64,000 nucleotides of DNA. Source: Takakia lepidozioides. Lineage: Eukaryota > Plantae > Bryophyta. The notes beneath the pieces were generated by a model. That model made no database searches. It was not told the origin of the DNA and worked only from the letters and a program-made list of their open reading frames with translations. The translations under genes and the position numbers were made by a program. How positions within the stretch are numbered: position 1 is the stretch's first letter; each line of letters opens with the position of its first letter. Positions 1 through 64,000 of the stretch are shown one piece after another. The stretch lies in contig CM060731.1 of NCBI GenBank assembly GCA_030704615.1, positions 47,244,001 through 47,308,000 of the forward strand, read 5' to 3'.

Positions 1-1622
1 ACTCGTGCACCCATGAATGTCACCATCCCTGCTATGACCCAGAAAATGGTCAAATCTGGTCTGGCCTTTTTGTGCCCAGCTGCTCATTTCCTGGAAGTAG
101 AAGGTTGGAGAAGACTGCTCTCAAGCATTGTTTGTGCAAACCAACATAACACTAGTTTTGATCTTAAACAAATTCTCGAAGCAAATCATTTAGCAATTGC
201 AGTCAAGAAGTCTGCGATTAGGACTGCATTACAAATCAGTCCAAGAATGGTTGTCACACTATGGTTGCTAGCACCTCTTCAGTAATAAGTTGTCGTTGAT
301 GAACTTGTCCCTGAGAACTCTAGTTGTTTCCTTGATACCATGATGACATTTAGATGGATGTACATGATTCTTTTTAGGGCCCACCCCTCTCTCGAAAGAG
401 GCTACTAGGGGCGATAGACAAAAGGTGAGAAGGATCTTAGAGCCTCTTTACACTAGAGTGGAATTTGACAATTTGGCTTGTGTCATGTCAACTGGACGCT
501 CAAGTGATCTTTCAATTAAACTCCCGTGTGAAGTGCCCAAGTAACGCTTTGGTTCAAACCACCCAATGACAAGAGTGGAGAGAGAAGGGAAAAAGAATCT
601 CACTTTTCATATGGCAATGTCATCTCATTGAAGTGACGGAGTGTAAAATGCCCAATTGACACTTGAAGTTTTCAATCCAATAGTCTTTGTAGGCAAGCAC
701 CGTGATGCGCAGAGTAAGTCTATCTAGGCTGGCTACGGTGCATGCACAGCAAAGGCAAGTGAAGAATGGAGACAATGTTATAAATATGTTTTGACAACTG
801 TGATCTCCTCCCAGCGGGTGTCTTGGAGGCTGTGTCGTCACCCATCAAAGGCTCACAGAAATGATAAAAATGTTTTGTGGATTCTCTGCACGGTCTATCC
901 TCTGGTAAAGAAGTGATGAGGACAACCATTTGGAATTTTTTGTGCCTGCAGGTTTGAAACATGGAAGATGCATTAACCGCAGAGGAAGAAACTGGGTGAG
1001 GAGGGCAAGTTATGCCTCAAGGGCCAAAACCCAGCAATCATATGGTAGCTGGCATACTCTTTGCATAGGGTTTTCTACCTGCATCCCTCACAAACAGTCC
1101 TGTATGAACAATGATCATTGCACAGTGAACTGGGTTGAAAGAGCTGGCGTCTCCCACCTTTTGTGAATCATTTGACAATGCCCCCGTTCATTTCTGTGTC
1201 CCATGTGGCCGTTACATATCTTCATCTCCTCACCAGAGTCCTTTCCATTTACTGTGGATCTATCTGTATAAAACATTCAAGGTAAGATAATCCAAGAGAC
1301 CAGGAATAGTTATTTCAAATTCTATCGTCCTGTTGTTCATCCCTGGCACCAAAGCTCTCTCCAAAGTTTCACAAACCATGCTGCAATCTGTCTGCATTCA
1401 TGGCAGCATGTGAAGCAGTCGCCACAAGACCAAGGAACGCCCACGTGATGAACTAGAATCCCTTCACTTGCAATCTTCTTTCTCGATAGCGACATCAGTT
1501 CTTTTGCGTCGTGCTTGCCGGTGTCGATTGGCTTCCCTATTTCGGCGGAATCTTGTTTGACAAACTCGAGTTGAAGATCTAACGGGGCGGGAGGAAGGGG
1601 GAAGAAGTGCAGAGCAGCTGCG

Positions 1623-4600
1623 ATGGGCTGCACCGCATCCTCCCCTGGTCTTTCTTACCCCTTGACCTTTGCATCATTGGAGTTTTATGGGGTCCTCTAT
1701 CTTTATGGGACGCTCCCGAGGAGAGAGCGAGAGAGATGTACTCACTTAGAGCTGTTCTTTCCATGGTTAAAGAGCATACAGAGGACAGATGAAAGATCGA
1801 TAGGAGGGGAAATAAGCTGACTGCAAGTCGTGCGTAAAGGCACTTTTCCTTTGGATGGACGAAGGAAGAGCCGAGAGATATAGACTCTTAGATTCATTCT
1901 TTCTGTCAAAGTGTTCCAAATCTGGATTGACTTGATGACAAGATTTGAATTCCAGCGGAAGAGTCTGTTAGTCATTTGTCAAACTGGGTTAAAGATATCG
2001 AATTCCTCTAGAAGACTGTTACCATTCGTACTGCTGGCCAGGGTTTGGGTAGAAGCACACGCAGTACCGCAGTCCCTTTAACACTGGAGCTGGTTACGAC
2101 ATTTTTGGGCTATCCAGTAGCCAGGATAGCTGCACCTTCGTCAGGTTGAAAGGAACCATCAAACGGCTTTAACCTAACACATGCGCCTGTGAAGTGGCTT
2201 CAGCAGTTCTGTTGTGTTTTGGTAACATTTTGTGCCTCTACCTTTGTGGTCCAGCTGTACAAAAGGGTAATTTGTGCTATACAGAACTGATTGTTGGAGA
2301 GTTAGAGGGTTGGTCTTTAACCGTTGAAAAACTGATGTGCTTAGCTATGGGTGGGGCAGCCAAAGCATCTGGCCATTTGAAAGGAGTCAACTCTGATACA
2401 TCCGAGGGTTTCGACTCTAAGAATCTGCGCATCAAGGTATGGTCTTCTAATGTGGAATCTCAACTGTCTTCCGTCTGTCTGTCTCTCCTGCCCTTTGTCT
2501 TCACAGTGTGATTGCCAGTGCAACCACAGCCACATTGAACACATTTGTTGTCAGCTACAGTGAGCAATGGTGTTGGAAGCAGGGTCCTGCTTTTTGGTAT
2601 ATTTGACGCCAGCACATAAGTCAATATTGCAGCCCTAACTACGTGCAATCAACAAATGACCCCTACCAAGATGTGTTTAGTACTGTGCATGTGTGCACCA
2701 TGCACCTATAACTGGTACCCGGCGGCAACTATGAGGAAAAATTTGTAATGTTTTGTGGGACAGTCAGTTAGAAAACTCTCCTCTGCCTCCCTCTCCACTT
2801 GTCATGGATTGCTTTTCTGTTTCCTCATGCCATTCCTATAGGATGGTATTCTCTTATCCCTACTTTAACAAGTGCATGTCTACTTGTTTTTCCAGTTTTA
2901 ATTTGGTAATTGTCCTTCGCCCATCGCAGTTAGTGTTGCTGGGGGACTCAGGGGTGGGCAAGAGTTGTATTGTGCTGCGGTTTGTGCGTGGTCAGTTTGA
3001 CCCCACCTCTAAGGTACAGTCCTACCCACTTCGGTCCAGCATTAGACTAATCCTCACCCTTCCAGCAGGCCTTTTCGTGTAGTTTTGCTCAAATGCTTGC
3101 TTTCCCAAGCCAAGTTTCAGGTCCTACTTCAGAAGGGTTGGCAATTGCTGAGTGTTTCGATTAGCGCCAAGTGCTAGCTGACAGCAGCTTTAATAGGACC
3201 ACATGCTCCTGGAGAGCTTTGTTGCCCTGTGGAGAACAAGTACCTCTGGCACAACCGAAATTAACTTATGCGCGAACACAAGCAGAGAACAGTGTTTTTT
3301 CTTCCATGCTGGGAACTCCTCACCCACCTCAGTACACTTTTATGAGGCAATTCAAGTCTGACATATATATTGCAGACAAAATGGCCCGGCAAACCAGAAG
3401 TCAACAAAGCTGTCGAAGATAGAAAACATGCTAGCAAATCAAACGTATTACAGCACATCTGCATACGGAAGAAATCTTGTTGCTCACCTGAGGACCAATG
3501 TCTTCTGCAACAGGACGTGGGCCATCCAAATGTATGAGAAGACATGATTTCAACTGCAACACACTGCAAATTACAAGAGAGAGAAGTCTAGAAAGTCAAG
3601 GATATTTTGCGATTAACCATATATCAATGTGAGAGCCTAGTTAACTCTGACATCACATTGGAGAGGTAACCAAAGCTTCAATGCCCCAGTTGTTAATCCT
3701 TGATTACATAGATGAAATTCCTACTTGTAATTGCCCTCTTTGAATATTTAGTTTGCTAGCGTGTTTTGGGGTGTGACTAAATGAACGAAGTCTTTGAAGC
3801 ATCCCCTGCTCCTGTTAGCTTGATAGATCGAAACTGAGGCTGTGGAAGCGTTGGGGTTTGTAGGTCACAGTGGGGGCATCCTTTCTCTCACAGACAATTG
3901 CTTTGCAAGACTCTACCACCATCAAGTTTGAGATCTGGGACACTGCAGGCCAAGAAAGGTCTGCTGGCTCATGTGCCTACTGTTCAGGCAAAATATAGTA
4001 TTTTCGGTCTGAGAAGTGGGAAGGATGTACTTGTCTTTGGCCCCATCTTTGGTTTTGTGAGTGCTGGTGCTGTATTTTCCTTTCCTCACTTCACCCTGTT
4101 AGTGTAGATTTCTTTGTTACTTCTAACTATGGTTCCTAGTACTGGGTTGGGTCCATGTTTGTCTTTCAAAATGACAGATTGCATCCTGTATTTGCCCACA
4201 GGTATGCATCATTGGCACCTCTGTATTATCGGGGAGCAGCAGCTGCGGTGGTTGTGTATGACATCACTAGTCCTGAAACGTTTCACAAAGCCCAGTTTTG
4301 GGTTAAGGTTTTCTCCCTTCCCACCTTTGTCACCATCATGAGCTAGACATCTGCTACACTACATGTTTGTCAGCACAAGGCATGTGCATTCAGCATAGTG
4401 TCCACTGGAACTCTTTGCATGCCACCTTTTGGCATTGGCTAGATAGACTCGTACCTACAGATTTTTTATTTGTGATCAATCTCTGCTATAACAGGAGCTC
4501 CAAAAACATGGCAGTCCTAGCATTGTGATGGCATTAGTCGGCAACAAGGCTGACCTTCAAGATGCTCGCTCAGTTTCACAGGAAGTAAGTTTTCTTCTCT

Positions 4601-5769
4601 GAACTTTGAGTCCAGAGATTGGCCCTGGATATAGTAATAGGCAGGGAATTAGAAGAAGCTCAGTCCCCACCTCACCCACTTCGCCCGTGGTGCAATGTAA
4701 GCAGATTCTGTCTTTACGAGCTGTCCCAGCCCATCTGCCTGTCTTCTGAAGAGGCTGTGGAGACCACTCTAAACTTTCCCAGGGCCCTAGGATGAGAAGT
4801 AGAGAATTGAGCTAAGAGATATAAGGCCATGATAATTCAATCATCTCGAATGACCCAGGACATCATCCTTATAGAATTGTTTTTTTGGATCTTTCACATC
4901 CTTTCGCATATGGAAGTTGATTAGGTCCTCTCAGGTCAGGCTGTTCTTCTCCTGTTTGGTGCGGAAGACATCTGTTGTGGGTGAAAAGGAGGCGAGTCTC
5001 CAATTTACTCATGTACTCAAGGGAGAGAGTATCCAACTCTGCCCACATAACTGGTCCTGATGCGTTGCTCTTAGCTCCTAACATATCTGCACAGGAAGCA
5101 GTGTTGAAGTGGCTCCATGTTTGTCTTCCCTTGCTCCCTGGTGAGCTTAGGAACCCAATTCTCAAGGCACCAGGTGTAACAACTGAATTTAGAGCCATTT
5201 TCAGAGAGCAGTTGCTTGCAGGTTTTTGCACCTCCTGAAGCTTGCTGTGATTTCTCATTCATGCATCATCATGATTCACTGCGGTAATAATGAGGATGCA
5301 GTCTGGAAATCTTTCACCTGAAGCTTGTGTTTGTGTTACAGGAAGCCCAAGCATATGCGGATAGCAATGGCATGTTTTTCATAGAGACTTCTGCCAAAAC
5401 AGCAGACAATGTCAACCAACTATTTGAGGTAGCATACCCCCAATAAGGCGTACTTGTACTATCACTCAGTGTCAATTGGTGTACATGCCTGCCGACATAC
5501 TATGTTAAATAGTTTGACTTGCAGACACTAGACTCAGTTGAAATATCTCCTGTAGACCCATTTCATAGGGACTACCTTATGAATGCCCCACAGCACAGGA
5601 CACTCTCCAAGAGAAGTCTAGTTTGTGGGTGCAACCATAGTTTGTCAGATGTTCAGGATTGTTGAGTGATTCACCAATAACCGCAGGGCCTGAATGTTGG
5701 GTTGGTTCAATTTGGCAGGAAATTGCTAAGAGGTTACCTCGGGGACAACCAAGCTCAATGAGGCTTTAG
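1623..5769 (+). CDS. RABF1: Plant-specific Rab5-type GTPase RabF1/ARA6, 8 exons, 209 aa
   Basis: Exons 1623-1647, 2345-2436, 2930-3013, 3864-3958, 4202-4307, 4495-4584, 5342-5428, 5719-5769; all introns GT-AG and phase-consistent (630 nt). N-terminal MGC (myristoylation/palmitoylation); [20 protein letters not shown] and ETSAK motifs; no C-terminal cysteines, as in ARA6. Confidence 0.96.
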
Positions 5770-6347
5770 GTTGGGGCAGTGGAAATGTTTGGAGAAATTT
5801 GGCAGTAGACCCCTGTTGTCTCACTAGTGCCGAATTTCAACCTTGTAAATAGTGTATTAAGTGCCCTTAGGTGCAATCATCATTTTAAGACAAAAGGTCA
5901 GTGATTGCTAGTCCATCTGGAAGACTGCATACAAATCTGAAGTCTCTCTCTCTTTATACCAAGGCAATCAAACTCTACTGAGTACGTTTCTGTCTCTCTC
6001 TCTCTCTCCACAAACACAAACTAATGAGCTAGCACTGTATGAGTTTATATTTGCACTGTTTCTTAAAGACTCCCAAAGTTGTGCGTTTGTCATACGATGC
6101 CTCTCATTTGGCCATTAAAGCCATGGGCATTGATTGTTGTGTCCCTGTCTGGAGCGATGGCTATTGCCACAGTGCTGAGAATTTTGTGTAACTACGAAAT
6201 CTGTCATGTTCCAAGCAGATGAACTGGTAAAGATGCCAGTGGCCATGAGGTCACAAGTGTCGTTCCAGGTTTTGTTGCGGGCCACAAGGTTGTGACAAAC
6301 CACCTCTCTTCTGCTGTTTAAGCTTGGGAGCTATGAAATCTACGAGT

Positions 6348-6887
6348 TCAGTTCAGATACCTTGGTGGGTAGTGATATTGACAACGGTTGCACATCATTG
6401 CAATAGTGATGGTTTGTAACATGGTTGTGTTGTTATCATACATCTTCTGTATGACATAAGGTCCTTTCCATGGTGACTTAAGCTTAGAAACTTTGATCTT
6501 TCCCTTCTTATGCAACCACAGTACCAAATCGCCCGTCTTAAAAGTTTTCAATTTACCTTCATCAAATTGATCCTTCCTCTTCATCTGAATTCTGGTCATG
6601 TTATCTGCTGCATCCGCACGTACTTCTTCCACAGGTGCTGCAGTACCCTTGCCCTTTACCCCTTTAATTTCTGTCACAGGTCTGGGCATAACCTGCACAT
6701 CAGGGATTTTCTTGGGCAGACTCTGTATCTTTGGTACCATGGGGTCTCCGACCATACCAGAGTTTTCATAGAGAAGATTGCCCTTCTCAATTTCTGCCAC
6801 TACCTGCTCTGTAGTGGGGATGTCCAATCCCTCTCTCTCCACAGTAAGAGGCTCCGGTGTAACAGCAAGTCCAGTCTGAGTTACCAC
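6348..6887 (-). mobile_element. Ty3/Gypsy LTR-retrotransposon fragment (integrase C-terminal GPY/F region)
   Basis: ORF contains FKTGDLVLW...KLKSPWKGPYVIQKMYDNNT, typical of the Gypsy integrase tail. No RT/RH or LTR pair recognised. Confidence 0.65.
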
Positions 6888-7880
6888 CGGGGCAACTTGG
6901 TCAGCTTGCTGTGCTGGCCGTGCAGTATTCGCAGATTATAGGCTTCAAAGTTGTGGACCCAATAAATGGGGGATAGATAAGATATGACCACCTAGTGGAA
7001 ATGATGAAGAGGAGAAGAATATTGCGTCATCTGTGGTTTCGAGCTTCATAAAAGTGAAACCGGAGGAATGTAAAAGTTACAATGAAAGTGTGTTCAAAGA
7101 CCAGCGAATTACATATCTAATCTACCCACTTATGAGACATATATACAATACCACTCTCTCAAATGGAGAGTACAACAGGCACATGAGAAAAACTAGATTT
7201 GACAGGCAGCCCAGCGCCTCTCCATGGCATCTTGTCGGTCTCGCAGGGGCGTCATAAACAGTGGAAAAGACATTTGTTTCACCAAGGTTTAACAGTAGAT
7301 AAGGCCTAGTAGGTTATGCTTGGTAGAGGTCCGGAACCCACTATACAAGCTTGCACAGAGAACATCATTCAGGTCAAATCAGACTTTGGTTATGTTTACC
7401 AGCCAGTGTGAAGCTGATGGATTGAAAACTCATGTTTCAGTTGAGTGAATGTTGACAAGGTTGCCAACCCATCATCCATCTTCTAGCTGTAACGAACAGA
7501 TCTCATGTTCATGCCAACTTTTTGGGCTCAAAAACTGGACTGCTGTGCACTAACCTCTTTGAAGCTACAAAGTCACTTTCCAATGAGCTTTGAGTATGAT
7601 CATGGCTCTTACACAGCTTTGTGCTTTGAACTCTTGGGAAAACATCACAAACGTACTGTTCTCATCCTCAAAAAAGCAAAAATCTTCACAACTACCACCG
7701 CTGAGTGCAGGCAGAGGACAAGATGTGGCAGCGGCCCCGTACCTAAGCGTTAGGTGCAAAGCATGGCCATCCTTGTTACCTTTCAGACGGGCTAGGGAGT
7801 CAGGGACTACACCGAAAGAGGCCAGATTCACTTGCAGCTCCGAGTGTCACTTTGTAGACATGAACACTTATTCGAAGGGC

Positions 7881-8358
7881 CAGTGTTATACCGCAGGCAA
7901 GTGCTAACCGGGATAGCCGGTTAGCACTTGCCTGCCTAATAATTATTTTTTAGGCCATTTGGCAGTTAGGCATCTTTTTGAGAAAAGTTTCTAAATTAGG
8001 CATCTTGGATGTGTAATTTTTTTAAAATTAGGCAACTAAAAGTAATGATCACAAAATGAAAACACAAAAATATGAAAATACAGCCACCGCCATGGATGAA
8101 AATTGAAAACTGAGTCCATGGATGACGTTCTAAATGAATATCATTTTTAGATTTGTTTTGTATTTTAGATTTGTTTTTCTAATTTAAATTCAAGTTTTTA
8201 TACCATAGGCACTTTTAGAGAAACTTTTGAAAATTACGCACTCTTTGAAGATAATTTTCTTAAATTAGGCACTCTCGTCGAAAATAATTTATTTTGATTA
8301 GGCACTTTTTTCTTGAATTAATTTCTGCCTAACCAGCTATCCGACTACGGTAACCTAG
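7881..8358. mobile_element. Non-autonomous hAT-like DNA transposon / MITE remnant
   Basis: Starts CAGTGTT; AT-rich body with about eight TAGGCA(C) motifs; the reverse complement of the right end (taccgtag..ggatagctggttagg) resembles the left end (taccgcag..ggatagccggttagc). No TSD seen. Confidence 0.5.
7893..7935. repeat. Perfect 19-bp inverted repeat with 5-nt loop
   Basis: gcaggcaagtgctaaccgg-gatag-ccggttagcacttgcctgc read directly. Confidence 0.95.
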
Positions 8359-9422
8359 TGTTATCATATTTTGTACCCCCCAAGATTTTACAAAGCAAGT
8401 GGTAAGTGTTATGATGTTTTTATACTCCCTTCTGACTTCTGACCCTTAAAGTTAACTTTCTTCAAATGCAGATATGTATGACCAGACAAACTTGGTCTAA
8501 GGTCATGACACATATCAAGCAACCTCTCAGCTCTTTAATTTTACTCAACATGGGGATCATTCAAACTCTTTAATTTCACTAGGTACTATGGAACCATTAG
8601 CAGAAGTAGAGGTTGCGGTTCTTCTTGTGCCTTGTTCAACTGTTTGCGAATATTCATATTTTCTTGGAGCAACAAGATGAAAATGATAAAAAATTGCCTA
8701 GCCTTAGATAAGGATATCACTAAGGTACAAGTTCAAAACTATCAACAATCAACATTGGATTCTCACCTTGCACTTGACCGGGTGGCCCAGTGGTTTGGGT
8801 ATTTGGTGTCTTGCCTGTGCATAACCTGGGTGATCCTTGGTTCAATCCTTCAACATGTGCCTTCAACCATTCATTGGCTGTGGGTTGTGTGTTGAGCAGC
8901 AGACTCTGTAAAGTCATTGGACAAACTTTACTTTACTTTGTTGTTGATGAGCCTCACTGATAGATATAAAACCATTTTCTTTCGGTTCCGATTTCCAAGC
9001 TCTGTGTAAGTGTTCTTCTATAACTTGGTGTGGTTTTAGAAAGATTCACAAAAAAATCAGAAGAAGAAGAAGAAGAAGAAGAAAGATTCCTATTCTATGT
9101 ATATCAAAGTTATGCTTTACATTTTCTCTACTCCCGAGGTGTAACACATGTAGAGCATATCCGATAGACTGTATATCAGTGTACGGGCTTTCCCTGTGCA
9201 AATAAGTTCGCTAAAAGATATGCATTGCATTGTGGGCTTCTCAGCGTACCAGTCTGACATTTTGAATCATTGGGCCCACCAACAACGGGACTGCCATGAA
9301 TGAGTCATCTGCTGAAGCGGGATATATGCAGATCCGCAGTTTGCTTCACCACCCTTTTCTCCCCTCCTTTCTCTCGTCTGCCCTCCGCTCTCCTTCTTGC
9401 AATGGAGATTTTGCAAATGCCC

Positions 9423-10107
9423 ATGGCTGGAAGAGCGCACATAGCTTTGCTGGTCGCAGCCGCGGTCCTTTTGGGGATGGTTGCAATGGTGAACTCGGTG
9501 CAAGAAGTTATACGGCTTCAGGACACCTTGGTGTTTGACAACCAGACTCCGTATGGCGTCGTGATCGATTCAGTTTTCGTGCCTCGGTGGGGAGTGGGTG
9601 TGGTGAGCTGTAAAGACTTCAGCAGAGTGTACTTCACAGTGTGGACGTCGACGGACGAGCTCTATACACACATGAATCTCACAGACGTGACACTATCAAT
9701 AGCGCTCAAAGTGCAAGCGGGCGGGGATGTTGCCTATATCACGATTTGGGATAACAGTAACGGGGTCCCTATCTGCGGATGGTAAGCAACAATGTACCGC
9801 TGTTATCTCGTTTTTAAGTCTCTGATCATGCAGTCTCACTCTGCGTTCATACTAACCAGAACATTTGTGTCCGTACAGCTCCGAGAGAGTTCGGGAAAAT
9901 GCGGTCGTCTTTGCTTGCAAGAACAATCTCTTAACTGACATAAACTACTTACTTGAATCAATTCTTTCTCATGCTCCACATCCATGCTCTTTTAGTTTAC
10001 TACGATGGGAATGGAAGACTAGTGGTGAGTGCGAATTTCAAAACCCGAGGAACTCTGCCATTTTCGTCTGTAGGTCATCGGGATGCTTACATATATGTGA
10101 TTCATGA
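9423..10107 (+). CDS. Putative secreted beta-rich protein of unknown family (3' structure uncertain)
   Basis: Signal-peptide-like MAGRAHIALLVAAAVLLGMVAMVNS (upstream ATGs at 9300, 9402, 9417). Donor GTAAGC at 9782, branch ACTAAC at 9851, acceptor CAG 9876-9878, in phase with ORF 9865-10107. Confidence 0.5.
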
Positions 10108-11399
10108 ATACCAGACTGATCAGTGGAGGATTGTGGTCGTGGTCGTACTCTTACAATACGCATGAAATCAGTAGTTGTAATTCACTGCCATCTCGCCAGT
10201 GCAATGTCATTGTCTTTTTCGAGCAAGTTTATAGGTTGAATGAAATAACTTACTCCCTCACGTTGGTTGATCGACAGGGCATTTAACAGTCCGGCAAGTT
10301 TGCCCGAGCCTCTGCCACAATCATCAACCCTAGCGTCTGACAGCATCTGGGACTCCCTGGGAGCATCACTGTTTTCCCCATGCCCAAACGTTCCAGCACC
10401 TGTGCAATGAGACATGCGGAGGATTATGTACACTCGAGATAATAGCTTGGACGGTGGTAAGATATATTAGGCAACTCGCGCGGAATTTGCTTACCAGTGG
10501 GCAGTCTAACCATATAGAATCAGCTCGACCTAAGGGCTGAAGGGAGCACGACACACCAATGCAAGCGAAGCTACGCCCTGATTGTGGGTAGGGCAATGTG
10601 TGTGGCTTGTGTGGAGTGGGGAGGCTGTTTTCAAGCTCTAAGCTAGATGCAATTGCAAAAGACCATTATCTTGACCACCAACGCTCCGTGTTGTCAGCGC
10701 TTCTGACACTGATCGATATTGGGTGGCAGGAATATCCTTGCCATAAAGAGAGCTTCTGGCACCATTTCGATATTGGTGGCAGGAATTGGCTTGCCAAATT
10801 GAAGACTGCCCCGACGATTTCACCCCGCAGGTGTTGATGTTTGAATCATTCCTCCACCTGAATTCTGTAATCTGAATCCATTCTTCTTGAGTTTGAATCA
10901 GTCTTCTACCTTGAATTCGAAGTGAGACCAGTAGTCGCTTGCATCCTCGTCATGGTCTCTCTCTCTCTCTCTCTCTCCCTGCCAACACACAGGTTTTGAC
11001 TGTTCCCTTAACGTGAGATTGCTTCCAATCCAGAAGAGCAAGAGGCACAGAGTTCAAATTGGTCGTGCTTCTCTCCAAGTTCTTAGTTGCAAGACTACAG
11101 TTCATGATGTGTCTATTGGGTGGAAGGTGAAACACGAATATCACATTGGGTCTTTTTTTATCCGTGTTTTTTTTGGGGGCTGCCCAACCGATGTTATGTT
11201 GGTTTTACTGCAGTCACTTCAATGTTATAAGTATGTGGAGTGTGTTGAGATGGCAGAGATTATCCATTCTTCCATCCATGATATTATTGTCCATCTCAGG
11301 AAGTACAAAGATTGTAGAGCTTCAGGCCTCACACTTTTGCTTTGTTTTCTGAAGAAGCCTGTTGTAATTAAATTTATACGAATATATTTTATAAGTGAT

Positions 11400-12200
11400 C
11401 AGATCAAATATGACGATGCTGCACTCCCAGATTTCAAATTTGGCCTTTATGCTCTTCATAAACATAGTACAAGTTGAGATAGAAGTCCCCGCAAACCAGA
11501 TGGGATAATTGCTCTCATGGTTGAAATTCAAAAGGTGAGGAAAAGCCATCAACTACTATAGAAAGCATACAATTCTGCACCAAATATCAAATAATGCATT
11601 GTTCCATTCAAGCTCAGCACACACCATAAAACATGCACAGCCTTGTTGCATTGCACACAGGTTTTCCGATTGCTTTTGGCAATACTAGCCTAGGAAATTT
11701 CCAAGAGCACATAGGTGTTGCAATCTTAAGACTAGTATTAATGCATGGAATACATGCAAGCCCTGCCCCATTGATATTATGAAACAGTCATGTCCTTGGA
11801 TAGAGCGCAAGTGCCACCAAGATGATTCTGGGTTCATATCCTGCTACCTTGTCCCGTGTGGTATAATCTTCTCCCTCTTCCCTTGGGCGGTGTTTCCCTG
11901 AGCCTTGCATGCCTCATGGCAAGGTTACTTTGAAAGAGGTCATTTTCTCCTCTTACTATAATTAAGGGGCCTGGGTTGTGGGCAGTTGCTCGCTGGTGTT
12001 TCCTTTTCCAAAACACCACTCGACTGCAGCCTTGTCTGTTCCACCTCATTTGAAATTTCAGAGACTTTTCCTATGTAGAATGCTTAGTAACTTCACTCCA
12101 TGCAGGCCACCTGACCTAATCGGTGACAATCTTAAACATTGCACAACTTTGCAAAAAGAATGCCTCTCTACATATGGCAAAGCCCATCAGATGCATGAAC
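11400..12200 (-). mobile_element. Highly degenerate L1-type LINE 3' remnant (boundaries approximate)
   Basis: Minus-strand fragments resemble the post-RT 'lc.pk..GGLg' motif (CLRLSPIRSGGLHG) and a Cys/His zf-RVT-like segment; many stops. Confidence 0.3.
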
Positions 12201-12484
12201 TGGACAGAAGGACATAAAATTACACAAGCTCTAATCTATAGCTGAGCACCAGACTTCGGATATTCAGACAGTGATCTCCCGTGGTCTGGTTCTCAAAGAG
12301 ACAATGGGATGCTAACCATTGTGTGGCCAGCACCCTGGTGGCCAAAATGTGGTCCTCAGTAGGGAGATGGATTGAAGCTGGGAGGTGTACACCAGTTTTG
12401 TGTTACAGACTTCTGGTAACAGTGTCAGGAGGGGTGACACTACATAAAACAAGTCCACAAACCCCAGCTGTAGAAGCCAGGAGA

Positions 12485-15400
12485 CTAAGAATGACGGTCC
12501 GTAGTACCGCCTTCAAGAGTCCAGGCCACCATTTTCCGTCGATCCCTTCCTCGAAGAGTGCGAACCGAACCTACCTTCTCACTGGAAAAGTCCGCTGTAC
12601 TGAGTCCTTCGCTGACAGCATGGCTGTATCCCACTACCGGCTCATGCTCAAAATCAACATGACGATCAAAGAGCATCATCAACATGGAAATCTGGTGTGC
12701 TAGCGTGTGGTTCTGGTCTGCCTTCGGTAAAATTTGCGAGACAGATATATTCACCTGCACACACAACCAAAGGATCAAACAACATTAGCCATGCATTACT
12801 GGATACTACCAAAGAACAAAAGGGTAAAGCTGCTGAGCCCACAGCTTCCAGCTGCCAACAAAAACTACGAAATTTTTGCAAGTGGTCAAAAGAGCCAAAA
12901 TAAATCCTTCTGTTTGAGTTTCATACTACTTACAAAACTATGGGTCCAACATGTCTGCAACATATCCATATCAGAGGTTACCTCAGCTTCGATGGCACGC
13001 AGGTCATTGAAGCAATGGTCAATGCTGGTTATTGCCTTGTTTACAGCACCTTCAGTAACATCCAGCGTGCCACCTGGTGCTGGAGGCAAATTCACATCAA
13101 TCGCATGTCCTGACAATAAATGAAGCTGGAAAATAGGGGGACGAATTGGATATTCCACACTAATATCCACCTGCCACAAACAAACAATGTTGGAACGGGC
13201 ACAGAGAGAGTGGCAAAGAAAGGAACTCCAAAATATCCATGGAGAGCCCAACGAGATTGTGGAACAACAATGTGCTACAAACAAACAAAGAACTGCAAAA
13301 CTCAAGCCTAAGTGATTGCCCATATCCAAGAGAGCTCAACCCAACCACCATCTAGCAATGGCCAAGTAAAACACACCTGGGCCTCCAGCTCTACACGCTT
13401 TCCTGACGGCCCATTCTCCCTCCGAAGCACTGCCTGGAAACTCCGCATTCCATACCCTTCCCACTGCCCTTTGCCCTGGGTGGACTCCTCGGACAAATCT
13501 TCCCGGAATTCCTCTATCCCTTCCACCATATCTTCATCCATAAGAGCATCCAGCCCTCCTAATTCGGCCATTATTCCCTCTTTCTGTCCAAGACCAAACC
13601 CGTCTAAAACCTTTTCAACCCCCTTACTACTATTTTTCTCTGTGTGACTAGATATCTTTCTGGGGCCTTGCAGAGCCTGCTTTGAAGGGACCCCCTTTGA
13701 AGACGGGCCTCCACGAGATGCCACATTGGCCTTCACTGTCTCTTTCTCTGCACCTGGTGCCTTTGCATCATTCAATCCACTTCCCTCAACCCCTGCCTTT
13801 GTCCCATTTTCTCCACTCACTCCAGGTGACCCCTTGGCTGGTGTGACCCCTGAACCATCTCCAGGTGGAACCACAATCGGCCCAGATGATGGAAGCTCCC
13901 CATCCTCCTTCCCAGCCTCACCCTCGGTCATGGCTGCCCCACCTGTCAGTCCCCCCTCTCCCACTTGTGGGGGTGCTTCAATCAAAAGAGTTGTGTCCAT
14001 GGGAGAAGCCAACTGGGAGCTAACCATGGTGAGGGAGTGAAACGAGGACGACGAGGGCTTCAGACTTGTGCGGTCTACCTCCACCCAGTTTCGAAGAGTG
14101 GCTTTCGGAGTGTGGAGAGTCCAGGGTAGAGGGTGGGATTTCAACAAAGGGCACTTCAGCTTGGCCAAAGAGTCAAGCTGGTCCCTGCAAACACCACCTA
14201 TTTTCTCAGATGCAGGAAGCAGTCTTCATGGCACATACGTCTAGTATGACCTGAAATGTAATATATGACCGAAGATGTTGCTTCCTAGCTGCTTGATGAG
14301 ACAAGTTGAACCATGGGCGTTCTTAAGCATGTGTGGCTTGAAGTTATGGTGACGATATTAAAATCAGATGGATGGAGTACAACAGTTACTTATGGAGGTA
14401 TACTAGCACTCACAACGTGCCCATCGACTCACTTCAGCGCCAGCTGTGCTTTCCTTCGCACTCGAAGCTGCTGAAGAATTGTGTTCACACGGTGCTGTTG
14501 GCGGTAAGCAGCCAGCCCTGTTGCCAGCAAGGTGGAACCACCAACCTTTGGACCATCACCATTAATTCCTCCATCCTTCTCATGTAAAAGTGGGGGAGAC
14601 TCTGGAAGAATATCGATTCCACCCAAATGCTGGACCCATTTGTAGGGCCGCAATGGTCTTTTCTTGTCAAATGTAAATCCAGCCCCCGCTTGCAACTTTG
14701 CAATCTGCAAATTATACACCCAAGAAACATAGACAGTGGGAGTGAGTTGTAAGACTGACTGCGTGAGAAATAAGTCTTGTAGCTTGCTCTTAGTCCCATT
14801 CACCTGGGGTGAAAGGGGCCTTATGAACATTAGGACTACAACTTGAGTTCACATGAGTTGATCCCTCCAAGGCACAACCTTTTAGGGGGTACCCACTCTC
14901 TACGGTGCATCTAGTTACATACAAGTGTACTTCATAGATAGCCTGATCCACATCTGAATGCACAACAACAAAATCTCTTCATTATCTTAACCTGATTGGG
15001 CAGATCCACGCCTGTGTCGTCTGGGAACAAATTGGCCAGTAAAGTACCAGGATCTCCTCCTCCATGCGATGTACCCTCAACGCCAGCACACAGGGCATTT
15101 AACTTTGAAAGGTACTCAAAGCGCAAGTTTAGCAGCTTGGTTGCTCTTTGTTCATCATCAAAGATTTGAGCGATAACAGCTAAAGGATGCGCTTGATAAA
15201 TGCTGTCACCCTCCACAGCTTCCTTGTCATGGGATTTCTTAGCCCTCTTTCGACGCCTTTGAGAGTCGTCCTCCTCCTCTGGTACCTCCTCATCAGTTTT
15301 GCCTTCATCTAGTACCCCCCCTGCAGAACCTGCAGTTTAAGCTTAGAGCCAGGTAATGGCCACTGCTGTACACCCCACAAGCTATTTGTAGGGCTTCCCA

Positions 15401-16308
15401 ACCCACCAATGAAGGAAGGCCCACCCTCCCAAAAAGGGCATATGGCAACAGGTCAAACACAAGGAAATAAGGAAAAAGACTAAGCCGCCAACGGAAAACC
15501 AGGAGTGGAGTCAAGACATTACTGGCATCTTTCAGTGCCAGCTGACGTGCTAGTGCCTGGGCATCTTTAGCACTCCCAATTATCTCCAACTCCAGAGCTT
15601 CCCCAAAGGCTTCCTTGTGAGACAGCAACTGTGTATAAAGAATGTACAGAGGGGGTGGCAGGAGCTCTGCGAGTGTGTGCTGCTTCATACGCTTGGTGTG
15701 AAAGAGACCAAGTTGTTGCTGCACAGGCAGGGACGCCTTCTTCAAGGCTTTGAGATGGGAGGGGAGACTGCCAAGAAACTTCCGTCGATTGGCTATATTT
15801 TCTTGCAACAGTTTTTTTCGGGATTCCACTACTTCACGTAGCTTTAATAATTCCTTTCGCTGTGCAACCCCCACACCGACAAAAATACAAAGCATATTAA
15901 TCATTGTCAGTGTATTCCATGGCCAATATCATGGATGTATTCGCCAATCTGGGAAGGTGTAGAGTGCAGTAACAACATTCCCCATCTTACCCTTAACAGG
16001 ATGCACTTATACAGAAGCCCTGTATGTTGGACTATTAGAAGACATAGCCAGCAACATTTGTGTACATGGACTACAGTCAGCCTCCCACAGTTCTGTGATG
16101 AAATAGGTCGGAGAGAAAGTACCAAAACAACCGACAAAAACCTACACTTAGCTAGTCCCACTCCCAAGATCTCCTTTCAACTCACCTACAAATGTATACC
16201 TTATACAAGATTCAGAGGAAACAGTGCATGCATTCAGCACAGGAGGCAGGACACACCAGTTTAGAGCGTATACATCAGAAAACTAAGAGTCACAGGGAGA
16301 GAGAGAGA

Positions 16309-16363
<55 letters not shown>

Positions 16364-17170
16364 GGAGAGAAAGAGGAAGACCTGGTGAAGCTCCAGGTTG
16401 AGGCGCTGCAGCATCAGCTTGTGCGGGTCGTCTTTTAGTGCAGGGTCGGCTAGCATCTCCTCTTGAGCATCCTGGAAGAACTCCTCAGTAGGAACCAAGT
16501 CAATGTCCGGGTACTTGGATTTGAAATCCTTGCATGCTTTGATAGCCTTCAAGTAGTAATTCTTTTCGTAAAGCAAATTGTGAAGTTGCAGGGTGGTTTG
16601 ATCCACTGGCGCTTTTGCTGCCTCCGTCTCCAATTTCACCCGGTCTTCTTCTTGTAAAATCAAGCGGTTCACCTGCAGTTCAGGCATGCAGATTTCAACG
16701 AGTTCGATAAGTGTGACTTCACTGTACAACGATTCGAAGTTAGAGTTTCCGATGCGCAGATTTTGCATTTCATTGCATTTCATTGCATGTGAATATTCAG
16801 ACCCATTCGTCCATTAACAGCGCAGGCGTTCTGAAGAAAGCTCCAGTACAGTTTACACACCCCAATGGGAGGGTAAAACTGTCGTAATCGTCTGGTCGAA
16901 ACTCGTGGTCTCGCTAGCGTTTGCCTTGCCGGTACTGACTCGCTCATTAAGGTCCTGGGTATCTAGTGCCGACCATGGAGAACAAATAAGAGAAAGGATG
17001 CAAACCTGACGAAGATCGACGAACAAGACAGATGCTTCTGTCACAAGCTCCCGCAACTGCACGCTGCCCTTGCCTTCCTTCCCTTCCCTCTTGAGCACCA
17101 GCATTTGAGCCAGTATGTCCTCCATGGAATTCCGGATGTTGGCTAGCCCTTCATATGACGACTTGGCCAT
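12485..17170 (-). CDS. THO5: THO complex subunit 5 (THOC5/FMIP), 8 exons, 886 aa
   Basis: Exons 17170-17006, 16672-16382, 15859-15523, 15320-14992, 14704-14433, 14184-13377, 13170-12982, 12754-12485; GT-AG, phases consistent (2661 nt). Motifs LQLHNLLYEKNYYLKAIKACKDFKSKYPDI, RPYKWVQHLGGID, EDGELPS, VEYPIRPP and LRGRDRRKM match plant THO5. Confidence 0.95.
16299..16361. repeat. (GA)n microsatellite in THOC5 intron 2
   Basis: About 30 GA units with one interruption. Confidence 0.95.
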
Positions 17171-20100
17171 GGCTACCCCACCAGCCCACACCTCACCCTC
17201 TGCTACAAAGCACACAAGATTACAATGCAGCGCTTAATCTTTTGTCTAACTGCAGACAGATGGTAGGGATGATGGAGAACGGTGGATCACAATACGCTGC
17301 CGTGGCTCCTGCGTGAAGGAGACCAACTGTGTGTCTGCTTTCTCTGTCACACCAGACTTCCCTAGTTGACCTAATTCCACAACTAACCACGGTCAGTGTA
17401 ACTGTGCCTATTCTCGTTCTCTTATTCCAATACTGCTTCCCGCCATGCCTGTTTCTTGGTCTCCCTCACACCATTAGAGGATTGATTGGCTGCAAACTGG
17501 AGCAGTACACAATCTGAGGTTGGATGCGGAATAGAATTGTTCAAAGGAGGAGGCAACTTAAACACTACTTTTGATCTAACCAGGGCGGCTTCGGGGCTTT
17601 TTAAAGAGTTCAGAAAGAAGTATATGACCGTGAACTATCGACTCGCATAATGAAATTCCTGGAAGGATTTATTCAAAACCAAAACATGTTGTGATTGTAC
17701 TGAGAGCAAACCATTTCAAACATGAGAAACGAGCGAGGCAAAACAGGACACGAAAAGTTGTAATGTTTATTTTCTGTGTAGAACATTGTGAAATGAAGAG
17801 CATCATGTAGATCTTTCGGTATTGAGTTTTTTGGCCTGAATATATAGAGAGTGATAGAAAGTCATGCCAGCATCTCGTTATAGATCCTATGGTATCTTAG
17901 TGGTCCCATGCTGTTTGGAGTTCAAGGTTTGGGGTTTAAGCCTCCCTCTGGAATCTCAAAACTCTGGTTGTGCAATCCACAAGCTTTTCTTTCAGGGCTA
18001 TGGCGGGAGCACGGCGGATGGGCCTGCTGGCCATCGTCCCCTTCCTCTCCTCCCCACCGTCTGCTACCCTCGCCCAGGCTCCTTCCGGTACGCAATCCTT
18101 CTTTGTCTCACATGCGCATTCTACTGTGCTACCTATCTACCTGCTTGATGTCAATTGAAGCTCGCACCGCACAATCCACGCCTAAATGTCCATAATGCAG
18201 CGTCCTCTGCATGCAGGCTCCCACGACAGTAGGTGGTTAGATTACGCCATGATTTGATCAAGTTTTAGGTCCATTTCACAACTGATTGCTTATGCTGTCC
18301 TCCGCGTTAACAGTGGAAAAGTGTATGTGGGTTTTTACGTTAGAATTGGAACTTTTGACAGGTGAAGAGTTCTAGTATGTGTAGCCTTCCCTTCTTCGAT
18401 TATCTATGTGTGGACCACTAGTGGTCGGAGCTCGCATGAGGAGATGAGGTTTTGGGGTTTAGCATGATATTCTAAAATCAGGAGAACTCCACGGGTCTCT
18501 TCGGGGTTGCAATCGTGACTTTATGTACACATTCTGAAGGAGTTAACTCTTATTCGTTATAAGGAAGTAAGGCAGGCAGGGTAGTTATGCGGGGTGCATG
18601 AATCCCAACAATGATACTGGGTCCTCCGTGCACTACTTTTCGTCTTGTCCTGGCTCATTGTTGTTAGCTGGTCAATCGAATACAAACTACCAAGATGGTT
18701 CTCAACTTTCCATGCATGCAAATAACTAATTGATATGACCAATGTCGTTTTTTCCAAAAATTGTGACCATTGGGAAGCGGGTTCTGAGATGTAAGAGGTA
18801 GGTGGCCGCAGGTAAGGTGGTCGTGGAGCCATTCACAGGTATAGAGTTTGAACAGAAAAAGCAGATTGATGATGCTGACTACCATTTGCATGCGACTGCA
18901 GTCCGGTGCATGCTGGGACAGGTTTTTCCTCTCCCTTGACGTTGACAAATCATCAGATACTCATGACTGCTGTGGATTAATAGCAAGTGATTAGAGAGAG
19001 GATCTCCGCAGATCGGATGCTTATGTCGGGAATCTGAGCATGTATGTCCAAAACTAGTGCAAAGAATGAAAGAGCTATATATTGATGCAGCATGTTGGAC
19101 AGACTTTCAAGATATAGTGGTTTATTTTCACCCTTCATATATACGAAACCATGCATCTCTGAGTGTGTAGATTCTTGTAAATTGTCACAACTGTCACCAA
19201 CTCTGTTCTTCCTTTGTTTTTGCAGCTTCTTTCCATCTCACCAGGAGGATGAGAAGATGGACACTTGATTTTACTCAAAAGTTTTTGAAATGGATGGGTG
19301 ACAGTGCAACATGGCGATGGCCAGGGCTTATGCAGTTGGCTTGTACACAGAAGACACAACACCCGTAAGACACCCAAATCACCTATTCACTTTTTCTTGT
19401 CTGTAGCATTTGTGATTTTGTGATTGTTTTCAGGTATATTGTGGCCATGCTGCCGAAGAGCATAGCTTTCATTTGACATCTCCTACAAGAGCAGGCAGAG
19501 CCCTTGCAGCAGTTCAATATGTTTTGTAAGTCAGGTTTAGTGGCCTCATTGGTTTCGAAATAGTATACACTTGAAGCTGATGTGGCCAACCAAAATGTAT
19601 ACCTGGAAAGTATTGGAGCTCGACTTTCCCCTTGTTTGCAAGAAATTCTACACCAAGTTCCCAGCTTAAGTTCTTCGAATGTCGCATAAGGGGATTTATT
19701 ACAGTTTAGTGTAGTGTGGTGATAAGCTTTGGGCCTTATGTCAGTTAATTGTCTATAAATGGCTGACAAACAATATGTGTGTGTCAAAGATGGATGAAAC
19801 AGCAGTGCTGACTGGGGCAATGCGGCGCAGCCTGGTGCTTGTGATGGACAAGGATGTGGCTGGCCACCATATTGGCAAGGTGTGTTGTTTGTCATGTTCC
19901 TGTACATGCTTATAGTCTGAATAGGATAATGTGCAGTAACATTCACCAGAAGAATCGGTGAGTTGGCGGCTGCATGAGTAAGCTTAACATTGTGAGCGGT
20001 TGAAGTTCAAGTGTGGATAGGGGATATGTGGCGTAATGCATTGGTGGGATGTGAACAGGGTTTTGACAGGTCACTGTTACCTCGTATCCGCAAGGCACAA

Positions 20101-22342
20101 GCTGGGTCTAAAAAAGGCTCAGGCAAGGATGCAGTAAGTATATGTTAAATTTGTATCTCTTGCTACTGTAGTCTGTATTGTCATCACACAATCCATTTAC
20201 GGAAGATGGAATCAGGGCCCAGATACATGTCAAACACAGCCCTGCATAAAATGGGTGAGTCAATTACTGCCTTCACCCTGCACACAGTCACACATGCTAT
20301 CAGGCTAAAGTGAGTGTGTCGTTCTGATAGAATCGTCAACCTGTTGTCTCACATGCCACCTGCAGACTTCAGTACTACTTGCAGAATGGAGAACTCAGCA
20401 ACATGACACACATAATACATACTCTGACAATACTCTGTGTCCTGAACTCATTTAGAGAGACTTTTCATTACACCAAAGCCACTTATGGTAGAACAAACCC
20501 TAAGGATGACTTATGCCCGTCAAGGATAGACACATGTTCAAGGGAAGACAGAAGCAGAGACCTCTTCAAATCTGATCCTGAAAGCACAGGAGTTTTTGTA
20601 TACCATACTACGTTTTTGGGTGACAGGAATGTGAGGGGTTGCTGGTGTGCTACTACTTGAGAAGATTCTGGAGTAGGTAGACCTGTGATAAGGCACACAG
20701 TTTCAACAAAAGCTGCTGACCTTTAAGTATACAAGGCTGCGACTTAAGAGATGTGGAGATTGCACAGGCAAGACACGAAATGCAAACATGTGGCAAACAT
20801 ACACACTGTATACACCTCACAACAAACATATCTAATGTAGGAAGAAGAGATCTAACACCAAACTCATCAAGAAAGCACCCAGAGCAACAATTTAGGTTTA
20901 AGATAAGGTGGAGGTGAACTTGCGGAAGCCCAAGGAAAGTCTAGTAACTGGTGGGAAGTGTAAAAGTAAAGTTTGTTTAACGTCCAGTGACTGGTTCAGG
21001 AGCCACATTTTTTCCACACTGAAGCCCCTGCTAGTCTCTAGGTGCATTTCATTTTACAGCACATTGTGGGGCCATATCCATATCTAATCGAAGGACATAT
21101 GCGCCTGACATCTTTTCTTTCTCAGTGTGGAGGACTTGGCTGCTAGCTCAATCCTGCCAGTGTTTAGCATACGGCAAGATGTGCCCAGACCGCAGCTCTC
21201 TCAACAAACCAGTCCACTGGCTACATCAACAACTGTTGGCAGGCACAAGATTTGCATTTACTTACACAAAGCAGAACTACGTCAAGAAACATCGCAGATC
21301 AACATCCTACCACTACGAATGGGCGGCTTCATGTCAAGGGGGAGAGACTGTACTCATAAACCAGAGTTTGCCGTAATCTTGCGGCCATAGAGCTGCAACC
21401 AGTTTGGGCGGAAGGGGAGAAAGAAAGAAAGCAAGGCAATTACAATATCCATAGGAAAGGCCATTCACACTGCACTGTAGCAAAAGCTAAACGAGAGAGA
21501 TGAGGGTTGGTTGAAGGGATCTCCAAAAACCGTCCCAACACTCCTTTCTGTAAAGCAGTTGACTGTGGCGATGAAATCCATCAAGTACACTTTACTGTGA
21601 GAAATAGCCAGCACTCACCTCACAGACTTCATCTCCATCTCCATCTCCAAGTAAACTCCATCTTGAACACTAACATTATATAAGGTATCTTTCAGTTTCC
21701 TTTTATGTTACCTTTGTATGGGTATCTCTCCCCAACTCAAATTTAGCACAAGAGTACAAAAGACTATTCACAACTTAATACCAAAGTTGCTCCCAGGTTA
21801 ACTACTACGTTCCACCCCCCTGATGTGGTGGTGCTCAGCAGGTGGGGCATCATCTGACCCCTGAACCCTGGTTTGCAAAGGCTGTAGATACTAACCTTTT
21901 TGGTGGCCAATCGATCCTGACCCCTAAATCCTTCATCCAATATCTCAATATCATGTGTCCACTCCTAGAAGAGTCGTCAGCCTCCAGTATTGTGAGTATC
22001 TTCTGAACTTTAATCTTTGGTCTTCAGTCTAGAACAGTGTTTATCAGCTCAATCAACACCAAAGAGACCACCCCTGCCAAGCACCATTTCTGATCTCAGC
22101 TTCAGCAGCGTCGCAAGGTCCTCTGAAGCTGCTTTTGTCCAAATCAGAGGAGGTTTCATCAAGGAATGACATGGTTTGCATCTGGGAATTCCATTGCAGT
22201 TTCTTCTGTGCTTGAACTAACTCCAGGACCCAACACACCTTCCTGCTCAGGTTTTAGGTGATCAGGCACCTCACTAAATTCATCAGATGCTATACTCATT
22301 AGATCCACTTCATGGCCAAAGTCACTTTCCTCGCCAATTTCC

Positions 22343-25300
22343 TCAGGCCAGATGAGGCATCTGATTACACACACCAATGCCAACATCTACCTCATGGCTT
22401 ATTTCCTCATCTTTGCTTGGCTCAGGCACATGGCTCATCTCTGCAGTGTCCGGAAAGATTTCCCTGCTGAGCAGAACTGCTGCTGGGGTGGTGATGACAT
22501 CACCTGAGCCATTGACCTCCACAATATCATCTGTCCCCAGAGCCACTGCATCGTTGGGACCTGCCAAAGTCCCTTTATCATATTCTGGCATGATGGCATT
22601 GACACCTGGATCAATAGCATTGCTAGAGACGCGGTCCTCTGGGCTGATGCCAACATTCTCTGGAAGAAGGTCATCATCACTGAGGTAATTGGCACGTGGA
22701 AATGCAGCCTCTCCTTCAATCATTGTGATGTCTTCCCGTCCTTCTTTGCCAGAGCCCTCATCACTGATGTTGTTACTATTGCTGGGCTTCCCACCAATTG
22801 CTTGTGGAAGTACAGTTATGTCCTCCGCAGCTTTGTGTCCAGCAACCCCTGGGCTGTTGTCATTGATATCCAGAGTGATGTCGTTGCCATAGACCTCTTC
22901 TTTTTCTTGAGATAGCACTACTATGTCATCCCTCTCTTGCTCCTCATAATTATCTGATTTGAGGGCATGAGCTGGTAGAAGGACACTGCTGATGGTTTCC
23001 TCCTTATAAGGCTCTGAAATGACATCATCACTGGGCGGTTCTTCATTTTCTTGAGAACATACAACCATGTCATCTCTAGCACTACCTGCATTGATCACGT
23101 CACTCGCACTGCTGATGGTTTCCATCGTATAAAGCCCTGAAATGAGTTCATCACTGGGCGGCTCTTCATTTTCTTGAGAACATACATGCATGTCATCTCT
23201 AGCACTACCTGCATTGATCACGTCACTCGCACTGCTGATGGTTTCCATCGTATAAGGCTCTGAAATGAGTTCATCACTGGGCGGCTCTTCATTTTCTTGA
23301 GAACATACAACCATGTCATCTCTAGCACTACCTGCATTGATCATGTCACTCACTGCAAGGAAATTGATGTTGTCAATATCCCAATTGATGGCATTGCTAG
23401 GCACCATGTTGTCTCCATCCTGCTCCTCATTAGTATCTGGACTCAGCATCACATTCTGTGGAAGCACGCTATGGATAGTTTCCTCCTTACAAGTCTCTGC
23501 AATGAGCGCATCGCTAGGCACCTCTTGGCTTTCTTTAGGAAAAACCACCATGTAATCACTAGCTTGCTTGCCAGAACTATCTGGACTCATCAAGTCACTC
23601 AATGGGAGGCAGCCATCTGTAAATTCCTCCTCAAAAAGCTCTGGAAAAATTAGATCACACTTTGGAAGGATGTCACTACCAGGGGTAACACATTCTTCAG
23701 AAAGTACTTTGATGTCACTGGTGGCTTCCTCGCCAAAGTAGGGAGGGACGCACCCCATAACTTCCTTCATGGTATTGTCTGGTGTACTGATTGCAGCACC
23801 TTGCAGAAGGTCACCATTGATATGCTCTTCCACACTATCCTGAGAACGTATGTTGCTGGCTTCCTGACATCCTCTGGTGTCATTGCTAAATTCCACTCTA
23901 GTGTCCTTTGGACTGATAACATCACCCTGTGGACTGATGTCATCCTCCCAAAAATAACCAGGTACCTCAAGACTCCCTTGAGGAAGCACTGAGCTGTCAG
24001 CTGCATCATGGCCAGGGTCCCTTGGGCTGCTCTCATCTACTATATCAGCTGCATCGCTTGGTAGCGGTGTGACCACTTTGGCAACCAGAGCTACGCCATC
24101 ACTGCAATTCTGGCCAGGCTCCTCTGGAGTAACTATGTCAACATCAGGAGATATGAAATCCTTCTCTTCATCTGGATTTGCACCTTCAATCACAGGTAAG
24201 ATTTCCCCATTGGAATTCTTGAAAATATCAGAGGGGATGATGATTACATCACCAACCTCCTCAAATAGGCAGTCACCTCCGGACAGAACTGCATATCTAG
24301 GCTTTGTCCCTTCCTGAACATTGCACATCACACCAACATGAAGCTCCTGCTTTGACGTCCCATCTGCGAGCAAAGAGCTTGTCTCCTCAACTCCATCAGC
24401 TCCTTTTCTTTCTGTAAAGCTGGGTATTTCCTGATCCCAGACGGTTCTACTACTAGCGTAACCAGACTGAGGACCAGTGTCAGCTTGCTCAAGCTCACAA
24501 ATGGCTTCAGTAACTACCCTCACATCTTTAACATTGTCATCACTAGACTCCTGAACCAATGCTTTCCTGCGCGGATTTGTGCTAGACACCACATCAACAG
24601 TCTTGGTGACAGAGTCGCTGACCATGGTGCCAACACAACCTCTTTTCTTCAACATACCAACCCTTTGTAAAATGTTTGCAAGTTCGGCTTCCATTTCTTG
24701 CTGCTGAGCTATGGATTCTGGCATAGCCACTTCCTCTAACACCACTGCCTGGTCTCCAACCTCCACAGCTACTGGTTTGTCGCAGCTTTCATCTACACCA
24801 CAATACGATTCTCAGAGCTGACAAAAAGGAATGTATGCACAAACTTCCACGTTCAGTTACTAATACTAAACACTGAACTTGGTGCCATCCCATCCCATAT
24901 GGAGAGTCCACTCAGAATTGAAAACCCGCTTTCTAAAATCGAGCGATCGCATCAACTTGCAGTGAGCATTGCATCTACGACAAAGCCATTCAGTCATTTT
25001 TAAACTCCAACCTGCTAGATACACAAAATTATCAAACCCAACTTTTACTCTGTAGGTGTTCAACGGCTGACTTACAAATATGCACATTTACTTTGCTGCA
25101 GGCTTCACTTTTACTGCTCTCGTCAACGGTGAGCACACTAATGTCTCTTCCCGGATGCAACCTCTCGTTTGGACTTAACTTCTCCCTAGGCAAATCTGTG
25201 CCACCTCGTCTTCTCAAGTTCCTGATTCGAGCTTCTGAACCCATCTGGTTTTCGCAATGGACAGCCATGGCCTTCACTTGTCCACCGAGTTTCCGGAGCC

Positions 25301-26075
25301 TCTCCCTCAACCCATCTATCTCTTGCATAAGCTTGCTCTTCTCGCTTTTCCATCCCTGCTCTCTTGAAGCATAAATTGCCACAAGCTTTGCATTGGCCTT
25401 TCCATCTTCTGCACGGACCTGCTGCAATTCTGCCACACGGCTTTCTGACTCCGCTACCCTTTTGAAGAAATAGCCCCTCTGAGCATCAGCCTCCACCACA
25501 GTTTTCTTGAGTTCTTCTCTCTCCACTGCCCACGCTGCCTCGGCCGCTGCCTGAGCCGCGACTTTCTCAGCCACCCTTGCTTCGGCGCTTGTTGCACGTT
25601 TCGAAAGCTCAATCCTTTCTCTCTGGAAAGCTGCCTCTAAGGCCCCCTTCTCTCTCACTCTTTCTTCAAGTGTCTGTGTCTTGAATGCTAGACCCCGCAA
25701 ACGCTCCATAGCTTCTTTCAGCATCACTTCCAGTGCCATTCGCCTGAGCTTCGGAGGCCCCCGATACCCATTCTCCTCGGACTCCCCGGATAATTCCTTC
25801 TTTTTCACTACGTTTGTTTCTCTGATCAAAGCACCTAATGCAGCAAACGCTAATGCCACTGCAAAATACTCAGATAAGAGGGGCCAAGATTCTCCTTCAT
25901 TCAAAGTGAAATACTTCGTCATTAGTTTCTGTCTACCCGGGCTAAGGTTCTGTAGTCTTCCTACAAGGTCCGGCCTACCTGAATCTACAGAAAGTCCTAC
26001 CCCAACCATTGTCGAAGAGCTCTTTGATTTTGTGTGATTACTTTCCTCACCATCGGTACAGTCATCTTCCCCCAT
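22343..26075 (-). pseudogene. Coiled-coil protein gene (At5g53020/At3g45900-like N-terminus) fused to an ~800-aa acidic exon; possibly disabled
   Basis: Exon 26075-25092 contains RAEDGKANAKLVAIYASREQGWKSEK. The best acceptor (24817) is followed by an in-frame TGA (24814-24812). The large ORF ends at 22343 but acidic coding-like sequence continues in shifted frames; small spliced exons near 21620-21670 and 21330-21395. Confidence 0.6.
22984..23352 (-). repeat. Three tandem 123-bp (41-aa) coding repeats
   Basis: cttcattttcttgagaacatac recurs at 23041, 23164 and 23287; unit SDVINAGSARDDMVVCSQENEEPPSDELISEPYTMETISSA. Confidence 0.95.
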
Positions 26076-27288
26076 GAGAACAAGTAGTAAAGTTAATACC
26101 ACGCAACAGCGAAATATCTCAACCCAACTCTACGATTAGTCCAAGCACCATGACCCCAGACTACGAAACTACTGAAAAGAGAGTCCTTTGGTAGCATAGG
26201 AGGAAGAGGCGGCAGAATGAGAGACAGACCACCATCAGTAGTACTCCAGTTTCCAACCTCTAGAGGTCTGTAGCTTCTACGATCAAAAGCGAAAGAAAAT
26301 TTTCATATAGATTCTTCTTGCTGCTATCGCCAGGAAAACAATGGTGCCAAAAGCACTAGCGCGCCTAATTCAAAACCCAAAAATGCCCTCTTTCCTTCTC
26401 AGAGACCATGCAGCACTCATTCAGACATCTGCGACACGCCCAACCCGAGCTGGCGAGACACGTTCAGAATACCAGATAATATCTGTGTTAAGAAGCAGAT
26501 CGCAAGATACTCAGGTGAAGTCAGACAAAGCCAGCTCCAATTAGAAAAACCCGAGCTACCATACCAATGCCCTGCCATACGTAAGGACAACCCAGCCCCA
26601 GAAAAGACGTCTGTTTTGTATCAAAGACATAGAAATCTTTGACCATGACGCAACGATCGATGGGGGCAGAGATAGACTCGGTGCTGTAGAGACAGGCACA
26701 GATTGAGTTGTTTCCGTGAACGCTGCCGATTCTCTCGTGCGCCACGTTTGTCACCATCTGCAGCCTGCCTTGTGTCCATCTCTCTCTCACACACTCGCAA
26801 AGAAGACCAAGGTAACTCCTGCGATGAGAAGACGACGGCTTCCCGCGTGGACACTGAGGACGTGGCGCAGCGGGCAGGCGGAGGCCGGGCAGCCACGGAA
26901 TCCCCTCACTATCTGGGACAGAGTGCCGAGGATCGAGCCGTGCCGTCTTCCGTCGGCCGGCCAGTTGCCGTTCATTTCCTGTGCCCGTTAATCATCCATC
27001 TGCGAGCCACTCCGTTAATTAACGTCGTCTGTACCTAACGGGCGGAGAGAACTCCCGCACGACAACCGCGGGGCACCACACGCTGCTGCAGCGCGGTGAC
27101 CGCAAGATTCTGTGTGGTCGCGATGTGGGCCACGAGTGCCGATCTCTTATCTAGACTGGATTGGCTTGGGTGACGGTTGGAGCCCACTTTCGTCCACCTC
27201 GGCGTTTATCATCCACGTACCCGTCAATCTATTTCTGTTCCCGACCGTAAATTTACAAAGGAACAGACAAACGAGTTTTTCATTGTCC

Positions 27289-27323
<35 letters not shown>

Positions 27324-29317
27324 CCTAACTTGAAAAGGCTAAGCAGAAATTTGAACACAAAAACAGTCTTGATCTTGACTCTTCACTCTTCAAAGTTCAC
27401 AGGCTCTTCAATCTATGAAATCTTGTTGCGGGGATTGGAGGGTTGGGGTATCCTATGCAGACGTCCCTGTTTTCTACATATCCTACTGTCACGCAAACTG
27501 TCGGTGAGGTTCACATGCTTGTGAGTTGAATGGATTCCAACAAGCGGATGAGAGAGGGAAAGAATCTCGAGAGATAGAGCAAGAACACTGATTCCATACA
27601 TTCAATGCTGGTCTGCACCATTGAATGGGTAGTAAGTGTGCCATGTTTAGATGTCAGTTGGTGTAAATGTGGGAACCGCAGCACAGTTTCTCCGTTGATG
27701 ATGATAGGTCTCCAGTCTTAAGGTTCACAAGGAGACCTATCTGTCAGGGTCAAAGTACCGACCTCTAAATAAGTCCGATATCCATGTTGTCATACATTAT
27801 TGGTTATTTCCAATTGAATGCAGTCTGTACAATCAGGTTTCTCTGGAATGACGTCGAGGAGGGCTTATTACGGAGCACGACAAACTTCATGGATGTAGGT
27901 GCCAGTAGGTGGAAGCATGTCTTGCAATTAGCCACTCCTTAATCCACACGTTACATGTTACATCCAGAAATACTGTCAAAACTGGTGACTACTTACTGGT
28001 CCTACAGCAATCCGTGCATCTGTTCAGGGTACCTAATCACAAGGTTTGTGTTGACAGCATCTGGATTGTAGTACACGTAATCTTCTGATATGTAGTGCAT
28101 TTCTACTGACACATGCATTCTGCGCACTTGACTTCAAGCCATTTATGTCTATGTCTTCAGAGCTTCCAGCTTTCCAGGATTCTTTAGTTGGGAGGAATTC
28201 CCATCTCCACACAGTGCACATCCTCCATCCACAAATGCAGTCCTCTTTGAGCCCTAATTAACGATGCCAGTAGGCAAGCTGTTCTTATCATTGTGCCTAT
28301 CAACGCATACCCGTGTAATTCTCAACCTCTCACACTCGTTCTGGGCTTGTTGCAAATTTTATATCACTACCCCTACCAGGTCCAATATAAAATGTCCGTC
28401 TTTCGATGGCAAAGGCCTACCTAGCCCTACCTCTCGCCCCCTAATGTCTCCCTTTCCCCTGAAGACAGTGGACGCTTGCGGTAGATTTGAGCAGATCTTT
28501 GTCGTGGATGTAAAACTGATTGAACAGGAGATCAATGACAGATTGTCACGGCAAGCAGTTGTGCCTGTACGTGAGCCAGTCAGCACTACAGACATGAGAT
28601 ACAGCCTACCGGGACTTGTGCTTCTCAAATTACAATTGCTTTCTTAGGGCCGACTCCACCATATGCAAAGTATCATTCAGATTCCATAAGAAAAACTCTT
28701 TGCCAATAGAAAGCTGGGAGGTCCGGTCAGGGAGCACCGTCACGACGTGTGGGATGAGCTTCCAGGAAACGAGTTGATCGTAGCAGCACTTGCCAGAAAT
28801 CTTCCAAAGCAGCATAATGAAGCAGACTCCTATGTGATACTTACCTCTACGCCCTGGTACACCTGGTAAGCAAAACAGATCTGCGTATACATAAGCCGAA
28901 ACCAAGAATTGAAGAGGCCATCTGCTCAGAAATCTGGTGGAGGAGGTGGCCTGCAGCAGAAACCTGTAAGAAGAGCAACATACGAAATACGTATGTAGGT
29001 ACTCAATACAACGCCACCAGCTACGGCCCTTCACACGCGTCTTTCTACCATACTACCGTTGTCAGCTCACTTGTCATTTTCCCTTCCGCGCTCGGGGACA
29101 GCATTTGAAAAAACAACAAGTGAAAGTAAGAATGGAAGTAAAAACTGGAGCGAGGGTTCGGGCACGTGAATAGCGTCGTTGTCCCGTCCGCCATCGCAGG
29201 CGCTCCAGAGCTTTGTGGATTCATTGTCATTTCTCTCTCTCTCTCTCTCTCTCTCTCCGGTTTGTATTCTTTCTCGGATATCGGGCTTGATTGGATTGAT
29301 CGCAGCAGGTGGCGGTG

Positions 29318-32300
29318 ATGGCGGCCGGTGGCGGCCGGTTGAACAATGTGGCCACGCCTTCCTCGAACGCTTCCTTCCTCTTCCACCTCGCATCGTTTCT
29401 TATGTGCGTCAGTCGGTCCATCGTTTTCAGTTGTAGTGATCTACGATTATGAACGTTTTTTTTTTCTCCCGGTTTCGTTTCTTGAATGCAACTTGCCTGT
29501 GTTTCTCTTATTCTCGTAAACTCGTTTCGTTGCGTTGAAAAAACAAACTGAGAATTCATTCTCGGAATTTGCTGTATGCTTTATTTGTAAGTTCACGATG
29601 ATGAAAAAGATCCAGCCCTCAGTGCTCTTTGGTGAATCTCAGTGTTCTTAAGGAAATCTGTTACGTCATTTATCTGATTCTTTATATGCGTCTCTCTCTC
29701 TCTCTCTCTCTCTCGCTATATATATATATGTACCAAACAAGACGTATGGAACATCAAGCATCTTCTTCAACACATTTTTTCAGTCAGCCGAGTCTTGAAC
29801 AAAGCAGAATGCAGTCAATCATCATACATTTTCCTATCGGCAAAACTGCTTGTGAGTTTAAGACTCTGCCAATCTAGTCTGGTCGATGGCAGAAAAGCAT
29901 GCTGTTTCACGTTAAGGAGCATATTTGGTAGAATGTGAGGTGCCAATTGGCCGTTAGCATGGATATAAGTGTAATATGGAGGTTCCTAATGTTAAGGTTG
30001 CCTGCTCAACACATCCTGATGGAGAATTGGACAATGAGAGCAGAAATCACTTGAATGTGCTTCCTTAAAAGAAACCATCCAGGCTGTGTACAAGGTCAGG
30101 GTGCTCCTGGATCGGTCAATAGTTGACCGGAAATTCTCAGTTGATCTCTTAAAAGGCCTTAATTCTCAGTTGTCAGTTCTCAGTTGCCTGATCTACATTC
30201 ACACCACACCCTCTGTGCACATCTGTGCTGGAAGAGCGCCTCTGCCTCTTAATTTTTCATACTTCCTGCTTTTCGTTGAGCACCTTTCCAGTTTGTTTCT
30301 TTTTCTGTCCTAGGTAACTGCTGGACTTAGTGGCTTACCGGAGTTTTGACAGAATCCCACCAGACAAGCAGAACCCTCATTTGTCAAGGTGATGTCTTTT
30401 CACATGTATGTAGTGCCTGGGTTTAAGCATATACAGACCGTACCAAATTTGACTAGATGAGAAAGTTTTGTGTTTGGAACATCAACTAAATCATGCCAAG
30501 ATAGCACTTGAATTTGGGTAATAAGAGTGGAATCCCTCATGGGCATGTGACTGTTCGTCACTGTCCTGCTCTAATTTTGTCCTGTCTCAAGAGTGCACGC
30601 CCAAATCCATCCTCTGTACCTGGAACACCACTCTGTAAAGTTTCTATCTGTGAGTTTGTACGATCAACGTGACTTTATCATGGATGCTTTCCATGGTGTG
30701 CAAGCAGGTTCCTGTATGTTTTCTCCTGGCATTTTGGGCGTCAGGCTGCTTCGCTTCCACAGTCTGGGGGTTTTGGCTGGTTCTTCAAGGTCTGACCTCA
30801 GCCTTTCCTATATTAGGCGAAATGGTATGTTGTGTACTGCACAAAATTCGGCCATGGGTGCAGTTGTCGTCCGCAGTGGTTTTGTAAATGATTCTGCATT
30901 GATGGTATTCATGCATGCAGGTATGTCATACATTTTAAATTTGGGAATTGGAAACCTGACCCTATTGATGGGGTTTTTACACATGCAAATGTCAAGTTCT
31001 AGTCATGCACATTCATCTGAAGCAGCGCAGCTTGCATTGCTGATGTGCAGTACTTGACATTCTGTGGCTTCACGTTCCAAATGGTGGCTCTATTCACCTG
31101 TCTTCTGTCGTATCTCTTTCCAGAGGTATGTGAGATAGAAAGTAGAACGGAAATGCTTAAAAGAGGAAAATCACTGAGGGTTACTGCAGCGCTCAAGTAC
31201 AAGAGTAGTCGTGCAGGATGGGGAGAGAGAGAGTTGTTATTGCAGTCATTTGTGGCCATGGACCTTGTACCCATTATGGACTCAGCTAGAAGTTATGGGA
31301 GGAGAGAGGCACTTCAATATCCCTGATTTGCTCTTTCCAGCAGCAAAACCTGCTGGTTTAGACAGATTTAGTCTAGCCTTCCAGATATTCTGCAAGACCA
31401 AACTGGAAACGCTGTACTTGGGGAATTTAGCAGCGCATTATACTTTGCTCTTAGACAGCAATGAATGACTGTATTACTCTCAATGATTTTCCCTACCAGA
31501 CACTTCACTGGACTAGAAAGGTGTATTCAGAGCCATCTTGTATCTTGATTGGCAGACAAAGGGAGTGAAGCGATTAGCCGATGATCTGTCATGTGCCAGC
31601 TTTGGTATTGCCAATGTCATCACCCTCCTCTATTGGACCATATATTTCCTCACCAGCAAGCCTGTTGAAGGTAGCTTGGTTGCAACCGCTGAAAGAACAG
31701 TTGAACGAGGCTTGTATGTCCTAACACAGAACCATTTATCTCGGTGATCTGTCAGTGACCTTTATTCATTGTCTTCTGCTTCCTTTTCTATTTGTCGTGT
31801 TGTATCTATTTGTGGATGTGGGTGCCTGTGTTCTCTACATCAGGCTTCTTGGACTCATATTCATGAATGCTGGAGAGCTTTGAAGATACTGTGGGAGACT
31901 TTAAAGGAGGTATTGCATTTGCAGAGCTACAGGACCGTTGTGGCGATCATTGATAGTGCATTTGGGCAATGCTGGTGTCGCCTGGACTGACATCCTCATC
32001 TCAGAGCGCACTTTTAGGTGCTCCTTTTACCTTCCTGTTTCTTATTTACCTCTCTTACCACCGTCCCCCAAATTTTGGGCCATTGGAGAATCATTCTCCT
32101 TGATCATTTTTTTAAGTAGCTCCTTCTGTACTCAGATGTGCATCGGTATTTATGCTTCTCTTGAGTGCATTCTGAGACTATTTGTTGGACTTCTTGAGCA
32201 GCTATTTTTGGGTCATAGGATGGCAGTATCATAGAAGTTCAGAAAGGCCAGTGTTCTTCACATTCACTAGGATCATCATTCTGTGCTAAGTGCTGTCTAG

Positions 32301-33103
32301 GATTGAATTCTAACACCAGGATTCTACCAAGGTCGATCTGGTGTTCTGCTCCTCACTATATTAGATCAAAAAGTCTGTGTGTGTGCCTCTGTATGGTCTC
32401 AATGAGTGTCTGTGCACTGCCATCACTCCACTCTAGCAATGGATCTCATGCCTGTACCTTTCTTACTTCACTTAATTTGCCTCCTGTCTGCGGGTGTTAA
32501 TTTGTTGAAATCACATCAGCAAACTTTCTTCATATGATGTACACATTGATTTGTTCTCTCTTTTCCTGTGTGCTCTCCTTAATTTTGTCGTCTCCTGCCC
32601 AGGAAATGGTCGCTCCGGATGGCTATGCTATTTGTCATATTGTATGTCATATGGATACACATCTGTGCTGCTCAGAATGAGGTCAGATCCCCTGCTTCTG
32701 TTCATAAAACTTCAATGTAGCTTGAGAGCTGCACATCATGATTGAGAACAGCCTTTCTGCAAAAAGAGCTTGGAGAGAAAACCAGATGATTCTATAACAG
32801 AAATGCAGAGGATTGTATGCAGACTGTTATTCTCATGTGACACGTTCAGTTAACGTCTTCCATCCGACAATATCATTTGTCGTCGTGAGTTTGTCTTGGG
32901 GCTGAACATGGAACACATACAGCTGATTTAGGAACTGTATGCAGGTGTACCCATATCCATTTCTAAATGCGATGCATCAACCTGAGGGCTTCATTGTGGT
33001 GGCCGTAATTGGGCTCTCCTCCATCTTCTGCTTCTTCAAGGCAGGCTCCAAGCTTGCTATCCGTGGCAGCTCGCCACAGTTAAAAAAGTTGAAACTGATA
33101 TAA
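29318..33103 (+). CDS. FAR-17a/AIG1/ADTRP-family multi-pass membrane hydrolase, 7 exons, ~243 aa
   Basis: Exons 29318-29403, 30708-30789, 31051-31125, 31556-31713 (alt. donor 31670), 31925 (alt. 31933)-32017, 32603-32681, 32945-33103; phases consistent. Motifs GGFGWFFKYLTF, LLYWTIY, IVHLGN, YVIWIH, VYPYPFL; C-terminal KxKxx (KLKLI). Confidence 0.85.
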
Positions 33104-34798
33104 ATTGGTCTTCATATTGTTTATCTGAGCAGTGACATGTTCACAGAAACCAAGACCTAAGTTTGGTAATATACAGATCCTCAAATCATTCATAGATGTC
33201 ACTTATATGGAAGATCAACTTTTCATCTTATCAAGATGCCGAGTTGCTGATATCACCCACTTCTACACTGGAAAGGTAAATGTACCCTCACCTGTCTTCT
33301 GTTACTTCGCAGGATGTGTAAAGTTAGGTGTGAGTGTGAGAGAACCAGCATTTAGTGCATGAAATCAGAAAATCAATCGTTAACAAGGGTACATTGCATA
33401 GAAATAGTGTCACCAGAAGTGCTTATCAACCCAACCATGATTAGCTTTGGACAACAGTCTCTCTTTCATTAGGGTGAATTTTTCTCAACAAAACTGTGGA
33501 GGTGAAGTTTTGCAGAACATAGAGAAGCACAGAAAGGGTGCAAAATGTTCTAGTTGTGTATTAACATGACCAAGGTCTATTGGGTTATGATGATAATGTT
33601 CTCCAATTGTACGTGTCAGGTTCCTGGTCATAAATCTGAACAGTATCTTTTCATTACAATGGAGGTGTAGTGTATATTTTATTGCTTTGTTGTTGGCTCC
33701 TCTTTATTCTAAAGAGGAGACTACGCATCAGTGTCAAAAATCGCTAAGCCCCTGTTGTGCCTTCCCCACGCGTCACCTCATCTCTCTTTTTTGAAAACTA
33801 CTTCCTTCCTGTGCCTCCAGGTAGCACCTCCCTTAGGTAACATCTCTTTATTGAACAATTTATGAAGAATAATTTGATAATTTTCTCAAGTTTATTAGGA
33901 GATTTTACTATTCACAAAGAGGAGCCATACGCTACTAGCCGCTTGTTAGATTTAGCCATGTAGGACATTGGTAAGGACGTAAACAAGATTGTGTCAGATT
34001 TACTCTTTGATATTATTTCGTAACAACTGCTGCAAGATTCTCATGGATCTGCTTTTCATTCATGAAGGGAAACTTTCTTTCTCCTTGGAGAGGGGAAACA
34101 TTTTGCATTAATAAGGTGTAGAGTTCAAATCTAATCCTTAGCTCAAGGAAATATGAAATTTGTTGGACCTGCTTATATTGAGTTTTGCAGGGTTTTTTTT
34201 TTAGAGTCAATGATAAAAAAACTAGTGTCTTATTTTCTTCATGTTGGAAGAGAATTAAAGTTGGTGTGTAGTGGGTGACAAGACAAGAATATCTTAATCC
34301 TCTCCATCATCCTTGCTGAAGACCACAAGATTGGGTTTTCCCAGCTTCTGTCTCTCACTGTTCCATATATATCAAAACACACAAGCAAACTTATAGGTAA
34401 TCAGAGCTCTCCAAGTTCACTATATTCTGGGCCCAAAGTAATCTGCTCCAGGATAGTTCATGAACACAATATATCATCTAGCTGTGGACCACCAAGCAGT
34501 CACATAGACAATTGCAGCTTTTCCATGTGACTGTGTTAAAATTTCAAGCATCAACAAATTTGGTAGTGCACTGAGCAGTGCTTCCATAATACTCATGGTA
34601 TAAATTGTAATTGTTATACATCCCTTACAGTATCACTACCAAAGAAACCGAGAAAGAAGCTCGGTGTGCTACTAGTACTCCTTCTAATGAATTCCTGTCC
34701 TTCCCAAGACCAAGGGCTCTCCAGTGGATCAGCACCAGGATCAAGAATACAGACTTGCCACTTTTGCACCATCAAGATTTTCATAATCCTAAGATAAT

Positions 34799-36130
34799 TT
34801 AATCGACAATCATGTCTACCAGTGTAGATCCTTCATATTCCTCTTTCCAGGCGCCCGTCGGATCAGGAAAACGAACTTGCAGCAGAAGCTGCTTATAATT
34901 TTGCCACTCCTGGAGGCTCTGGGATGCACTACACATATTATGCCCTGCACCTGATCCCTCTGCAATAGCCTCAGAACCTTCAGATTCCGCTTCCGGATCA
35001 GCACAAGGATCCTGCACAAGTTGCTGAAAACCTTGCCCCTGGAGGCTCTGGGATGCATTACAAGTATCATGCCCTGCAACTGATCCCTCTCTAATAGCCT
35101 CAGATCCTTCATATTCCTCTTTCCAGGCGCCCGTCGGATCAGGAAAACGAACTTGCAGCAGAAGCTGCTTATAATTTTGCCACTCCTGGAGGCTCTGGGA
35201 TGCATTACATGTATTATGCCCTGCACCTGATCCCTCTGCAATAGCCTCAGATCCTTCAGATTCCGCTTCCGGATCAGCACAAGGATCCTGTAGAAGTTGC
35301 TCTAAACCTTGCCACTCCTGTAGGCTCCGGGATGCACCTGATCTTGCACCGTATTCCGTAATAGCCTCAGATCCTAATTCAGATTCCTCTTCCAAGGAGG
35401 TCCCTGCCTGATCAGCACAAGGATTCTGCATAAGAGGCTCATAATATTGCCTCTCCTCTAGCTGGGATGCGCTATACATATGCCCTGTACCTGATCCCTC
35501 TGTAATAGCCTCAATACGTACGTTGTATGTCTCAGCACCATGGAGGGTCGATGAGCTCTGCTCTGTTCCTGATCCCTGTACCTCATAACGTGGCTCCACT
35601 CCCTGGTGTGTCAGAGCCGAAACCTGGCTCGTCTCAGCAGCCATATGGACATTGAGGTATGACCCGTGCGCCGGAACACCATAGCTCCGCAAACAGCCCA
35701 TGTGGTGGAGAACCTTTTGATGAGATTCGCGCAATTGCGCTCCTAACCTCTCCAACTCCACAAGATTCAATCGTTGGAGGCAAATTTCATCTCCCCACAA
35801 CATTCCTGAAAGTTCTTTCGAGGCACTCAATTCTGCCTGCAATTTCCAAACTTGGTCACGCAACGTGCTCAAGTTCCCCGCATCAGTGCAGTGACTCTTC
35901 TCTTGGCGTTCATGGGATGCGTCAAACCGTTCGATAACATCCCCAATAGACCGATTACAGAACTGCACGAGTTTTCCAGAAGGAGAGAATGCAATTACCG
36001 CCACATCCACATCACAAAGAATCGCCAACTCTTTCGCTTTCTTGAGCAATCCATCCCTACGCTTTGAAAACGTCACCTTTGCCTTGGCTTCGTCCTCCAA
36101 TCTCTTGATCTCAATTTTAGCACGGCCCAT
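34799..36130 (-). CDS. Intronless MADS-box transcription factor with K-like coiled-coil and repetitive acidic C-terminus, 443 aa
   Basis: MGRAKIEIKRLE..VTFSKRRDGLLKKAKELAILCDVDVAVIAFSPSGKL; K-like LWGDEICLQRLNLVELERLGAQLRES; uninterrupted ATG-to-TAA ORF. Confidence 0.92.
   Translation of the reverse strand: MGRAKIEIKRLEDEAKAKVTFSKRRDGLLKKAKELAILCDVDVAVIAFSPSGKLVQFCNRSIGDVIERFDASHERQEKSHCTDAGNLSTLRDQVWKLQAELSASKELSGMLWGDEICLQRLNLVELERLGAQLRESHQKVLHHMGCLRSYGVPAHGSYLNVHMAAETSQVSALTHQGVEPRYEVQGSGTEQSSSTLHGAETYNVRIEAITEGSGTGHMYSASQLEERQYYEPLMQNPCADQAGTSLEEESELGSEAITEYGARSGASRSLQEWQGLEQLLQDPCADPEAESEGSEAIAEGSGAGHNTCNASQSLQEWQNYKQLLLQVRFPDPTGAWKEEYEGSEAIREGSVAGHDTCNASQSLQGQGFQQLVQDPCADPEAESEGSEAIAEGSGAGHNMCSASQSLQEWQNYKQLLLQVRFPDPTGAWKEEYEGSTLVDMIVD
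34826..35510 (-). repeat. Tandem coding repeats in the MADS C-terminus (276-bp duplication built of ~45-aa subunits)
   Basis: 34826-35033 is near-identical to 35102-35309; EAIxEGSGxGH..ASQ-like motif occurs five times. Confidence 0.93.
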
Positions 36131-36397
36131 CCCGATCCGGCAACTCTACTCTCTCTAGGGTCAAGAAACAAGCTGAAGATTGCTCACTATCAACGAGCAC
36201 GCTCACTAGAACCTCCTCCCAAGCAAGCTTTGCTTCCGATCAATCCCCTGCTGCAAGGTGAGCTCCAAGCTGAGCTCCAACAAACCTTCCTCGCACACAA
36301 TCGGAATGAGGAAGGCGGGAACTCATATACCCAGGTTTGCCAGTGGATGGATGCAAGATCCATCCATTCATCCATCCATAATCTATTCTCGGAAGCT

Positions 36398-38678
36398 GCT
36401 GTATGCTTTATTTGTAAGTTCCCGTTTATGAGAAAGATCCAGCATTGGGTGCTCTTTGAACCTTGCGCAATCGGACTCCGTAGTTTGTTGTTTGGATGAG
36501 AAATTGAAGATGTGTTGCCAAAAAATGCCCTGAAGAAGCATGCGTGATCGCGCGTGCTTCATTTGGTTGGTACTTGTATTCTATAGACCAACAACAACAC
36601 CATTGATACCCAGATGATTAGATGACACATATGAGGACATGTCTAAGTGCATGCTCAAAACTGTAAAGTGTTTCGGAAGACATTAGTTCACATTATACAA
36701 TGTCAACTAAAATCTTCTGTCGCACTTTATCTGTCTTGTCATGCACAGATAGTATGATAATTCCTATACGTGATGGCATGGTCACTCTTATGTATGATGG
36801 GCGGAGTGTGGACACAATAATATATAATAATATCCAAATATCAATCCAAAAGTCTAGGGCAGTTTGAAATATTAGTTGTCGTAAACATCGCTTAGGTTGC
36901 CAAACAAGACGTATATCAAGCATTCTTCTTCAACACATTTTTTCAGTCAGCCGAGTCTTAAACAAAGCAGAATGCAGTCAATCATCATACCAATCTAGTC
37001 TGGTTGATGGCAGAAAAGCATGCTGTTTCACATTAACGAGCATATTTGGTATGTGAGATGCCAATTGGCAGTTGGCATGCATATAAGTGTAATATGCAGG
37101 TTCCTAATGGTAAGGTTGCCTGCTCAACATTCTGATGGAGAATTGGACAATGAGAGCAGAAATCACTTGAATATGCTTCCTTAAGAGAAACCATCCAGGC
37201 TGTGTACAAGGTCAGGGTGCTCCTGGATCGAGCAATAGTTGACCCGAAATTCTCAGTTGATCTGTAACTTAAAGGCTTAATTCTCAGTTGTCATGGAATT
37301 TTGTTGCTTGATCTGAATTCACACCGCACCCTCTGTGCAAATCTGTGGTGGAAGAGCGCCTCTGCCTCTTTACTTGTTGATCATACTTCCTGCTTTTCGT
37401 TGCTCGTACACGCCGAAATCCATCCTCTGTACCTGGAACACCACTCTGTAAAGTTTCTATCGGTGAGTTTGTACAATCAACGTGTCTTTATCATGGATGA
37501 TTTCCAAGGTGTGCAAGCAGGTTCCTGTATGTTTTCTCCTGGCATTTTGGGCGTCAGGCTGCTAATTCGCTTCCACAGTCTGGGAGTTTGGGGTCTGACC
37601 TCAGCCTTTCCTATATCAGGCAAAACGGTATGTTGTGTACTGCACAGAAGTCGGCCATGGGTGCAGTTGTCATCCGCATTTGTTTTGAAAATGGTTTCCA
37701 TTGATGGTATTCATGCATTCAGGTATCTCATACATTTTAAATTTGGGAATTGGAAATCTGACCCTATTGGATAGTGTTTTTATGCAAATGTCAAGTTCTA
37801 GTAATGCACATTCATCTGAAGCAGCGCGGCTCGCATTGCTGATGTGCAGTACTTGACATTATGTGGCTTCACGTTCTAAATGGTTGCTCTATTCACCTGT
37901 CTTCTGTCGTATCTCTTTCCAGAGGTATGTGAGATAGGAAGTAGAACGGAAATGCTTGAAAGAGGGAAATCACTGAGGGTCACTGCAGCTCTCAAGCAGT
38001 ACAAGAGTAGTCGTGCATGGGGAGAGAGAGTTGTTATTGCAGTCATTTGTGGCCACAGACCTTGTACCCAGTATGGACTCAGCTAGAGGTTATGGGAGGA
38101 GAGAGGCACTTTCAATAGCCCTGATTTGCTCTTTCCAGCAGCAAAACCTGCTGGGTTCAGACGAATTTAGTCTAGCCTTCCAGATATTCTGCAAGACCAA
38201 ACTGGAAAGGCGGTACATGGAAAACTTCCATTCTCTTTGGAGAGGGGAAACAATTTGCATTAATAAGGTGTAGAGTTCAAATCTAATCCTTAGCTCAAGG
38301 AAACAGGAAATTTGTAGGACCTCCATATCTTGGGTTTTGCAGGGTGATTTAGGGTAATGTTTTTCAAGGGAGTCAATGATCGAATGTAAATTCAAAACTA
38401 CTCTTATTTTCTTCGTGTTGGAAGAGAATATAAGTTGGTGTGTAGTGGGTGAGAAGACAAGAACAGTCGATCCATCCCAATCTTAATCCTCGCCACCTTG
38501 CTGGAGACCACAAGAATGGGTTTTCCCAGCTTCTGTCTCTCACTGTTCCATATCAAACGCACAAGCAAACTTAAATAAGAGATAATCAGAGCTCTCGAAA
38601 TTGACTACATTCTGGGCCCAAAGTAATCTGCTCCAGGGATAGTTCATGTACACTAAATATCATCTAGCTGTGGACCAC
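36398..38678 (+). pseudogene. Local direct duplicate of AIG1-like gene intron 1, exons 2-3 and 3' flank, disabled
   Basis: 36398-38218 aligns to 29571-31415, then jumps to 34068-34495. The exon-2 copy has indels and lacks the GWFFK end; the exon-3 copy has CAA>TAA; exons 1 and 4-7 are absent. Confidence 0.9.
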
Positions 38679-38679
38679 C

Positions 38680-39270
38680 ATGCAAAGGCCTCCCTGGCAC
38701 ACTCATGCTGAACATATCCCCAATATATCCTGCAATCGTCGCATTCCATGAGATCACTGGCCGTTGAGCCATATGGTCAAACACATCAAATTCATCCTTC
38801 ATGGTTTGAAATTTGTCTCCAGAATGATATCTCACCCAAAGCTGGCTTTTATGAGTGTCTTTGCATGTCCCAGCTAGGTTGAGAACAAACACAAACGTGC
38901 GCTCTCAGGCGTTACCCATTCCAGTATCATTTGCTCATAGATCTCAAACCTCCCTGGCCACATCTAAGCTTGGAATATGCCCCCACCAGTAGTCCACAAG
39001 AACACATCCATGAGGGTCCTGCACTTCATATACATGTCGGCGTCAGTGTCGTATAAACTATATTTGGCTTGATCCACTTTCAATAATGTGCACTCCTGCA
39101 AGAGATATAGGCATAAGTGTGTTAGTCAGCTGAAATGCCTCCTTGGTTTAAGAGGGTGCAGTGCCATCTTTCTGTTCTCCTGCTGTACATAGTGTCCTCA
39201 CGTCCTCCCAAGTGCCAGGAGAGTTCTTGCAGACTCCCTCTCTTTGCCCTCTTCCGAAAGTAGTGGTCTT
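38680..39270 (-). pseudogene. Decayed partial copy of the neighbouring PLS-PPR gene
   Basis: FDVFDHMAQRPVISWNATIAGY fragment; 39090-39250 resembles 41605-41765. Confidence 0.7.
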
Positions 39271-39489
39271 GGTCAAGGCGCCTCAACATCTCTGCTGATC
39301 CTGCTTATGGTCGCAAGGAAAGGAGGTCTTCTATGACTTTGCTGCTGCTGTTCAATTATCATACTGGAATGGTGAATATAACCATGGGCAGCTCACAAAA
39401 GAGAAGTACCCACTGTCATAACCAATCACAAATTGGTTCTGCCTTTTCGTCTTTGTGTTTCAAGTGATGCTTCCTGTATATTGCTTGTT

Positions 39490-41714
39490 TCACCAGTATT
39501 CCCCACAAGAACAAACCCATCTTGAAAGTGGTGAAAGCTGTTGGCATCCCGCACAACAATTTCTCGACCAGAAATCTTTGAGATGAACTGGTGGCGGTGT
39601 GGCAGTCACCACATACACAAAGGTTCTTGATAATGTGGATAGGCATCGCTGTTTGCGTGCTGATCAGACCAAAAGCAATGGCCAGCCTTTCACTGTGATG
39701 GCAGAGAGAAAATTCTTTTCGCTCCTCCAAATCACGCAATACAAACTGTGTGTCAGGCACGTACCCGGCATCCTTCATCCTCCCAGACAATCGTTTTAGC
39801 TCAGCATGGATTTCCTCAATCCATGGATGCACATTATCGTCTACAACAAACGTATGCACCTGGTTGTCCACCTCAATGCAGCAGCGCCCAGGCTCCTTTC
39901 TAATACCTCTATCATGCATCATTTTCCTAATCTTTGCTGCATCGTCCCACCTTCCAGCAGCAGCATAGATGTTTGAGAGCAGCACATAACTTGCAGCATG
40001 TGGATCCGTTTTGAAAAGCAACGTTGCCACATGTTCGGCTACCTCCACATTGCTATGAACTCTGCAGGCACCCAGCAAGGCCCCCAACACTGCAACATCT
40101 GGTTCAATCGGCATTCTGTTGATGAAGTTCTCTGCCTCATCCAATCGGCCCGCACGGGCAAGAAGGTCCACCATGCAGCCAAAATGTTCTGCTGCAGGTG
40201 TGAGGCAATGATCTTGACTCATGGAACCAAAGAAGTGGGGCAGCCTTCATCCACTAGGCCCGCATGGCTACATACAGAAAGAACACACACAAAGGTAATG
40301 CCATTGGGTTTCGAGCCCTCCTGTTGCATTTGTCCAAATAGTCGGAGGGCCTCACGTCCACACCCATGCTGAGCATAGCCTGCAATCATTGCATTCCATG
40401 AGGCCACATTGTGATGAGCTATATAGTCGAACACTCTACGGGCGTCCTTCATGCTCCCTGATTTGGCACACATATCCCACGAGGGTAGTCTTCAAGTTGA
40501 TATCTGTAGTGATTCCAGCTTGGAGGATGTCAGACCTCTATGCCCTTTTCCAGGGCTGCCAGGCCAGCACATGCATTGAGAACGCAAATGAATGTGATTT
40601 TGTCAGGCGTCACTCCTTCCCGTACCATTTGCTTGTACGTGTTGAAAGCCTCCATACCACACCCTTGCTGAGCATATCCTGTGATCATCGCATTCCATGA
40701 GACCACATTTCGTTGAGCCATATTATCAAACACTTGACGAGCATACTTCATGTTCCTGCATCTTGCATACATGGCAGCAGGAGCAGTCTCCAGAATGATA
40801 TCAGGTGTTCCAGCTTTGCTAATGTCAGCATGGACCTTTTTGCCCTTCTCCAGTGCTGCCAGGCTGGCGCATGCATTGAGAATGCATACAAATGTGACCT
40901 TTGTGGGGATCACCCCATTCCTTATCATTTGCTCATAGATATTGAAAGCCTCACGACCTCACTCATGCTGAGCATATGCTGCTATCAATGCATTCCAGGA
41001 GAACACATCTCGATAAGCCATTTTGTCGAATACCTGACGCACATCCTTCATGTTGCCACACTTGGCATACATGTCGACGAGGGCAGTCTCCAGAAACATA
41101 TTTGGCACAATTCCAGCTTTGATGATATCAGCATGGACCTCTTTGCCCTTTTCCAGAGCTGCTAGGCTGGCACACGCATTGAGAACACAAACAAATGTGA
41201 CATTGTTGGGTGTCACCCCTCTTGTATTCACTTTCTCATAAATCTCCAAAGCATCGATGTCAGCATGGACCTCTTTGCCCTTATCCAGGGCTGCAAGGCT
41301 GGCACACGCCTTGAGAATGCAAATGAACGTAGCGTTGTCGGGCCTCACTCCTTCATGTATCATTTGCTCGTAAATCTTGAAAGCCTCCATACCACACCCA
41401 TGCTTCACATATCCTGTCATCATTACAGTCCACGTAAACATATTTCGTTCAGGCATTTTGTCCATCACTAGGCGTGCATCCACCATGCTCCTGCATTTGG
41501 CATACATGTTGACAATAGTGTTAAGTAGAAACATGTTTGGCTTTAATCCACTTTGGATAATGTGGTTGTGCACCTGCTTTCCCATTTCAAGGTCTTCAAA
41601 GTTGCTGCACTCCCGCAAAAGGTAAATGTAAGTACTGGAATCCACTGAAATGCCTCCTTGGTTCAGAATGTGCAGTGCATCTTTCAGTTGTCCGGCCATA
41701 CATAGTGACCTCAA
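39490..41714 (-). pseudogene. PLS-class PPR protein with E/DYW deaminase domain (organellar RNA-editing factor), disrupted
   Basis: Repeated P/L/S motifs, E domain, PG box (RKEPGRC), HSERLA and CGDCH Zn motifs, ending CSCGEYW*. In-frame stop at 40959, frameshifts near 40530, 40220 and two in DYW, and an apparent internal motif deletion near 41250. Confidence 0.9.
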
Positions 41715-43184
41715 ATCCCCATAAATTCTAGAAGAGCTCTTATAGACTCCCTCCCTTGGGTCTTTCAGAATTAGAGGTCATGATAGAGGTGGCTGATTCA
41801 AAAAACTGTGCCTGATGCAACCCTGCCTTCCTGCATGAGTCATAACTGTTAGTTTCAAGCCTTAAAACTACAACTCAGAATACATCTCAAAGCTCCTACA
41901 CTCATCAACAATCATGAGGAGGCTCCTAGTCGCTCCGTCTCCCCTCATAAAAATCATAGTGCAATAACTCAGGAAAATACCTCATGCAACTGACGGAGAG
42001 ATCACAACTCTGCCAATCTACATTTGTGAAAGAGAAGCTGTTATACTGGGAAGTACCCTTGCAATCCACATCCAGCAGCACTAGCTGCAGACATTTGCCC
42101 AGGTTTCTTGTGGCTATCAATCCATAGAGGCTCATTGATATTCTTGTTTCTGACATCTGGTCCTCTGGGATTGATCTGCACCCAGACTCCATCATATCTC
42201 CTTCAGTGATCCCTGCCTACTCAAAAAAAATGCAGAGATCATCCCCCTCACTGCAAGTAGCTACATAGCAACGCATAATTTACAGAGCAACCACCCCAAT
42301 CCAACCAACCAGACAAGTGTGTATGCTGGATTGCTTGCAAGACTATAAAAAGGTGAATAAAGACTACGCCATTGGAAGGGTTAGCTATGGCTTGCCCTTG
42401 TAGGGCTACTCCCTACAGGATACTAACCATCCCAGGATTGGTCTGTGGGGTTTTGTCCGCCCAGCATGTGGACACTAGGCCAACTTGTCATACTGCTCAC
42501 GCTATGGTGTTGATATATGGACTGGCATTGACATCCTGTGTCCATATCGACAGTGCCAGGGCACTTCATATTCACAAAAAGGTGGGTTATTGACTGTTGC
42601 CAAGCATCACCTCTAAGGGTCGTCCTAAAACAGACTTGCAGAGCGTTGATATTGGGGACAGCTGAGATCTCCATAACACAGTCAGTGACAATCAAGTTAC
42701 AGGGAATTTGAAATGGAAGTAATACTAGCCTTGGCACTTTTTTGAGGAGTATCGATGTTGCAGAGACAACAGTCCAGAACGAGAGGCGCTTGAACATAAA
42801 TGATAACCCCTTTCTTCACATGGTCCCCTGCATTCTCAGCCAGCGGATCCCAATTATCCAACTCCAACATGCGATGTCAACCTGCTCTTTATCAACTACC
42901 ACTAAGAGTGACAATGGAAGTACAAATAATAAGTTACACAATTTTGCCATTATCAATGCCATAGCAACCACAATCTGAACCCACCAACACATACACAATC
43001 TCTACCTGCTATTTGGTACTGGACCTCGTTGATCTCTAACCTTTACAATCATGAAGCATCCTAATCTGCCCTATTTCTCAAATTTACTACACAAGAGAGG
43101 ACCCCTTGTACCTCACCTACCCGTGTCTCTTTCTCCCTCATCCTTAGAGAAGAAGGCTCACCGCTGTTTGAAAACAAAAAAAGC

Positions 43185-44016
43185 TTACCAGCTGAGTATA
43201 TCTGTTTTGGTAGAAGTTTTCGTCACATCAAACGAAATACTTTTACTGTCAATTTTCCTGCTGAATGTGACTGCCGGTGGGCATGTCCACGGCTTGCAGA
43301 TGGCTTCCTCGCTCATCCCACTGTCCACAGACCTCCTCCATTGGTCCCCACTGCTCTGCAACTTTCTTGACAGTGTTTGACACACAAATACGGTTTGGAA
43401 ATCGCAGAGGGTAGTACACAGTGTTCAGCCAACACCTTTCTGACATAGGACCAAGCCTGCAAGCAGTATAGCATCGTGCAGGCCTGTTAGACGCCCCTGA
43501 GATCCCTGGATGACGTGACTGTGAGGAGGCGAGGAATGCCCTGAGGGATCGGCGCACCCCATACGAGTGTCATGCTTACCGTGTGCGCTGCAGGGCTGAT
43601 CCTGCCCCAACTCCTCAATGAATTCCCCTTCACCTTCAGGAGTGAGCCAAGCAGGTAGCAAAACCGTAACCCCCCACCCCTAGGTATCACTTCAAACCAC
43701 CACTCTGATCGTCACATTGGGGTCGTGGGTTTTTAGGCTCAAAAACAGTAGCGAGGACACTGCAAAAACGAAAGAGGAGATGAAGGAAGAGGCCATGGCA
43801 GACCAGCAACATCTGCGATTGAGTGCGTGGTGCAGTGCATTGTAGAAATGCAGGCGTGACCTCCATTCTTTTGCTGCCGCATTCCTTGGAAATGCAATGG
43901 ATAGCAGCTGCATCCATGTTGTGGAAGAATTGCCTGGGACATCTGCGAAGTCTGTGGGCCGTGTCTAGGCATCCTGCATTCGTGCAGCTTGTTGATACAT
44001 GTTCAGTATTTGCCAT
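43185..44016 (-). pseudogene. Probable LEA_2/NHL-like type II membrane protein pseudogene
   Basis: TM segment FISSFVFAVSSLLFLSLKTHDPNVTI followed by frameshifted fragments (DPSG.., LTVTSS) reminiscent of LEA_2; multiple stops. Confidence 0.35.
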
Positions 44017-44733
44017 CTTTGTCTATCCCGAAACCCGACCACTTCTTGCTGGTTCCAGAAAGCTTCTCGCATTCAACTTGCGAAGTGCCATGTTGACTTG
44101 CAGCTTGCGAAGTGCCGTGTGTTGTATTGCACTTTCTCGGCCTTTTGAGGCATCTCATTAGTCAAGTATTGTTATGAGCAGTCTAGTTTGGTCTTGCCAA
44201 ACGTTTTCTGGCCTACATGTCCCTCCCGTGCAACTTTCCATGCAAAATGGTCAGGGTGCATGGATAGGGCTGATGTGGAGAACCTCAGTTCAGTGTTTGG
44301 TGGAGCAGACAGCATAGGCTACAAAAAAATAAGAAGGAGAGCATAACTTTGCAGTAATATAATCTGAAAGGAAGACATTTCCACCTATGAGATCTCACCT
44401 CACTGTTAGTTACCTGCCGAGTCTGCAGAATTCAAAGGAACAAGTTCATCCAAATTCAAGTCCGGAACTTGCACAATCGCTCTGGAATTGGTGATCTTTC
44501 ATTGTGCAGCTGTAATGCAACAAATGATGTTGACACGGTAGACATGAAAACATGGACCGCTGTGTTCTTTCCTGTAGGTGCTGGAGAACTTGGACTCCTA
44601 CATAGGCATGCAATGTTTGATTTCGGATTCCAGTCTAAAATTTGTGATGAAGTTGTGGGGTGCAATGCTTGACCTATTTTTGAAGGGAGGAACAAGAGAC
44701 GGGAACCTACACTATAAGAACGCCACTGAGACA

Positions 44734-47700
44734 TTAAATAGACCGTAAGCCAGGCACATTTCTCAGCCCCATCATTGAGATTGTCTGTCGCATAAGCGCC
44801 GGAGGTTCGTTAAGTCCCAGACTTGAGCTGAAGAGGTTGGCACGCTTCACCAATGTTGGCTTATCCCACCCAAGAACACCACATGAGTTGTAGTACCCCA
44901 GCCATGCTTGATAGGCCTTCTCCTTCACATCATCCTTCAACCCTTGGAGTCCATTCCTCAACTGCGAGAAAGAAAATGTAGTGTTGATCAGAAGGTTGTA
45001 AGGTGGGCACGGGCACTACAGAAAGAGACTTATTGATAGGTGCCTTTCAGCCTTGGCTGTCACATTACCTCTGTGCATGACTGCCTCTCTTTAAAGTCAT
45101 GGACTTCTTCAGCTCACCAGACTCAGCCCAAGATTGCCATCGGGCTCACATGGCTGACATTGGTTATTGCAACCTGACTATTGAGCTGGTGAATGTAGAC
45201 AGAGACAGCGATGCCATAAAAGTGAACATATGGGATACTACTATGATTCAAACGGGGAGTGAGAGCAAGTCCAAGTGACAGACAGAATTCCTGCCCCCGG
45301 AAAATGGTTTCAACATGGACAGAAGTAATTCCATACTTGCTCTGTGAATCATACCTTATCTTCAATGGCAGCAGCAACTAGTATGGGTGGCGATTGAGTA
45401 ATGGAGACATCCTTAATAGACCGTAGAAACACTTCCTCCCAAGGCATCAGCAAAAGTACTCCTTGGCCTTCCTTGCCGGCACGTCCTGTTCGTCCCAATC
45501 TGTGTATGTATTGCTCCCGTCCTGCGGGTATCCCCACCTGCTCAAGCCCAAAAACTTTATCTGATGATGCACCTGCATGAACCGATCCTATTTTGGACCC
45601 TAAAGCTCAATAGAGAAGTCGCAGGATACCAAGTGGAGCACCTCACACCTCACCTAACAGGTCTTCACAGAAGTAATGAGGGCATCATTGTATCCCAAAG
45701 GAAGGTAGTCCCAAAATCATCAAGCCAACTGAACCAGACCTTAGCAAACAGGGTAGTTCTACTGAATTTGTACAGATTCCCACACACAGCAAGGCCCAGT
45801 AACCCTACATGAGGTGTTTACCTGAAGGACAAGAGAGACATCAGGGTAGTCAACACCCCGAGCAGACACATCAGAGGTGAACATGATAACGCCACCCTTC
45901 GACTTACGGAACTCATCCGAAACACGGGTGCGGGCTGCTTGTGACTTGCGGGAGTGGATCTCCAATGTGTTGAAGCCCAACTTCTTGTACAGCTCTGCCA
46001 TCAAGGCTGTTACACGAGCAGTTGTACAGAACACAAGCACCTGCTTCCCATCAACACGATCCCAATTTAGCTCTAGCAGATCCTTCATTCACTTCCCAAA
46101 TATCAAGAATATTGTCTTGTTTACTCCACCTATTCAATGTATTTAAGCATGTATAAGGCTTAATATTATGCTGCAAACTGAAGTAAAAAATGGCAGACAG
46201 GTGTGCAATTGTTTCCACTGGGGATTGACTTACAAGTCAAAAGGTCTATGCCCCTCCCAAATCCTAGCCTATGTACAGATCAGGTATTTGAGAGACAAAC
46301 ATACCAAGTTTGTGGAGTAGATTGAGAGGATGATATTGGCCAGCAATGCTCCATTTGATCCAGGTATATGACAAGGCCCAATAAAGCAAAGTCTCCAGAG
46401 TACATCTCTTCCCATCCACATAAGTGTTTCATGTGAAAGCTATGCGAAGAATATATAAAAAGGGCTTTCATGACATACCTTGAAGTCTGGATCGTCGGTG
46501 GCATGCTTCTTGAGCAGAGAATATACTGCTCCCAACTGCTTCTCCAAGGGCACAATGAGATATTCCTGCTTAACCTACATTATCCATACAAGAGGTATGC
46601 AATCAAAATCATAGGAAGTCTTCAAACAGATCTGAGGGTGACTAATGTCTACTCAAGCAATAGTCTTGAGTTCAGTGAAAACTGGAAGTTGGATGGTTCA
46701 TCAGCAGGTATGTATGGTTGCATTCTTAGTCCTGTGACCATTCAGCGCCAAAAATGATTTGGACAACTGAGTTCTGAAAAATCAAAGATACTTGAATTGT
46801 CCTAGTTAAGGGGTCGTCGAGGTGACACCTTGGCATGTGTCTCCTCATCTTCCTGCCCAACGGTGTCAACAAAAACATGGTCCTTCTTGAGTGCAATTTG
46901 GGACATACTGTGAACCTGCAAGATATCTATATACAGCTGATCAGTAACATGAGAACCATTGTTGCATCAAACACCTGCCTGCACAACTCAACCAACTTCC
47001 TGTTACTATTTCCAGTCTGTTTCCCTTCAATCAGTCTATATTTGAAGATCTCTTCTCTTGTTATGCTTAACTTGAAAATCTATAACAAGCACACCCACAG
47101 AGAGAAAACAGACCTCCTTGGGAACAGTTGCGGAAAAGAGAAGAGTCTGCCGATGCTGTGGCAAAACCTTAATGATGCCATCAAGGCTCTTCCGGAAGCC
47201 CATATCCAGTAATTGATCAGCTTCATCCAGTACCAGCATTTTAACACCTTGCAACTGCTTTTGCACATCCGCATTGGTCTGGATATGATCGAGTAACCTT
47301 CCCGGCGTCCCCACTAGCACCTTAACATTGTCAAAAAGCACATGGGAGATTCCGTCACCTTTGCACATATCTTGATGAGAGGCCTACCTCATTTTGATAA
47401 TGGCTTCACCCAGAGTCTTCTCTCACTCTCTGTGAACAGAGGCTGAAGCAGATGGTGGTGTTTATGCCCAGCATGAAGACCAAATCAGGTGGGAGACAAA
47501 AGGAGAAAAGGGGATCGGTGAAGAGGTGAGAGGAGCCTACCTGGCACGACTGTGTGGCAAGCCTCTTTGTCTCCGTATTCATGTTGGTCCCACCAATCAC
47601 AACTTGCACCCCGAGTCCACATTGAAACGTCATCAACATTTTGGCTTCAGCAGCTGCTTGGTTTGCGAGTTCACGGGTGGGGCATATTACAACAACATTG

Positions 47701-50700
47701 ATTGGATTCCCCCCTGGAATTCCTTGAGGGTTGCTGGTCTTTACGATTGTCTCAATCGCTGGTAGCTGATCAGGACCCCAACAAGTGACCACTTAGTTTG
47801 GTGCTTTTAACCCCTCAATGTAAGCATGTTTAAAGTCTTCAGGCAAAATACTAGTGAAGTCACAGAGACAGACTATACCAGAAAAGCCACAGTTTTGCCA
47901 GTGCCCGTTTTGGCCTTCGCTAACACATCTTTACCTGTGTCACACCCATCACATTACAACAGAACAAGCATCCAACAGATGGCCCAGTGGTTAGGGCACA
48001 AAACCGCCTTACAAGTGGTCATAGGTTCAAAAGCCACATATGTGTAAGTTGGATGTCACCCATCATGGTCATCCCAGGTATAGAACAGGGATAACTGGGT
48101 CAACCGGGACCAAGGCCAAGATTTCACTGGGCCAAAATGGATATATCTCAGCCCCTTCCTTGGTATCTGAACTTCAAAATAATGTAATGTTTGGCCCCCT
48201 TAGTGTAAACCCACCAGGGACCAAACAACGGGCCAACATGGAGTGCCCAAGCGTATGAGGGAGCTGGCTATTGAGCAATTCAAGTTGGCCGAGGGGCCTC
48301 ATGCTGTAGAAGGTGTCAGTCCATTTGGGAGTCCCCTCGTTATGTCGAACTTGACATGTGCTCTTGGAAGCCCCACAAACCATGGAAGAGTTTTGAAAAG
48401 TGAAGTAGGTTTTAACTGTAGGGTTGAAAGTGTTGCTACTATCAGCCGGCCCAGAGGTGTGGTGGAGGAGATGAAAGTGAAAGTTGAACAGTACAATGAT
48501 GGTGCCAGTACCAAACGAAGCCAAGATAGAAATCTCACTACTGATTGCTTAAAAAATATTACAAGACAGTGAAGAACTAATCGAAGAAGTGTTTGGGAGC
48601 TGCTGCCCCTTCACTAAAATAAACCTTCCCGGGCAAGCAGCAGCTTGGTGGTGGGTTGTGATTGGCTAGGTTAGGAGCAGCGCCATGAAGGCGCCAAGTA
48701 GGATTAAATTGTTTTGAACTTTGGACCAAGTGTAAGGCCAAGCTGAGCCAAGATGAAAAACCGACCAATAGGATCACACGGATTTTGGCCCAGGCTACAC
48801 TCTTGGCCCCTAATGTAAAGCGGCCCTTCATGTGTGGGTACGTGCGGACTTTCGAGTCTTGGGGAGGATGAGGAAACCGCATTGCCCCAGCTACGGCCGT
48901 TAGAAGGTGTCCACATTCCAAACGGAAAGTAAAAGCCCTTCGAGGTGAAGTGACACCATAAGTTATGCCTGCTTTGACAAGAGTCTTCCCTCTCTCTCTC
49001 TCTACATGTGAATCAAGATTTTCCTTTCTCCACTCTGCTAACTTCCGTCGCATGGTCTCTAATGTCACCTACAAAGATGTGAAGTACAATTTCACATATT
49101 AGATAGGGACTGATCCTCATTAGTTATGGGACAAAACTTTCAGAATTGAGTGATTACTAAAGACTGCACACCTACGAAGGCTACAGTGAAAATTACACAA
49201 ATACATTTGTAAGGGACCTCGTCCTTCACCATGATTTTGACCAAATTTCAAACACCACAAGCTTTGAAGGTGGACTCCTCATAGACAGGTTCAGGAGGCT
49301 GAATGACCGTGCAACAATTGAAAACTAAAACTGAGAAGAATTTTTTACCCTGGAGGATGATAGGGAGAGTGGCATCTTGCACCACTGTCATGGTCTCAAA
49401 GCCCATCACCTCGTGTATTGCCTTGAGAGACAATGGAGATATGTCAAATGCTGAAAATCTGGAAAAACCATACATCAACTCTTGAATTACTTGCTCTCTC
49501 TCTCCCATGCTCACCTAACTAAACTTGAAACACCTGGGACAGGAGTGATATTCCACATGGTCACAGACAATCACCAGCAAGAAACATCAATAAAGAACAA
49601 GGGAAAAGCAGACTGGGGTTCCCAATCAATCACTAACAAACAACCATTGACTTTTTAATAACTTGGCTAAAAAGGGGCCACATCCACATACTGATGGGCC
49701 TCGACATACCTCGTTTGAGACAAGTGTGAAGGGGAGGGTCGGTCAGGATGGTTTCCATAGCCCTCCGAATCACCACTTTCTGAAGAATCCCCCTGCTTCT
49801 TGCGCTGCAGGAGAACCCCACCTTGTTGAAGTGGGGCTGACTCAGTGTCCATGTCATCTGCCTGAGTTGGCACCCTCCGTTTCACCGGATCTGCTAAAGC
49901 CCACATATCATGAGCAGAAATCACAGAGGCAGCTATTGGCCAAATGATACCAGTCTTCAGCCTCTGCTCTTTCAACTGTAGTAAAACTTGGTCCCCAAGG
50001 CTGTGGGAGGACACAGCAACTGACCACAGCCTTTCATATGAATGCCAAATACAGCTTGCATTCTATCACTTCAGGTTCGATCCTTTCCCATTTTACAGAA
50101 AGAGTTTGAATTCAGTATTCAAAGAAACTTCTGAAGAGTTTTTATCCACAACTGTCCGTCTAATACATTTTACCATCAAGTTGTCCCAATGGGGCTTCAG
50201 AACATTCATCTGCTTTGAGAAAGCCTAAGTTTTCTCAAAGTGTTTCTTGCCTGTTCCAATCCCGACTAACCTGGTAAATTGGCAATGCTTACAAGAATAC
50301 GGAGCACCTTGCCCAGAAAAGGAGGCAGTTTGAAAGGCAGCTCCAGGACGAGAGTGGGCAGATTGACGAGCATCGCACCGGGCAGCCGCCTCAGGGCCGT
50401 CATCATCTGTCCAAAGGTCTTGTCCGCCGTCCTTTTGAAACCTGTCTGCAAGAGACTGAACTTGTGGATCTATACTCCAGTGAGGAAGACGAGAGCTTGC
50501 ACCAGGGGCACCACTTTGCCATGGCTTAAGCAGTGGTGATGCTACCGCCACTTCAGAACGGCATTTTCTCTCATATATTTGCTTCGCTTTTGAAAGCCGA
50601 GCCCTTTCAATCTGCTTCTGCTTCTTCTCCTGCATTTCCTTCCACTGCCATTTGGTCACACCACCTGGAAAAGTGCGAGGTCCTCCACCCATCATACGGA

Positions 50701-50788
50701 CTCCATCAGTCAACCCCCCTTGCATAGGTGTTTGGAATCCCACCATTAGAGGGTATGTGTGCCTCCGAGGATAGACAAATCCTGACAT
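44734..50788 (-). CDS. Organellar DEAD-box RNA helicase, RH48/RH33-like, 11 exons, ~690 aa
   Basis: Exons 50788-50308, 49890-49710, 49458-49349, 47934-47879, 47765-47541, 47320-47114, 46915-46829, 46574-46479, 46040-45822, 45537-45355, 44961-44734 (first junction least certain). MGGGPRTFPGGVTKWQWK signature; AKTGTGKT, PTRELA, TPGRLLDH, DEAD, SAT, ARGVD and HRLGRTGR motifs. Confidence 0.93.
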
Positions 50789-51792
50789 TCTTCAATGGCC
50801 CCTTATATGCACAAACTTGGGGAGTACAAGCCGGTGGTTCACCTTCTCCCTTCCAGAATATGATGGATGAAGGCTACTTTTTCCAGGTTGACCAAATTAA
50901 GCTTGGGTGAAACAGTTTGACACTCTCGCCATTCCCTGATATGAACACAGAATAAGAATGGGTAAAAGAGATCTTTGCTATGAATTGTTCAGCCCTGTGC
51001 CGTCAAGAACAAGAATTTGCACTCTAGTAGCAGATAGTCAGCATTGCTTGATACCTCCACGACTTGCACAAAATTGCACCTGGAAAATTTTCAGACAAAT
51101 TCGTAAGTATTTAGTGACATATTATCCATCTATATCATAGTAGACTGGAGCCCATCTTTTAATGCTCCTGAGGAAGAGCTGGAGCAGGCAGTTCAAAAGT
51201 TAAGAAGGTTACATGACATGCCACGCATTGAAGTGTCCATTGAGCCAAAGCAACATACATCACTATCAATTGTGCGTGAATCATGGTGTCCAATTGTCGA
51301 CGTGTGGCACAATTTGTGCTACCCAGGCTGCTACACTCTGCCCGGGAGTCAGAGTGTGACTGGTTCTACACTCACAGTCTGCCTATGTCACATCTATGAT
51401 AAATGGAGAGTTGTATTAGCTGTGCTGGGTAATCAAGGTCATGATCTAGTTCTACTGTCAACTCCAGGTCTTCTGTCAACACTCAAGACCATGTTCCCTT
51501 ATTCCGGTAGGAACTGCTTGACCAACTGAATGCAGACCATTTACAATTGCGCGGGAGAGAACCCACAACGGTATCCAGGAAGGTTCAAAATTTGTTTGGA
51601 CTATCAAAGGTGAAAGCTCTTCCTAGAGAGAGGAATGGCTCCCCTCCTTGCCTCCTGTGGTTCTATCTACATTGTTTCCCAGCTTCCAAACTGGTTCCAG
51701 GGCCTGTAGAAAGTTACACTAATATCAGAAGCATGGCCTGATATTAGCCCTCTCTATGTATCTTTTTCATCTAATCTTCACAAGGGACGGCA

Positions 51793-51794
<2 letters not shown>

Positions 51795-51860
<66 letters not shown>
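51795..51860. repeat. (TC)33 microsatellite in the divergent intergenic region
   Basis: Pure TC run. Shorter CT/GA runs at ~5992, 10956, 27292, 29232, 29691 and (GAA)n at ~9060. Confidence 0.95.
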
Positions 51861-51863
<3 letters not shown>

Positions 51864-52673
51864 TACCGTGCCTTTGGTTACACTCATCCTGTGTTTTTAA
51901 TGATAAAGCCACCGCCGGGCGACCATTCACGATGGCGTTAATTCCCCCATTCTGCTTTCTCTACTTCCCCCTCGATCTCTTAGCTTTCCGCTCAATGGGA
52001 CTGAGGAGTCTATGGCCACAAGGCAGCCTGCGGCAAATATGACCTCCACAGTACATCATGGCACAAGTCACGGGACGGTAATCTCTGACTCTCAAGCCTT
52101 TGCAAGCAAAGTTTGCAGAGGTCTGTTCAAGCAAATTATACTAAGGCGAACCTGCCTGGTGCGGCCTGCAAGCGTGGAGTTGATGAGCGTCCCCGGACTC
52201 GGAAGCTGCTTGTCGCCACTCCGAACAATAGCAACGGTTTCTGTTACACGGGAGGACGAAATTATGACTTTGCAGGGAGCTAGACAAGCACACTGGGGAG
52301 CTGCTGGATCGCACTAAAGAAAGCGTCTAGACATAGAGAGGAGGAGAGCTAATGAAGCCCCAAGCTCCAGGTTTGCATTCACAAGCCGCAAGATTAATTG
52401 GGTGACTGCGCTGATCGCAAGACATACGGATTGTCGTGGGAGGTCTGTGTGTCGATGCTAGTGGGTTAGATGCCCACAAAAGATTTTACTTGCGAAACCA
52501 TTGCCTGCATTTTACAGATCTCTTTTCTAAGGAGATCTCTCCACCGATGCTCTTAAAGGACACCCGTGGGGCATGAGCAGCCTCACAATCCATTGAATCA
52601 CATTCAAATTATCGCTCCCAAAAACATTTGAGTTGGGCTCGTGTGCCACCAGGCAACTTCATCCATTTCATCT

Positions 52674-52682
52674 AAACCCTAA
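52674..52682 (+). promoter_or_regulatory. Telo-box AAACCCTAA upstream of the DnaJ-like gene
   Basis: ctaaaccctaaacccc about 110 bp before ATG 52786. Confidence 0.4.
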
Positions 52683-52785
52683 ACCCCAAACACCTGACCT
52701 TCAATTGTGAATTGCGTATGGATGTGTTGAGACTTGAGGAGCTGACAAGGGTTCTACTGGCACGAGTCAAAGGAGAGAGACAACG

Positions 52786-53566
52786 ATGAGGGGGGGGGCA
52801 TTTAGACTGGTGGCCACAGCGGGTGCAGCTGTGGCTGCAGGGATTTTCACGCTGTCAATGGTGTCATCTGTGTCTTTGCGTGCATTTCAGACGGTTGTTG
52901 AGTCGAAGCGGGTATGAACCTGTCAGTTGCAACTTCGCACATATTTTTCTGTTTTGAGGTGGTATAGGGTCATGGGTACCGCTATATGGATGATGGGTTT
53001 CAATGTGCTTGCAGAGAAAGGCGGCCCCTCCGTGTGGATGTTGCAAAGGCAGAGGCTTTGTTGAATGCAGACTATGCAGAGGAGAGTCGACTATAGAATG
53101 GTCCCCTTTATTTGATCCAGTGGTGACCAAGCCCTGTGTTTGCCCTACTTGTGATGGCAACCGGTACTTTCTACCCCTTCTCTTTTCGGCCTGCTTGTAT
53201 GACCATTTCCATCTCTCTCTATCCCTCCTTGGCATTCTCCCTTGCCCGCCTGAACGCCGCAACCAACACAGTCGTAAGTATACTCTGGGACGCAATTTTG
53301 TTGATGTAATGTTGAGACCTATGGTCAATCAATAACAATAAACAGTAAGGAGCACTAGTGTGTGACTGCATGCATGCCTGCACCTTTTTTAGGAATGCAA
53401 TTCTTACTTATGGGTGGAGTATTACGCAGGTTGCCCACGTTCAGCTGTCTCGGGTACTCACCAGTGTTACTTGTGGGAAGAAATTCTCTCATTGTCTTCT
53501 AAATTGTGTTTCTTCTCTAGCAGGGTCCAGAAGTGCTTGAATTGTGTGGGGAGAGGCTATGTGTAG
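52786..53566 (+). CDS. Small DnaJ-type cysteine-rich Zn-finger protein (At1g22630-like), 3 exons, 105 aa
   Basis: Exons 52786-52911, 53015-53163, 53524-53566. N-terminal hydrophobic helix, then CGCCKGRG, CRLCRGES, WSPLFDP, CPTCDGNR, CLNCVGRG. Confidence 0.92.
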
Positions 53567-55795
53567 TGAAGTCCACCAATACTGGCTTTCATGATAGAAT
53601 GGAGTTTGAAGAAGAGGACAGAGACCTCAAAGCAGCCAGCACAGGGCTCAGTAGGGCAAACAGGCCTTTGATCGAGAAGCTGCAACGAGGAAGTCTAGAG
53701 AGGCCGCATCTGCATCTGAAATTCTAAGAGATCGGGACCGCAAGGCAATCGTATCCACCAATGGCCATCATTAGTTTTCCTTGCCCTGCGCAGGAAACAG
53801 GGGCCTACCATGTGCTCGAGCTGTCAGAAAGACTGGTGTATTGACCTACTGTGATGCCTTCCGTGATGGCCACCGACTCCCTCCTTTGGGTTCTTGTCCC
53901 ATTGAATGGAGACGTCTCTCTATATAACGGGAATGTTATTATACGAAGTTCCTTGCTGTTTTTTTTTGTGGATTGATCAAGGTTTGCCCAGATTAAGATT
54001 ACACCCACACCCACAAGTTGTTGTCTGCGTTTTCATCATCTATCGGAATGTACAGTAAGTGCTCAATGCTGGCAGTGTAGGTCTTATCCTTCGCCTCATT
54101 CATCATCGGAACAGCTACCAAGTTGTCAGGATTGCATGCTTCAATGTCGAGATTAGCGTTGCTTAAATGTCTTTTTTGTATGACCCAACAAGTAAGAATA
54201 TAATGTCGACAATAGGTCTTCTCTCCTAGCAACAAGAGAGAATGAACTTCACTGCGAGGTCAAGTTGAACTTCAATAGGTGATAATAGATGGGCACATGC
54301 ACGAAAAAAGCAACTTTTTACCTCACATATTGTGGTTAAGCTTGTCCAGATAGCTGTGAAGCCCTCTACATATTCCTACAAAAACATTACCTCCGTCTAT
54401 GCCAAAAGAAACCAACTTCTGGCCCACTACCTCCTCATTGAGACCCCGAAAAACATAACTGCTCTTAATAGATCTAACTCATGTTATTTTGTTATGGCAC
54501 CTCCAAGTAAGAGCATCTCCACGGTGCCATGGCACTTGCCCCAAAACGGCAATCTAGGGGGTCCAAAAAAGTGCTCCACAGTTGGCTCAGCCTGGCAAAT
54601 TTGCTGCTGGCCCTGCCTTAATCTTGCCTCCCGGCCCACACTTTTTCCAATTATACCGGAACCGCCAACCACGCTACATTAAACTTGTGAGTTATTTGGG
54701 AGTTAATGCAATGATGTCCTCGGTCAATGCGCCCAGATCGTGATCGAGCGGCGGGCCTGCCTGCCCGGGGCTATCTCTGCCATGTCTCGTCTCGTACCGT
54801 CCCAACCGCGGAGTTTCAACCAACCAGTCCTTGCAAAAAATACCATCGCCCTGTAACCAGGGCATATAGCGTTCGACGTGCCGCGCTCACCGTGGAGATG
54901 CTCTAAGTGCACGTTCTAACTTCACTTAACTAAGGTAGTCTACCCTATCACCAACCCCTTTCCTAATTCCGCACCCCCAAAAAAAATCCTTAAGCCGTCC
55001 TTGGCAAACGCGCTGGACCTAGGGACGGAATTATGCTTAAAAATGGACGAAATTTGGTTCATTCCATCCTGTGGATGGATGACATTATTAATGTTCATTT
55101 ACACATGACGGTGCGTTTTAATGCAATCTATTAAGTGTTTTTATATTTTAATGACGAGATTGTTCTTGCGGCTTCCAAATGTCGAGTTTGGTTCTGCAGA
55201 CTAGTGTCGATGGATATATGCGTTTGTAGAGACGACATTGCATGAATCACAACTTGTTTTGCCGAAACTACACGATTTGTTTTTGCTCAACAGTGTCGCG
55301 AGATTACAAAGTTTGCATGATGGATCATATTCTTCTTTCTCACGATATTGCAGAGTAGAGGTCGCGAGTTATGTACTTCACTGTCACGCTGCTGTAGATT
55401 AGAGGTCACAATCCTAAACTTATTCGATGTGGTCTTAGATTTGTTCTTAAGTTTCAAGGGATCTAGTCCAACGTCTACTCTCTCGTTGTAGAAATGAATT
55501 CAACTACTTTCACTCCTTACAGATCTACCTCTCAAGTCAGTAGGCACTCTATCCGTTCTTTCACTACAGGGACACCGACGATGTCATATACACCTCTATC
55601 TGCACGTAGGATCTCTCACTCCAACATGAGTCAATCGCCTAATCTCAGTAGCAATGACGTATATGGAATGCAATTTGCACAAACACAGAGTCAGTTTGAC
55701 ACACCAATTCCAGATGCAACCTGCGACCAACGTTCAGCCACACCATTTAGAGATTTGACCAATCAATCTCCCCCCTTGCCTGCAAACTCAAATCC

Positions 55796-57208
55796 ATGTC
55801 ACGACTTGCTACCTCGAAACAGATCAAAGAAGAAAGTTTACAATGGTCAAGCGAGGATTTGGAACACGCCATGAATGCTACAGAGGAAGGTATGGAGCTT
55901 AAGAAGGCTGCTCGTTTGTGGGGTATCCCTCCCTCGTCCCTTCGAGATCACCTCACAGGAAAAACCAAAAGTCGCAAAGTGGGAGCTGCATCAGTTCTAT
56001 CAAAAGATGAAGAAGATGAAATTGTGAAGTGGGTGTTGGAGATGCAAGAACTGGGGCATGGACTAACCGTTCATCAATTGAAGCTCAAGGTTGCAGAGAT
56101 AACTCAAGAGCTCGTCACCCCATTCACCAACGGCATACCTCGAGCAAGTTGGTGGAGATGGTTCAAAACAACGACATCCACAAATTTCCCTACGAGTTGC
56201 ACAAGGGCTGGAAGTTAGTCGAGCCAAAGCCCTCAATGAAGAAAATTGTCAGAGCTTCTACTCTAACCTCCAAAAAATGTACAATGAGCATCATTACCAT
56301 CCATCACATATCTGGAATTGTGATGAAAGTGCCGGACACACAAGTGGTGTCAGAATTATGGCAAAACGAGGTACACATTACGTCTATGGCCTTATTCCCA
56401 AAGCAAGAGAGTGGATGTCTGTCTTAGCTTGCATCAATGCTGCAGGTTATTCCATGCCAAGGTTCTACATCTTTAAGGGAAAGCAAACGATGAGAAATTA
56501 TATCCAAAAGTGTGAATCAGGCGCCACCATGGGTATGCAAGAGAAAGCTTGGATGAACAAGGCTTTATTCAAAGCTTGGTGTCTCATTTTGTTCAAAATG
56601 CCCCTGGAGGTGTTTCACCCAGCACTAGAGATTTGCTAATTCTTGATGGCCATGGATCCCATGTAACAAAAGAGATTGTCTTGCAAGCTAGGGAGCGAGG
56701 AATTGACCTTCTCACTCTACCTGCCCACATGAGCCATGCATTACAACCACTAGATGTGACATGCTTTAAGCCTTTCAAAACAGCTTTCAAAATGGAACGA
56801 GATAGGTGGACATTGTCTCATCTTCATATCAACCCCGAAAAAGAAGACCTTGCCGAATGGGTGACCTTGTCTTTGAGGGCAGCATTGACACCTACAAACA
56901 TCAGATCCGGGTTTTCTTCCATTGGAATATGGCCCCTTAATCCCAATAAGGTCATGAGGATAACAGCACCATCTCGAGCAAGGAAAGCCAACCTAGCTAA
57001 TGGAAAGAAAGCACGACAAGCTGAGCAAGTTGTAAGGGAGCAAGAGATGACTACAAGAAAAGCCTTGAATCAGCGTTGGTCGGCACATAGTGTTACGGCT
57101 ATTGGTGAGAAGCTCCATTCAGATTTCAGGGCTAACATACAACCAGACCCTCATGGTTATAAAGCACCCTACTGTGCGGCAATCCTTGTGGTGTGCAAGA
57201 ACAACTAA
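55796..57208 (+). mobile_element. pogo/Fot1-type (Tc1-mariner superfamily) transposase pseudogene: HTH-psq, CENP-B HTH, DDE_1
   Basis: KKAARLWGIPPSSLRDHLTG, WWRWFK, IWNCDES, LILDGHGSH, LPAHMSHALQPLDV split over three frames; TIRs not identified. Confidence 0.88.
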
Positions 57209-59006
57209 CGCATTGCAATGGATCGCAAGAGCCATTCTCACTCTTCCTGCGTTGACTGAGATTGCACCTGTACCTCTATTTCAGGCCTTCCAACTGCAAG
57301 TGCTCCATCAATCCGACAGGCATAAGGACACATGTTGTTTTGACACAAAAATCCAACATCATATCGCTAAGTTATGAGTGGAATTTTTTCTTTTGCAAGT
57401 TGTATAGATGTTCAGATCTCCCAAGGTCCTACTAAAAACATTATGCATGTATGAGTAGTCAGTCCACTAAGGATTGCATCTTCAAAAAGACAATTGTACG
57501 TGCTATACCGTATGTGTGCTCCCAGCGATGCATGACAAAAGATTGAGGGCTATGCTTACACAAAGGTGCTGGTGTAAGTATCAAAGCAAACAGTTTTTTT
57601 TGGCTACTATGTGCTCATATTTGATAAGCTGCTTTTGAAGTCCTTTTTAATACATCGATCATGTACTTTTTGGTCACGGTGCGTAACCACTGGGTATCTG
57701 TACGAAGCTTTGAGGAAGAGGCTAGTAAAAAACAACAAACCCAGAGCGTAATGTGCTCATCCTACCTTCCCTATGTGTCCACCTCTTTATTCTCCCAGAA
57801 ACGGTTGGCAACTCACTTTGTCCAAACAGGTTCCCCTTGAGCATCGTAGACCCTGCAACCAAATATATCCTGCAAAATAACCAACCCCTCTCCATGAACA
57901 AATAGATCCCTGGATGTGTACATACATACATATGAGTAGGATGACATGCAGTCAACTACCCCCTTGTGGCAATCATGCTAGAAAAGTCAGCAATTCGGTT
58001 ATGCTCAATTGTCCTTCTTGCCCTTGCCCTTTCTCTTCTGAACTCACCGTTGAATGAGTACATAAGTGCTCACAACGTAACCCCGGGTGATCATGTGGCT
58101 GCACAACAGAACATGGTCCAATCGTGATGGGCAGAACCGCTGGAGATAACATTCATACCCCAGGGTTTCCACACTTCTCCTGGGAGATTGGTCTATGAAG
58201 TCACATCTGATCATGTCAGGGTGTCTATAACCGCTGGTGTGGATTATAGTTTGCTCAGAAGTTTGATTGAATTCTTCACATGATCAACACTCGGGCAAAA
58301 AGTGAAATACCACAATAGGAAAGGGGCTGAGCAGATATTGCCAATGCCCTCAGGTAAGTGTAGACTGTAACCACACCAGCACTTCACAGATTCACATGCA
58401 AATGCGCAGGCTTTCAATAAGAATGTTTACAGCCCTATGTGAAATTTGTGAAATATGGCATTTCACCAAGTACCTCATAGAATACCTCCAGGAATTCTCT
58501 GATGGATTGATGAAGAATTGCAACGAAAGGAATTCCAGTTTCAAATACTGGATGCTACACCAAAGACTTCACACATTGTATTTCTCTCACAAATGTGCTT
58601 CAAGCTTACCAGGGCATGGGACAGGAGCCTGAATCGCAATTTTTACATCAGCCAGAGCAACATTCCGGCTCACTAAAAATGGATGCAAATGCTGCCACCG
58701 ACCCACTCCACATCACAACTCGGCAACCAATGGGCTTGGGTAGTGAGAACTTGTTTCATTATGAGTGAGGATGACTACTTGATAAGCTCAATGCCAGCAT
58801 TGAGATCGCACAATCCACTTGGGGCGTTGACCACAAGCAGCCCATGGCAGGATGGTGTAGTCATGGAGGCCCTTGCCAGAGCTAATTACATGAAGCATTT
58901 CAGCTTTAACAGTCACCTTCCCTTGACCAAAACATAGAGTGCAAAAAAACCATTCAAGAATGTCCATTTTCAAAATAAGGGCCACCCTGTGGAGTAAAAA
59001 AAATAC

Positions 59007-59191
59007 CATGTTGTCCAAGCCAGAAAGAGCTCAGGTCCCAGTTGATTCCTGCTATTTGCAAAGTTGTACATGAAGGTGTACATTATGGAAGTAGGTTCTG
59101 AAACTCCAACAATCAGCAGTCGCTGGCCTCCAATAACGGATTGAATCATCCCACACACAGCTGTGGATATCAGTGTTACCACTGCTATGAA
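59007..59191 (-). pseudogene. Isolated exon of a BOR1-type boron transporter (HCO3-/SLC4 family)
   Basis: [60 protein letters not shown] matches the BOR1 motif STAxCGxIHSIIGGQPLLILGVAEPTVIMYTFMFNF; donor GT follows; no other clear BOR exons in the window. Confidence 0.85.
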
Positions 59192-59460
59192 TTATGTAAT
59201 CTTTGTGATAAAGAGAAAAGACTGCAACAGTTGGTCACGGAAGATAATAGGAATAATGTAAGAACTTAATGCAAGCGCGTCGGGACGGTCCAGCCCTGAC
59301 ATCCGTACCGCCGGTTCTTCGCCTCTGGCAGACATCGAAAGGCAGCCGGCTGGGCTCGGTCAATCCCTCCCCACCCCCGCCCTCATCCCATCGGCGTCGT
59401 CGCCCCCTGCGTCGTCGTTCTGCGACACCAGTCCGCCGCTTCCAGCAGTCCGCCAGTTCC

Positions 59461-61005
59461 CTGTAACCCCCGCCCCGGGTTCAACCATCACCCCCATGTA
59501 ACCCTCTGTAATTCCGCCGAGTGTAACCCACATTACCATGTAACCCTCTGTAACCCATATAACCCCATGACCCTCTGTAACCCTCACCACCATGTAACCC
59601 TCTGTAACCCATGTAACCCTCTATAACACCGCAGAGTGTCACCCCCACCCCTATGTAACCCTCACTACATGTAACCCTCTATAACCCATGTAACCCTCTA
59701 TAACACCGCAGAGTGTCACCCCCACCCCTATGTAACCCTCACTACATGTAACCCTCTGTAACACTTTGCAACCCATGTAACCCTATGTAACCCTCTGTAA
59801 CACCGCAGAGTGTCACCCTCACCCCTTATGTAACCCTCTGTAACCCATGTAACCCTCTGTGACCCTTTGTAACCCTCACCACCATGTAACCCTCTGTAAC
59901 ACCGCAGAGTGTCACCCTCACCTGTATGTAACCCTCATTACATGTAACCCTCTCTGACCCTCTGTAACCCTCACCACCATGTAACCCTCACTCCATGTAA
60001 CCCTCTGTGACCCTCTATATCCCTCACCAGGTGTAACCCTTACCTCCATGTAACCCTCTGTAACACCGCAGAGTGTCACCCTCGCCACTATGTAACCCTC
60101 ACTCCATGTAACCCTCACAAACCCTCTGTGGCTCTGTAACCTATGTAACCCTCTGTAACACCGTAGAGTGTCGTCCTCACCCCTTATGTAACCCTCTGTA
60201 ACCCATGTAACCCTCTGTGACCCTTTGTAACTCTCACCACCATGTAACCCTCTGTAACACCGCAGAGTGTCACCCTCACCCGTATGTAACCCTCACTCCA
60301 TGTAACCCTCTCTGACCCTCTGTAACCCTCACCACCATGTAACCCTCTGTAACCCATGTGACTCTCTATATCCCTCACCAGGTGTAACCCTTACCACCAT
60401 GTAACCCTCTGTAACACCGCAGAGTGTCACCCTCGCCACCATGTAACCCTCCGTAACCCTCACAAACCCTTTGTGACACCGCAGAGTGTCGCCCTCGCCC
60501 CTTATGTAACCCTCACTCCATGTAACCCTCTGTAACCCATGTAACCCTCTGTGACCCTTTGTAACCCTCTGTAACACCGCAGAGTGTCACCCTCACCCGT
60601 ATGTAACCCTCTTTCCATGTAACCCTCTCTGACCCTCTGTAACCCTCACCACCATGTAACCCTCTGTGACCCTCTATATCCCTCACCAGGTGTAACCCTT
60701 ACCTCCATGTAACCCTCTGTAACACCGCAGAGTGTCACCCTCGCCACCATGTAACCCTCACTCCATGTAACCCTCACAAACCCTCTGTGGCTCTGTAACC
60801 TATGTAACCCTCTATAACACCGCAGAGTGTCGTCCTCACCCCTTATGTAACCCTCTGTAACCCATGTAACCCTCTGTGACCCTTTGTAACCCTCACCACC
60901 ATGTAACCCTCTGTAACACCGCAGAGTGTCACCCTCACCCGTATGTAACCCTCACTCCATGTAACCCTCTCTGACCCTCTGTAACCCTCACCACCATGTA
61001 ACCCT
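59461..61005. repeat. Complex tandem array of TGTAACCC-core motif with higher-order periodicity
   Basis: Many dozens of (a/c)tgtaaccct units interleaved with gtaacaccgcagagtgtcaccctc; long near-identical blocks offset by 659 bp (60002 vs 60661; 60122 vs 60781). Confidence 0.97.
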
Positions 61006-61289
61006 CAGTAACACCGCCTCGTGTACATCATACACGTGTAAACTATCCGACGGCCGAATAGAGGTTTAAATAGAGGCCGAAACCCTAATTTGCTCTCTCC
61101 ATCCGTTTCCAGATTCCTAGCTCGCTCGTTTTTTTGCTTTGGGGCATCAGCTTTCTGCAATTCCCATGGTGCCCAATCGGCTTCACACATCAATGCGAAA
61201 GATTTGTAGTTCATTCAGTTCAGTATCGTCATCCCAGCAACATACAAGACAACGCTTTCCGCGCAACGATCCGTCAAATTTATTACTAC

Positions 61290-61570
61290 GTTTCTCTACG
61301 ATTGATACGGTTGTCTCTATTCTTTTTCTTTCTCAATGTCATTCTTGTTGTTTTGTCACCGTCCCCGATGGCTATGGTATTCCTAAGATCCGCATTAGGA
61401 AAGGGTTTTGTTTCTTTCGGTCTAGCCATGCAAGCAGCCGCTCATTTGACGGGGTGCCCATTCACTCTCCTCTCGTGTATCTTTTGTTCACACACCAGTC
61501 GGGGCAGCCTACTCATCGTTATTATGGATGCAATACGTATCGAATCATGCGTGTTTTGCAAGCACTGTCA
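61290..61570 (-). pseudogene. Decayed inverted paralog of the 62328 Zn-finger-like ORF
   Basis: Minus strand reads CEQKIHERRVNGHPVK*AAACMARPKETKPFPNADLRNTIAI versus CGAVKVDKSRLNRHIVDGTAACMARPKGTKPFPDAELKHAMAV in the plus ORF. Confidence 0.8.
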
Positions 61571-62327
61571 ACCGGTTACATGTCTGATGGTTTATATGAC
61601 TACCTCACGTGTGCTATGGTTACACACAGGGGGTTACACGGTGTTTTCTTTCTCAATACATGCTAGCTTGGTAGACGGTTTAGTAATGGAGGTTTAGATG
61701 GGGTTGACATGTTTGATGGGTTACGTGGATGTTGCGCTCGCGGAGCCACATAGGCTAGGGTTACATGGGTGGGGCATTACATTGACCATGTTTACCTAGA
61801 GGTTGCATACTAATGGTTTGATATGACAGGGTTACATCGATGTTGTGTTCGGGAGTCACATAGACTAGGGGTACATGAGGTTGTGACGAAGGGTTACATC
61901 ATATCTGGGTACCTGACGGAGGGTTACACTCGACGTGCCTGGCATTCGAGTAACGGCCGGTTTGTCGCGCTCACAAGTGTAGGGTTACGGGTTACACTCC
62001 GCTATTCCGGGTGACACCGGGATTGCAACTCATACACGTGTGAGTCAGTGCGGATATAATTGATTGCAAGCCGCAAGATTTTAATGAACCGCCGTCTTTC
62101 GCTTAACCGACGTGCCTTACGGGTGACATCTAGCTAGCTTCGTTCTTCGTTCTTTGATCATTGTTCAGTTTTCCCCTTCTCGCAGCCTTTCATATTCTTC
62201 CTGCACTCCTTGCTGTGCGTGCTCCCTGTTGTGCGTTCTTCGGAATTCTCTTGGTCTTGGTCTTTTCTTGTCTTGTCTTTTCTTGTTCTTGCTTTTCTCT
62301 TCTCTTCTGTCAGCTTTTTCTTTTGTC

Positions 62328-64000
62328 ATGGCTGATTGTTATTTGTTCCCTGGAGAGGCTACTATTCCATTTGATCACTTGAAAAGGGATGGCGAACGAG
62401 TTCGCTTCTGGTACACTGAGCATGAGCATGCTACAATGATCGCGTACTGCCACACCAGGTGTAGAGAGGCCAAGGTGGAGGGAGCAAAGGGCCGGCCTAA
62501 GTTCAAATGTCCTTATTGTGGGGCAGTAAAGGTAGATAAGAGCAGATTGAATCGGCATATTGTCGATGGAACGGCCGCATGTATGGCCAGACCGAAAGGA
62601 ACAAAACCGTTTCCTGATGCGGAGCTCAAGCATGCCATGGCTGTTGAAAATGTGATGAATTCTGTTCCAGCTTCTTCTGTTGATGCATATCATGCATGGA
62701 TTCTGCAAAATAGGGTGGCTTTGGGTGAGATTGCAGATCCTATTGAAGTGCCTGCTATTGTACCTACTTCGGCTATTTCTGTTACAGAGGTTCCATCTTC
62801 TAGTGCTCCTGCTGTTTCTGTCCCTGGTCCTTCTATTCGGCAGGTTTCTAACGAGAGAGACAAGCGGCGATTGAGCCCGCCTCTACCTGTCCCTATTGCA
62901 AAGAAAATCAACATTGGAAACCGGGGAAACCGGAGCTCAAGGTTCATCTTGCGAAAGAGAACTCCAGGCTCAATCCTTCTGCTACCGCATGGCCTTATTC
63001 CTCAGTTCCCATTTCCGAATGTCAATGAGAAGGGGTTTTGGCCGGCATTCCAAGAATTTGTTGCGCGAGGCGAGGGCGCAGTCCATGCGACAGCTGCAAA
63101 ATCAAGTTGGGTTCTATCGACAGACAATCAAGTTGGATTCCCTGCCATTTCTCTGTTTTTCAAATTTTGGGCTGTTGTCTATCCATGTAACCCCTTGTGT
63201 TACCCCCCCTGTCTCTCATGTGGCGTGTAACCCAGAGTGTAACCCACCTACAGAGGACCCCTTTTAAAAACCCCTATGGTGTGTAACCCACCTCTGTGTA
63301 ACCCCGTGTAGCCCATCTTGTTTGTAACCCATTTTCATGTGTAACCCCTCGTGCTGTAACCTTTTTCTCTGGTGTAACCCCTCACGCTGTATTGCGCAGG
63401 GAGCTCATATCATCTTAGAAGCGATGATATGGACAGTGTTGTTGCTGCCCACAAGGCGTTTACTGCCCAGCCGGATCATGGTCCGTTAATGATAGAGGAA
63501 TTGAATCGGGTGAAGGAGTATTTAGAGAGCATTGGGCATCCTGACATGCCAAAGTAGAAAAAGAAAAAAGGTGGGAGACTTACACGAGTCCATCGAGAGA
63601 GCCAAGCCTCACATGATGATGACACGATGGACGAACTAGCTGTTGGCAATACCGACCTTGACGATGCCAGAACTTCAAATCCTCTTGTCATCACTATTAC
63701 TGTAGATGGAATCAAAGGTTTGGTTGTTCCACATCCGTTGGAATTCACTCGTGGTTTTGCCGAAGGATTGATCAGTCAAATGGAGAATCTCACCAAACCG
63801 CACATTGGACCGCCACCACTCCTTTTGAGAATTCTAGCCCACAACGATGTAAGAAATCATGGCAGGTCAGTTTCCCAAACGCATCCCAGGTTGGGGTTCA
63901 CGACTGAACTTCTGGAAAGTGCTCTTACGGCCTCAAAGGTGAAGGACCTGGTCGATGAGTATTACGACTTTAGTCTGATGTACTTTGCACAACCTGGTGA
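62328..64000 (+). CDS. Unknown CxxC..H..C Zn-finger-like protein, probably TE-encoded; spliced, one in-frame stop, runs off window
   Basis: ATG 62328, FKCPYCG..RLNRH..C, S/P/V-rich linker with basic NLS-like runs. Intron ~63106/63131-63399; downstream exon open to 64000 except TAG at 63555. Confidence 0.55.

Follow-up and report, generated by a model that had tools for sequence, protein, structure and literature searches.

An orphan zinc-finger gene among clusters of one 8-mer in a bryophyte locus that looks like part of a transposon and may recognise its own DNA

Introduction

VANC21 acts through the motif YAGTATTAY in VANDAL21 (Hiun) (Hosaka et al. 2017, PMC5735166; Sasaki et al. 2023, PMC10398659), and the VANDAL motif is found in non-coding DNA, including the introns of the element's own genes and the regions upstream of them (PMC5735166), a placement matched by the intron and spacer clusters described below. 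The Spm protein TnpA (Arabidopsis TnpA-Spm1) acts through CCVTCGCAAA, and its specificity arises from dense clusters of this word and not from single sites (bioRxiv 10.64898/2026.08.24.746577).

Here we describe a unit at positions 59266-64000 of a bryophyte window (the whole stretch of Takakia lepidozioides DNA that was analysed, 64 kb in length), and these terminal 4.7 kb or so resemble the left-hand portion of a large DNA transposon that runs past the end of the window. Since its non-coding DNA is packed with the 8-mer TGTAACCC and it carries an orphan zinc-finger gene, the element may recognise its own DNA, similarly to the VANDAL and Spm transposons of Arabidopsis. The best explanation of the unit as a whole, to which we assign a probability of about one half, is that a transposon end lies next to a gene whose finger protein would read the element's own TGTAACCC clusters, in a copy that is probably defective.

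Results

Organisation of the unit

The unit consists, from left to right, of a leader, a one-orientation array, a decayed and inverted piece of the gene, a spacer carrying the inverted word, and the gene itself with a word-bearing intron (Table 1). Its outer left boundary, at about 59266-59270, was set by a composition step alone. The initial annotation had described a GC-rich leader followed by a long array, and both were recovered at about the positions claimed. The array has a complex higher-order structure, in which copies lying 388 and 647 bp apart are 82-85% alike and motif spacings peak at 9-10, 16-17, 20 and 42 bp. The inverted motif noticed earlier in the spacer is also there, as six exact 8-mers and eight copies of GGGTTAC, all inverted, and this cluster was partly created by a tandem duplication of about 110 bp.

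Table 1. Features of the unit, in window coordinates
Feature	Position	Strand	Remarks
Candidate long end (leader and array)	59270..61004	+	leader followed by higher-order array
Leader	59270-59461		69% G+C; CpG o/e 1.09 vs window background 0.45
CAGTCCGC pair, 17 bp apart	59429..59453	+	inner edge of leader; sole two copies in window
Array	59462-61004	+	66 exact TGTAACCC over 1.54 kb; 4.3 per 100 bp
Gene remnant, inverted	61367..61549	-	tblastn, 40% amino acid identity, E 1.7e-8
Spacer motif cluster	61631..61996	-	6 TGTAACCC (8 GTAACCC), 330-700 bp upstream of ATG
Exon 1	62328..63186	+	ATG 62328; end 63186 or 63196 by splice model
Intron	63187..63399 (alternative 63197..63418)	+	GT-AG, frame kept in both models
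Exon 2 start	63400..63557	+	runs to in-frame TAG 63555-63557
Post-stop frame	63558..64000	+	open for 147 codons to window end

CpG is not depleted in the spacer or the leader (o/e 0.99 and 1.09, against the background of 0.45), and the value for the block 61005-62327, 0.99, exceeds those of all 290 windows of equal size elsewhere in the window (maximum 0.95), which can simply reflect a young insertion. Two copies of CAGTCCGC, a word that recurs below, lie just inside the leader where it borders the array; their number is not above chance, with at least 2 copies in 27 of 100 shuffles, and their position is merely suggestive.

Searches of the 64-kb window gave no transposase that could belong to the unit, no second end, no pair of terminal inverted repeats and no target-site duplication, and neither the leader nor the array has an inverted counterpart there. 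Within 59266-64000, from which the element runs off the window, a Pfam scan found no MURA-type transposase (MULE, DBD_Tnp_Mut, SWIM), and an Rfam search was blank. A decayed pogo/Tc5-type transposase lies upstream at 55796-57208 and marks the neighbourhood as rich in transposable elements. We considered it as the element's own transposase and rejected it: it is decayed, contains zero copies of the motif and lies outside the motif domain. The earlier claim of a DNA transposon or selfish unit is partly supported, by the orphan protein, the restriction of the word to non-coding DNA and the decay, and is left without a transposase, second end or target-site duplication in the window.

Within the window, the word TGTAACCC is confined to the unit

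All 80 exact copies of TGTAACCC in the window fall within 59462-63380, whereas 1.47 would be expected for the whole 64 kb, and none of 100 shuffles reached 80. Sixty-six of them form the array on one strand, 6 precede the gene in inverted orientation and 8 are located in its intron or beside it; the exons hold none under one intron model and 1 under the other. Even the 7-mer GTAACCC occurs just 4 times across the remaining 59.4 kb. These counts bear out the initial annotation, according to which the motif pervades the unit and is essentially confined to it and, under the first intron model, they place every copy in its non-coding parts.

Within each segment all copies of the word point the same way; from one segment to the next the direction reverses, with the core remaining exact. 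The three clusters have this 8-mer core in common, their flanks differ, and they share no alignable DNA; each is made of its own local tandem repeats. The intron, for instance, holds 7-8 copies, all on the plus strand, within local repeats of 26-33 bp, and has no alignable DNA in common with the array except the 8-mer. Between diverged copies of the array, 29-39 of 36-51 motifs were intact against 9-15 expected, and identity was 91-97% in the core against 84-87% outside it, a difference that may be inflated by anchoring of the aligner on the repeated word or by gene conversion.

The array had also been called telomere-like, a label that does not hold, as the resemblance comes down to a shared 6-mer, TAACCC. 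A telomeric array was rejected because 59266-64000 contains no CCCTAAA/TTTAGGG, no tandem TAACCC and no TAACCCTAACCC. In the literature, the 8-mer was found in primers and unrelated text only.

The unit encodes an orphan protein with a single zinc finger

In the product of exon 1, the first 106 residues or so form a module that contains one Cx2Cx12H(x7)C finger (C61, C64, H77, C85); a non-conserved Pro/Ser linker comes next, and then a conserved C-terminal block (residues 213-264). The ORF that begins at 62328 is a genuine gene, since a protein from another locus, P0005, has the same start, the finger ligands C, C and H, the FWY/KPFP framework and the C-terminal block. P0005, the one paralog, is 32% identical and belongs to a read set whose source is either the same plant or a close relative; the position of its intron matches.

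Protein searches were run on the exons separately. The statement in the initial annotation that the protein matches no recognised family was borne out: Pfam gave no match above threshold, its only signal being zf-Di19 (17.6 bits, under the 27.5 cut-off), and beyond the finger P0005 is the sole match among 1.84 billion protein representatives in a full HMMER search, which additionally returned three unrelated multi-finger proteins aligned to residues 53-81 only. With exon 1 as query, a word search returned the near-identical Logan copy of this exon and nothing else, and one with P0006, the second protein of the paralog locus, gave no match other than P0006 itself. The neighbours in the ESM Atlas were unnamed or weakly C2H2-like, P0006 had no meaningful match in a PDB sequence search, and metagenome scans, whether with the protein alignment or with a 20-mer taken from the array, found no match.

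A PDB profile search gave weak matches of residues 56-78 to the classical C2H2 fingers of ZFP57 and CTCF (E 0.005). The finger shares with this class the Cx2Cx12H spacing, kept in both paralogs, and the conserved Leu at helix +4; it differs in its fourth ligand, which is a Cys 6-8 residues past the His (+8 here, +6 in the paralog) and not a His 3-5 residues past it. AlphaFold models, a check that had been proposed beforehand, were too low in confidence to be used (pLDDT 37.8 and 43.7); in the first of them pLDDT was 52-58 in the finger region, where a ββα secondary structure was predicted.

The copy in the window is probably defective

Downstream of exon 1 we refined the intron claimed earlier at 63186-63380 to two GT-AG models; the plus-strand ORF and a word-bearing intron are both present as described. 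In this copy the TAG at 63555 probably ends the reading frame prematurely, and the gene likely continues in the frame beyond it. The start of exon 2 weakly matches P0006 (p about 0.04), which has no stop at that point, and the post-stop frame weakly matches residues 237-266 of P0006 (p about 0.024), collinear with the match of exon 2. The 147-residue piece after the stop gave no Pfam match and no word-search match.

The minus-strand remnant corresponds to about residues 42-106 of the plus-strand ORF, is interrupted by a stop codon and no longer has the cysteines of the finger; at the DNA level, 61371-61484 matches 62641-62528 in inverted orientation (114 nt, 75%). A decayed minus-strand paralog is thus present as a dead fragment, as had been suggested, but it is not an ORF, spans 65 residues, and the description of head-to-head paralogs was overstated. 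The stop and this dead duplicate adjoining the gene indicate that the copy at 62328 is probably defective. A second copy or allele, L001, is 99% identical, and all four differences in exon 1 are non-synonymous.

A paralogous locus carries a different word

The locus of P0005 and P0006, L002, has an ORF-gap-ORF layout like that of the gene at 62328 and occurs once in its assembly. Intron phase is 1 or 2 here, according to the splice model, and 0 in the paralog. The L002 intron contains four copies of CAGTCCGC, against 0.13 expected, and zero of TGTAACCC. In the finger helix both paralogs have the same framework residues (-1 D, +1 K, +4 L, +5 N, +6 R, +7 H), and positions +2/+3, the base-contacting positions of C2H2 fingers, differ, being S,R here and I,Q in P0005. 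Because the paralog intron has a different word, these sequences hint, from two loci only, that protein and word may change together.

Discussion

The locus is similar to VANDAL21 and its VANC21 protein in that a short, dense, co-oriented word, amplified by rapidly changing tandem repeats, sits in introns and upstream regions and is rare elsewhere, and in that related elements carry different words, as the paralog carries CAGTCCGC. It differs in its protein, which is unrelated and has a C2HC-type finger, in its bryophyte host, and in its array, which is far larger (66 copies, 1.5 kb) and forms the long end. DUF1985 and DUF287 were absent from exon 1, the post-stop frame, P0005 and P0006 in Pfam scans at E<=0.01 and at E<=1. 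With En/Spm TnpA the locus would share an element-encoded accessory protein, proposed to read family-specific clusters near an element end; here, however, the words fill an intron and the promoter spacer and not the termini alone. No ORF of the unit, that is, of the left 4.7 kb, had a Pfam match to Transposase_24/TnpA or Transposase_21/TnpD, and no CACTA/CACTG terminus was found at the composition step 59266-59275, where the boundary is uncertain. Thus the analogy with CACTA TnpA drawn in the initial annotation remains useful for the mode of action but does not extend to membership, for which there is neither a Transposase_24 match nor a CACTA terminus. Given the words in the intron and promoter spacer, the VANDAL/VANC pattern fits better than purely subterminal TnpA sites. 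VANC and TnpA would be the closest analogues in mode, with a protein that belongs to neither family.

A mechanism can be proposed on this basis, in which the N-terminal module, with its single classical-type ββα finger and conserved flanks, would read dense TGTAACCC clusters that are restricted to non-coding DNA of the element itself and that would grow via local tandem duplication. By reading them, the finger protein would tag every copy of the family for activation or for protection from silencing, by analogy with the flowering-plant systems. A single zinc finger normally reads 3-4 bp, so recognition of an 8-mer would need extra contacts; GAGA factor is a C2H2-type protein that binds DNA by a single finger and flanking contacts. 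The clusters may just as well be bound by the transposase or by a host factor. As a tentative extension, which we regard as possible but not probable, bryophyte transposons may have evolved self-recognition independently of VANC and TnpA, with an orphan C2HC single finger reading an amplified word of 8-10 bp and with paralogs and words diversifying together (TGTAACCC with S,R; CAGTCCGC with I,Q).

Other explanations of the unit were weighed against this one. The word might serve transposition instead of anti-silencing, either as subterminal sites through which the ends are joined for the transposase, as by TnpA of maize En/Spm, or as sites read by the transposase, with the finger gene as cargo that has another role. 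The largest cluster (66/80) does lie at the presumed element end, and a Mutator transposase, AtMu1, is itself reported to be a sequence-specific activator of cognate copies, as TnpA is reported to bind clusters at the Spm termini (bioRxiv 10.64898/2026.08.24.746577). End synapsis, however, needs no clusters in an intron or a promoter spacer, a placement that matches the VANC pattern, and the paralog changes both the word and helix +2/+3, a pattern suggesting that the reader is the finger protein; we consider a role in transposition unlikely. The word might also have no reader at all, being a satellite grown by slippage or unequal exchange and seeded nearby by gene conversion, to which the gene would be irrelevant. 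All three clusters are indeed local tandem repeats and satellites can homogenise a core, but the clusters share the 8-mer only, with different flanks, and a shared 8-mer in otherwise unalignable DNA is not the outcome expected of conversion from the array. Since, in addition, orientation flips between segments with the core exact and the paralog repeats the phenomenon with another word, we find such a readerless satellite very improbable.

A further alternative makes the unit an immobile one, a lineage-specific host zinc-finger gene, of a small family, that happens to lie by a satellite, with the word being autoregulatory or spread by chance. The window indeed holds no transposase or termini, both paralogs have an ordinary structure (5' UTR, introns) and L002 is single in its assembly. 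Against these points stand the probable premature stop and the dead inverted duplicate in this copy, the lack of orthologs among the 1.84 billion representatives, the wholly non-synonymous exon 1 differences of L001 and the 1.5-kb array of the same word that abuts the gene. We consider a host gene quite unlikely, and the unit resembles a fragment of a selfish element rather than a conserved host gene.

To our knowledge, sequence-specific self-activation by a transposon protein has been shown experimentally in flowering plants only (VANC in Arabidopsis; TnpA in maize and Arabidopsis). If the element described here is what it looks like, such arrays would have to be annotated as transposon parts and not as telomere-like or centromeric satellites. 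Its finger would be a small, possibly re-targetable DNA-reading module, and the paralogs would provide natural pairs of protein and word for studying shifts in specificity. If a bryophyte element does likewise by means of an unrelated zinc-finger protein, the strategy would be both convergent and old, and such 'private address codes' would be a recurrent, ancient strategy of plant transposons.

Distribution and conservation of the 8-mer

The window contains 80 copies of the 8-mer TGTAACCC (hereafter the word), where 1.47 would be expected, and all 80 fall inside 59462-63380 in three clusters of uniform orientation (see table); the word's 7-mer has just 4 occurrences in the remaining 59.4 kb. 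A per-segment count gave no copy in the leader, the decayed fragment, the 5' UTR or the exon 2 region; exon 1 holds none under the first of two intron models and takes in the copy at 63186-63193 under the second. These counts bear out the initial annotation, which had the word pervading the unit from 59266 to the window end and essentially confined to it, inverted in the spacer and present again in the intron. Its "telomere-like" label for the array did not survive, since the unit lacks any plant-type telomere repeat, and a telomeric array was therefore rejected.

The array has a higher-order repeat structure, and at 388- and 647-bp offsets the similarity between its copies is 82-85%. Local repeat units differ by cluster, with a length of about 110 bp for the spacer and 26-33 bp for the intron; the consensus is C(A/T)TGTAACCCTC for array copies and GTGTAACCC(A/C) for intron copies, and BLASTN among array, spacer and intron returned zero alignments; the clusters have only the core word in common. 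When motifs annotated in one of two diverged array copies were looked up in the other, 29-39 of 36-51 were intact against 9-15 expected, and identity was 91-97% in the core versus 84-87% outside it, values to be read with the caveat that aligners anchor on the repeated word and that gene conversion can homogenise it. Observed/expected CpG reached 0.99 in the spacer and 1.09 in the leader, compared with a background of 0.45 and a top value of 0.95 among 290 other windows; such retention is expected from low germline methylation and equally from a young insertion.

Features of the window and of the matching contig (window positions)
Feature	Position	Strand	Remarks
Two long ORFs, 807 and 356 codons	22343-24766 and 25032-26102	both -	no Pfam match
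MADS-box ORF, 443 codons, single ORF	34799-36130	-	N-terminal MADS (SRF-TF), E 3.5e-22
PPR-E-E+-DYW deaminase C-terminus, RNA-editing factor gene	39416-40222	-	Pfam
Decayed pogo/Tc5-type transposase	55796-57208	+	HTH_psq, HTH_Tnp_Tc5, DDE_1, split over three frames
Array motif copies, n=66	59462-61004	all +	exact matches
Inverted remnant	61367-61549	-	matches residues 42-106, 40% identity
Spacer motif copies, n=6	61631-61996	all -	exact matches
Exon 1, 285 codons	from ATG 62328	+	open reading frame
Intron-region motif copies, n=8	63186-63380	all +	exact matches
L001 (Logan contig)	61919-63457		99% identity, 14 mismatches, 1-nt insertion at 63407

The zinc-finger gene

Two frame-keeping GT-AG introns can be modelled, 63187..63399 and 63197..63418. 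Under the second, the 1-nt indel of the near-identical contig L001 falls within the intron and exon 2 begins one residue from the alignment start of the second ORF of L002, a paralog contig. Exon 2 meets a TAG at 63555 after 51 codons, and beyond it the frame continues without a stop for another 147 codons, as far as the window end. The post-gap ORF of L002 runs for 411 codons and is stop-free at the corresponding position, and its matches to exon 2 and to the post-stop frame are weak and collinear (p about 0.04 and 0.024). Read from the sequence, the TAG is probably a premature stop in the window copy, and we think that the gene extends past 64000.

The exons were used as separate queries in all searches. 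Pfam gave for exon 1 a sub-threshold zf-Di19 alone, and HMMER against 1.84 billion representatives returned its own 99% copy (P0001, encoded by L001), one true relative (P0005, the first ORF of L002) and three unrelated multi-finger proteins matching residues 53-81 only, in keeping with the earlier statement that the protein belongs to no recognised family. The alignment with P0005 starts at that protein's own Met, extends to residue 119 with 32% identity and resumes over 213-264; conserved are C61, C64 and H77, a neighbouring Cys and the two blocks FWY and KP(F/W)P. In a PDB profile search, residues 56-78 matched the classical DNA-binding C2H2 fingers of ZFP57 and CTCF (E 0.005), and the predicted structure of this region is ββα at low model confidence. 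Its few matches and the finger homology thus indicate an orphan protein whose single finger is a C2HC variant of the classical type; Pfam scans found neither VANC nor TnpA domains.

The minus-strand zinc-finger ORF reported initially is indeed decayed, with a stop codon and the finger cysteines gone, and for these reasons a second gene was rejected. To judge from its sequence (75% over 114 nt at the DNA level), this inverted remnant is a dead partial duplicate of the zinc-finger gene.

A paralog locus with another word

L001 and L002 derive from the same read set, SRR15431198. For L001 there are two readings, a second copy or an allele carried by another accession; its four differences in exon 1 all lie in the linker. 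L002 shares the ORF-gap-ORF layout and contains no TGTAACCC, and its intron carries four CAGTCCGC inside 180 bp, with 0.13 expected per contig. At L002 1714-1900, coding Gln/Pro repeats (IQQTP...) hold CAGC[AG]GACT four times, the reverse complement of the intron word in its extended form, so that the paralog's word also occurs inverted in coding sequence. Helix positions +2 and +3 of C2H2 fingers usually contact bases; these are S,R in the window protein versus I,Q in P0005, and the framework residues of the finger helix are identical. Two related proteins thus accompany two words at the same gene position, which is what protein-word pairs would look like, though at no more than two loci. The window itself has just two CAGTCCGC, 17 bp apart at the inner leader edge (59429-59453), a count not above chance; they may be left over from an earlier word or have arisen by chance.

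Genomic context

The window is eukaryotic and bryophyte-like, with a G+C content of about 45% and, by Pfam, a PPR-E-DYW gene and a MADS-box ORF. The latter contains a coding tandem repeat of 147 bp (34901-35336). Directly upstream of the PPR-DYW C-terminus, on the same strand, lie 132- and 300-bp repeats (40533-41391) that are probably PPR repeats. The 807-codon ORF has a 123-bp repeat three times (22984-23351) in a region of strongly negative GC skew. The neighbourhood is TE-rich; the pogo/Tc5 transposase, 2 kb left of the leader, has no TGTAACCC and is therefore a separate element.

Nature of the unit

We favour, at a probability of about 0.5 and by analogy, self-recognition, with the finger protein as the proposed reader of the word and the word clusters as the means by which the element's own DNA would be recognised. 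VANDAL21 introns and upstream regions hold YAGTATTAY at high density and in one orientation; VANC21 binds this motif and strips DNA methylation (PMC5735166). The CCVTCGCAAA clusters at Spm ends are bound by TnpA, which activates copies of its own family (bioRxiv 10.64898/2026.08.24.746577). The VANC pattern best fits a word that, as here, occupies a promoter spacer and an intron as well as a candidate long end.

That the word instead serves transposition, or provides transposase sites, we consider unlikely. A non-mobile host gene adjoining a satellite, a somewhat less likely reading still, would agree with the lack of any transposase, second end or TSD within the window; it accords poorly with a copy that looks defective, the adjoining dead duplicate, the lack of orthologs among the representatives searched and the fact that all four exon 1 differences from L001 are non-synonymous. 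Within the window, the support for the mobile element proposed at first is limited to indirect signs, namely these four features and the TE-rich neighbourhood. Metagenome scans by protein alignment and array 20-mer yielded no other copies of the locus. Least probable is a satellite lacking any reader, at odds with clusters that cannot be aligned beyond the core word.

Self-recognition systems of this kind are already known, and what sets this case apart is its protein, the lineage of its host and how large the array is. This locus contributes three observations: a word specific to the paralog, a core kept better than its surroundings, and the pattern of CpG.
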